DNA of 60,979 bases, counting the filler, from Diploschistes diacapsis (lineage: Eukaryota), in the NCBI GenBank assembly GCA_023645945.1. It is 9 parts of 9 records of this genome, joined end to end, with 100 filler letters (N's around TTAATTAATTAA, not from the genome) between each part and the next. Parts side by side here need not be neighbours in the genome. Positions count along the whole stretch, not along the records: positions 35,324 to 39,522 come from JALAIB010001752.1; 8 more parts are not named here. One strand, written 5' to 3'. A program made the translations under genes and the position numbers. The notes beneath the pieces are model-generated. The model did no database searches. It saw only the letters and a list, made by a program, of their open reading frames with translations, and was not told where the DNA came from. This document shows positions 1-60,979 of this stretch, in pieces (the first letter of the stretch is position 1; each line of letters starts with the position of its first letter).

Positions 1-3
1 CCC

Positions 4-1440
4 TCAACCCGGCGGCTCCAGCCTCAATCCCTCGACGGTCAAGCGAAACGCATCGTTTCGACCGTAGCTCCCCGCCGCATCGAAGTCCAGCCGGCCCCGC
101 ACACAGTCCTCGAAGTCGGCCTCGCTGACCACCAGCGTGCCCGTCCCGTCCTCGTCCGAGCCGGCGTCTTCCCACAGCGGGCCCGCGCGGACGGCGCCCG
201 TGGGGTGGATTATGGCGGAGCCGCCGCGGGACACGAAGGGCGAGGGCGAGGCGGAGGCGGGGAGGATGTCTTGCGGTGCGGGTGGCTGGTGCGGGGGTCG
301 AGGCGGCGCGTCGGTGTCCTTGGTGGCGGCGGCGGCGGCGGAAGCGGAAGACAAAGAGGAAGTGGAAGAGGAAGAGGAGGTGGAGGTGGAAGCAGGCAGG
401 CGGAGCTCGTGGCTGCCTTCCGTCGCGGCGACGGCGCCGGTGCCGCCAGAGACGGGCTGCTGCGGCGAGGCAGGCGCGCCGTTTGCTACGCCCCTGCCCT
501 GGCCCTCGCCGCTCGCGCTCGAGTCCGCGGAAGCGGCAGAAGCGCTTCCCCGGATCCACTCCGGCAGGTCCTTCTCCCGCACGCACTGGTTGGCGCTTAG
601 GACGAAGGCGCGGCCCTCGAGCGCGACGGTCTGCATTAGCGGCAGCCAGGTGTCGCGCGCGTCGGCGGTGGGCGCGAGGTAGAGGTTGACGTTCTGCGAG
701 TAGAGGGCGTGCCGGAGGAGCGGCATGTAGTTCTCCCAGCAGATGGCGGCGGCGAGGGTGAGGGGCACGCCGCGGATGGTGGTGGTGACGGCGCGGAGGG
801 TGGAGGGCGAACCTTGGGCCCAGATTAGGCGCTCGGTGCCGGTCTGCGTGCGGTGTGTGAGATGGGTTTATTTTTTAAACTGCTACTTGTATACAAGTGT
901 GGGGAAAAGAAAGAGTTTTTTGTCCGGGCGGGGGGAGGGGCTGATGGGGTGCGAGCAGCATACCGGCATCACCTTCCTCCTTTTCCCGATGCATCCCAGC
1001 CTCGGGCATACGTAGACACAGGCGCAGTACAGGCTCCCGCCCGCCTTCTCAACCAAGCCAACCGCAAGGAAAATGCCCGTCTCGGCCGCCACTCCCTCGA
1101 GATACTCCCTCGTGCCATCGCCCCTGAATTCTTTCCCCTTGGCGATCGAAAGCTTACGGTCAACCCATTCTTCTCCCGCACCGCGAGGCGTGTCGCCTAG
1201 ATCCACCGCGGCATTGAAGTAGTTGAGAAACTGCTCTCTCCCGAACTCGTTCCTCGAGCCTACAGCAGCACCGAAGTTGCAAGTACGCGGGTAACCGCCG
1301 AGGTATGCTTCCGGGAAGAGAAGGAAGTCGACGCCTCTGGAGGCGGCCCTATGAACTGTCTTTGACAGAGCGGAAAGGGTCTCGGCAAGAGTCGGTAAAG
1401 TGCGGGCTTGCGAGATGGCGAGAGTGAGCTTCTGGGGCAT
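4..1440 (-). CDS. Carbon-nitrogen hydrolase / nitrilase (2 exons: 1440-964, 843-4)
   Basis: Nitrilase triad motifs FPEAY (Glu), RRKVMP (Lys) and ICWENYMP (Cys). The GT..AG intron 963-844 restores [14 protein letters not shown]-terminal [14 protein letters not shown]. Confidence 0.93.
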
Positions 1441-1661
1441 GATGGTGAGAAATGTGGGGAGTCAAAAAAAGACGGTTGTGGGGGCGAAGTTCAGCATTCA
1501 ATGTTCTTTCAAAGGTGGGTATGATGTAAGCGCATGTTAGAGCGTTTTCGAAGAAGCGCTGATGATCATCAAGAATAATAGATACTATGGTATTCGAAAT
1601 TTCTGTTCAAAGACCGTGTCACGTACATATACCGAGTCAGAAGCAAAATAGTAAAACCCGA

Positions 1662-2948
1662 TCACAGTTCCTTCTTCAGCGAATGCTCCGGCTTGTGAGA
1701 CGTTTCGTAATCGATGTGCACGTACGACCTTTCCACATTGGGCAGACTTTCGAGCTTTATCTGCAGCTCTTCAGCTACGTCGTGAGAGACTTTGACGCTC
1801 TCCCTCTCATCCACCACTATGTCGACTTCAACTATGATCCGCGGACCGCTGTGGTAGGCCCGGACCGTGTCGATGGCCATGATCGTGGATGAATGGGTCA
1901 TTGCTGGAGCATGTTAGTGTTGCGCGGGAAGAAGGTGACTGCTTGCCGACTTACAGATATACGTTATCCATTGCAGCATTTGAGTGTCAGCGCTGATGCC
2001 AACCAGGAGTTGAAACTCTGCGAAAGCCGTTTTGAGCCATAAGAAGGAGATCAAGGCAGACAGGATGATAGCGCCCATGGGATCTATCCACCATGCCAGC
2101 TTGCTGCCTCCGACTGACGTAAGCAGACCGAAGCCGTTGATGAAGAGGTCGTTGCGGTGATCCTCCCAAAGAATATGGATCTGGGAGTACTGATGGCGCA
2201 AGGCCCAGCAGTACAGGAACAGACTCAGCTTGACGAGGAAAGCTATGCCGACGGCAATAACTGATGGCAGGTGGAAGAATCGCGTGCCAGTGCTACCGTC
2301 AGCGCTGACGGGAGCGCCTTGGCTGAGAGTCATGGCAGACAGGACGATAAGGATCCAGGAAACGGCATTCATGATAAAGCAGAAAACAATGTTTCCGACC
2401 GTTTCGATCCTGGCTTTGCCAGATGGAAACTTGCGTGCATCAACCTTCCTCACTGCTCGATTGGAGAGCATTAGCGTAATATTGGAGAGCGGATCGAAGA
2501 TGGCGTCTGCCATGGTGGTCCATAGTGATAGAGAACCGGAGGTAACCGAAGCATAGAGCTGGAGGCCAGCAAGCAGCACGTTAGCGATGAAAGATCCCTG
2601 CACGGCGATGTTGAATTTGACCTGGTTCGCATTGAGGGTTTCCTTGGCCGTTCGGACATGTTCATCTACCGGTTTTAACAGCCGCTCGATGTTCTCGTTC
2701 TGCTCCTGGTAAAACTGCTGGACCTTCTTCGTCCTCCATTTGGCGGACAGGCCGTTGCGCTTCTTTAGGTTGTCAAATTTGATCTGGCCGATCTCGTCGT
2801 CGGTCTTGAGTTTATTCTTGAGCCGGAAGGGATCGACTGTTTCGTAGGTTGGAGTGGTGCCTTCAATATCCGAAGCTCTGCCGGGACGGCCCGGTACCAG
2901 CTCCATCATTGGCGTCTCGTAGGCGGTGGTAGTAGCTGAGGTGGTCAT
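1662..2948 (-). CDS. Cation diffusion facilitator (Mn/Fe-type CDF, MTP8-like) transporter; intron 1954-1904
   Basis: SGSLSLWTTMADAIFD, LWEDHRNDL, WWIDPMGAI and the C-terminal dimerisation domain DTVRAYHSG...VERSYVHIDYE. Splicing joins ITYI-S-MTHS. Confidence 0.92.
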
Positions 2949-3610
2949 TTTGGTTAGGGATGCACTCGACAACAGTATGTAGGTAAGGTATGTGTAGTTG
3001 TTAGACTGTGTACTCGTGTGCAGTAGGAGAGTACAGCAAGATAACGAATCATATAGCCCAGGATCGCTTGGCGAACAGCTGCCAGAGCACAGACTCACCT
3101 CCCCCGGGAAACATCTATCTCTCCATTGTCCCTACCAAGTAGAATCCCTACAGTTTGCACGCACTTGAATTAACGTGCTTCCAAATCCATAGTTTAAGCA
3201 CGAAGAAGATGATACTGCAACATGTTCTACTAGATATTATGAAAGCCACAGAACGTGGGCCACAGGCTCGCAGCAGCAAAGTTTACATGTGCACTAGGAG
3301 ATCGAGTCAACTTCTTTATCCCTCCATATTCCTCTGTGTTCTGAGTTACAGTATATCTTTTCTTTGCTCGATCAGAGCGGTCACATGAGAGCATGGCTCA
3401 ATAACACGGAATCAGCGATTCCCGTCCGCAGCCAGCAGCGACGGCGGGCTCCTTGGAAGTAGCCCGTCTGTGCTCTTGTGATTTGCAAGGCGTTGTATCG
3501 CAACCCCTGGCTATACTCTGGAACGAGTGAGAGCGATGGGTTTCCGGTGTTCGTGATGCCGTGCTCTTCAGTCTTGTTCTGTGGCGCCAATTGGCAAGTT
3601 CATCCTTATC

Positions 3611-4115
3611 CTACTCTTCAGACACCAGGAAAGGATTCGGTATCTGTTCGCTACCGTCGAGGGGCGATATTAGGACCAGCAGGGTTCCTCGTGCGACTAT
3701 TAATCCGAGCGACCTGGACGACTCGTTGCCTTCGTCGTCTGTAATCGATAAGCCCGCGCATAGTCTTCCAGTCAAGCACCGGGATAATACCTCTTGTCAG
3801 CTCCTTGGTGTCATCCAAGACAAGGTTCATGAGTTGATCGAAGCCTTTCAGAGTGCCAGTGACTATAGAACAATTAGTACAAGGGTGTGGTCAGCACAGC
3901 TTGCGCGTCTTACCTTCTCGCCCTCCATTGAACTTGACACTGATTTCCTTGTCCATGTACTTTGTGAGATCAAGGATGTTTTCCTTCTTTGGCTTCTCAG
4001 CCTGAGCATTTTGAGGGCCACCAGCTTTACCACCACCACGACCTCCAGCTCCAGCTCCAGCTCCAGCTCCACCTCTCCCAAACCCGCGGCCACGGATGGA
4101 GCCGCGTTCTGACAT
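3611..4115 (-). CDS. LSM7: Sm-like protein LSm7 (3 exons)
   Basis: KPKKENILDLTKYMDKEISVKFNGGRE / VTGTLKGFDQLMNLVLDDTKE / RSLGLIVARGTLLVLISPLDGSEQIPNPF, joined by two GT-AG introns. Confidence 0.95.
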
Positions 4116-4212
4116 TATTTATGATGATGGCGGCAGTCAAGTTCGCAGACGCGGGCAAGGAAAAATAGACAAAAATGTATGTTGGGGGGAGTGTGGGGGG
4201 TGTGTGTGGGGG

Positions 4213-4312
4213 NNNNNNNNNNNNNNNNNNNNNNNNNNNNNNNNNNNNNNNNNNNNTTAATTAATTAANNNNNNNNNNNNNNNNNNNNNNNNNNNNNNNN
4301 NNNNNNNNNNNN
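4213..4312. other. Artificial contig spacer (N44-TTAATTAATTAA-N44); also at 30920-31019, 35224-35323, 39523-39622, 43821-43920, 48115-48214, 52406-52505, 56694-56793
   Basis: The same 100-nt N-flanked linker, with stops in all six frames, occurs eight times. Confidence 0.98.
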
Positions 4313-4460
4313 CCCCAATTCCTTGGCTTCAGCAGGATCATAAGCGTCGTGTCTACAAGGTCTCCATTGTTCCTCCAGTACCTCCTTGTCGACTCTCATA
4401 GTCTCTCGAGTTTCAGCCCTAACGATGCTCGCGTCGTATATGTGCAGCCTCCTTTATCCA

Positions 4461-5643
4461 TCACAGCCCTCCCGATGTGATGTTGATTCCAATAGACGCC
4501 AAAGCCGCACCAACGTTCAACGTGACCATCTGAACGTTCTTCTTGAGAGCGGCCTCGTAGTATGTCAAATGGTTTCCATTGTAGACGGCCGACTCGCCAA
4601 TGATCTTGACCGGTAACTTGCCATCCTTGTAGGTGCTCTCGAGCAAACTGAGGATGAGTGACTGGTTCGAGTAGCCCACGAAAGGGTATGTGTGGTTTCC
4701 GCGGTCGAGCATAAAGTTCATGATCGTCGTGTTGCCGATCAGGGTATCGTTGACGTACGTGTTGTAGGTGACGTTGCCAAGCTCGAAGCTGATAACGGTA
4801 GGGTTGGGGACGAAGGCGGTGCCATTGATGTTGTTGCCGTTCTTGTCGGGCGAAAGCATGACATTGAAATCGGTGATGTTGAAGCCTTTGAGGGAGTTGA
4901 AACCTATAAAGATTGAGTAAGCACCTGCGAATGATTCGAAAACAGAAGCAATAGGTTCTCTTACCTGTCACCGTAGTGGTGTGGTCGTAAGAGACGTCGC
5001 TTGCAGGGAGCGCCATCTCGTGCAGCCAAGTGCTGCCGTTGACCCGGACCCGGATGCTCTCGCTGTTGAACAGAGCGGTGTTGTACTCCGTGAATGCCTC
5101 AAGATTGGTGATCTGAAGGACCTGGTCGATGTGCGCCGGCACGGAGGTTCCGGACTGCATGCCCGGCAGCTGAACCATACCATAGGGCGCCGAGCCAGCC
5201 AAGGACAGAGAAGCGTTGAATGGATCAAGATACGGGTGATAGGTATTGTTGCTGTGCGTAAGGCTATCCTGGATGAGGTGGACAGATGTAGGCGCAGGGG
5301 TTAAGGCGGTCAGATTCGTGATTTCGATTGTCGACGCATCTACACCCGACTGGGAGATGCGAGGGAAGCCCACGTAGACGCTTGACATTGTTAGGCCTGA
5401 CGCTCGTCTACGAAACGGGTTGCACAAAGAGACGGAAACGACAGTGACCCGGGAAGGGCAGATTACTTACAGTAGCAGCACGATGAGGAGGGTGCAGGCG
5501 ATGAAAACTACGAGGTGCAGCCACCACCACTTCCTTATATGAGCTTTCCATCTCTGCATCAACGTAGGCTTCTTTCCCATGCCTCCGCTTCTCCAGTCGG
5601 CATATCCATTCTCATGCTGGACTGCCAGTTCTTTATCCGTCAT
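4461..5643 (-). CDS. DUF3712-family single-pass membrane protein (3 exons)
   Basis: N-terminal KWWWLHLVVFIACTLLIVLLL transmembrane segment, VYVGFPRISQSGVDAST, then GFNSLKGFNITDF and NINGTAFVPNPTVISFELGNVT, typical of this fungal family. Confidence 0.8.
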
Positions 5644-6507
5644 GCTAACGATTGAAGTCCACAATCAAAAAAGAATGACCAGCGCTTGGAAGGTGATCCA
5701 GGCTATTTTGACTTGCTTTTCAAGAATCGAGGACACCGCTCATGAGATTGAACTGCTGCAAAATCCGGTATGTGGATTCCTCGAGGATTCTCGATCCAGA
5801 ATCGGAGCCTTGGGAAATAGATGTACTAACACAGATGTTTATCTTGCATTTCCGAAAGCATCAATTAAGCTTATGACAAAGAGGACCAACCATCTCCACC
5901 TCGGTTGGGTAGGACGAAAGCCGCATGGCATCAGATAAAGGATGTAGGGGCAGACCGATCAAAAGTGACAGCCATCAGTTACTTTTTATTGAATTAGAAT
6001 TGAGCACTCTTCGCCCCTCGTTGCATGGCTGAAACCCCTCCCTCGAGCGAGGAGAAGGCTGGAGAGATGCATCTCCGACAGAGGAAACAGGAGAGCATGT
6101 GCTTGGAAGTATGCCTCTGTATGTAGGAGAAAGCCGAGGCCCAAGCATGAGATCGGCGTTGGAGCAGGATTCAGCAATCAAGATGCGGCCTGTCTTGCCT
6201 GTAAACCAGCACCCCACTCATTGGTCTCGATGCTGGCATCCACCTCGTCGCGCCCTACCGCATCTGGTACTGGAACCAAGCTCGAAACAAGTCGGATGCG
6301 CACTATATAACGTACAAGTAGAATGGAATAGGGTGGTGGTTGCATGCAGGACTTACAGAATACATGTCTCGCCGGCTTCCGATGCAACATGACGGAAAGA
6401 GGCGAGAAAGAGAAGAAGCGCATCTATTGGTACAGGCCACTCGAAGACGAATGGCTCTCCAGATGTTCTGGTGGAGCGTCTAGAAGGAAGCAGAAGATGG
6501 TTGTTAG

Positions 6508-6540
6508 GAGACGGAGATGGAGACGGAGATGGAGACGGAG
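6508..6540 (+). repeat. Short 12-nt tandem repeat (GAGACGGAGATG, about 2.7 copies)
   Basis: Read directly: gagacggagatggagacggagatggagacggag. Confidence 0.8.
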
Positions 6541-7806
6541 TTGGGGTTGCCGTTTGGGGACGTTGGAGCCGGTTAGGGGCCAGCCAATGGTGTGCCTGTC
6601 TTGGCTCAGCACTCCTACCCAACAGGTACGAGGTACACGATGCCATGACTGAGTGCTGAAAACCTTCGATCATTAGTCATGTTATTTCCCCGCATTCCTC
6701 TCCTCATATTTCTTTCTAATTATAATATACTTTGCAAGTGTCCGAAGCAGTAAACGTGAAGCGGTGAACGTGCGTTGTAGATTATGGTCCGGTGGTACTT
6801 GTATGCCTTTCAGCCGATAACCGTCCGTCCACGTGACCATCATGTACTACAACTTGTCCCCTGGTAGACTCAGGAGGTCGGTTGCCTTGCTTTGTGACGG
6901 TGTCAATACATGACAATAGGGTACTCGTCCAAGCGCACATGTTAACGAAGTATGCTCTGCGCTTGTTCCGTCCAGAATAGGTGGCCGAGCCATAGCGGAA
7001 CTGCTTGAAGAGGTCGGACACTCCCGTTTTTCACAGCCAATAGGGCAGCCTCGTTGAGGCTCTGGAAACTCGTCCATCAACCGTCAGCATAACCGCCGTT
7101 TTAAAGGAAAATCCGCAGTGACATATATAACGATTAGGAGTCAGCCAGAGTACATTGATTCGCGGCAGGTGAGGCATTGACTTTTGACGAAGTGCCGTGC
7201 CTGTTTTGCATAGACTCTCGGAGGGAATGTGAACATGATAGAAATACTAAAAAATTCAGTTTGGATTGCTTGCAACCAGCAATGTTGGCGATGATCCCCG
7301 AAGGCATTTACTCTTCGCGACGCGGGTTACGCCTACTAGCATGCCGCATGAAAGAATTGCACCTCCTCTGTTCCTGTAAAGCCAAAAGACATCGATCTTT
7401 GCAGTGCATGCAATTTCCGCATAGCCTTTTCTCTTCACAGCATGGTCGGACATAAGTCGGCATAACCAATCAATCCAGTACGACCACCCGAAGCAGCTGG
7501 AGCATCTAAACAGTTTCGGAGACATTTTTCTGGCTGGCTTCCCCTGCGTTGGTCCCCAAAACCTTTGTCTCACGATCTGCATCCAACAATGATCGATACA
7601 GTTCCGAAGTCCGCAGAGGATATTGAGGGTAGGATAACCTTTGTCATTCATGTGACGCCCAGACCGAGGCTGGCTCCAGTCAAAAGGGTTTACTGTTTTG
7701 GTTCCATGTAACTTATTCCATGCACAAAGGCTGAAGCTTCCCTCCTTGATTCGAACGTGTCCGCATTCCAGCTATTCCTCAATCATAACAAAACAAAGCA
7801 GCCTTC

Positions 7807-7814
7807 TATAAATA
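7807..7814 (+). promoter_or_regulatory. Probable TATA box of the CFEM gene
   Basis: TATAAATA about 80 nt upstream of ATG 7891, followed by a pyrimidine-rich stretch. Confidence 0.5.
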
Positions 7815-7890
7815 CCTCGAACCCCCTTCCCACGCTCGTTTTTAAGTTCATCAAAGCCAACCTCGCTGCCTCGACTCCTCGACAGGCATA

Positions 7891-8580
7891 ATGAAGTACA
7901 CCGTCGCTGCTTTTTTCGCCCTAGTCGCCGCCGTTAGCGCTCAAGGGTCCCCAAGCGCCTGTCTCCCGGTTGCTGAGTCTATCCCATCTTGCGCGGTACG
8001 TCAGAGCTCCATTCTTGGCCAATCGGACTTGCTAATCCCCTTTAAGGTCCCATGCATCAGCTCTGCCGCCAGCGGTGTAGGCTGCGGCGAGTTCGACTTC
8101 ACCTGCCAATGCGGTGGTAGCAAGCCAGCACAGATCGCCAGCGCAGCTCAAGGCTGTGTCATCAGCGCCTGCTCTAATATCCAAACCGCTCTCGCTGCCC
8201 AGGCTGCTGCTTCCTCCGTCTGCGCTTGTGCCGCCACCGCCGGCTCTGGATCCTCCGGAGGATTATCCACCGCTCCAGACACCACCGCCCTCAGTGGAGG
8301 ATCTACCTCCGCTGCCGGACAGTCCAGCAGTGCTGCCCCAGCTTCTTCGACAGCCGCTGCTGGAGGCTCTGCCACCGCTCCCGCATCTGGATCCACTGGT
8401 GCCGCTTCGGTCTCTACCGCTGCAGTAACCGGAGCCACAACCTCTGTTCCCGGCGTTGCCAGCACTGGTGGCATAACCGCAACGTCGAGCTTCATCCCCT
8501 TTACTGGTGGCGCCGTCACTGCTGTTGGATCAATGGGAGGGATCTTGGGCGCCCTTCTGGCCGCTATCGCTGCACTATAA
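7891..8580 (+). CDS. GPI-anchored CFEM-domain cell-surface protein (intron 7996-8046)
   Basis: Signal peptide; IPSCA-VPCI...GCGEFDFTCQC...GCVISAC...SVC cysteine pattern; Ser/Thr/Ala stalk; FTGGA plus a hydrophobic GPI tail. Confidence 0.9.
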   Translation: MKYTVAAFFALVAAVSAQGSPSACLPVAESIPSCAVRQSSILGQSDLLIPFKVPCISSAASGVGCGEFDFTCQCGGSKPAQIASAAQGCVISACSNIQTALAAQAAASSVCACAATAGSGSSGGLSTAPDTTALSGGSTSAAGQSSSAAPASSTAAAGGSATAPASGSTGAASVSTAAVTGATTSVPGVASTGGITATSSFIPFTGGAVTAVGSMGGILGALLAAIAAL

Positions 8581-9183
8581 GCATTTGTTAGGGCTTAGGT
8601 AGTGCTGGTGTTAGATATTATGCTGTAATGGTTGATGAAACGAGATTTAGACAACGCATCTTCCTCTGGAAGCTTTTCGGCCATATACAATATCCCAAAA
8701 TATCGAGTTCGCAAGACAATATAATAATATGATACATTAAATATCAGGAATTTCGCCGTGATATTCTGCACTTCAACGTGACAGAATACAGGAATGCTAG
8801 GAGAAATGATTTCATTGGATTGTAGATCAGCCAGTTAGCTCGCATTACTTAAGGCGTAAATAGTTGGTGCCAAAGCACGAAGATGAATTATCCCTTACAG
8901 ACCGTCATCTATGACTTGTTTTTCTGATAAGTGAAAGGCTTTGGTCTCACATATATATCTCTGGCACCATCCAGTATTGTTGGTCTTTTGGCTATGTGGC
9001 CTAGCGGTACTAAACTGGGCGCTTTTTAATATCAACAGGGTGAAGAAGATTGAGTCACGTGAACATTGAATCAGGCTTCTCAGCCCTATGAACTACATTC
9101 CTAAGTCTTTCCGAGCCCTCTTGTCAAGCTCTTTTATACCCAATCATTCTACCACCCCGTCCTCTCCACCGCTTAAGACCACA

Positions 9184-10103
9184 ATGCGCCTTCCACTTCT
9201 TCCCCTCCTAACCCTCCTCTCCTCCTCAAATGCCGCCCAAATATTAACAACCACCCTTCCGCCCCTCCTGACCCTCCACCTCCCACCAACCCAAGTGCTC
9301 CCCAAACCCTCTACCCTCCCACCACGCACCTTCGCTACCCTCTCCACCGTCAACACCACCATCACCGCTCCCTTCACCCGAGCCGGGACTTTCGAGTTCC
9401 GCGACCCGGGCCCCGGCTCGTATCTCTGCGAAATATGGACCAACGCCTACGTCTTCGTGCCGATGAGGGTGGATGTTTCGGAGCCGTCTCCAGCAGAAGG
9501 GGGAGAATCGGTTGGAGGTAGGGGCAGGAAGAGGGTGGACGTGTGGCAGACGTTCAGGGGCAACGAATGGAATAACAAAGGGGAAAAGCTTGGCGGCGGA
9601 ACGGTGGAGATGGGGGGCGTGAATGTGAATGTCGGGGTGCTGGGGGAGAGGGGATTCTATGAGGCTAGGCAAGGCTGTGCGTGGCTCCCCTTCCAAGCGA
9701 ATTAGTGGTGGCTTGTGCAGTTGCTGATGGCTTGAACAGTCTCGCCGCTATCGCTGCTGAAGAACCCCATGATCTTGATCGGGGGACTGGGCATGCTGGT
9801 CATGTTCGGGATGCCGAAGATTATGGAAAACAGTGAGTTCTCTTTTTCGAACGTGCATGTGCAGTTTCCAAGGCCATGGTGCTAACAACGTTCTCTGCAG
9901 TGGATCCGGAGATGCGCGAGGAATTTGAGAAGCAACAGCGGTCAAGTAAACTGGCGAATACATTGACCGGTAGTGGTAGTGGATTCGACGCTGCCGCATG
10001 GCTTGCGGGATCAAACCCCGACTCCTCGTCCGCACCGGTTAAGAGTACGGGCAACGAAGCGAAAGCAAGCGGCGGAGGAGGGAAGGCGAGGAAGAGGGGG
10101 TAA
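9184..10103 (+). CDS. EMC7: ER membrane protein complex subunit 7 (DUF2012); exons 9184-9676, 9740-9832, 9901-10103
   Basis: Signal peptide, GSYLCEI, VWQTFRGNEWNNKGE, FYEARQGFSPLSLLKNPMIL...GMPKIMENMDPEMREEFEKQQ. Confidence 0.88.
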
Positions 10104-10226
10104 TGCTGCGTCATTAAAGTAAGATATAGGCTTTATATATTCTTCCTATATACCTCGAGAAAGCGTCATTGAATGCGACAGCCTTTGGTTGTTCAATATT
10201 TGTCGGTTTAACCACCACTTGCCCCG

Positions 10227-11805
10227 TTAACCGCTACATCTCCCTAAACAAGGCCCAACAGCTCTCCACTGCGGAACCTCACCTCTTATAGAGGGCATGG
10301 AAAATAAACTTGGTCGTCCACTCTTTAAGGGTTTTAATATTGTGTTCAGGTCCGTATCTACTTCCCATGACACCACCAAAGGGTATGCCAAGGATGTTCT
10401 GGTGCAGTTATTGAACAAAACCATACCCGCTTGCCTTCTCCGACAGACTCGCTCCACGTCTTTGGTGAAGACCGAGGCTACGATTCCATATTCGGAATCG
10501 TTCGCGACGCGTACCGCCTCATCTTCATCCTCGAAGGAGCCCACAGTGACGACGGGTCCAAGGATCTCTTCCTGCGCGATGGTCATGGAAGGCTTGACGT
10601 TCTTGAAGACTACCGGAGCAACGAAGAGGCCGTCCTTGCACTCCGGGTCTTCCGGCAGCTTGACTTCGAACGCAACCTCTTCGCCCCCCCCCCCCCCGGC
10701 AATTCCAATGTATCCTTGAAGCCGCTTCTGCTGCGCTTGACTCACACAAGAACCAACATGTGTTCCCCTTTTTAGGCCGTTCCCAAACTGCAGCTTGCCG
10801 ATGCCTGCTGCAAGAGCCTCCACAAAACTTGGATATGCCCCTTGCTGTACATAGATCGGCGATGATGCGGTATAAGTTCCCCCTTTGTTGGAAAAGCCGC
10901 CTTCAAACGCTGCACGAACTGCCTTGTCAAGATCTGCATCGTCAAACACGACTATCGGATTCTTCCCACCAAGCTCGAGAGACAATGACTTGACTTAGGA
11001 CTAGCAAGTCTTTGCAATTATGGTACCTGTCTTGATCAAGCCTGTGAAGGAGACCATTCTAACAGTGGGACCTTCTTGCAGACAGTCTGAGGGACGTCTG
11101 GGCCCCATCCAGGAACTGCTTGCAGAACTCCTTCTGGAACTATGTCTGGAGTAACTCAACAATATGCATGACAGTTAAAGGCACCTGCTCGCCAGGCTCG
11201 AGGGTCATGGCATTGCCGGTAGCCAAAGCCGGAGCCGACTTGCCACCCATGTGGATGGAGGCCAATTAAATGGTAATATTCCTATCTCGAGTCAGCATTT
11301 CCGTGATCGGGTCGTCCACCAAAGAAGCGCACCGGCACAGACACTGCGAGGCTCACACACAGTAGTTACGAGCACCGGCCCGCAGTCATAGAGTTCCGAG
11401 GGAAGCTTTGTCGACCAAAGGTCCAAAGTAACGAAAGATTTCACTGACAGGTACAGTCGAACATCACAGTGTCTTGCATTGGCTTGCCAATTTTTCATAC
11501 ACAGGATGGGTCGCAAGCTCCTACCTATGTTGCTCGGGTATGGTTCCACATTTCCTCATGCACGCTGCTCGTTGCACAAGAGGCAGGACACTCCGGGACT
11601 CAAATGTTTTCTGGGCCTTTTCGATGGCCTTTTCGGTTGTCGCAGCGTTTCCACTCTGGACTTTGGTAATGACGTTGCCAGTTGCTGGGTTATGGAACTC
11701 GAAGAGATGGGTCTCGTCGTCGCAGGAATACTCGAATTTGGTAACATCATCGTACTTTGGGATCGTATTTGGAGCTGCAGTCTGTTGCGTGATCTTAGAA
11801 TCCAC
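10227..11805 (-). pseudogene. Aldehyde dehydrogenase pseudogene
   Basis: ALDH pieces in several frames: FHNPATGNVI, FNWPP..GGK..PALATGNAMTLEPGEQVPL, SFTG, LELGGKNP, IAQEEILGPV, ANDSEYG. Multiple stops and frameshifts; the catalytic Cys position reads NKGGTYTASS. Confidence 0.85.
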
Positions 11806-12674
11806 CTTGCTCGCTGAATGCTTTTCTGTATTTGCTAAACTTTAGCTCCCGGTTACCTGTGCTCAGACTAGCATATACGTTGTCTGAAGAAGAAATAGAG
11901 GAAATAGAGTGCTAATCGGCTATATCACGTTCGCAACATGCATAGGGTTCACAGCCTCGGTCCGTGTGCTTTAATAAACTCTGCTTTTGTTCACGTTTTG
12001 CATGCCATCGCAATTACGAACTCTCTCCACCATGGTAGGACCATCCAAATTATTAGTGAAATAGCTTCTGGAGCACGAGCGGATTTGCGGAATGAGAAAT
12101 CTGTCTTTACACAACCGACGCTGGTGTTGAGGGGAGATCTGTGGTGTAGTATCCTTTTGAGTACATGCTCCCTTGAAAGAGCAAACGAAGGAAAGAGGCG
12201 TCCCCCTTGTTACTTCTTGTGATGCTTTCTCGACTTACTCGAATATGAGAGCTTTGTCGTTCGATCTGCTGTCTAGTTACGATAAGAAGACATCATGTCT
12301 CCCGAAACGGATATTGGACCTACGGGAAGGCCCTTCGAAGAGCAGCGGTATCTCAGAATTTTCAGTTCTTTGCCTATACCATTCTATTTCCTCTTGATTG
12401 AATAGCTTCGGTCTAGTGCTCGTGATGAAGGTAGGCCATCTATGTTGCACTTTAGGAATGTTGAATTTGGTCAGGTTTTCGTATTAGGTCAGAATTGATA
12501 CTCGGCTGCTCCCTCTTTGGTCCAATTCAGTATATGCTATTGTCTTTTAAAGCCCTTTCCCTTCTCATTTGTATAATTATTGTACCATCATCACTGAGCC
12601 ACTCTTTGGATCAGCATCGTCTTCGACTTACTCTAATTCAACTAGCGGCGCTAAAGACGATATTCGACAGTAGC

Positions 12675-13720
12675 ATGGTTTCGGCCAGTAATCCGGATGC
12701 GCTTCCAGCAAAGCTTAAGCTTGAGATTGTACGACTACCCTCCGGTCTCAAGACCATGATCAGTCTCTGCAAAGCAGTCCAGTGTTCCATCTGTGTCCAG
12801 ATGAGCTTCTGGTCCAATCATCCATTTTGTTGTCCTGAAATTACGGATTCGCGTGTCTCGGACACAACACTTCGCATCAATGCTTTGCCGGTTATTCGAA
12901 GACAGTGACGACTGCGCCGTATTAGATGCTGTTTCTCGGTCACTTACCTTTGGGAGTCGTTGCCTTTAGACTCTCGAGGGAAGTTCATGGTATTAAAACC
13001 GAAAAGCTGCTCAAAACTCTCAGATCGCCAGATACTGCCACACTATTGTTCGAGACTACGACCCATCCCATGATGTATGCCAACCCTATAATACTCGAGG
13101 CATGGGTTTTACTCGAATTTGGTCTCGATGCTTACCATGATGCCTCCTATACCGCTTTGATACGCCTGAAAATAGTGCTCGAGTTGCTTCCGCTCGCGCG
13201 TATGCGACCTACCAAGGCGCCCTTTCTCCTCGCACATAAGCTACAGGGTGTCCCTTTATCGCCGGACGATGCTCGACAGTTCTTGCTCCGCCCATTCCGC
13301 GATTCTATGCTTGGTTCTAACCTCCGAGCTCAGCTAGGCCCATGGAGCCTCCCCGAGCTCTGGGTTGTATAAAGTTTGGTGATCATGTTTGAGATGGAGA
13401 GGGATATTGAAGAACCTATGAATCAGCGCTCAAGCGGGTGGCTGCCAGCACATAGCAGGGACCTGCGGGATCCTAGTTTTGAAATATTGCGGTAGTGGAT
13501 TCTTAGGCGAATAGAAGGCTGCATGAGTTTATGCAAGATTGGCGACTGGATCTGTGAGGAAGATCAGCCGTGGGCATGGGGGCGAATGGCGAAATGGAGT
13601 GTGGAGGAAGATGGCGACGTTCACATGAAAGCGTATGAGGGTGAGGAGCAGGCTGCACGGAAGGCGCTCGAGCGCCAGCTACGCGAGTACGAAGAAATGA
13701 TGCGCGACGCTGATGTATGA
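12675..13720 (+). pseudogene. Degraded hypothetical gene with an F-box-like start
   Basis: MVSASNPDALPAKLKLEIV resembles an F-box start. Protein-like fragments continue in shifting frames to ...QLREYEEMMRDADV*. Confidence 0.3.
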
Positions 13721-14344
13721 AATCTAGCGGATCTTGGATTGGAAAGAGCGTTTGTACAAGGAGGTTCTCATGGCTGATGTACAACACTACTTCTTTCTCA
13801 CAAAAGCTATAAAATTGACGAGCTAAAGCAAAAAGCCCTTTCCCACGTGCCACGCTAGGAAAACCAAATGCCGCTTTTGGGGATTATGCAGTTAAAAGAA
13901 TCCGAAAGAGCTGCGAAAAGGATTTCACAGTGGGAGTGAATTGGGTGTATTGCGATCCTCTATTGGCACTGAGGCTATATAAAAAGAATCGTTCCACCCG
14001 TTTGCAACCTGTCAAGTATTCCCTCCACAGGTTATTAGCCCATCAAACGCCAACACTTATGCAGGGGTATCATGAAGTAAAAGTGCCTGTCCGATGATGC
14101 CTCCCGATCCAAACCATAAATCTTGACGATTCAATCCATCTCGAATTACCATTCGTAAAGGAATATCCGTACTGAGATACTTTCCGATAACCGAAAAGCA
14201 AAGACTGCCAAAAGGCGAAGGTCTAGGCAACCCAGCAAACCATCCAACCCTTGCGTCGGTAGCAAGTAGCGAACCTCAATCGGAATGGAGGATATGAAGC
14301 TGCCTGTGAGAATTAAGGGATAGATCACCCCGCAGATACCATGT

Positions 14345-16237
14345 TCATATGTAGGCAGCGTAACTATCGTCCCAGGGAGAATCAGAGCCATCCCAATCCT
14401 CGTCACCACTCACCTCATCATCCAGGAAGTCCTTCTCAAGGTATTGAGTCTCCGCTGGTCGCAAGTTTTCAATCCTGAACTCCACGGTGTGACACTTACC
14501 CTGAATGAACAAGCGTGTATCTCCCTCATTCGGGGTTCCTGCAACTTGGTCTGCTCTTTCGACGTGAGCCAACCGGCTCACGGAAGAGCCTGCTACTACT
14601 TCTAGGCTTGCGTTCCGTTCGAGCCTCTTCGAACGGCGCCCAGACGAAGGTACGCTCAATTCAGGCTGCGAGTGCTTACGCTTATGCGCGGTCGGAGGAC
14701 CAAAGGCCCTGGTGTCGGAGGTGTAGCCTGAAGTGATGGTACGGGCCCTCGGCTCCAAGGCAAATGCCTGCCTTTTGAAGATTTTCCCAAGGCGTCGGTC
14801 CCATTCATCCCTTAGTTTGACCCGCGCTCTCCAATCCATATCAACACTGGCTTTAATGATGATGACTCTAAGGTAAGGAAGGGAACGCGCAGAGTCGACA
14901 AGTGTACCAAGAAGCAACTTGGCCGCCTCCTGTGAGCATCTGCGTAGGTAAGTCAGCTCAATGCGTTGAAGTGTTGAGGGCCAACTTGGAATAACTCCTT
15001 CAGGCAGCAGTTGCTTAAATTGTGGCTCTGGGTAATGCTGTGACATCAGCAAACCATAATATTGCATGTTCATGCTGAGTTTTTCTAGATTTGAGCATGA
15101 CGTTGCTAAACCCCCAAGAAACCCAAGATTCAAGGAGCGATTATGATTGAGGGTCAAACTTCTAAGTTGGTGTCCGTGCTTTGCAAGGTAATGCGCAAGA
15201 GAAGCCGAGTCAACATCGCAGTCAATAATGAACAGATGCTCAAGCGGTTTCGAGAGGTTGAGAAGTACGTGGACGTCACCATCGAGTTGCGATATGGTGA
15301 AAGTGAGATCCTTCAATCGCGGCAGAAAGTTGAGACTGTTAACGAGACTGGTAGCTTGTTTGTCCCTATTGACTTTCTTGGTGAAGACATTGAACCACGA
15401 AACTTGTACTTTTTCAAGTCTTCCAAACGCAGCCATGCTGTGGATCTCCAACAACGAACACCACGGCCAGGTTTGGTCGCGATTGAAATAATAATTCCAG
15501 TTGAAAGATTTCAAGCGTACTCCGCCAGAGTCTAGGACCTCGATGGAGCTTTGCTTGTACACTTTGCTTCTTCCCTTCACGGAATTATTGTAGGCGAGTT
15601 GCTTGTTTTGGGGGTGGTCGCCTAAAGCTTGGAAAGATAATCCCCGAAGCATCGGTGCCACTTCAAGCAGGCGATCTATATCAATAGGATCATGGCCCGA
15701 ATCCTTATACGCTAGAATGGAAAGCGCTGGCATGCTGATTTCCTTGACCCATGAGCGATACATTTGAAGGGGGACAAGGCTGTGCGGTGAATGTGGCTGA
15801 GTGGAACGTAGATGTGAAAGGAGATTCCGAGCCTGTGACGGCGAGGCGAAAGTTGGTTTATAGTACAGCGCCGCAAGCGCGGGTTGTGCGAAGCTCTTGC
15901 AGACTCGAGAGGTTTGCAAGAGCCATGCCGTGCTCGATTTGCCTAGTAGACAGGTACTGTTTGGCAAACCCTCCTCCTCACTCAGGGCCCATGCAGCATA
16001 TTGAAATGTATGAAATAAGAGATCAAATTCAAGGAACTGAAGATAAGGAGAAGGCGCGTAGTCGGCCATTTTCTCAACAGCCAGCACTTCAGCCGCATTG
16101 TTGTCTACTACCGGACTATCAGCTCTCGCAGATTCTTCTTGCGGAGGGACCGTGGTAAAAGAAGATATTCGGTGTTTGCCTCGTTGTGGCCGGACGGAAA
16201 GTTTTGATGTTTGCAGCCTTTGAGATCTGCGAACCAT
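14345..16237 (-). CDS. Conserved fungal F-box/LRR-like (RNI-like) protein
   Basis: Uninterrupted 630-aa ORF; LLQTSRVCKSFAQPALAALYYKP F-box-like tail; several LxxLxL repeats (LPRLKDLTF, LRSLTLNHN, LEKLSMNM). Confidence 0.75.
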   Translation of the reverse strand: MVRRSQRLQTSKLSVRPQRGKHRISSFTTVPPQEESARADSPVVDNNAAEVLAVEKMADYAPSPYLQFLEFDLLFHTFQYAAWALSEEEGLPNSTCLLGKSSTAWLLQTSRVCKSFAQPALAALYYKPTFASPSQARNLLSHLRSTQPHSPHSLVPLQMYRSWVKEISMPALSILAYKDSGHDPIDIDRLLEVAPMLRGLSFQALGDHPQNKQLAYNNSVKGRSKVYKQSSIEVLDSGGVRLKSFNWNYYFNRDQTWPWCSLLEIHSMAAFGRLEKVQVSWFNVFTKKVNRDKQATSLVNSLNFLPRLKDLTFTISQLDGDVHVLLNLSKPLEHLFIIDCDVDSASLAHYLAKHGHQLRSLTLNHNRSLNLGFLGGLATSCSNLEKLSMNMQYYGLLMSQHYPEPQFKQLLPEGVIPSWPSTLQRIELTYLRRCSQEAAKLLLGTLVDSARSLPYLRVIIIKASVDMDWRARVKLRDEWDRRLGKIFKRQAFALEPRARTITSGYTSDTRAFGPPTAHKRKHSQPELSVPSSGRRSKRLERNASLEVVAGSSVSRLAHVERADQVAGTPNEGDTRLFIQGKCHTVEFRIENLRPAETQYLEKDFLDDEVSGDEDWDGSDSPWDDSYAAYI

Positions 16238-17168
16238 GGTGTGCAGTCAAATTGTCGAGTTGCACAACCGCACAACCGCACAGACACTCAGACTAGGCAG
16301 CAGGCGACTTAGAACCTACCTCTACGTCGATGGATGGATTGATCGTAGACAGCACGAAAGAGAACGAGGCCGTCAGTAGATATAGATATAGGTTGGATAG
16401 TCGGAAACAGAGAAACAGAGCGTTGACTGTTGTATGGAAGCCAAGACTTGATGGAATGATAAATTACTGTATTGGTAATCTTACGAAATACCTGTAACGG
16501 TATATATAGTACTGTAATATACTTCTTCTCCCCCAAAGTCGGACTGCAACCTTCAAGGGCCCGTCAGCGCCAGTTATGGGAGGAGCAGTCTCTACTAACA
16601 AAGACTTCTCATATCAATATGCCTACTCAATAAAACTATATTCATGGATGATCTGTTTTCATGTGGACGGATTACCAAGCAAAGCAGTGGCTATCTCGCG
16701 TTTGACAAGAGGGACACTCCTATTCTGTCTAGAAAGAAAGATTGACTTACAATTATCGCGCTTCTCTCAGCCAGCGAACTCTAAAGCGCGTTGTACCTCT
16801 GATGATGGGATTTGACGGATAAGCCCCCAGCTTCTTTCTCCGGCTCGGAATATTTTTTTGAGGCTTCAAAGCGTTGACCTTCCCGTGCTCATTTGGTGTG
16901 CTGGTGTCTGTGCACACGCGATCAACCAAGTTTGATACACCCAGCTTCCCTGCGACTCGTCAATGGCTTTTGACAATATCAACTCTGGATAATCTCCCGG
17001 AAATTCAGGAGCTGAGATCTGTTCTTCAGCTGGCTCTGACTTTGGGCTGTCTGGGAAAGTACGATCAATGTTTCTCGTGTAGACAGGCATCCTGACGATG
17101 GACTCGAATTTCTCGTGCTGCGGAACAAGTAAATCACTTTTGCGAAGATACTCTGGAGTTTACGGAAG

Positions 17169-20048
17169 ATGAAGAGGACAACCTACACAGAATCAAAAGG
17201 ACATCATACCGGAGAACTTTCGTTCTATATATTTACAATAAACAATAGAAATCCGCTCTTTTTACAGCGCAATATCCGCCGAGCGTTACAAGCCCATCGG
17301 AAACAGCTCGAAGAGCAACAGCGCGTGAAGCTGGGGAGGATGAAAGGCTCGGTTTCAACTACCGGCGGTCACGCTCCGGCGACATCCACGGGTGAAAAAA
17401 CCTGGTCTCCGAAGGAGATCATCAATATACTTGAGCGAAAGAACTTCTCGGACCGAGATCCAGTGCTTCGAATAGATGTGTCCGCAATAAAGGACCGATT
17501 TGCCAAGTACAGAGACGTCAAAGCCGACGATGAACCACCACAAAAATCAATCAAAGTTTCGCCTGTTGACGCTACGTGTTCCTTGACCATTTGGGACTCT
17601 ACTTCTGGTACATTTGACACGGTTGTTGAACAGACTAGACGGTGCGAGATCTTTCAGAAGAACAAGGCCAGTGGTGAACGGTATGCTTCCATTGAACTTG
17701 CAGAACCCTTTATTGTTACGCTCCAAAAGCTCCAACCCAAACGTGATCTGGCCTCACAAACGTATGGCGAGCAACTATTCTCCATGCAACTGGCCATTAT
17801 GGCTGCAAACAGCACTGATCGCTGGCCACCAGTCGATACAAAAGTCCCACCACCCAAAACTACAGAGTTTCGTGATCCCACTGGCCACCTAGTAAGGTTC
17901 CCGGTCCTCGTCGCCAAGTGGCTTCGATTGCCGCGCGTCCCGGCAAATGAAGACGAGTCGTCATTAGAGCTTTTTGCATCTCAAGACCAGACGAAATACA
18001 AGCCGAAGCTGAGTCTTAAGATAAGCGCCCAATGGATGCAAGCGCCAAGTCCGTTAGCCGCTTATAACTCCGAATGCAGGGGTGGGCTCATATCTCCCGA
18101 TACTTCCTCGCGGTCCACGTCGACCCATGATCGTAGTGAACCTAAGACTGTTATCAAGACCGCATGGGTTTTCGAACAGTTAGCAGACTTTATGGACAAG
18201 CTTCCTTTTGATGGATATGCCTGTGCGATGTGTGAGGGCAAGCAGTTTCTTGATGTACATGAGTTCCACTTCCACTTGGTCAACGGACACGACCTGTTCA
18301 AGTTTGCATTCTCGCAAGATTTCAAGACCAATAGCTTGGGGCAGTCAATAGCGGAAGGCCTCGTGCGCGTCGATTTTGCTGATGGATACGACAAAAGGCC
18401 CATCGGGAAAAACTCGCTTGATCCCCGAGAAATGGCTTGGCTTAGACCATACTGGCCATTCGACATTAACAAGTATCTCAAGGGAGACGAATCCTGGCTC
18501 GGCAGGAGTACTGTACGAAAGCATGGTCTTTTGGTACCACCGCCGCGGCTGGAAAGGTCGTCATCAAGGGATGTCGTTAAAGACGTCCCGCCCACGACCA
18601 TCGCACGGCCCCCAGACCAGATCCCAGATCTTGTTCCGTCCGTACGGAAAAAGTTTAGGGTGCCAGCTGCTCCACATGGAATGAGTTTCTACCGTACCAC
18701 TGCCAAGTGCCCCTTGAATGAAGGCGACGAGGTTTCGGAAAGTGATGATAATATCGACGAGGAATGGCTCCTAAAGAAACACTCGGACACGATTGATAGT
18801 TTCACAGACACCTTACCACAAGAGAAGGAATTCATGCAGGTTTATGATAAACACATGCTTCAAGAAGATGTGTCTTCTGATTTGCACGCAGGGGAAGCTC
18901 TTGTTCGCTTCTGCCGTGCAAACAAAGCTTGGCTCCAGACACCCCCAATGCGGCTTGAACTCTCCAAAAAAGCAGCGGCACTCAAACTTCAGGGAGCCCT
19001 TACATCTACCATTATCCGCGCGTGCCTGGCCATTGTGAATTCGCCGACCCGAACCAGCCCCGACAACGAGGACGCAATGGATATTGATACATCCCCACCT
19101 TCAGCCTCAAGAAAGACCCATCCCGCAAACAAATCTACACCTAATGGGCAGAAGAACAAGCCGCCCGAAACCTTCCGCCCTCTCACTCCTCCAGAGATAG
19201 GCCACATTTACGGCCGCTGTGCCAAGTGCAACAGCGCCATTCTCGACATGCACAGCAATATCCGATGTGCAAATCCCATGTGCTTGCGCGCCGACCATCA
19301 TCTTTTGTGTGTTGGTCTTTCGCGGCGGGATGTCAACTGGATTTGCGAAAAATGTGGAAACGCTGGCTTTGTACTGGAAGGCAAGACCAAGCCGGCGAAA
19401 TCTGGTGTACCAAGCATTGAAGCCGCTAGAAGTACTGCAACACCCCCAGTGACCGCTGCAAACGCACCAGTCAGTCCACCTGTTTCGACTCCGGCTTCTA
19501 CATCGGTGTCTACTTCGGCAGCTGCTACTGCCCCAGTCACAGGCGCTGCGACAGGCATGGAAAGCGGTAGTGGAAGTGCAAGCAAGCTTGCTATCCGCAG
19601 CCAGGACAGCTCACCCGCCAGAATTTCTGGCGCAAAGCGAAGCGGGCAGTCAAAAGACGCTGTAGAGGAAGGAGCATTAAATGTGTCATTAGGATATGAT
19701 GGTGCGGATGAGAGTGGTGACAAAGTCGCAACAACATACGTTCTGGATAGGAAACTGCAGCATGATAACGAAAACTCGGCTGCAGGTGCAGACTTGCAAG
19801 ACTCCCAAGATGCGGCGAACACAATATCAGCAATCTCTTGGCTTAAAGCGACAACACAAGATCTCCAGAATTCAGAAATGCACAATAGCCCATCCCCTTC
19901 CTCGTCCAGTGAGTCTGACGAGGAGGAAGAAGATGAAGAGGGAGATAGCTCGATAGCCAGCGAGGCACACGACGCGTCGGACGAAGACTACAAGGAGAGC
20001 GAGCATGGGGACAAGGAATACGATGGGGATGTGGGCATGGACGACTGA
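17169..20048 (+). CDS. SUZ12: Polycomb repressive complex 2 subunit SUZ12 with C2H2 finger, VEFS box and a C-terminal PHD finger (true start uncertain)
   Basis: N-terminal RNPLFLQRNI; C2H2 finger CAMCEGKQFLDVHEFHFHLVNGHDLFKF; VEFS box FYRT...SESDDNIDEEWLLKKHSDTIDSFTDTLPQEKEFMQVYDKHM; C4HC3 finger at 19218-19356. Confidence 0.85.
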   Translation: MKRTTYTESKGHHTGELSFYIFTINNRNPLFLQRNIRRALQAHRKQLEEQQRVKLGRMKGSVSTTGGHAPATSTGEKTWSPKEIINILERKNFSDRDPVLRIDVSAIKDRFAKYRDVKADDEPPQKSIKVSPVDATCSLTIWDSTSGTFDTVVEQTRRCEIFQKNKASGERYASIELAEPFIVTLQKLQPKRDLASQTYGEQLFSMQLAIMAANSTDRWPPVDTKVPPPKTTEFRDPTGHLVRFPVLVAKWLRLPRVPANEDESSLELFASQDQTKYKPKLSLKISAQWMQAPSPLAAYNSECRGGLISPDTSSRSTSTHDRSEPKTVIKTAWVFEQLADFMDKLPFDGYACAMCEGKQFLDVHEFHFHLVNGHDLFKFAFSQDFKTNSLGQSIAEGLVRVDFADGYDKRPIGKNSLDPREMAWLRPYWPFDINKYLKGDESWLGRSTVRKHGLLVPPPRLERSSSRDVVKDVPPTTIARPPDQIPDLVPSVRKKFRVPAAPHGMSFYRTTAKCPLNEGDEVSESDDNIDEEWLLKKHSDTIDSFTDTLPQEKEFMQVYDKHMLQEDVSSDLHAGEALVRFCRANKAWLQTPPMRLELSKKAAALKLQGALTSTIIRACLAIVNSPTRTSPDNEDAMDIDTSPPSASRKTHPANKSTPNGQKNKPPETFRPLTPPEIGHIYGRCAKCNSAILDMHSNIRCANPMCLRADHHLLCVGLSRRDVNWICEKCGNAGFVLEGKTKPAKSGVPSIEAARSTATPPVTAANAPVSPPVSTPASTSVSTSAAATAPVTGAATGMESGSGSASKLAIRSQDSSPARISGAKRSGQSKDAVEEGALNVSLGYDGADESGDKVATTYVLDRKLQHDNENSAAGADLQDSQDAANTISAISWLKATTQDLQNSEMHNSPSPSSSSESDEEEEDEEGDSSIASEAHDASDEDYKESEHGDKEYDGDVGMDD

Positions 20049-20848
20049 TACCTTCGAGGACTCGGAAGCGGATGGGCATCAGCCTGAAACCATACCTCTG
20101 GACACCATATCTTCTCGCGGCATCTGTGTCTCTAATTTCAGAAAATAGCAAGGGAGGGAATAAGCTTTTGATAGGGCGCATTACTCGAATGGTATACTTT
20201 GGATACAGCAAGAAGTTTGGGTTTGTGTATAGAGCACTACTGCTTCAGATGGGTTTTCAACCCAGGGAATGACAAGAAGGAGAGGAACGGCGCAGTACTG
20301 TATGCGGGTTGCTTGGGAGGACTGGGCTGATGTTTTTTCAATCTTGGTGATGAATATGGGTTCGGATCTTCCAAATACCCGATATAAACCCGGTTTTCTT
20401 TTGCGTACAATGAGGATGGGATGACTCTTTCTCGAAGGTTTTCCTATGCTCCATAATCGGATGTATATGTCGTGCATACAATTGGTTTCACAGTATAAAC
20501 GGAGAAGTGATTTCTTACGAGTAGCCTTGCGCCATGCAAAAACCAAATCCGCTGGAAAGGCAGCGCGGAAGAATATCATACAATGGTATTAACTTATTAT
20601 GTTGGTTCCCGCTCATCAACGCATGTCGAAGAAGTAGCGCTCAAGAACCTTCTTTCATACAAAAGCTATGTCGCGGCTCCAGCTCGCTAAGATGACTACC
20701 CCGACCAATCGATAACTGTACAAGCAATATTTCTCCTCTTCTTTTGAGCTTTTTACCTTTCGATAACGTGCCAAATATACAATACACACCCCTAGCTCCC
20801 CAAGTCCTTTGGACCTATCCTCCCCTTCCTATTAGCTCTTGTTTCATA

Positions 20849-23800
20849 TTAGGTACTAGAAGCGAGGTGGTTCGCGGCCTATGAATCTGTTAGCCCTCCA
20901 TGCACACCGCACATCACAGGGAGGGAACTCAACGCACCTTGTCAAGGTTGTAATCAAACCTCTCCAACGCCTCAACGCTCGCATCTCTCGAATACCCCAT
21001 CCCCGTCAAGCGCTTCACAATCGGATCGTCGTGCTCCGTGGCCGTGCTAACCCCCCTACTAAGTGGGGGTTTAGGCTGTAGCATCTGACCTTGACTTTGC
21101 TGATGCTGCTGCGCCGCCGTGTTGCCGCCAGCACTCGAGTCCGGCACGCTGAAAACGTTGAGGAAGCCATCTGATCTCTGAGCCGCGCTCTCTCCGTTCG
21201 TCTGCTCCGCTGGTGCACCCGCATCACTATTGCCGCCGCCGAACCCCGCGAACATGGCGTCCCACTCATCCTTCGTTGGTCCAGGCCTCGTGGGGGCACC
21301 GGGAGCAGAGGCTGAAATGGACTGTGCAGGGGCGGAGAAGCTGCTCTCGAAGTCCTGGAACCCGCTTTGATCGAGGGTTGGCGCTTTGGAATGCGCCTGC
21401 GACGGCGCAGGGGAGTCGAAGGTCGGGTTGAACTCGTCGAACCCTTCGCGGGCGCCAGAGATGCCAAAATCCTCATCGCCTTTGTCGTCGACGGCCTGCG
21501 CTTCAGAGAGGTCGCCGAAGGCGCTGTCGAAGTCGTCGAAGGCTGTTTTGGAGGGAACAGAAGGAGCCTGGTATTGCTGTTGAGGTGAGACCCGAGGTGG
21601 GTTTTCGATGGCCGTGACACTAGTGGCGGGTATGTCGTTGCTGCTACCTGAGGCCCCAGCATGGTAGTCAACGCTATGGAGATGGGGCGAGGAGGTGGGG
21701 TCTTCGCGCGATGGGAGGAGGCCGCTGTATTCAGCGGCGAACCTGTTGGCGTCTCGTGGGCCGCCATCGATCGTGGGTGACACAGTCTCCTCATATGTTG
21801 GAGGCGATTTCTGCGCGTTTGGTGTTGGTAACTCGCTTGTGCCCGAGACTCCTCGGGATAAGGGTGGTCTGGGCGGGTCTAGAATGCTAAGGCTCGGAGC
21901 TTCTTGACCTTTACCTTTGGAAGCCGCAGTAGGAGCAAAATGGTCATCAAAACCGCTGCCATTCTCTTCGTCGCTTTCACTGTCGTCGTCGTCCCCACCA
22001 AGCTCCTGGATAGGAGGGAACTCGGTATTGCTGGTAGGCATGGACCCACCAAAAGCGCTACTCGAAATCGGGGCCTTGCCTTTGGCTTCATAGCTGCCGA
22101 GTGCTGCGTCAAAAGCACTCTTAGCTTCTCCATCGCTCTCTTTGGGCGGTTCGTTGGTATCGGTGTGGAATGGGGAGGTATCCATTGCTTCGCGTTGAGT
22201 CGACGTAATTGGTGTCTCTGCTGGTGTTATGTCGCTAGGAAACGCGCCAGGTATATTTGGGGGAGCACTTAAGGGTTCATGGGGCGTTGTAGCTTGTGGT
22301 GAATGAGTTTCCGTTGTATTGGTTTGTTCTAGCCCAGCTTGCGTATGCGGAGGAGAGATGCCGTTATGAGAAACAGATGCAGATCCTAAAGGTTCCTTGT
22401 CCTTTGTTGGCGTGGCAGCTTCGGAGAGTTCATCGAATTGGCTGGTGGGAGGCATGACGCCTACAGAAGAGGTTGATGATGGTGCTCGTTGAACGTTTTC
22501 CCTCAGTGGAAGAGAGCTCGGAGTCATCTGTCCAGAGTGTGGAGGCGGTGGAGGCGGCTGAGAAGTAGCAGGCAAACACGGAGACTCTTCTTTCTTGGGC
22601 ACCTGAGATAGTTCCCCGCCAGATGGTGGTCGCTCAAAAGCCTGTTGAGGAGTCCTGTTACCCTCGTTTACCAGGCCGTCGCTAGACGATGTGAACGGTC
22701 GAGAATCTTCCAGAGCGCTCCCAAAGAAGCTGTCAAAAGCGCTATGATTGGGCGAGTTCACGGGCTGAGCAGCGAAAGGCGACTGTGTCGTAGCTCTGGC
22801 TGAAGTCGTCGATGCAGTACGTCTGAAGAATGGGTTCATGCTGGAAGTTGAGGGTGCAGGACTGGCAACAGCGCTAGGGGTGGCTGTTCGGCTAGCCTCG
22901 AGGCCTCGGTTGCTATCCTCCAGCTCCTTCGTCGCTTCGTCGTACTCGCTGGTTGCGCTGCCGAGATCTACTTTGGCCTTTTCCCTCTCTGCTTCCGCTG
23001 TACTCAGTTGCTTTTTATTAATGGCCACCAGACCTTTTTGCTGGCGTGCGTCAGACCGCAATTTTTCAATCTGAGGTTTGATCTGATTAGTTTCTTTGAA
23101 TACTTGTGCAATACGGTCTTTCAGGTTTGTGTTTTCCCTTTGGTCGGCCTCTAGACCAGCAATCACCTGCTGTCTCTGTTCTTGCAAATTCTCATAGCTA
23201 TGCTGGGTCATGGCAAGATCCTGATGTAATTTCTTGGTTTCGCTCTTAGCAGTAGCCAACCGATCTTGCAATGACTTGAGATCTCTTGCCTCTTGCTCGT
23301 ATGCTGACCGTAGCTGAGAAAGTCGAGTTTCAAAGTCCCGTTTCTGGTTGGCTACTTGCGAAAGCTCTTGCTTATTAGTGACCTGTTTGCTCTGCACATC
23401 CTTCATCTGATTTGTTAGGTTGTTGACCTGGTTCGATAAATTTGCAAGCTCTGTTGTCTCATTCGTAAATTTCTTGCTAACCTCGGGATCGGTGTCTCCT
23501 AAGAGATCATCATCAGGTAAAGCACGAAGCTGCTGTGGGGAGGACGCACCACCAGCTGCCCCGGTAGCTTGAGGTGTCGCTAGAGACTGGCCGAAAGTTG
23601 AAGAAGGGACGAACGGTCTGAAGTGCGTAGACTGCTGTTGTGGAGAGGGCGAGGAGGTTGAGTGCGAAACTGAAGGAGCTGCAACAGAGGACGAACCGCC
23701 AGTGGACTGGGGAATTTGGGTTGGAGCGGTCAAAGCATCCAGACCAAAGAGATCGTCAGCTGCTGATTTTGGCTTTGGTGGTGGTGGTACCGCAGGAGAT

Positions 23801-25215
23801 GCTTGTGAATCAGGTGCCGCAGGCATAGGAACCTGCTGCCGCATGCTTGGTGGAACAAGATTTTGAGGCAGCGTTGCGGGAAGAGGACCCCTGGAGCTCA
23901 CTTGCTGCCGAATCAAATGCATTGCGACAGCGAATTCTTCCTGATTTAACTGTCCAGTTTGGGTAATATCTGCTAAATCCCATATCTGCGCAAGATCATT
24001 TTCAGACAGTTTCGAATTGCTGAAAAACGCCACCGCCTGCTCTCCACCAACAAAGCCTTGTTTATTGGAGTCAAGCCTCGAGAATTGCGCATCGTATTGG
24101 GCCTTCTCTTGTGCGGGTACAGCCCAATCATTAGGAACGCCTGTATTTTGCGCGGCTAAGCTTGGGGCATTGTAAGGCTCGCGAGCTAAAGGGCTCGAAG
24201 TCCGTAGCATACCAGCTCCACTGAATTGGCGAGGAATAGCTGAAATGGGGGATACCTCCGATACAGGGCGAGAGCCGGGCCCTTGTCGTGAAGGTGCTCC
24301 TCTTCTGGCGGCAGCCTCATAAAGTCCCGCAGGGAGATTATGTGGGAGAGCACGCATGGCTCCTGATCTAAAAGAAGCTAGAAGATGCATGGCAACGATA
24401 AACTCCGTTTCACTGAGTTTCCCTCTCTGCTCCGTGTCCGCCAAATTCCATATCCGTACGAGAACGTCATTGGGGAGCTTCGCTCGATCGAATATAGTCT
24501 TGGCAATTGAACCTGTGATAATCAGCTTGATCGATTTGGACAGAGTATTGTTTTACCATCAAGCGTGCCATGTTGAGCACCGGACTCGGCGAAAAGAGAA
24601 GCATATCTGTTGGCATTTTCTGGGGAAAGACGTGGGACGGGAATAGGGCCGCCGCTATTCTGTGTCTGTAACGGAGGCGCCGGAGCAGGTGGCTGAATAC
24701 CTTGGAAGCGAGGGAGAGGGCCAGCTAGATTACTATCAATCTCACTTCCCAACAGCCACTGTCATTAAAGGGTAACAATGTACCTTTTAAGGCCAGTTCA
24801 GGAGCAACCGGCCGCCCGTGTTGAGCATACCCTATCAACCTTAAGATCACGTAGAAGCCGGCTGGCGTCACAAATCCTTTATCGTCAGTGTCTGCAATTT
24901 GCCAAATCTGCGTTGTTCCCCCTATTAGCGCCCACGGGCTGCATGTTCCGTCCTTAAGTAACTCACTTCTCCCAGTGTTTCCGACGGTAGTCTCGCCTTG
25001 TCTGGAAAAAAGCGGATGGCAACATCGCCGGTGATAACACCTAAGTTGTCGCTGTCGGCGATGGAGAAGATGTGAGTAAACAGGCGACGTTCTTCAGGAG
25101 AAAGGGCTTGATCGGCTTGTTCTGTGGCGAGACAAGGCACCGTTAGCTCTGGTTTGAGCCTCGATACTGAACGAGGGGCCTCACTTTGGTCAAGGTTGCT
25201 GTAAAGCTGCGCCAT
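20849..25215 (-). CDS. EDE1: EH-domain / coiled-coil / UBA endocytic adaptor (multi-exon)
   Basis: Three EH domains (LPSETLGEIWQIADTD, LPNDVLVRIWNLADTEQRGKL, LAQIWDLADITQTGQL), a long coiled coil, an NPF motif, and a C-terminal UBA (LTGMGYSRDASVEALERFDYNLDK-AANHL). Confidence 0.92.
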
Positions 25216-25952
25216 GGCAGAAGTGCAAAACGGAGTTGCACTGTGTATGTTTCTTCAGGGTATCTAGCTTGGAGCTGTTCGGCAACTTTGTGCCAGTGGT
25301 CAACTACCACTCTCGGACAGAAGAGCCAACGGGGCTCTAGAATATTACAAAGAGAATGCCAGGAATCAAGGTCTTTAGAGAGATATAGCATGTTTGTGTA
25401 CTTGAACCTCTACAGCTTGTTGTGCTTATGTCCGGCCAAACGCCGAGCGCGCCATTGGATGCAGCCTGGCAGGATACTATTTCAGCTGTTGAAGTAGGAT
25501 ATTATCATGTGACATATCATCTGGTGCTGGGGAAGATCTCCCCGGAACCTTTCATCCAACAATTTAAGACAACTTTACACCCTACTGCCTATTGTATCAG
25601 AACGCTCCCTGGTACTATTGTCCCTACCTACTTACATTTCGTCAACAGGATCAAGCACTTGATGTTTCAGTACTGATTCTGGAGTGCATCTTCCTAACAT
25701 AATTGGGGGCATTACTTGCAGATTCCCGTAGAAGGAACACGTAGTGACATGACTTGGGCAAACTTCTTTGAATTAACCTACTAACCTAGACATCAAGTGC
25801 ACTCTGCTCGGGAGAGTTGCACCTAACAAGACTGATTCTAGAGACATTCCGAGTGTGACAACGCTGCTGTACAAGAACGAGTGAGCATTAGACCGTCATC
25901 AAGCTTGAGCCTCCAGGACAGCCAGGCTCATGCACTATCCCCAAGCTTTAAT

Positions 25953-27650
25953 CTAGTACTCGGCCTCGGCGCCCTCATCTCCCTCTGCAGAGTCCGTCGC
26001 CACCTCTTCGTAGTCACGTTCGAGGGCAGCAAGATCCTCACGAGCCTCGGAGAACTCTCCTTCTTCCATACCTTCGCCCACATACCAATGGACAAAGGCA
26101 CGCTTGGAGTACATAAGGTCAAATTTATGCGAGAGCGCAGACCATGCTTCTGCGATTGCCGTGGTGTTTGATAGAACGCAACTTATTTTGTTAGCTCCCC
26201 GTGCCAGATGTGAAGGGGGTAAAATTGGCGAGAGAACTTACAGGGCACGGTTGACCTTGGCCAGGTCACCATTGGGCACCATGTGAGGGGGCTGGTAGCA
26301 GATACCAATCTTGAATCCGGTGGGACACCAGTCTACAAACTGGATGGTGCGCTTAGCCTTCACGTTGGCAACAGCGCTGTGGACATCCTTGGTAACAACG
26401 TCGCCGCGGTACAGCAAGCAGGTGGCCATGTACTTGCCACTACGGGGGTCGCACTTGACCATCTGGTGAGAAGGCTCAAAGCACGAAGTAGTGATCTCAG
26501 TGACCGAGTTGGATTCGTAGGTTGATTTGGCCGCGGCAGTGATTGGTGCATACGCAACGAGAGGGAAATGAATACGAGGGTATGGGACGAGGTTGGTCTG
26601 AAACTCGTTCAAATCGACGTTTAGGGCACCGTCGAACCGGAGAGAGGCAGTGATCGAAGACACGACTGGCGAAACTCATTAGAAAAGGGGTTGAGAGCCT
26701 TCTGAAAAACACATACCTTGTGCAATTAGTCGGTTGAGGTTGTCGTAGCCCGGGCGTTCGATTCCTAGATTCTTGCGGCAAATGTCATAGGTAGCATCAT
26801 TGTCGACCATGAAGCTGCAATCTGAGTGCTCGAGAGTGGTGTGGGTGGTCAGAATAGAGTTATAGGGTTCAACGACAGAGGTGGCGTTCATGGGTGCTGG
26901 GTAAACGCAGAACTCGAGCTTGCACTTCTTGCCATAGTCAACCGACAGACGTTCCATCAGAAGAGCACCGAAACCGGAACCGGTTCCGCCACCGAAGGAG
27001 TGGAAGACAAGGAAACCTTGTAGTCCAGAGCACTTATCAGCCACTTGGCGAATCTTGTCCAGTACTTGGTCAATGAGCTCCTTGCCGACGGTGTAGTGCC
27101 CACGGGCATAGTTGTTGGAGGCATCCTCTTTGCCCGTGATCATCTGCTCGGGGTGGAACAGATTGCGATAGGTTCCAGTACGGACTTCATCGACAACGTT
27201 TGGTTCAAGATCGATATAGATAGTGCGAGGGATGTATTTGCCCTGGCCTATTGAGCCGAGTCAATTATGTTTTTGCGGAAAGTGTAAGATTCATAACTCA
27301 CCGGTTTCGGAGAAGAATGTGCTGAATCCCTCGTCCGGGTCTGCTGCTTTGCGTTCTTCGGTCAGATATCCGTCAGGCTAGAACAGTCTCAACCACTGCT
27401 TAGGTCAAATCAATCTGTGGTAAGCCTACCTGAATGCCATGCTCAAGGCAGTAGAGCTATTTGCCCCATATCAGCATGGAAAGAGCGTTCAAGGTAAAGG
27501 AGAAGCAAAGACACTCCTTGCTCACCTCCCAGCAGTTGTTTGCAATCTGGCAGCCAGCCTGGCCGACTGGGAGAAGACTGTAGTCAATATACAGTCGACG
27601 AAGGCGTTTCGGCGCGTAAACTTACCATTCAAGCTGATGATCTCCCTCAT
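25953..27650 (-). CDS. Alpha-tubulin (multi-intron)
   Basis: MREIISLN start, [47 protein letters not shown]-terminal EAEY*. Confidence 0.97.
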
Positions 27651-27946
27651 CTTGGCAGAGAGAAGCAAGAACCAGAGCCAGTCAAGGATAAGAAGCACGG
27701 AGCCTTCGGCACCGTGGATTGAATTGAATTCGAGAAGGTGTATGCTGCAAGGAAACAATGATGAGCTGTTGCCTTGGAGTAGGTAGAAAATATTGCTGTG
27801 GGATGGATGATATGGGCAGAACTGAACAACGCGTTCCCTGATCGGTTTAGTTTCGGGTTGCCGATGTTCACGCTGAGTGGCAGGCCAAGCCGCTAGAGAA
27901 AGCAAAAGATATAGCCAATCGGATCAGTACCCGAGGGGTGGTTGAC

Positions 27947-28038
27947 GAAACGGCACGAAACGGCACCGAAATCGGGATGTCACGGGATATCACGGGATAT
28001 CACGGGATGTCACGTGGTGTCTCGGGATGTCACGAGAT
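27947..28038 (+). repeat. 10-bp tandem array (CGGGATRTCA x6) preceded by GAAACGGCAC x2, in the divergent tubulin/PGA1 promoter
   Basis: Units at 27973, 27983, 27993, 28003, 28013 (degenerate) and 28023. Confidence 0.9.
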
Positions 28039-28086
28039 CAGGATATGCCGATATGTCTCCATGTAAGTAAAGTTTAAGACTCGAGG

Positions 28087-28912
28087 ATGAGGCACAATAT
28101 TCCCCTTACTTTTGCTGTCCTGTGTGGTCTGTCTAGTGTCCTTGCAAATGTCGAAAAGATAATTTTTGTAGCATCCAAGCAAGCTGATAGTGCAGCTCCC
28201 TCGGCCCTGGGGTCAAGTCCATTTATTGAGTCTTTATCTCATGTTATACCCAGCTTGAGGCGGCAAGTGCATGCAAGGTTTGCTCACTCACCTCCTCTAG
28301 ATGAGCCTTCCGAGGCTTGGTTCCTGCTCTCGGATCTCAATCCAGGTCAGAGATACGAGGTGCGGGTATGCTGGCCAGCTACAGTGAGTCGAGCCCATTG
28401 GGCTTTTCTAATTTGACGTATATGCTAAAAGCAAGGCTTAGCAACCTACTGCGTTCGATCTCTACATTCACGAACCATCGGCGGTCGCGCAGTCTACGAA
28501 TCTCTCCGAATCACTTGCCAAGTACTCCAATGCTCGCAGCCTTCTGCAAGCCAGGCGGCCAGGCACTCGGCCCGAGCAAGCAGTTATCAATGACAGCAAC
28601 CTCTTCATGCGGCTCTCTGCGAAGGCAGACTATTTCTCCAAGGATCCCACCTTGGCCAAGAATGGTCTTCTTGTAGACATAGATATAAGTGGGTTTCGTC
28701 TAGCCGATCACATAGGTAAAAGCTATTCTGACTGTCTTCGAGCAGTCCTGGATCCATACATCCTGAACGTTGTACCTCAATCTCTGGTCCCAACCGCTAC
28801 ATATATTATTTTGCTAGCAGTTTTCTCATGGTTTCTTTCGAACTGGACGTGGTCCTGGCTAAATAGTATTGCGGGGGAAGAGTCAGAGAGGAGCAAAGTG
28901 AAAAGAACTTGA
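28087..28912 (+). CDS. PGA1: GPI mannosyltransferase II co-activator (3 exons)
   Basis: Signal peptide + ANVEKIIF; LNPGQRYEVRVCWPAT-QPTAFDL; AKADYFS; LDPYILNVVPQSLVPTATYI plus a C-terminal transmembrane helix. Confidence 0.75.
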
Positions 28913-29544
28913 AGCCGAAAACTTTCAAACATCTCAGACTGTAGTGCGTCTTAGGGATTTCTCCGTTTCCAGACCCTCTGCTACATAATCACAAGGGCAG
29001 AGGTTCTTGCTTTAACAAGCTGCCCGAATCAAGCAGAGACCGTGGACGGGAATCGGACGGTACTCATCTAGGCAACGCAGCCTCATGATCTGCTTATCTC
29101 TTGGGGTTAGGATGTGAGTATGAAATGGTGTTTCCTGCTCTGTTAAGATGGCGGAACCGGTTGCGCCGTGGCTTGCGTGGTCAAGCAAAACCTGGACCTA
29201 AACTACTTTGTAGTTCTGACGGAAGGTCCTCGAGGGGGAGTTCTTGCCTGGCTAGAGCTTTGACAAAGTATCAAGGAAGCGGGACGGAGGGAAGGGCTTC
29301 CGCTTCAGCTGGCAAGTGCTGTTGCTGCGGTTGCTGCAAGTCCAAGCATAAAAAAGATTTTGTACTTCTTCCCACATTATCTTCCTTCATAAGTATCTTC
29401 ACTTTGTAACTCATCTCTATTGTCGTTGGCAGTTCACCATCCAGCACAAATCGTCTTTCCTCTAGCCTCCCCCTTTCGTCCTATGAGATCGGTTATAAGA
29501 CAATCGTAGGTTACGAAGGACAGAAAAACCCCTCTCGGGACACA

Positions 29545-30242
29545 ATGAACTCCATTCTTTGCCTATTCTCCACTTTGGCCGTCTTTCCCCTTGCAACCTC
29601 GATGGTTAGCCGTCTAGAGCCAAGCAAAGAATTCTACTTGAAGACTCACTCAATTTATACACCCCCAGGCTGCGTTGATTCTCATATCGAGTCTAAGGAC
29701 GGTCTCTACCTTACCTCCTACCATACCGGTGCCGGTCTCTCGGATATCACCTTCACCTCTGACAAGACCATTGCTGCCAAAGCCTTCCTCAACGGCACTG
29801 TACTCCAGTTCGACTACAATTCTACCTTTCCTTGGGGCATGTTCATGGTTGGAGCAACCAACTATGCTGGATGGGAGCCTGTACAGATGAATGCTGGTTA
29901 CGGGAGCAAAGGTTTATACTTCAACGATGCCGATGGGAGTGGCAAGTATGGGCTCAAGTGGAATCCGGCTTATCCGACTTCCACGCCACCAGCTTCAGCG
30001 CTGAGCGAGGCCATTGGATGGCTCGGTGAGTAAATCGCGCTGCAATCTTCCCTTTTCTAGCATACCAGGCCTAGTGTTCATCTGCGCTAATGTCTGCGAT
30101 TACAGCATGTGACTGGTACCATGGCGTCCCTCAGCTATTCTGGGCTGTTCGCAACGGGGTATTGGGCCAGAACGCGACCGTTATCGACACTTGCTCAGCT
30201 GTAGAGCTCATTAAGGAGCCTGTGAGTGCGTGCGACAGTTAG
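29545..30242 (+). CDS. Conserved secreted fungal protein (2 exons)
   Basis: Signal peptide; EFYLKT, YLTSYHTGAGLSD, WEPVQMNAG; after the intron, GWL-ACDWYHGVPQLFW...CSAVELIKE; stop at 30240. Confidence 0.8.
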
Positions 30243-31269
30243 GAACCAGGGTGCAGAAAGTTTGGCCCCAGTCAATCGAAACGTGGCAGCATACCATCAC
30301 CAGTGCAGCAGCCTTCCAATTCCTTTCTGTTCGAATGCTTCCAGGCCAGGGGGAGTTGGGCAAACGACACACATGGCAGACACGCTTTCGTGATCTCAGC
30401 ATCCTGCGCGGTGAAATTTTACTCTTGGGTCTTGCTTATCGTGTTCGGCATTGCCATTCCTTGCTTTCTGATACCCTGTCTAACGTCGAGGTATATCGCT
30501 GGCATTCGCTAGCACTACTTCACCGATCAAAAATACATTATTTGTAGTTGATGTGGTGCTTCGAGACTGCCAAACATGCTACTCGGGCTAACAAAGTACT
30601 ACATCGAAAATGCTGTTGGTAGAGTGAACTGGTTGCTCTAGCCCTCCTGTCTCCCCTCTCGGAAACCAAAAACTTGGCACAGACACTTGCAGGTTGAATT
30701 AACATGTCAGCCGTCCGGTGCAACACTCCCGGCAACCATGATCGTATCGCTATCCGCCTCTCCATTCGCGTTCCCAGGACCGTCCTCCTTGGCACCGCTT
30801 CCTCCCCTCTCGAGGTCCGGCAATTTCGTCTTTTCATCCACTCTGGTCCTTCCGGCCGCCATTGACCCCAACCCCCTCACCGCCATTGGTGACCCTCCCG
30901 GTTCTTCGCCTCCAAAAGCNNNNNNNNNNNNNNNNNNNNNNNNNNNNNNNNNNNNNNNNNNNNTTAATTAATTAANNNNNNNNNNNNNNNNNNNNNNNNN
31001 NNNNNNNNNNNNNNNNNNNAGGGTGGATTGAGCGGTCGGGTGCAGGGCGAGGAGGTAAGTGAGCCAGGTTAAGGCTGAGGAGGTTGTTACGTGGCTTGAG
31101 GGAGGTTAGGAAGGGGTTGGAAAAGGGAGAAAGAGTAGGAAGGGAAGGAATAGGAAGCTGGGGAGCAGGACGAAGGAAAGAGTGAGGGAAGAACAAAAGG
31201 GAGAGTGACGAAGAGTGGAGTAGGAAGAAGAAAGAAAAACGTAGAAGTAAAGGAATAAGAGAACGGCGC

Positions 31270-32345
31270 ACCCAGCGGCAAGGAAAGTGAGCATTTGATC
31301 GGCTAGCTCGGTGTCCTTGAAGTCGTTACTTTTGATGAGGAGGGTGAGAATATCCATCTTGTCGATGGCTCGGTCAGACTTGATCTCGTCTTGGCGCTCG
31401 TGGACTAGATCGAGGCAGTAGCTTCGGAGGCTACCCGTGATCCTGTCAAGCTCCAGCGTCTTTTTCCAGGGCAGAGCTCTAATAAACCATGGCGGGAATA
31501 CAAGATTCGAGGTAAAGTAGATGGCATTCGAACGGGTAGGCTCCAGCAAAGAATTGTAATTCTGCACTAGGATGTCGTTGGAGTTCTGCAGGGCTTTGAA
31601 GTCACGGCCCATGCCTGCAAGGCCAATAATGTCGACGGTTACCCTCGTGGCCCATTCGCCAAACCCGACGCTTCCGTCGGCTCCAACCTCACGGATCTCG
31701 GCCTCGAGACCTGCGAGGAGACGGCGGGCTTTAATCCCAAAAACCGGGTAGAGGTCTTTGATTTGCTTCGTCTGAAAGGCCGGTAGCAGTTGTTTGCGCG
31801 CTGGAAGCGGTGTTCGTCGCCCTCAACAAGGATAAGACCTACGCCCAAGATTCTTACAAGGAAGGTTCGGACTGGCGATGGCTTCTCATAATCGTATGCG
31901 TTGTCTCCAAGCACCGCTTTCAGGCTCTCCATGAATGTGACAAGAAGACGGTCAGCGTTGAAGAAGCCTCGAAAGTATAGGAGCCCGCCATTTGGAATCG
32001 TCGAGCTCCACTTCAGGAAGTCTGATCCAGGTGGTTTCCTGACGAACTCAGATAGTCCGTAACCCAACAATATATTGCCGGTCTAAAAACGATAAATGCA
32101 AGTCTCGAAAATTGGAAAGGAAGAGCACCTTGGGGTCTGGCAGCTTTCTCAATGAACTAAAGAAAAATGGGTATATCCAAAGGCGCCATATACCGAATAG
32201 TGCGACATTCAATAGGAAATAGCGAAGAAGTGAACGAGAGAATCTATTAGCAAGCTGCAGCTCAGGCGCAAGAACATTTACTGCAGTGGCTTCGAGAACA
32301 GCAGTCACGGATAGAAGAACAAGGACATCTGGGTAAGTTGGCCAT
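31270..32345 (-). pseudogene. Cytochrome P450, 5' part only; frameshifted and truncated at the contig end
   Basis: N-terminal TM + YPFFFSSLRKLPDP; GLILVEGDEHRFQR; WATRVTVDIIGLAGMG; I-helix DQMLTFLAAG. Frameshift near 31797 and an apparent extra base just after the ATG. Confidence 0.75.
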
Positions 32346-33025
32346 GCGAGCTGGGTGGTATGTTGAGACTGCACTTCGATGCCTAATCTATACATCCATT
32401 TTAGGAAATTCCAAGGGCTCCCTCTCCCTCTCTCTCTCGGGGTGGGGAAGCCTCGGTCTATGAGGCAAGAACATCGCACATGCTCGTCTCGGACCCATCC
32501 TTGCACGGCGTGTCAATGAACTAGTTAGAACAGTCTAGAAATTGCAACGGCTGATATGCGTCATCTTCTTGGGCTTTCGGGAAGCCCTGATTTGACACAC
32601 TATACTTCTGTGTAGCCTCAATCTATTCTCAAGCGTGAAGGTCTCGAACAGGGGCAGTCCAATTATCCACGGAGAATGCAAGCATTGCCCTAGACTTTCA
32701 TATGCGACAATGCATAACTTGCCATACTATTTAGATTTCGAAATTCTCTTTCCGTTGGTTACTTGGGTGAATGAATGAATATGAATATCAGAGAGCTCTC
32801 GGCCCGGTCCAGCTTTTTGCCAAAACGGGTGAAGCTCGGCCCGAGAAGCGTTAATAGCTGGCCTGTCACAATGAGCTTCTCTTCTAACTCTTGACAAGCC
32901 CGTTAGGTCAGCAAACGATGTTCGACTATTCCAGAAGTTCCGCAAAAGAGGAGCCAAATCAGCGAAAGCTAATAGAGCTTCCAAACAGGTAATGCGCAGA
33001 TGCAACGTCGTCAAGACCCGCAGCA

Positions 33026-34190
33026 ATGGCTTCAAAAGAGCCTACCCAAGCGAAGGAGCAGAAGCAGAAGCAGAAACAAAAGGTACTGCTAATGGGAAAG
33101 AGTGGAGCTGGAAAGTCGTCAATGCGGAATATTATCTTCAGTAATTATGTCGCCAAAGATGTCCGGCGATTGGGCGCTACCATCGACGTCGAAACAAGCC
33201 GCGTGAAGTTCCTCGGGCATCTCGACCTGAATCTTTGGGATTGTGGCGGGTAAGTGGTTCGATGGTGAGTTACACACTGTTCTGACAGGCCGACAGGCAA
33301 GATGCTTTCACGGAGAACTATCTCACTACGCAGCGGGAATTCGTTTTCACTGATGTTGGCGTGCTGATCTACGTTTTCGAAGTCGAGTCGAGAGAAGTCG
33401 AACGGGACCTCCTAATCTACGAATCGGTTATACAGGCACTAGAGGAGCTCTCGCCCAACGCACGAGTCTTTTGTCTCATCCACAAGATGGACCTCGTGCG
33501 CACTGAATACCGGGAGACCCTCTATTTGCAAAGAGACGAGGCGATCAGGGAACACTCTGCAAAATTCTCAAAGGACATGTCTTCGTACCCTACGACAATA
33601 TGGGACCAGTCGCTATACGGAGCTTGGGGAAATATTGTGCATAGTCTGATTCCGAACCTTAACGTCATTGAGAACTATCTGCAACATCTGGCGGAGGCGA
33701 TTGAAGCAGAAGAGGTCATTCTGTTCGAGCGCATCACCTTTCTGGCCGTCATGTCCGTAACCACGGAGGTCGGCAAGCAGAACCCGTATGTCGACCGGTT
33801 TGAGAGGCTCTCCAACATCATCAAGACCTTCAAGCATTCACTCGCGTAAGGTCCCTTCGCGACGGGCTTAAGTCATGATACTTACTAGGTGGCAGGAAAT
33901 TTACGGACCCCGAATTTCAATCGCATCAGTTTACGTTTGGCGAGTTCTTCATCAAAACTCCGCGTTTCAATCTGATCCTGGCCCGACTGTCGAACAATAC
34001 CTTTGTCCTCGCCGTGCTTCCTCCGGGAGAAGCGGAGCTCAACTGCGCGCGCATCAACATCGCCAATGCTCGTGATGAGTTCTTCGGGTTGGATCCGCCA
34101 AAGCATCGCTCTGGAAGGATTTTGAGACCGGGCGATCAATTTGGTACTTTAGCCCCCAAGGCCTCCGCGAACGGAACCATAATTGCTTAG
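33026..34190 (+). CDS. GTR1: Rag A/B small GTPase; exons 33026-33249, 33297-33845, 33896-34190
   Basis: [60 protein letters not shown]. Confidence 0.96.
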
Positions 34191-34713
34191 AGCACTGTGC
34201 ATCTTCGCCTACGGCGAACATTTGATCGATGTGTATCGAAGAGCAACGACTTAATGAGCGCAATGACCGGCGGACCTTTTTGTGATACTCCGGCTTCTTC
34301 CTGTAATTGACTCTTCCAGATCTCATCAGTAGTGGTTCTTGAAAGTAGCGCAGAATATGGAGACTTATGATTCCGCACTCACGAAAAGTATCGTCTTTCT
34401 CTTGAGGTTCTACAGCTAAACTTTGTCGGTAACCGCACGGGCCATGCACGGCAGTGGGTCAGCTCTTGCACCCACGACATGACATCGAACAGAACAGAAC
34501 ATCAACATCATCGTAGATCTCTTCAGTAATGTCATTCCTGTTAGCCTCGTTGTGAATAAGCTTGATTGCCTTAAGTTGCGCCTAAACACAGTTGGAAAAC
34601 CAGTATGCTATCAATGAAGTACTGTTTGTACCTCAAAATAGCCGTTTCTTAAGAGACATCCTTATATCAAGACTGACAATCATTCCGAGTCAATTTGTAT
34701 CGACACCGTCACC

Positions 34714-35223
34714 ATGTTCCCCTCAGCGCAGGGTCTCCGTATGGATGTCGAGGCCATCAGCGGCATCATGGGGTTAGCCTGTTCCTCCCTCTATATCCCA
34801 TTTGCTCCCGTTAAAAAGACTAAGCCGCCACCAGTTCGATATCCATAGCCTGCTGGCTCGTCGTCTTCTCTCCCCAGATTATCGAAAACTTCCGGCGCTC
34901 CAGCACCGAAGGCCTCTCCATCTTTTTCGTCATGATCTGGCTGACCGGCGACGTCTTCAATGTCCTCGGCGCCGTCTTCCAAGGCGTCCTCCCCACTATG
35001 ATCATCCTGGCCGTCTACTACGCGTTTGCCGACACGGTCCTCCTCTCCCAGTGCTTCTACTACCGCGGCTTTTCCTTCTCCGACAAACTCACGCGCTCCT
35101 CCTCCACCTCCCCAGATATGCTAACGAAACCCACCACCGACGACGAAGCCACTGAAACCTCCTCCCTGCTCACCCGCCGCCACTCAGACCACATCCCCGA
35201 GCAAAGCCCCACGCGCCTCGCCC
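34714..35223 (+). CDS. PQ-loop vacuolar cationic amino-acid transporter (YPQ/PQLC2-like), 3' end truncated by the spacer
   Basis: EAISGIMG-SISIACWLVVFSPQIIENFRRSSTEGLSIFFVMIWLTGDVFNVLGAVFQGVLPTMIILAVYY. Confidence 0.9.
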
Positions 35224-35323
35224 NNNNNNNNNNNNNNNNNNNNNNNNNNNNNNNNNNNNNNNNNNNNTTAATTAATTAANNNNNNNNNNNNNNNNNNNNN
35301 NNNNNNNNNNNNNNNNNNNNNNN

Positions 35324-35550
35324 ACCCTATTAGGCACTACCCCCGCTGTTACAATAATTAAGAATAGATTTAACTTCGTATAAATAATTTAATATATGAT
35401 TATAAAGCTTTATACGGAATAAACTTATCTTAAAAGCTCGCTTAAAATTTAAAAATTAAATTAAATATAGAAGCGCTCGATCTAACGTAATTATATTATA
35501 ATGTAGTGTTCCGCTTGGTGGTGTGTTCCATTGCGTGGTGAAACACGTTA
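35324..35550 (+). mobile_element. End of a RIP-mutated Fot1/pogo-type DNA transposon
   Basis: AT-rich tract ending in a TIR-like sequence with an internal direct repeat (GTGTTCCGCTTGGTG / GTGTTCCATTGCGTGGTG). It terminates ...ACGT + TA, the usual Fot1/pogo terminus. Confidence 0.6.
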
Positions 35551-38500
35551 CCCATCATGATGACCTCTTATACAACTTTCGTAGAGATCTCTTTTCAATG
35601 CTCCCTACAATATCTTATGTATCTCTTAATTCGTTTCCCTGCCACTAATACCATCACATCGCTGACCTTATCTCCCTTGCTTATCATCTGTTCGTTTTTA
35701 TGCCTCAATGCGTGTGTCAATCCTGCACTTGGCGAGTCTGGCGCTCGAAAATATTGACGGTGCAGAATACATCCCTGAATCTATTCAACTAAACTGGTCC
35801 GAGTATACTCGTTGCAGTCTATTTCACTGTGTCATATATGATATTTCGCTTCTATGGTAGAAGAAGAGTCTACTGAACCGTGCTTCTACTATGGACATGA
35901 ATCGAGATTTTTGGTAAGCTTGTTCTGTATGCACTAGGGTTGTATATCTGCCCGGGTAAGATGGATGAGGTCCTCACAGATGATCGGGAGATACTGAGAT
36001 TGCGTCGGAACAGAGCTCAGATCACACGTACTTCACTAGCACCAATTCATATGACTGGAGTCGTCGAGGTATACTTGCTTGCAAGCCTAGCGCAGTCCGA
36101 AACAAGATGCTGCAATGACAAATGCAGAGTGTGGGCCAATATCGAAATCAGCGCGCCTTCCAAAGAGCCAGGAGAATTGCGTACCATAGAGAAGGCAAGT
36201 GTCAAGCATATACAAACTTTCGGTATTTGTGTAGCGGCGAGAACCTCCCCTGCATATGCCCTAAACCAGGAAATCCTGATGCCAGTCGCCTTATGAAAGG
36301 CGAGCCACTAGAGGAATAGCAAGAGGTTGGTTGCTTAGACGCCTGGAGATAAAGCAAAAGTGGAGAAGTTGGAAGAGCTCACTATTTGATGGCCTGCTAG
36401 TACAACCAGACAGGAAAGACTGAAAGAAAACTGAAAATAGCCGAGGGTTTACTTGTGCAACTGAAGGCCTTGACGATCAATGGTTAGGATAAGATAGGTA
36501 CAAGGTAAGCTTAGTTAAGCATTCCAAGAGAGCGACGCTTGTAGCAAGCGAAGGTTATCATCTTGAAGATGCTTTTTGAAGCAGCTTTAATGATCGGCGA
36601 ATGCTACGCCATAAAAACCTCTTCTTCTCTGTCCTCGACTTCAGCATGTCTTTTATCCACGCTTTTTCCTTACTCTGAATTGCCTCCCAATCGTGCTGAA
36701 GTAGAACTGGCATGCAGTATCACGGATTGGCTGGTCGAGGTGGGCAACTTGGATCTACCCTTGATCAGTACATGCTTTTGATTTAAAGAACGTTCAGAGC
36801 AACACTCTGCTCGTAAGGAAGCAGCCTGTTTGCTACATATCGTGTTCCTTACATTAACTTGGCAACCGTATATGCCATTCAAAATGACAAATTCCTGGCA
36901 AATCTCAAGTGAATGTCTTGAGGAACTTTTATTTATCTCTCAAAGCAATGACCATTTTTCTACTGACATTAGTAACGAGCTTGTTGAGCTGTAAGACTTG
37001 GAAAGCAACATCGGTGCTAAATCAATAGTCACTGCCGATACAGGGGCCGCAAACCGCTTCATTGAATGCTACACTGAAACGAAAACCCGAAAGCTGACAT
37101 TCGGAATGCGGTATCATCACAACACATTGCGTGCTGGTGCAGGCAGCAACTAGCGCGCCAGGGTCATAGTCTGAGGTACTGAGGCAATACCAACCGGGAT
37201 CGAGCTCATCGTCTGACTTCTTTACCCGACTTAGATGTATATGATCTTTCTGGAGGCCGGTCTCGACCATGGCGGCATACTCTAGCGCACCCGATAAGTT
37301 ATCCCCGCCAAGAATAGTGTACCATGCCTATCACAGCCAAAACGGCGCGAAAATTGATTCATTCTGTGGGCTTCTAGAATCTGCAAAAGCACATAGTTGG
37401 TAGGTGTTGATGGCCCTAATGGTAGGATTTCCATGGCTGTGCTGATCACGTAATCAAGAATCCTTGTACGCTATGCTAATTTTGGAATTCTGCCCTAAGC
37501 CATACAGCTCCTCTCCAAGAAGGAACACGCAGCATACATCAAGTGTTCCGGCCAGGATGGTTAGATGCTCTCAAAAAAACAGAGTCGATATCTTATTCTC
37601 TGAGTTCGAGAGCGAATCCCAAATCGAGTATCGTCTATCGTAGCTGATGCGACTTTTGCAGCCTTATCTCAGGCTGAAGCATGTTGTCGAATCGTGATAT
37701 GCAGTACGACGAACCCCTCGCAAGCCTCCTTAGCTTCGAATCTAAACCCTTATGCAAAGGCCAGCAAACTTGATTGGTTTCGAAAGCAACGGTATATCCC
37801 ATTAGGTGATACCACATCCCTTTGTGAATACCCTCCACCTTCTACGCTGCACGTTTGGAAAGAATTTCAAGGTCATGCAATGCGCATTTCTTTGCATTGT
37901 TAGTGTATCGGGATTTTTTGAACGCTATGCCTTCCTTACGATCTCAGCTACCTTGGGCCAAAAACTGTGCATGGATCATTGCGGCCCAGACACCTGATTT
38001 GTTGTACACAATGTTGATATATCAGCCAGTTCAGACCTGGTATGGAATAAATGACAGTCATGCGGCCATACGGCGAGGAGGAAATGTGCTTAGACGTGGC
38101 ACTTTGTGTTTTGATCCTTAACCTGCGTCTGATATGGGCAAGGGACTCGTTTCTTCTCGTGCACGACATGCTGCAATCGGCCGATCCCACGGACCCCATG
38201 CCCTAGAATTCACAGGAATAGACGGTTTCGGTACTCAGAGCTCAACATCGAACTGCATCGCCTGCTCGCCCCTTTGCCCACGTCGCACCGAAACGATTCT
38301 ATATGGCGAAACGAGCTTGAAGACCTTGAAGGCCGGCGCTGTGGCTCTCATGACGTGGAGTACTGTTACATATCCAGAGAACCGGGCTGCAACATCCTGC
38401 TTAGACAACAGGGACAAGCAGCACAGCATCGTTTCATCGACATTCTTGCCGTCTTCTAAATCAAGTCAAGTGGCAACAGAAGCTCGATAATCCCTTGAGA

Positions 38501-38695
38501 GTGTGCCCAGTCTCGATCTGTACAAAGGAGAGCTGGTGCACTCCACAACGGGACAGACATTCAAACCAAAGGCTCTGGAAAGCATTCGATCAGCCATATC
38601 TAGTTTCACTCTCCTTCTCCATACTTATCTCTTACCGTTCCATATCCCACACCTTTATCCGTTATCCCTCAGTTACACTCCCCCATCCCCCGAAA

Positions 38696-39499
38696 ATGTA
38701 TTTCAAGTCCGCCACCATCGCCTATTTCGCCCTCCTCCTCTCAACCACCAGCGCCCAGCCCTATACTCCAATCCACGCACGCAGCCCAGACGCCAAAGTT
38801 GACGCGGGCAAAATCGCCAAAAGGTTGGGGGGGACCTCGAAGCCTGCGGTTCAGGCTGGCTGCAAAGGCTTCAGCAAGCGCGACCTCGGCGGCCTCTACG
38901 AGCTTGCGGCCCGCGACCCCAAGGTCAACGTCGGCGGCATCTTCAAAGACATGGCCCAGGGCGTGGGAACGGTCCAAGGAGCCGGCGTCAAGGCGCTCCT
39001 CGGGCGCGAAGCTCTCGACGACGACGAGCTACAGCTGCTCAGCGGCGGGGGGTTTCAACGTCCAGCAGGCTCTGCCGGGCATAGAGAAGGCCATGGGCAC
39101 GGTCGGGGGGGGGGCACGATCGGAAAAGCGCTCCTGCACGTACCGCGAGGCCAAGGGGGCCGAACGACGTCGCCATCCTCAACGCCAGCGCCGGGATCGT
39201 GGGCCAGGCCCGCACCGGAAAACGCGACGCTGCCGCCTTTTTACTTGGACGACGAGGGACGCGTTCGACCTGTACGCGCGCGATGCCGAGGCCGATCCCG
39301 ACGCCTTTCTCGACGGACAATGTTTTGACATGCATGCCCGCGAGGCAGAGGCTGGCGGTAAATTCAACACCGTTGCACCGGAGCTTGTCAGGGCCCGCTC
39401 TGGGGATCATTAACTCGGCGAAGCAGAGGCCCCGAGGCCGAGGCCGAGTTTGAGGAGCTTGCGGCGAGGGGTTTGGAGTATGATGATGTCTTTTCTTGA
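38696..39499 (+). CDS. Secreted repetitive peptide precursor (Kex2/Ste13-processed type); several frameshifts in the 3' half
   Basis: Signal peptide MYFKSATIAYFALLLSTTSA; spacers IHAR-SPDA, KR-DL..LAAR-DP, KR-DA, LYAR-DAEADPDA, MHAR-EAEA, EAEAEFEELAAR; related core peptides lie between the spacers. Confidence 0.7.
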
Positions 39500-41345
39500 A
39501 GGGTGCGCGGGCCGTGATGAGGNNNNNNNNNNNNNNNNNNNNNNNNNNNNNNNNNNNNNNNNNNNNTTAATTAATTAANNNNNNNNNNNNNNNNNNNNNN
39601 NNNNNNNNNNNNNNNNNNNNNNAGAAGGCGGGGAGAGACGCACAGGTCTTGGAGCATGGGACGTGGGTTTTTGGGCGCGAACTAGAAGGGGGGAAGGAGG
39701 GTTAGTGTTTTTGGCGATGGCGGGAGCGGGGGGGATTGGTTGCGTACATTCATGGTTGGTGGCCGAGAGGGTATGAGGGTATGGGGGTAGTGGTGGTGTG
39801 GTTTTTTTTTCTGTGGTTTGTAGGCGAGGATGCTGAATGGGAGGAATCTCTGTGGAAAGTTGAAGCTTGGAGTCGGCTTGTCGGAGGTCAGAGGTTTTCG
39901 GGTGGTTAGTCAGCGGGATCGGTGTCAACAACGGTTTTCTGCGGAAGAACTTTTACGTTTACTCGCTTTCGTATCAATCAATACAAGCGTCAGTTGGAGC
40001 TTAGGTTGGTTCTTCCAGTCTGTAACGAGAGCTGGATTGAAGACGTCGAGCATCGCATGGGAACCCCGGAAGGAAGATCTTCACCCGAATTGTTGTGCTG
40101 CAGCTGCCTCGAGAAACGATGGCACCTCGACACTCCCAACTACGTCGTGGCAAGCGCTATCTGTTCTGGTGCTGCCTGCTTTGATGTGATATACGGCAGG
40201 AACTTGAACTATGTGCAGCATATGCTATTGCAATGCCTGTCCGACTCTCGACTCTATACCGTCCTTGGGAAGAGCTATGTATATCGGATCATTATTGCTG
40301 CGCACCTCGTTCCTTTCATACCATTTCTGCCATAAACTATCTGCATCGGTTCTGTTCTATATCTATCGGCTTTCAATTAGACTATGTCTTCCGAGTATCT
40401 TAAAGTGCTTTTAGTACCTCGCTATGCTATCTGCTCCAGCCTTCTGCTTCCCACCACACGTAGTCTCTCATTCATGATCGTTTCTGAATTTATTTTGTAC
40501 TCATACTTGAGTGTTCCTCCAAAATGGCGGGATTTCTCTCATGATGTGGCTAGCTCGAATTGTCACCGTGTACTTAGAGAGGCCTCAGAACCTTGATCTT
40601 GATTTCTCCAAGACTGACTCAGAACCGACGTATAGAATACGCGTTACAATTCTCAAGAATGCGAGGAAGTGAAGCTGTCAGAACTTGTGATACTCATATA
40701 AAAGATTAGTTTGCCTAGCAGCATTTTTCTGTCGTCAGCTATCTAGAAGATAGTTAAGTTACAACCGTTCTATACCAAAAAGCGGTAGCAAGTGAAGTTT
40801 CTCCTGTCTGAACTGGTGATGTTTCTGTCGTGATAGAAAGTGTGCCGGTAAAATGCTTCTCCGAATCCGAAGCTTCTGCACGCTACCTCTCTTGGACAAG
40901 CAGAATTCTGTGATATCGCCATCCCTTACGCTATTCCATCCCCATACCATCTGGCGCTCTCTCATCGAGATATCAAGGTGCCATAGATGCTCAAGACTGC
41001 AAAGCCGCACCTGGGGCTGTGCAGTCGAAGAGAGTTCCGTAACACTAGGACAAACGCAGATCAAAGGAACCCCTTGCGCCGATGCTCGTCAAAGAAAAAG
41101 AAATCTTTCTGCTTATTGTTGTTGGCTAATTTGCTCGAGATTATTTTCATAAGCGTAAATTCTTTTCGAATACTTTTTATATCACAACATTGTACCGGCT
41201 ATCACCCTTCTAAATTGAAATTTCTTCAAGCAACTTTCAGTTATTCTCACCAGGGTTTAGCAAGACTTTAATTTGATCACGGTCCAGTGCAAAGCATAAG
41301 AACTGGTAATCGACGTCTCTCCGGCCTGCGGAGGCCTTCCTGTCA

Positions 41346-43395
41346 ATGAGCCGCATCGCCACTAAGCTGGTGTTCATCCAGCGCTCCGATGGCAAAGAGA
41401 TCACTGTGGATTCGAGGACGAGAAGGGAAGAGAAAAATGCTCCCACTAGCGAGCAGCTGACCAAGACTAAAGGAGAGAATGGACAGTGGAGTTACTACCA
41501 CGAGCTGGAGATCACGGACAAACGCAACTATGATTGGAGGAAGAAGCTCGGTGGTTTGCTCATCGAGACTATGGCGGCGGCGATGAAGGACAAGAAGGAG
41601 GACATGAGCAAGCTAAGTGAGTTTTGGTTATTGCAGATTTCAGAGACCAAACTCACAAACGGTAGACGCGGACAAGTACGTCCTTGCGGCCCTCCCAGAG
41701 AATTATCGCTTGTACGAACATCGTCGGGTTGCGAATCCCGACAACCTGGATGAAAGAGGCGCAGGTGATCGGAGCGATGTTTATCTGTATGGCTACCCGC
41801 AGGGCCGTAAGAAGCGGTTTAGGAGCCCTAACGACTTCTTCCATCACTTGTTATGGCTGGCGACAGACGAGACAGCCGATCCCGAAAACTGTCAGTGCAA
41901 GTTTTGTGCCTCGGATGAAGCTCAGAAGGCCTTTTCCGAAATCGAAAAAACTCAGCGGCAGAGGTTCGGCATCAAATCGGATGGACAGAAGCAAGCCACA
42001 AGGCCCGGCCTGGCGCCTCAAAGCAGGGATAGATCAAGTGAGACGGTCCAAACCACGCCTACAACGAAGATCACCGTGGAGGTACCGAAGAGAGCGACAG
42101 CTCCAAGCCTCTCGAGCGCCCCTCCACAGCCTTCCAAATCTCCTGCGCCAACAGCACAGTTAGCTCAGTCTCCTATCACTACCCCGGCCCCTCCTATCGT
42201 TACTCCGAACCCTCCAGTACAGCCTACGAACGCGGAGCAAGTACTTGACGCACAACCCAGCAAGTTTATGTTCCGGCCAGGAGAGGTCGTTTGGTACCAG
42301 CGAAACAGCGACAGAGGCGGAGCTGTTGGCCTTTCCGTCGTCACAGGGCGAGAGCTCATGAGGGACATAAACCGAGCGATTCGTGCAACCTACCACGTTC
42401 AGCCACTTTCACATCCCTTTCATCATCCTCCTGTAGTCCTCATCAAAGACGAGCAACTTCTGAAACCTTGGCTGGCGTTCAGTCCGCCGGAGAACTTCCA
42501 CGAATCGCTGCGCAAGATCAACGTAGCTTTCGATCAAATACCCTGGCGCCAACTCCTGGACGGCGTGTACGGCGAAGGCGACACCGAAGCAGACGGGAGC
42601 ATCTTCGCCGCCAAAACCGTCGACGCAAGCTACACGCCCTTCGAAGTCCTCTCCCAAACGTCCACGGAAACAAAATACAACGGCGTCTTCCTCGGCGGCG
42701 AGAAGATCTGGCGCGGCGAAGCCCTCCGGCTGAAGAACGGCAACGGCAAAGACATCATGATCCTCTCCGAGATCGTCGAAAAGCCCGCCTCCACGGCCAG
42801 CCCGACCAACGGCCAGCAGCCGACGGGGCCGGAGCTGTTCTTCGTCGGCGACCTCTACAGCTACCGCAGCAACCCGCAGCCGACGAAGCAGATGCCCCGC
42901 AACACCTACCTCCCCGTCCGCGTGCAGCAGGACCTCGAGTTCCGCAACAGCGCCAGCATGGCGCGCGGCAAGGGCACCAACTACTGGAAATTCATCCGGC
43001 CGCTGGCGCGCCTGACGGCCGCGGCGATCAAGGGCCGCTGGTACGAGAGCCGCAGCATGATCCCGATCCTGCACAGCCCGGACGCGCTCGCGCAGGCGGT
43101 GGGGGAGGGCGAGGTGGAGGACATCGGGGAGTCGCTGAACAGCCACGGGGACTCGTCGGCGATCGTGCCGGCGGGGCAGAGGAGGAAGGCGACGCGACTG
43201 GAGGCGTTTGGCATGGCGGTGCCGCAGAGCATCGTGTTTGGTGGTGGGGGTATCACGCAGCGGGAAGGGCAGCAGCAGCAGCAGCAGCAGCAGGGCGGGC
43301 AGCAGGCGCAGCAAGAGGATGTGGAGGTGGAGATGACGGACTACGTGGACGTGAGTCAAGGGCAGGGTGCTTTTGGCGCGGGTTACATGGGCTAG
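41346..43395 (+). CDS. CLR2: Transcription-silencing protein Clr2 (SHREC subunit); intron 41617-41665
   Basis: IQRSDG, DWRKKLGG, LPENYRLYEH, DVYLYGYPQGRKKRFRSPNDFFHHLLWL..CQCKFC, MFRPGEVVW, YNGVFLGGEKIWRGEALRL, IKGRWYE. Confidence 0.9.
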
Positions 43396-44360
43396 AAGGA
43401 GGAGAGATGGCGTGGGAGTCATGTGCTGACGGATCTACGTCGAATAGTGCTTTGGGGCTTTTGTAGGACGTGCAATATTAAGGCGGGTGCAGAGAAACAA
43501 ATGAACGGTAGAGCTTCCTTTGCACATTGGGACATGGCCTGGGGGGAAAAAGCACGAGGTTTCTCGGTAGGTCCATCCATTCGTGAAGAAAGGGCAGGGT
43601 CAGTTTTCCAGGATCCAAGTCCTCAGATCGCCCGTAGCTGCAAGCTCTCTCAGAGACTCCCCCCAAGCTTCCCCAATCCCCACACATCGCGCCTCCAATC
43701 CGGTACCCAATTTTCGGATAAAGCACCCGGACCCGCCTGGGACACACCCTGGCAAACCATATCCACCTTCCCCTCTCCATCTTCAACCCGAATGGCCCCT
43801 CCCTCTCTTCAACCTTCCCCNNNNNNNNNNNNNNNNNNNNNNNNNNNNNNNNNNNNNNNNNNNNTTAATTAATTAANNNNNNNNNNNNNNNNNNNNNNNN
43901 NNNNNNNNNNNNNNNNNNNNGGATAGGGGGTGTGGTGACTGCTTTTTGGGGGCCATATTGGGGCGCAGAGGGTTTTAAAGCCCTAATCTAATCAGTTTTG
44001 AACTTTTACGGCATTTCTATATAGAGATTTGGCCTCCCATATAGTTATTTAGGCGGATCCAATCCGCGTTTGCTTTGAAATCAACTTTTTGTGATCTACA
44101 TGGATGTATCGGAGATGGCACGCTTGTGACGCAGTGTAGCTCGTATATGTAATGCATACTAATTATTATGGGAACTAGATATGAGCTAAACAGCTTGGCA
44201 GACACACTATATGTGACCGGGGTGGGGAGCAGGTGGTGCTCCCGAATCGCCCTGTGTTCAATGGGTACCTTCATTCTCGCACAATGTCTTCGAGCTTGAT
44301 ACATACTCCCCATGCGTCTCGCCTTTTTGGTCCTACCGTGTTCCGTACCAAGCTGAATAG

Positions 44361-45305
44361 ATGGACCAGACTTCCCTCCTCAAGAAACTTCCCACAGAAC
44401 TACTGATATTAACCCTCACATGGCTCGGCCGTATCGATATCCAAACCCTGCTTCTTGCCCAGCGCGTCTGCATGCAGTGGCGCTATTTGATCCAGAGTAG
44501 TCCAGGGGCGCAAAGAGCGTTATAATTGCGTCCGACATGGGTAGGAACGGCAGAAGATACCCAGGGTGAGGAGGAAAACGGGAATGAGTCAGACGCAGAT
44601 GCTCTCAATCCGCTGCTCTGTCGAGTCTTTGGGCAGATCCTCGACACCTAAAAGTTTAAAGACGAATCAGAAGGTGAATTAGGAGAGAATAGAGCCTTCA
44701 CGACTTTGCCCTGGGCTGTCGATGAGACTAGTCGCCGAAAAGTCTTGCACCGCACGGCTAGCTGGCGGCGTATGCTAATCTCTAGACGCGCCACCAGAGT
44801 GCTGTTTATTGTCCATAGGCAGGACGGTCAGAATGGGGACGATTTCCGCGTCTCCAAGGTCGAGTTCCAAGGCTGGAATGAGTACGGTTGCATGACGATG
44901 GGCGCTTACTACGATATACTACTGGGGAAAGAGACGCCTGCGATGCCACCCCCGGAAGAGTTCGGCCACTGGCTTCTCCAGCCAGGCAAGCTACCTGCTC
45001 ACGGCACGAACGTGACAGATTTGGAGCATGTCGATTTCGCAATGTACGGGCACCGCGATTCGGCTTTCGCGGAGGCGAATCCCTCTTTGGCGGAGTTCCC
45101 GTGGATAGCTCCTCACCTGGAGGATGCGAGTTATGGAGCGACCCTGATAACGGAGTCGACTATGCAGTGTTCGATTTATGACAGTGATGATTATGAGAGC
45201 GATAGAACTTCGAGGTACTGGGTGCCGACTAGGATAGAAGACCCTCCAGAGATTGTGCACACAGGGCCATCACCTTCGGGTTTTGTGGACTGGTATTGGC
45301 AATGA
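44361..45305 (+). pseudogene. F-box protein gene with two in-frame stops
   Basis: LKKLPTELLILTLTWLGRIDIQTLLLAQRVCMQWRYLIQSSPGAQRAL is an F-box, followed by TAA at 44523 and 44649 in the same frame as LNPLL and ASWRRML. Confidence 0.8.
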
Positions 45306-46251
45306 CATGGCGCCTCCTTTTAAAATGGTGGAGTTGTCATGGCCCGGTCCCGGATTACTGCTATGGCTCATATATTCCCTGATTTAGCAGCAGTGTGATC
45401 GAGAGTCTCTGGCCGCATGAAATCAGAGATACGCCAAAAAGTCTTGGCTCTTATGAGAGCGCCCTGGAGGCTCCATGTCTGACTGCGAAAACAAGACAGC
45501 TGCTCTGTTTTTGATAAGAGTCTCGTTACGCATTCACCAACTGTTACGCTTTCATATGTTGAGCAAGAGACGACTCAGATGTCAGTTTAGAAGGTTATTG
45601 CGGCAGTGCCAGCCATACCGCAACACAATACTTCAAGGCCAAACCTTGTTCGTTGTCTGAACTATCTTCAATCGTTCTTTAGGAGAAACTACAGATGAAC
45701 AAGCACAGGTCGACGTTGTAGGGTCAGAGGTCTGACCATCATCTCCGTTGATAATCCATTGTAACGAGGCAAATAGCCCCTTTCTGGGCCTGCCAAAACA
45801 TTGCAAAGCAATCATGAACGTGTCACCAAGACAAATGTTTTCCGACTCTGTCAAATCAATAGAACTAAAATAGCTTGTTTAATAGGAAGAATTTTCGTAG
45901 CAAAAGAGGCTTCCAGATGCAGGGTGTCCTAAAGCTTGGACAGCAGAGTAAATCTTCTCACTCCCATGCGTCGTGTCGTACTTGTTTCAATATCTTGCTA
46001 GGATTTAACTGGTGAGGCTTCCCTGGCAACAAGATGCTATCATATAAGGACCCGCTGGTGTAGTCATTTAGGATAAGGTCCTGGTCATCGAAAAAGGAGA
46101 TCAATTCAGGGGTCCAGCACAGCGGAGTCCCCCCCCCCCCAAATATGGAAGATTTAGTCATCAATTATTCTTGGCATCACCTGTGCGAAGGGAAGTGAGA
46201 GAGAGCTTCACAAGGGCAGTCCAAGCTACACCCACCAGCGGGGATGTCGGC

Positions 46252-48114
46252 ATGCTTCTTTCATACTTTTCTCTACTCTCCTTGATCCTCCTTACCCAGT
46301 TAGCTGCGGCATTTTCCGGCTACAGCGAGCAACTCGTGCTCCAGCCCCTAGTCCCAGCATCGGTTCTCGCCTCCTTCAACTTCCGCAGCAACGCTTCGCA
46401 GAGCTCCTACGAGCACCAGCACTACCACTTCTTCCCCCGATCGCTCGGACAAATCCTACAGCATGCCCACGCAAAGGAATTGCACCTGAGGTTTAGTACT
46501 GGGAGATGGGACGCCCAAAGCTGGGGGACACGGCCGCAAGATGGCGTCAAGGAAGGTGGGACGGGTGTTGAAATATGGGCTTGGGTGGAAGCGGATACGG
46601 AGGACGAGTGAGCGCTCAGACGAGCCATTTCGTGCATGCAGTTTCTGAATAGTGCTTCAGGGCTTTCTCGCGGTGGATAACACTCAACCATGCCCTTGCC
46701 GGACTGTTTTGCGCCTCTATGAATTTCATCGACTCGACACGAACGACACGGCCGGTTATGACGTTTGAGCCGTTCGGCGACCACATCTCGAATTCTAGCT
46801 CCCAACTGCATCTGCTCCACGGTACATTACCGCGTGAGGTCGTTTGCACGGAAAACTTGACACCATTCTTGAAGCTACTACCGTGCAAAGGCAAGGCCGG
46901 CATTTCCACTCTTTTGGATGGGCACAAACTATTTGACTCCATATGGCAGACGATGGCGATCGATGTACGCCCCGTCTGCCCTAGCGGTCAGCCAGAATGC
47001 CTCATGGAGATTGAGCAAACTATTGATATGGTCTTGGATATCGAACGCTCCAAGAGACCACGCGGTAGGCTCAACAACGGGTTCCCGGTACGTTACTAAA
47101 GCCTCTGCAGATGATCCAATTCCACGCCCCCTTCCTCAGGACCGGCTGATCTGCGACACTTCGAAAATTTACCCAGAAGGTGACTATTGCTATCCCCTCG
47201 ATCTCTCAGAAACGCAATCCTTCACCCTAAAGGAACTCTTCGGCAGTCCCATCCTCGGTACTTGCCTTTCCAGCCAATCCTCCTCGTCCTCCTCTTCCGC
47301 CGCTGAGCTACCAGTCTGCATCAAAGCCCCCCACACCCTGGACGTCTTCACCACCTCCGGCGCAACAGCCCACAAATCCCCCGACCAGCCCCTTTCCCGC
47401 TGCCTCTCCATCCCCAGCACCGGCGAATTCGAGCTCCTAATCTCCAAACAAGACCCCTCGCGCTTCGCCCCCATCACCATTCCTCCTCTATACGCCGAAC
47501 GTTCGATAACAGGCCACGGCCAAGAACGCGGCGGCGTGCGTGTGCTCCTCACTAACCCCTCCCCCGTCGACTCCGTCTCATTCGTCTACTTCGAGGCGCT
47601 TCCCTGGTTCATGAAGCCGTACCTGCACACGCTGAAGGCGAGCATTGACGCTAAACCAGCGCCCAGAGGCACGGTGGGCGACATGTACTACCGCCCCGGC
47701 CTCGACAGGAAGCGGGGAAGCCAGCTGGAGCTCTCTGTCAGCGTGCCGCCCGGGAAGACGGTGGAGCTGGGGTACTTCTTCGAGAAGGCGATTTTGAGGT
47801 ATACGGAGTATCCACCCGACGCAAATCGAGGCCGGGACGTGGCGCCTGCCATCATCAGGATCCTGGCGACTACTAACAACAACAGCAGCGCGCCTCCCAC
47901 GTCGGCCGTACAGCGTCCGGATTCGGATTCTGGTTCGTATCCGGGTGCAAATGTTGGACAGGGAGGAAGAGCGGCCCCGGCATACCTGCGCACCACGCCG
48001 CTCATGCTGCCGCTGCCGACGCCGGACTTTAGCATGCCGTACAACGTGATCATCCTAACGAGCACGGTGATTGCGCTGGCGTTTGGGACGGTGTATAATA
48101 TGCTTGTCAGAAGG
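46252..48114 (+). CDS. GPI16: GPI transamidase subunit PIG-T (3 exons, 3' end truncated)
   Basis: FPRSLGQIL, ELHLRFSTGRWD, GLFCASMNFID, LPREVVCTENLTPFLKLLPCKGKAGI, EYPPDANRG, LPTPDFSMPYNVIILTSTV. Confidence 0.96.
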
Positions 48115-48808
48115 NNNNNNNNNNNNNNNNNNNNNNNNNNNNNNNNNNNNNNNNNNNNTTAATTAATTAANNNNNNNNNNNNNNNNNNNNNNNNNNNNNN
48201 NNNNNNNNNNNNNNAGAAGATGGCAGTTGGGACATTATATATTAGCATTACCAAAACCGCTACATGTAGCTCCAGCGGGCTCAGCTATAGGCCACACCAC
48301 TCCACTCCTTTCCACTCCAAGTCCATCCCAGGTCCATGCGACCATCACCCTTATAACAATAACAGCGACAACAACAACGTTCACAACGACATCCCCAACG
48401 ATAAATGCCCCAGGCTTGTCCTCTAGCTCCCACCTTGAACCAGGAATAGATCGGATTGTAACTGTCCGCCCGAGCGGCCTGTGTGTTAATTGCGGGGTGG
48501 AAAAAAGAAGTGGAAGATGTGATAGAGGCCCGGCGGCCAGCGCCCGGCGCAGGAAAGGAGCAAGTATGGTTAGTATACACGACCATGGACAGGTAGATTT
48601 AATGCAGAGAAAATCGGGAGTGTAGAGGTGGATGCTCTCTGCGGCGCGGACGGCTGGGCCGTGGCGGATGTTGGTGTATCTGAATGGAAGGGAGGTAGTC
48701 AAGAGCGGGTAGTGGCTTTGTGCTCATAATGAGAAAGTAGGAGAGATGAGAAGAGCTTGTAGGGTGGAGCATGGCCGCGCGGAGATATTCGGGTAAAAAT
48801 CATGTTTT

Positions 48809-49713
<905 letters not shown>

Positions 49714-50721
49714 GGTTGCGGGGGGTCCGAGGGGAGTGCAGAGAAGATCGCAAAAGTAGCGACTTCAACTTGTGGATATAGAACGCTCAATTCTTGGCAC
49801 CTAAATATGATATCGGCCGCCTTCCGAGGTAGATTGAGCGAAGAAGACAGGACAGCTCGTGCACGGATGCTGAAACGTTGTGGTAAGCGCAGGATGGATC
49901 GGATCGAGCTGCGGTGTCACCGTAAGCAGAGGCAAACTGTCGTGTATCCTTCTCAAACACACTGGTCAAAGGCGGGAAAAAGATGGAGATATAGAACGAG
50001 AAAGGTTCAGTTGTGGCATCTGCAATATTCATTTCCTTTTTGTATTTGTCGTGGGAGACGTTGAGGTTCGTTCTTGTGTGAGAGTGCAATTTCCCCATGT
50101 TGACTCGATTCCCTGTACGGTTAAAGCATCTGGCCAATTATAGAGTGACGGAGTTGAGTCGGTGCGCTCCCGGCCCCCTTTTCCGTGCGTTTCCCACTTG
50201 AGTTTAGCGTTCACAAATGCTACCTTCGGATGGAAACCATCGACTTCAATCTCTTATGTATTGTATATATCATGCACTCTGCGCTTCTCACAACTATTCG
50301 CATGATATTATAGGATTCCGGGCGTCCGCTACGCAGACAGGCAGCCCCTTTCCGAAGGTCAAAGTATTAGCTAGGTGGAGGCGTCTCTGCAAGCTTCAAC
50401 TTTGTTGTTTATCTTTGCAGCAGTTGGAGCACTCCCGAGCATTTCTTTGCACAGTCACTCCTTGTCATCTGGAACTGAAGTCTTGTAAAGACATGAACTT
50501 GATCGTTAGCCGTTGTATTCTCCTACACAGTTGTGGTTGCTCTCACGAGTATCGTGGCAGTGCAAGAATTTGTAAGCCTAATTTACTGGACTCGATCCTC
50601 CCATACAATCCGTGCAAAATTAGCAAGGTAAACCAGCATGTAGTACTTTTTTCATTGCAAGCGTTTCTTTGCTTTCCCACTCAAAGTTTTTCTCTCCCAA
50701 TGCTTCCCATCAGCGAACACA

Positions 50722-52405
50722 ATGGCCTCAGACTCGCCCGCCGTCTCCGATCCCATTGGCACCTCCTCCGCACCGTCCACAAATGGCGCTGATGAAGCCC
50801 AACCCTCTACCCCAGCCCAAAACGAGCAACAATCCGCAGCGCAACCCTTCAACCCCGGCTGGCGCTTCTACTCCGCCTTTGCCTCCCTCTGCGTCGTCAT
50901 CATGGCCGCCGCCCTCGACGCCACCTCGCTCTCCGTGGCACTCCCCATCATAGCCCAAGCCCTCAACGGCACCGCCATCCAAACCTTCTGGTCCGGCACC
51001 TCGTACCTCCTAACCTCCACCGTCTTCCAGCCCACCTTCGCCTCACTCTCCTACCACTGCGGTCGGAAACCCATCTTGCTACTCTCCGTCCTGCTCTTCA
51101 CCGTCGGCGCCATCGTCGCGGCCGTCGCGCAGGACTTCACCACCCTACTCGCGGGCCGCAGCGTACAGGGCATCGGCGGCGGCGGCATTATCAGTATCAC
51201 GGAGATACTGATCACGGACCTGGTCCCGCTGCGGGAGCGGGGCACGTGGTTCGGGTTCCAGAGCCTGACGTGGGCCGTGGGCTCCGTGTCGGGCCCGATC
51301 GTCGGCGGCGCCTTCGCGCAGGGCGCGTCGTGGCGCTGGATCTTCTGGATCAACCTGCCCTTCTGCGGGCTCGGCTTCGTCGCTCTGCCGATCTTCCTGC
51401 GGCTGAACAAAAGACCCGGCTCGCTCGCCTCGCAGCTCGCGGCGTTCGACTGGGCCGGCGCGATTCTGCTCACGGCGTCGGTAACAAGCTTCCTGATGCC
51501 CGTGTCCTGGGGCGGCGCGCTCTTCCCCTGGTCGTCCTGGCACACGCTGGTCCCGCTGCTGCTCGGCCTCGCCGGCATGCTCGGCTTCGTCTACCTCGAG
51601 CTGCGCGTCGCCCAAAACCCGCTGATCCCGCTGCGCATCTTCCGCCCCCGCACCGCACTCATCAACTACTACGGCACTTTCGTCCAGGGCACCATCCTCT
51701 GGTGCGGCCTCTACTACCTTCCCCTCTACTACGAAGCCGTCAAGGGCTACGGGCCCTTGCTCGTCGGCGTCGCCATGTTCCCCGAGACCTTCACCGTGGT
51801 GCCGGCCTCCATCCTCGTCGGCGTGCTCGCCACCAGAACAGGCCGCTACCGCTGGGCCATCTGGTCCGGCTGGCTGCTCGCCGTCGCGGGCATGGGCCTG
51901 CTCTGCCTCCTGACGCCCGACACCGGCGTCCCGGCCTGGGTGCTCATCAACCTCGTCGCCGGCCTCGGCCTCGGGCTGTTGTTTTCCAGCATGAACCTCG
52001 CCATCCAGGCCGCCACGCCGCAGCGCGACGTCGGCTTCGCGGCCGCGACGTACGTCTTCCTGCGCGCGCTGGGCACGAGCGTCGGCGTCGCGGTCGGCGG
52101 CATCGTGTTCGAGAACCAGTTCGCGCTGCGGCTGGCCGCGTGTCCGGAGCCGGCGGGGGGTGCGGGCGCGCTGGCGCAGGACGCCGCCGGCCTGGTGCAG
52201 GTTATCCGGGCGATGTCCGTGGATGATCCGCGGCGGGCCATGATCGTGCAGGCGTATGCGGATGGGCTGCGGGTCGTGTGGGCGGTTATGGCGGGGCTGG
52301 CGGGCTCGGCGCTGGTGGTGAGCGCGTGGGTGGAGGGGCTGAGTTTGGATGTGGAGCATGAGGCGGAGCAGGGGATAAGGGAGAAGAGGGGGCGTGGAGA
52401 TGGAG
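50722..52405 (+). CDS. MFS drug:H+ antiporter (DHA2, 14-TM type); last codons lost at the spacer
   Basis: AALDATSLSVALPII, WSGTSYLL, GRSVQGIGGGG, DLVPLRERG, WRWIFWINLP, many transmembrane helices. Confidence 0.93.
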
Positions 52406-52505
52406 NNNNNNNNNNNNNNNNNNNNNNNNNNNNNNNNNNNNNNNNNNNNTTAATTAATTAANNNNNNNNNNNNNNNNNNNNNNNNNNNNNNNNNNNNNNN
52501 NNNNN

Positions 52506-53778
52506 TAGTCCAAAAGTAATGGTCCCTCGGTTAAATCGGTGCAAATAAACAATAAATGCCTACTATTATTTCTACAATAATGCCACCATATCGTCGTTTG
52601 AAGCTCTGGGAGCGCTCTGAGCTTATAGGCGCATATAGATCAGGTGTTATCCAAAAAAATACAACCAATAGGTTAAATATTCCTTATTCTACAGTTAAAA
52701 AGACAATAGTAAAGGTTTTAGAGCGTAATAAAGACTAAAATGATTTAAAGCGTTCCGGAAGACCTCGAATAACGTCCGAAAATCAAGAAAATAGGCTTTA
52801 TCGAACGGCCAAACGCTATCTAGAATCTGAGTAATTTGAATTATTCGATATCTCGTTTATTAATAAAAATAAAGTACGCCGAAGATTCCGCGATATCGAC
52901 CCTTTTTTTAAAAAATATAAGATGCGGTGGAAGCCATATTTAGAACTTGAAAATACGGAAAAACGTTTAAAGTATTTCCGAATACACCGAACTTGGCGCG
53001 CCGAGGATTTTATTAATATTTAATTCACCGACGAATGCTCCATAATAATAAGAAATAATAAAATACGAAAATAAATATAAAGATATATAAGAAAATAATA
53101 ACTTCTCGATCATTTAATAAAAACGATTAGAAATAAAGAAAGTATTATATTTTAAATTAATATAAGAACCGATAAACGCGTCGTGTAATATTTCTTCGAA
53201 AATTATTATATAAATAAACGAAATACTACCGTCGAGGCTTATTATATTTTATTAAGAGATATTTTATCCCAAATTTACGAATTTAGATAAGATTTTTTAT
53301 AGAATAATACTTCTATATATATTATAAACGCTGTTAAAACGTTTTTAAAGAATCTCGGCGTCTAAATTCTCGATCATTCATCATATAATCCAGATTTGAA
53401 CGCTATAAAACATCTTTGGCCTAAATTAAAAAAGGAGGTATTTCGGCTTTATCTAAAGCTTAAAACAATGCGTAGGAGTAAGGATAATAAGAAACAGGCT
53501 TTAAAAGCTGCTATTATCGAGGCATTTAATTAAATTACGGCAGATAGGGAATGGGATTTGCCTGCTCGATTAATCTATTCGATGCCTACGCGAATTCAGG
53601 TTGTATACGACGCGCAGGGGTGGTAAATAAAGTATTAATAGATACTACGAACAAAGGGTATCAAAATGATCTAAAAAGCGCATTTGTAGGATATTATTTG
53701 GGTGCGCATCGCATCTCCAAAGTTGGTGATGTCTATTATAATTTAGGTAGGGACCATTACTTTTGGCACGTGACTGTA
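52506..53778 (+). mobile_element. Tc1/mariner DNA transposon, RIP-inactivated
   Basis: Inverted repeat CCAAAAGTAATGGTCCCT (52510-52527) versus AGGGACCATTACTTTTGG...GACTG + TA (53749-53778). Transposase remnants: RSGRPRITS, FTDECS, a degenerate QDN motif and YNPDLNAIKHLWPKLK, with many TAA/TAG stops. Confidence 0.92.
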
Positions 53779-54451
53779 CATTAGGCAAGTAAGGTACAAT
53801 GTATGTATGTTTGTTAGCCCCCGGCAGGCTAGGTGACGGGATAGGGGGTGCTGAGAGGCTTCAGGGGCCCCCAGGTAGCCTCAAAGCCATTTCAATGTAT
53901 GGAAAGTTCCTCCGTGCCTTCAAGTTCAAAATTTCATCTCCCATCAACTTGTTCCACCTTGTCTGGTCTAGCCTTGAACAATCATCAAAACGCCGTCGCT
54001 TGGGCAAACGGGACGGATGCTCGAGTTGTATCATTGCATAAGAGACTTATGCTCCGCCTCTCTACCCAGCTAAGATTGAGTGAAGAGTGCGCAAGGGCCC
54101 TCGGCACGGTATACAACAATAACTCGTTTCGAGACCTCAAAATCGTATTCTATTCTAACGCCGGTTGCAGGTTCGCGCAATCTCTCACAAGAGTCCAACG
54201 GTCAATGTTTCAGCCTTGTCTCTATAACAATAATCGGGATATGCACCGTTGTATCCATTTCCATGATTCGCTGCGTCGACAAGAAGTCGGACCTATTCAG
54301 CGCCAGCGCCACACACTAACAGCATTACGCTATTGACTAGCTTGAACAAATCTCCGGGCCTTCAGCCTAGTGGCCGTCGACCTTTGAACCTCATCATGCC
54401 CTCGAAGGCTCACCGCGAACTTAACAGCTCCCCACAATTCAACCACATAGG

Positions 54452-56419
54452 ATGTCGTCGTCTCCTACCGGGCTTGAAAGGCTTCAAGACGACCGGGCTG
54501 CCAACGCGCCCGAAGCCGTGCGAGGTCCATATGGCAAGGCAAGTACTTGATCTCTCAAGGTGAAGCCTTCGCATATATGTGGCTAACCGCTCTTCTGAGC
54601 AGCGCTCTTCCCTAAGCGCACCGGAGCAGGCACCATCGGATTTACCAGAGACCAGATACGACGATACTTAACCTGAGATCGCTGGCGCTTTCGCTTCCAA
54701 GCACGAGAACGGACGCCCAATCGATCCGGCAGCAGTACCCGTTCGCGCGAAAAGGAGATGGCGCTGGATCATCATCATTGCGATTGTAGTTCTATGCGTT
54801 TTGGCGCTTGCCATCGGATTGGGAGTTGGTCTTGCTGCCAGGAAGTCTACAGATTCTCGGTCAGTCCTGCTGGTCAACATCTCGAGTTCCCCTTCACCGG
54901 CTGATATGACCGTGCAGACCTCAGACTGCTGCGCAAACGGGATCCGCATCCACGCCTACTACCTCCGCTGCTAGTGCACCCCAATCGAGCACCCTATCCT
55001 TAAAGCACGGCATCGCAAACGGCTCGTCCTTTGCGGCAGTCACTCAGCTAGATTCAACCAAACATGTGATATTTCAAGATATCAATGGAACAATACGACA
55101 AGCTATAGCATTGGGTAGCGGCGCAGACTGGGACGTCTCCACAAGCAATACCATAGCCACGGACGCTCGACCAAACACGCCGCTAGCGGCTTTTTTGCGC
55201 CTGTTAGGTGGGCCTCTGGGAGAACCCAACACTGTAAGCTTTTTCCCACTTCCTCTATGACAACAAGCTGTATGAGAACTGTTCAACTTTGTCGCATTCT
55301 CCAGCTTCCTGTGAGAAGATAACCTAAGCTTGTTACTTGAGATACATAGCTTTCTTTGTCCGGACCTGAGTCTGGAACCCATGTTCTCTGCGTCGGACCG
55401 GACTCTCGTGAAAGCTTTGAACGAGCATCTGACTCTCCATGTCTCAGATATACCTTTTCTATGTGAATTCCACCGACAACCTTGTCTTGCTCAACTACTT
55501 TGACGGTCAGGGATGGGGGGAGCCAAACTCGCAGAACGACTTCTCAAAAGTGGGGAAAATCACCATATCTCAGCAATCTACCAACATCCAGGCGGTCGCT
55601 CTGGTTGATACTAATCAGAACGATCTTCCTCCAAATTTCAGCTTCATGTTGACACTTCTTGACTCGAACGAGAATCCTCTGATGTTATACGCGTACGAGC
55701 AGGCTGTCAACGTAGCCAGTACAAGCTTTGGCCTGGACCTTGTTTGGAACAACATCACCGATTCCTTCTCAAACCCGCAATATGGCATCCAGAGTATGAC
55801 CAACGCGACATTTAGCAACTTCGCTAGCTACAACACCTCACAATCCATCACCGTCAACCTCCCAGTAACAGACACCGATGGCCAATGGGACTCAATCACC
55901 TACGTTAATCAACCCCAAACTAATGCGACGTTTAGTAAGCTTCCGCAACCCCGGCAGTGCAATTTCCCATCCTTCTCATTCCTTAAAAACAATTTCATAT
56001 CCCGCTAGAGGTCCATGCGGGAACAGCAACACACAAGCGCTAACGCTCCCTCCTTCTCGCCAGTACCAAAATGGCAAGCTGCCATGCAAGGTAGCTACCC
56101 CCCTTCCAACGCCAACGACTCCCTCGTCCCGGGTACGCTTCAGATAAAACCCAATTCCACCTCCCCCATTGTCAACCCGAACCAGTATTACATCCAAAAC
56201 GGCACACTCGTCTTCTACGAGGGCTCCAGCTTGGGCGGAAGCGTACCCTCCACCCCTTTCACCTTTACTAACCTAGCCGTCACCCAGCCCTCGGGCACGT
56301 CGAGCCCGAACGTGTATTTGTACCACCAGCTAAACGAGAGCGCGTTCGCGGAGGAGGTGTGGAACGACGATCTGGCCAGCTGGCAAACGAACGTCGTGCA
56401 GGTCGGGACATCTACGTAG
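54452..56419 (+). pseudogene. Type II membrane protein with a fucose-specific-lectin-like extracellular region; in-frame TAA at 54669
   Basis: RRWRWIIIIAIVVLCVLALAIGLGVGL TM helix; GIANGSSFAAV, HVIFQDINGTIRQA, DARPNTPLAA, IYLFYVN, YLYHQLNESAFAEEVW; about four introns. Confidence 0.6.
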
Positions 56420-56899
56420 ATTTTATTAATAATGAACTGAGAGTGGTGACTTAACGCATTGGCCTGTACATTGTTTGTGTCGCAGCTTCTTATGCGTTGA
56501 AGCCGAAGCACTCCGGCTCATGGTTATGGTTCTTCAAGCGAACAAGCGCGAGAGGAGAATATCCCGAGCTCTCCCACTGCGCCAACACAAATCAACCTCA
56601 AAATAACGACACAAAAGCCCCCGCACCATTTCGCAGTCGCCGACAAAAGCGCCTCCCCCCCCCCCGAAACCCCAACTCTCCAACTCTCCTACCNNNNNNN
56701 NNNNNNNNNNNNNNNNNNNNNNNNNNNNNNNNNNNNNTTAATTAATTAANNNNNNNNNNNNNNNNNNNNNNNNNNNNNNNNNNNNNNNNNNNNATATAGG
56801 ACCTAACTTAACGTATACGTAAAATAATTGTTAGCCCTATAGTATTTATATAAAAAATAAACGGAATAAATATTATAAAAAGCCTATTAATCATATCTA

Positions 56900-58130
56900 C
56901 GATAATCGATGCTTTAAGATAAGAAAAGATCGAAAGAATAATAAACGTAGAAAACGCAAGAATAAAAAGAGATTTTCTATTGAATAAAGAAGTGATTACA
57001 CGTATGTTAATAAGATTTAATATAAAGAACTAAGTTTCATTATCGTAAAGAACTTTTATTGAGAATTATAATCGAATTTATAGATACTTTTGGCTTTTCG
57101 GCATGGACGGCCACTGCTCATATCAATATTATCGGTCTAAATTATTTACCGAAGACTTACTTTCTTAAAGTCAGATTCTTAATATAGAACGCTCCGTTTA
57201 TCTTATAACAAATTAATTACGTTAGTAGTGCGCCACCGACGACGTCGGTCGAGGTATAATGGAAAAGGAATTTAATGTTATGTCGGAATTGTATAATATA
57301 ATGCCATTTCTTATCCCGAAGTTATTATATTAGGGTAAATACAAGCTTCCGGATATAAATAAATACTTCCTTCTCTACGACTTCGTGAATATAGATAATC
57401 GATTTTTAAATTTATTACGTCTTTATATCAAAATCGTAGAATTTTATAGGTTTAATCGGTCGCCGATTAAGAAATTTGGATTCTATATATTCACGTTTTA
57501 TGGGAAGTATAAGCAAGTTGTACAATAAGATAATAATTAAGTTTCGTTTTTTAAAAAATTATTAGACGACGCCTTCCGCTTAGATCTAAAAAATAATAAA
57601 CCGTAGCTAAAATTTAAGAAGATTTTTGAATGGATATTCATTAAAATGATTTCGAGGTTCTTGGGGGTGCTTTAGAAGGACGGTCGCGAAATCAAACCGT
57701 GTCTGATCCACGGAGATCTTTAAAAGGGCAATATTAGCATAATAGATAATAATAAAATCAAGATTTTCGACGTAGGAGCGTACTATGCGCATAACGAAAT
57801 AAAGATAGGAATATGGCGTTATATCCGGTATAAGATTAATTAAGAAATGTATACGACGGTTTATTTAAATGCTTTTTTATTTAGCGAGTTAGTGAACGAA
57901 TGGAATGATAGGAATAAATTATATAATATAAAGATAAACATAATATATTCCGTATATCATAAAAAAGATATTATACGGTAAACGTGAGTCTTAATAAACG
58001 AGTTAAGGAGTTCTTTTGAAGTTGATAATAGATATAAGACATACGAAGACATATGTTATTTTATAAATAAATACGTATCTTAGGATCGGGGTCAGGCCAT
58101 AACAGACGAAATTAAGGATATTTAAGCATA
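56900..58130 (+). pseudogene. RIP-mutated fructosamine / protein-ribulosamine 3-kinase
   Basis: YFLK-intron-CATDDVGRGIMEKEFNVMSELY, SPIKKFGF, DGREIKPCLIHGDL*KGNI, IFDVGAYYAHNE, EWNDRNKLY. Confidence 0.85.
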
Positions 58131-58943
58131 AAAAACTGAATTACGTCGCTAGTACCTACATTTATTGATAAAAATATAAACTCGTTCAGTCTTATTGTAT
58201 CAACGAGATGCTTTTACTTAATATAATTTTCGAAGTTTATTGATATGTTAAATATTTTCTCGTTACATAATCCGAATATTCTCGTTGTTTATGTAACGGA
58301 GGCGTCTTTGTCTACTTCGTCTTCTATAATTCGTTAGAGGGCGTATTCCGTTCTCTGCTTTTGCTGGTGTTTTTGTATATAGCAAGGCGACGGATAGTGC
58401 GAGAAGCGTACTGAGGCCGGCGATAAAGGTAAAAAGACGCCGGTAGACCTGTAGGTGAATAACTTAGACCAATTTTCGCTTAACGAACAAAATCGGATAT
58501 TTTAAGTTAACTTATATCTATTTATAAAGATTATTAAATATAATCCTGCGTTTCACTTAAGAATTATATTTATTAAAAAGATTAGATTATTCAACCCCGT
58601 ATCCCTTCTCATTACATCCAATTAAAAACAGCCATGCGGTAATCGTAACTTCTTAACTAAGCGACAAGATATAATCTTAAAATTTACCTAACTTTCTTTT
58701 TTTTATATTTAATCCAACAAAAACTTTCAATACAAAGAAGAAGTACAAAGAAAAGCGGTATAAACGCCGAATAACACGACCGAAGTTTTAAGACAATTAT
58801 AGTAAAAAATCGGAACCTTTACCATTATATCCAACTAACGAGATCCCTTAGAGGTCGTCTTCCTCTCGAGCATATCCGCGCACTAGAACTGTGACCAGAA
58901 AATAGAAGGAAAAAAAGGGCGAATCGATTTACTAACAAGCGGA

Positions 58944-60840
58944 TGATGCTCTATAAGTCCATCAGCGCTTAAAATCGCCGAAAAAACGACGTAAAAGATT
59001 TTTAAAGGAATAGAAGGCTAGGACAGCCCAATCGGAAAAACAAACGACGCAAGTTTCAGCTTCAGGCAGGGGTGCGCGAAGACCCAAAAACTCTTCTTTA
59101 CCGTAGAAGCCAGGTCCCGCAGTATCGAGAATATCAAGATTTAACGTTAAAGTATTTACAAAATCTAGTCAATCCGGAAACAGAGGTCGTGGTTTAGTAA
59201 CAAAAGGTCGCGGTACATCGGCTAAAAGCCGTTGAATATAATTAAGAAACGATAAAGCCACTCGAGAACCCGTTAAATCATCGAAAACAGTTCTTAAAGT
59301 ATTAAAAAAAAAAAGAACGTCAGGTCGAGGCTCTAGAGTATTTCGGAAAGGGCGTATATCAGGTTTGAAAGGAATAGTAAGCAACAACGAAAATATAATT
59401 AAATTAGAGAACGCGTAAATTATTATAAGAGTAAAACCTGTTATTTAAAACCAACCGAGCGGATCAGAACCATATAATTAATAGAAGCCAAAGACGAGCT
59501 TAAGGAAAATATCAAAGCACCCGGTACAAGACACTGTCAATAAAAGACCCTTTTTTATAAATAACTTTGCCTGACGTACATAATTTACAATTCACACGCG
59601 AACCTGATTGAATAACATCGACGCAGCGTCTCCAGATCGTATGCTTAAGAATCGTGTTTTAAATCTTTTAAATAGTTCTAATAGCGTTTTTAAAGACCAA
59701 TTCAATATAAGAAATAATCGGCGTGCGAGTTCAACGTCCAGAAATATTCTGAATGATAGATCTACGGCAATATTTATAACTAAAAATAAAGATCCCGGAG
59801 ACAGTAAATTAATAAATGATAAATTAAAACTTCGTCGAGTCATTCTTAAAAAAGATCTAAGAAAGAACGAAGAAATTAAACGTTTTAAAAATATTATAAA
59901 AACGGAATTACTTTAACGTCATTTATCCGAAGTTCCGGAGCTTAAAATTACTTTAAATAAATATCTTAAATAAATTAAACAGAATTCGATATTGAATTAT
60001 TATTTATTTATTAACGATCTGTACCTTAAGCTTAACGAAAGTAAAAAGGATAATAAATACCCGATCATTTATCCCGAATATTTCAACAGTTTCTTACAGA
60101 AATACCGAACGTAGAACGAAGCTATACTTCAAAAATCAATCATGGTTAATATCTTCCACCCTTACTAGCTGTACGACATCCTCGATTATAATACTAAAAG
60201 GCAATGGACCCTAACGAAAGATACCTGCTTGCCTTTTATTCAGGAAGGCAAGATTAAGATGCCCAAACTAGATCTAACGATAAGCTTCAAGCTGAGCTCA
60301 CTTACCATAAATGAAAACAATACGGACCCGATTCCTCCGGAACTTTTATCCTATACGCAACCCGACGGTGGGTTCCGGTGCTTTCCGTTCCTATTCATAG
60401 AAATTAAAAAGGCCGGTACTGATTTAACCGATACTGAACGTAACAATCTATATAGCGCTAGTTAGACATTATATAATATTTATCGTTAAATATTACGAGC
60501 GTTTAAAAAAAACGAATGTTTCAAACGGGTTCGCGTATTTTCCTTCGTTTTTAACGTGGAAAGATTTAGTATGCGGATGTATCGAATTAATAAATCTGGT
60601 AAAACGAATGTCAGATTTCTTTTTATTGATTTATACAGTCTGCCACAATATACAAAAGATTAGGTATGCCGGCTTCTCGATTCATTTCTCGAAAATTATA
60701 TAATTAAAAAATTCTATCCAATTCTTAAAGCGACTTTTAAAAATGTTGTTCAGTAGGAACAGGAACGTCAAAAAAATAAGTGTAAAGAAAAAGGCCCTCG
60801 TGACATTATTATAAAAAGAGCTCGAACCTCGAGAAACTAA
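58944..60840 (+). pseudogene. RIP-mutated gene with a PD-(D/E)xK-nuclease-like C-terminal domain (DUF7924-like)
   Basis: Low-complexity basic N-terminus, NEAILQKSIM, MPKLDLTISF, CFPFLFIEIKKAG, NLYSAS*TLYNI, RVRVFSFVFN. Confidence 0.6.
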
Positions 60841-60979
60841 TAATAAATATATAAGATAATCTTTTTAAATGTTTTAACTAAACGTTTCTAATTAATAATT
60901 GACGAATAAACAATATACAATAGAATTTTATAAAAAATTCCAGGTCGGTTCCCCGAAAACAAGTCCAGATTATGAACTC

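Follow-up and report, generated by a model that had tools for sequence, protein, structure and literature searches.

A probably decaying gene of the lichen fungus Diploschistes diacapsis belongs to an unnamed family of predicted secreted repeat polyproteins with putative monobasic processing sites

Honeybee prepromelittin and the apidaecin precursor carry acidic pro-pieces of X-Pro and X-Ala dipeptides, which a dipeptidyl peptidase removes two residues at a time before the cationic peptide; the apidaecin precursor holds several cores. A design in which a hinge joins a cationic N-terminal half to a hydrophobic C-terminal one is typical of lytic host-defence peptides. To our knowledge, fungal ribosomal antimicrobial peptides are nearly all disulfide-rich, either defensin-like or of the AFP type, linear amphipathic peptides being rare apart from candidalysin, and a literature search yielded no counter-example to this rule. 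Fungal KEX2-processed repeat proteins (KEPs) have been surveyed (Le Marquer 2019, PMC6339444; Umemura 2020, PMC7329392; Vogt 2022, PMC9769878). In these surveys KEPs are described as proteins of Ascomycota and Basidiomycota with a signal peptide, repeated cores between basic sites and STE13-type dipeptides after the site. Saccharomyces cerevisiae prepro-alpha-factor consists of signal, pro-region, endoprotease site, Glu/Asp-Ala dipeptides and core, with K-R sites and identical 13-residue cores. Ece1 of Candida albicans is a secreted polyprotein cut at basic sites to give the amphipathic, helical and membrane-damaging candidalysin (PMC9769878); it uses K-R sites and yields one toxin peptide, and X-Pro trimming is no part of the descriptions consulted. 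Rep1 of Ustilago maydis, with K-R sites and a structural role, is KEX2-processed to amphipathic peptides. Dikaritin/ustiloxin-type RiPPs are characterized by a DUF3328/UstY neighbour and short identical cores.

The locus described here lies on a 4.2-kb contig of a D. diacapsis MAG, within a joined stretch of 60,979 bases of this genome that was analysed as a whole (the window). The gene is real. The coordinates of the original prediction, 38696..39499, were exact: the ATG is at 38696, frame f0 stays open up to a stop at 39326-28, and a final f0 segment closes with the TGA at 39497-99. In the following features, P0003 is an intact homologue from a metagenome.

38600..38695, + strand: pyrimidine (CT)-rich leader just 5' of the ATG, with A at -3 (sequence reading)
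38696..38755, + strand: ATG and signal-peptide-like residues 1-20, f0 (inspection; N-terminus like P0003)
38756..38794, + strand: N-terminal pro-piece with site IHAR at its end, then dipeptides SP-DA (translation, motif scan)
38795..38881, + strand: core 1, 27 aa, charge +5, then C-terminal KR (max muH18 0.48, shuffle p 0.057)
38882..38920, + strand: acidic spacer with site ELAAR at its end, then dipeptide DP (motif common to the whole family)
38921..39007, + strand: core 2, 28 aa, charge +2, then C-terminal R (aligns to P0003 core 2)
39008..39052, + strand: acidic spacer up to the G6 run 39047-39052, the first frame change (f0 to f1)
39051..39151, + strand: core 3, paralogue of core 2, in f1 (39051-39113) and f0 (39113-39151), split at G10 39105-39114
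39155..39225, + strand: G5 run 39155-39159 (frame moves to f2), followed by core 4 and KR, both f2
39226..39353, + strand: acidic spacers; change from f2 to f1, possibly via f0, at T5 39238-42 and G3 39256-58
39270-39305, + strand: site LYAR and DA-EA-DP-DA, f1
39330-39353, + strand: site MHAR and EA-EA, f1
39354..39429, + strand: core 5 in f1 (39354-39404) and f2 (39403-39429), split at G4 39402-39405 (the least certain split)
39430..39499, + strand: C4 run 39430-39433 (change to f0), EA-type dipeptides, last ELAAR site, short acidic tail, TGA 39497-99
39500..39522, no strand: last 23 contig bases, then the artificial linker N44-TTAATTAATTAA-N44

GC skew over 38474-38773 was -0.44; in filamentous fungi, CT-rich tracts sit ahead of strongly expressed genes. 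Tandem-repeat and direct-repeat finders reported short degenerate DNA repeats at the locus and nothing more. Residues 1-20 look signal-like by inspection, with Lys4, a hydrophobic stretch and small residues ahead of Gln21; the homologues start similarly, and 12 of the first 16 residues are identical in P0003. Five [ILM][HYA]AR sites were located, at 38771 and 38903 in f0, at 39270 and 39330 in f1 and at 39458 in f0, with I/L/L/M/L at P4. The first four are followed by SP-DA, DP, DA-EA-DP-DA and EA-EA, which is the arrangement of spacers and X-Pro/X-Ala dipeptides that had been predicted. The pattern [ILMF][YHA]AR[DESG][PAL] had five matches in six frames of the window, all five inside this gene. 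Translation reproduced the earlier core readings, and the proposed paralogy of cores 2 and 3 was borne out on the DNA level by co-linear blocks with 51 invariant columns of ~99. The GFN start of core 3 is common to P0003, and its f0 tail with the VPR end also matches this protein. The f2 segment of core 4 aligns with a P0003 stretch ending in ILGQAR and has a third-position GC of 0.85. In the f1 site region (39226..39353), 8 of 9 residues are identical to the first site of P0003.

The cores of the window copy are 17-28 aa long and all different, paralogous and not near-identical. They are weakly cationic and weakly amphipathic. The original prediction of amphipathic cationic cores fits the window copy poorly: core 1 has charge +5 and max muH 0.48 (shuffle p 0.057), core 2 has +2 and 0.40 (p 0.076), and cores 3-5 have charges of 0 to +2 (first part of core 3, 0; core 4, 0; core 5, +2) and muH not above shuffles (p 0.7 for core 4, 0.57 for core 5). 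KR occurs after cores 1 and 4 only, the other core boundaries having a single Arg, and the sites are mostly monobasic A-R in place of the classical K-R of Kex2. An AF2 model of the first 118 aa was uninformative (pLDDT 44).

A phmmer search among 1.84 billion representatives, with the deposited gene model P0001 as query, had 9 matches at E<=1e-3. P0002 is the gene's own Logan copy. P0003 is an intact orthologue-like protein of 319 aa from a metagenome, with the same N-terminus (E 2.7e-12). Four repeat proteins (P0004, P0005, P0006, P0008) matched with E 6.8e-9 to 9.5e-5, values which similarity among low-complexity repeat proteins may inflate. Three long proteins, P0007, the fish protein P0009 and P0010, match the acidic part only and were dropped as probable acidic low-complexity matches. 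A profile search brought 17 proteins, 13 of them new, and the alignment of the window gene plus P0003 was related by hhalign to 17 family members with a probability of 93% (E 3.5e-7, 107 columns). The family set comprises P0003-P0006, P0008 and P0011-P0023. A single member is named, a hypothetical protein of Crepidotus variabilis (Agaricales); the others are from environmental contigs. None of 13 family proteins scored above the Pfam cut-off, and in word-index protein searches with the first 118 aa of the window gene the deposited model was the sole match. When metagenome contigs were scanned with the alignment of window gene and P0003, 230 patterns were matched and no relative came up; with the alignment A3 only two loci did (L001, L002), both on contigs of 1.5 kb in which the ORF is uninterrupted and the flanks are UTR-like but lack poly-A, which is no proof of expression.

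With the family the window gene shares similarity over the site-plus-core unit (phmmer E 2.7e-12 to 9.5e-5; hhalign 93%) and the form of the site, namely an aliphatic residue at P4, Arg at P1, D or E at P1' and, ahead of the core, X-Pro/X-Ala. Against family cores of ~30 aa with charges of +2 to +9 and high moment, core 1 has +5 and 0.48, core 2 has +2 and 0.40, cores 3-5 have 0 to +2, and P0003 has +1 per core. The single uninterrupted reading frame of the family is broken in the window copy by 4-7 changes between 39047 and 39433. Judged by its sequence, the window gene is a lichen-fungus member of an unnamed, Pfam-less family and not an orphan.

Four of the frame changes in the 3' half are robust; the maximal reading has seven, at G6 39047-52, G10 39105-14, G5 39155-59, T5 39238-42, G3 39256-58, G4 39402-05 and C4 39430-33. 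The expectation of frameshifts in G-runs near the contig end was correct for five of these seven runs and failed for the T5 and C4 runs. Three independent supports argue for the frame-corrected reading of the original prediction: the segments matching P0003 co-linearly lie in f0, f1, f2 and f0, with at least 3 frame changes persisting under a heavy frameshift penalty; the codon-position GC periodicity switches f0 to f1 to f2 to f1 to f0 at the same places; and site motifs occur in f1 and f0. Heavy penalties were used in the frameshift-aware alignment since a light penalty gave spurious shifts in the intact 5' half, and this result was discarded. The deposited model P0001 spans the broken frames with an intron, which is probably false. 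Introns as cause of the frame changes were rejected: in co-linear alignment with the intron-less P0003 the homologous segments directly adjoin one another and leave no room.

For the window copy, real decay is a likelier explanation than sequencing error, as the breaks are present in a second assembly, relatives from other studies are out of frame as well and long ORFs elsewhere are intact. A contig of run X1, built by another assembler, is identical including the frame breaks, has a word depth of 76.8 and ends at the same base; X1 is probably the read source of the assembly and is not fully independent. Among RNA data sets, none was listed as containing the locus. Elsewhere in the window, ORFs of 971, 1207 and 633 aa contain 11, 9 and 5 runs of 5-6 bases without losing their frame, and the G7 run 38827-33 in the 5' half of the gene itself is in frame. 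X2 and X3, pieces of relatives from two other studies, have length differences to the window of -2 and -12 in the interval from core 2 (f0) to the f1 segment. These two frames could be joined only by a difference congruent to 2 mod 3; by this length arithmetic X2 and X3 are out of frame, their frames being known by net length alone with indels listed in part. X2 has 6 non-synonymous changes and 1 synonymous change in the f0 part, a net deletion of 78 bases and a divergence of ~3%, comparable to the 4.7% seen in the non-coding DNA upstream. Alternatively, the gene is intact in the organism, a full five-core precursor is made and the 4-7 changes stem from errors in homopolymer length or from a local misassembly close to the end of the contig. 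Every change does fall at a homopolymer run, all are confined to the last 480 bases of a short contig, and the broken segments have clean site motifs, lack stops and keep their codon-position GC periodicity, which is unexpected after long neutral decay; the probable identity of the X1 read set and a one-base length difference of X2 at the G5 run 39155 point the same way. We regard such errors as unlikely, though deserving some weight, given the identical second assembly, the unbroken long ORFs, the out-of-frame relatives and the fact that errors are not typical of runs as short as 3-4 bases. In the window copy the signal and cores 1 and 2 stand in one frame, and the 3' half with cores 3-5 is broken at short homopolymer runs. 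The locus is thus most likely a truncated, decaying copy, for which we infer pseudogene status, and not a working five-core gene.

The site statistics were obtained from 17 basidiomycete-type proteins. In these, D/E follows 264 of 406 Arg (65%) in contrast to 19 of 346 Lys (5%), at a D+E background of 0.19. Leu occupies P4 at 156 of 263 sites (59%), and Ala occupies P2 at 120 of 263. Most sites are monobasic, A-R or I-R, with dibasic ones accounting for 14 of the 264 R-before-D/E positions. The site Arg is followed by DP (62) or EP (14), also by EPEP, EPAP, EPNPEP and EPIPEP; this stretch varies by whole dipeptides, with a variable even number of X-Pro steps, ahead of a conserved K/S/N-F core start. 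Sixty-eight distinct family cores had a median length of 30 aa (25-38 residues), a median charge of +5 (range +2 to +9) and a median max muH of 0.57, with shuffle p <=0.05 for amphipathicity in 48 of them; cores differ within one protein. In basidiomycete-type cores the N-terminal half is Lys-rich and amphipathic, the hinge is Gly-Pro or Ala-Pro, and the C-terminal half is hydrophobic. Those of P0003 are near neutral (+1 per core), and lichen-type cores are Gly-rich. All 18 precursors (the 17 and P0003) lack Cys and have a net charge of -2 to -18. The acidic spacers are themselves split into Arg-ended pieces; acidic and basic segments alternate regularly, and the number of units differs between close relatives, e.g., P0006 and P0011. 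AF2 predicted local helices over acidic site and core and no globular fold (pLDDT 52, pTM 0.25); the Atlas model had a pLDDT of 0.42. In the ESM Atlas there was no usable feature match, and all structure rows had TM<=0.30.

We assign a probability of about 0.55 to the following explanation of the whole: the proteins form a family of secreted Cys-free polyproteins that would release membrane-active peptides by monobasic cleavage and dipeptide trimming, the window copy being in decay. Intact members have a signal-like N-terminus and then 3-7 units, each made up of an acidic spacer in ~10-residue Arg-ended pieces, the site L-x-A-R ahead of D/E, one to three X-Pro (or X-Ala) dipeptides and finally a ~30-residue core. 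The multi-core precursor of the original prediction, with endoprotease sites and X-Pro/X-Ala trimming, gains strong support from the homologues. An Arg-specific kexin-type endoprotease may cut after the monobasic Arg in the late secretory pathway, with the aliphatic P4 aiding recognition; a Ste13-type dipeptidyl aminopeptidase would trim the X-Pro/X-Ala dipeptides and a Kex1-type carboxypeptidase take off the C-terminal Arg. Linear amphipathic helix-hinge-helix peptides would then be freed and act on membranes as antimicrobial or lytic agents, the acidic spacers presumably holding the cores neutralised until cleavage. Kex2 is described to cleave some mono-arginyl sites, where P4 matters (PMC6624476), and STE13 to remove X-Pro/X-Ala after KEX2 sites, with basidiomycete KEPs cleaved after a single Arg (PMC9769878). 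Yapsins take Lys at P1 (PMC6624476) and would therefore shred these Lys-rich cores; yapsin-type processing was judged less likely, since the Lys-before-D/E pattern is missing in the Lys-rich-core proteins (19/346).

The family resembles KEPs, as far as these are covered in the surveys consulted, in a signal-like N-terminus, repeated cores between basic sites, STE13-type dipeptides and occurrence in both phyla. It differs in the mostly monobasic A-R/I-R sites before D/E with Leu at P4, in cores of ~30 aa that are cationic, amphipathic and diverse within a protein, and in acidic spacers cut into Arg-ended pieces. The KEP surveys look for similar cores between dibasic KR/RR/KK sites; here the window has KR after cores 1 and 4 only, and the family has 14 dibasic sites in 264. 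The window gene is like prepro-alpha-factor in its general build, including EA-EA and DA-EA-DP-DA (PMC9769878), but has A-R sites, diverse 17-28-residue cores and no pheromone-type core. The bee precursors, of animal origin and without sequence relation, share the X-Pro/X-Ala pro-pieces; here, in contrast, an Arg-specific endoprotease step is proposed before trimming at every unit. The predicted design as a secreted polyprotein cleaved at basic sites would be common to Ece1, to which phmmer and profile searches detected no similarity. Basidiomycete-type cores, with their Lys-rich half, hinge and hydrophobic half, are designed like insect cecropins, but a sequence relation was not detectable (P0012 against all PDB chains, 0 matches at E<=10), and the window cores fit poorly. 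As originally stated, DUF3328 is not visible on the contig: the 9 ORFs of >=80 aa that lie upstream matched neither this nor another Pfam family, but the flank is just 3.4 kb and the 4.2-kb contig says little. The long, non-identical window cores are unlike those of dikaritin/ustiloxin-type RiPPs.

As a tentative extension, the family may represent a so far undescribed class of linear, Cys-free ribosomal helix-hinge-helix host-defence peptides in both Dikarya phyla (Agaricomycetes and at least one lichenised ascomycete lineage), several being released per acidic polyprotein by L-x-A-R cleavage and dipeptidyl trimming. It would be a fungal counterpart of cecropin-/apidaecin-type insect and amphibian multi-copy precursors, missed by KR-based KEP mining. 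Toxin or antimicrobial activity is a prediction for the family as a whole. Least secure is the predicted membrane-lytic role of the lichen-type branch, because the window cores are weakly cationic and amphipathic and those of P0003 near neutral.

Improbable, but the strongest competitor on function, is a role of the released peptides as structural, surface-active repellents, which would cover hyphae or line the air spaces in a thallus or fruit body and be neither antimicrobials nor toxins. Rep1, a KEX2-processed repeat protein, gives amphipathic peptides that form amyloid-like fibrils and affect surface hydrophobicity, according to the text consulted (PMC9769878). The amphipathic family cores, and the Gly-rich, near-neutral lichen-type cores above all, would be compatible with such a function; the basidiomycete-type cores, which have charges of +2 to +9 and in which a Pro/Gly hinge links a cationic N-terminal half to a hydrophobic C-terminal one, speak for lytic peptides instead, and phmmer and profile searches showed no sequence relation to Rep1. 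Very improbable is a protein that stays uncut and functions at full length, as a secreted repeat protein whose helices are alternately acidic and basic. The AF2 helices over acidic sites and cores alike and the regular alternation of segments would suit it, but no packed fold was obtained (AF2 pTM 0.25, pLDDT 52; Atlas pLDDT 0.42). The contrast of D/E after Arg and Lys (65% against 5%), Leu at P4 (59%), X-Pro counts changing by whole dipeptides and unit numbers changing between P0006 and P0011 are features of cleavage sites and not of a fold. Least probable is a signalling function of the cores as pheromone-like or quorum-type peptides, which has been suggested for many KEPs: alpha-pheromone precursors share the overall architecture and the STE13-type dipeptides in the survey texts consulted (PMC9769878, PMC7329392), but ascomycete alpha-type pheromones are copies of one peptide of ~10-13 aa behind KR and X-Ala/X-Pro, and the cores found here are long (17-28 aa in the window, 25-38 residues in the family), different within a protein, Lys-rich and amphipathic, without short identical repeats.

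The original prediction had called the system a candidate for an undescribed one, and this stands for the sources covered. A prior description of the family was not found in literature and Pfam searches, and its motif strings are absent from the full-text literature searched and from the text-searchable supplements of two KEP surveys. If the family releases its cores as proposed, it would be a new source of linear membrane-active peptides and offer, for mushrooms and lichens, a factor in defence or competition that can be tested. Systematic use would then be made of kexin-type processing at monobasic L-x-A-R sites; pipelines seeking KR/RR/KK would miss this family, and KEP surveys keyed on KR/RR would under-count fungal peptide precursors. 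The window itself holds a smaller lesson, a deposited model with a probably false intron at a locus that is likely a dying copy.

The window comprises nine contigs joined by artificial linkers and is not one molecule, thus adjacency across the linkers is meaningless; seven of the contigs have a length of about 4.19-4.21 kb and are ordered by descending length. The features considered here are the following:

4213-4312, 30920-31019, 35224-35323, 39523-39622 and four more: linkers, N44-TTAATTAATTAA-N44
35324-39522: host contig of the precursor gene, 4,199 bases, the gene at its 3' end
38696-39499 (+): precursor gene, ATG at 38696, stop at 39497-99
38696-39413: deposited gene model P0001, an intron joining f0 to f1 (frames relative to the ATG)

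From the ATG, f0 encodes a signal-like N-terminus, a pro-piece to IHAR, the dipeptides SP-DA, core 1 (cores are the predicted released peptides), KR, an acidic spacer to ELAAR, DP, core 2, R and an acidic spacer. Past 39047, a family-like reading requires frame changes to f1 (core 3 start), f0 (core 3 end), f2 (core 4 with KR), f1, f2 and f0, which fall at runs of G6, G10, G5, T5, G3, G4 and C4. The f1 stretch after core 4 presents the sites LYAR, followed by DA-EA-DP-DA, and MHAR, followed by EA-EA, then core 5; the final f0 stretch contains EA dipeptides, the last ELAAR and a short tail. The site pattern matched five times when all six reading frames of the window were scanned, each time inside this gene. 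Three lines of evidence, independent of the original prediction, support the frame-corrected reading. The intact metagenome relative P0003 aligns co-linearly with window segments in f0, f1, f2 and f0; even with a frameshift penalty of 25, three or more frame changes remain. Codon-position GC periodicity passes from one frame to the next where these changes fall, with a third-position GC of 0.79 for the 5' part in f0 and of 0.85 for both 39051-39110 in f1 and 39160-39240 in f2. Finally, units 2 and 3 have co-linear DNA blocks in common. The deposited product P0001, found by word-index search, is a 203-aa 'MAG: hypothetical protein LQ340_007637 [Diploschistes diacapsis]', the organism being a lichen-forming fungus. 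Its intron leads to an Arg/His-rich out-of-frame translation and is probably a gene-prediction artefact over a frame-broken gene, since the homologous segments are contiguous.

A phmmer search with P0001 against 1.84 billion representatives yielded nine matches at E<=1e-3. Of the first 16 positions of P0003 (319 aa, E 2.7e-12), 12 align with identical residues at the N-terminus of the window gene, and its unit order is that of the window gene. In the repeat proteins P0004, P0005, P0006 and P0008 (E 6.8e-9 to 9.5e-5), the unit is remarkably regular. Three long matches were left aside as probably due to acidic low-complexity sequence. A further 13 proteins came from a profile search (17 listed in total); apart from a hypothetical protein of Crepidotus variabilis (Agaricales), all are from environmental contigs of 0.9-1.6 kb. 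Alignment of the window and P0003 with these 17 basidiomycete-type proteins (hhalign) gave a probability of 93 % and an E-value of 3.5e-7. No Pfam family scored above its cut-off, and neither a PDB relative nor an Atlas cluster was found. A literature search on the motif strings, KEX2-processed repeat proteins (KEPs), amphipathic or antimicrobial basidiomycete KEPs and cecropin-like fungal polyproteins, covering sources outside subscription journals, revealed no description of the family. Its motifs were absent from the text-form supplements of two KEP surveys, Umemura 2020 (PMC7329392, three files) and Le Marquer 2019 (PMC6339444, four files); a 2025 survey on RiPP clusters in lichens mentions neither Diploschistes nor KEPs in its available part. 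This is an unnamed precursor family with monobasic sites, and it is the more valuable result to which the locus leads. The observation behind the original prediction was largely right and its processing logic was strengthened. This particular copy is probably in decay.

Cutting in silico after each Arg preceding Asp or Glu gave two classes of pieces: cores of 31-38 aa beginning with D/E-Pro and of net positive charge, and acidic pieces of 8-14 aa, which all have AR or ER at their C-terminus. Among the 17 basidiomycete-type proteins, Asp or Glu followed Arg in 264 of 406 cases versus Lys in 19 of 346, at a D+E frequency of 0.19. P4 was Leu in 156 and P2 was Ala in 120 of 263 sites; only 14 of 264 were dibasic. 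The dipeptides after Arg were DP (62), EP (14), EPEP, EPAP, EPNPEP and EPIPEP, followed by a conserved K/S/N-F start. The 68 distinct cores had a median length of 30 aa, a median charge of +5 (range +2 to +9) and a median maximal hydrophobic moment of 0.57, above 95 % of shuffles in 48 cores. All 18 precursors, P0003 included, lack Cys and have a net charge of -2 to -18. An AF2 model from the 17-sequence alignment placed local helices over acidic site and core, without a fold (pLDDT 52, pTM 0.25). A C-terminal Leu-Asp after an acidic stretch is a conserved tag in 15 of the 17.

The homologues' sites and dipeptides provide strong comparative support for the predicted processing, an endoprotease cut followed by dipeptide trimming. 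An Arg-specific kexin-type protease would cut at the monobasic sites; as judged from sequence, it fits better than a yapsin because the sites are Arg-only, with P4 aliphatic and P1' acidic. According to the available part of a review (PMC6624476), Kex2 cleaves certain mono-arginyl sites, P4 is of importance and yapsins also accept Lys. For basidiomycete KEPs expressed in Pichia, cleavage after a single Arg was seen, and X-Pro/X-Ala runs of even number are a recognised STE13 signature (PMC9769878, available part). Even-numbered runs may thus be trimmed by a STE13-type peptidase. The acidic spacers would over-neutralise the cationic cores, in which a Pro/Gly hinge connects a cationic amphipathic half to a hydrophobic one. 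A neutralising acidic pro-piece is the usual logic of host-defence peptides. Site pattern, STE13-type dipeptides, acidic spacers and core layout suggest multi-copy precursors of linear membrane-active peptides. The cores resemble cecropin-type peptides in design only; no sequence relation was found. The main functional alternative is a surface-active 'repellent' role as in Ustilago Rep1.

The window copy has the site motif and dipeptide logic of the family. The predicted amphipathic cationic character is weak in its cores: cores 1 to 5 have charges of +5, +2, 0, 0 and +2, and no hydrophobic moment rises above the 5 % shuffle level. Cores of the window and P0003 alike are Gly-rich and weakly cationic, thus the antimicrobial reading is weakest for this branch.

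The frame breaks reflect true decay with a probability of about 0.6-0.65; what remains may be a truncated product with two cores. Sequencing or assembly error is the less likely explanation, although every break lies in a homopolymer run and the broken segments are free of stops, with well-kept motifs. However, the Logan contig of X1, a lichen metagenome run, is identical to the window over 38400-39522 at a word depth of 76.8, and its f1 ORF is present in the protein collection as P0002. The X1 contig and the window contig share their end base; X1 is probably the source of the assembly, and the two are not independent. Further, three window ORFs (971, 1207 and 633 aa) contain 11, 9 and 5 runs of 5-6 bases without losing their frame, and the precursor gene itself reads through a G7 run in its 5' half; the assembly thus shows no general homopolymer problem. 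The locus was also found at about 90-97 % identity in two relatives from other studies, X2 (by organism label) and X3 (a rock metagenome). From core 2 in f0 to the f1 segment, the X2 piece is 2 bases and the X3 piece 12 bases shorter than the window; uniting f0 with f1 needs a length difference congruent to 2 mod 3, so both relatives are out of frame as well, judged by net length. Among the indels listed, the 102 bases at 38824-38925 correspond to just 24 letters in X2, an in-frame net loss of 78 by which core 1 loses its end and the KR behind it, and the spacer disappears with the ELAAR-DP site; thus the unit number changes between close relatives. X2 is also rearranged at 39110-39155. Its f0 part differs by six non-synonymous changes and one synonymous change, a divergence of about 3 %, near the upstream non-coding level (11 differences in 234 bases).

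Upstream of the gene (35324-38695), no recognisable gene was present in 3.4 kb, and nine ORFs of at least 80 aa, the longest at most 131 aa, had no Pfam match. GC is 0.32-0.53 there and 0.66-0.68 in the precursor gene. Long open exons of ordinary fungal genes, among them Clr2, VEFS-box, EH-domain and cation-efflux genes, are present on other contigs, and a 255-aa open frame at 10230-10994 (-) spans a 14-base homopolymer run. The last contig (56794-60979) has a GC of 0.32 versus 0.46-0.57 in the others and 18 homopolymer runs of at least 6 bases; it may derive from an organelle or from another organism in the bin.
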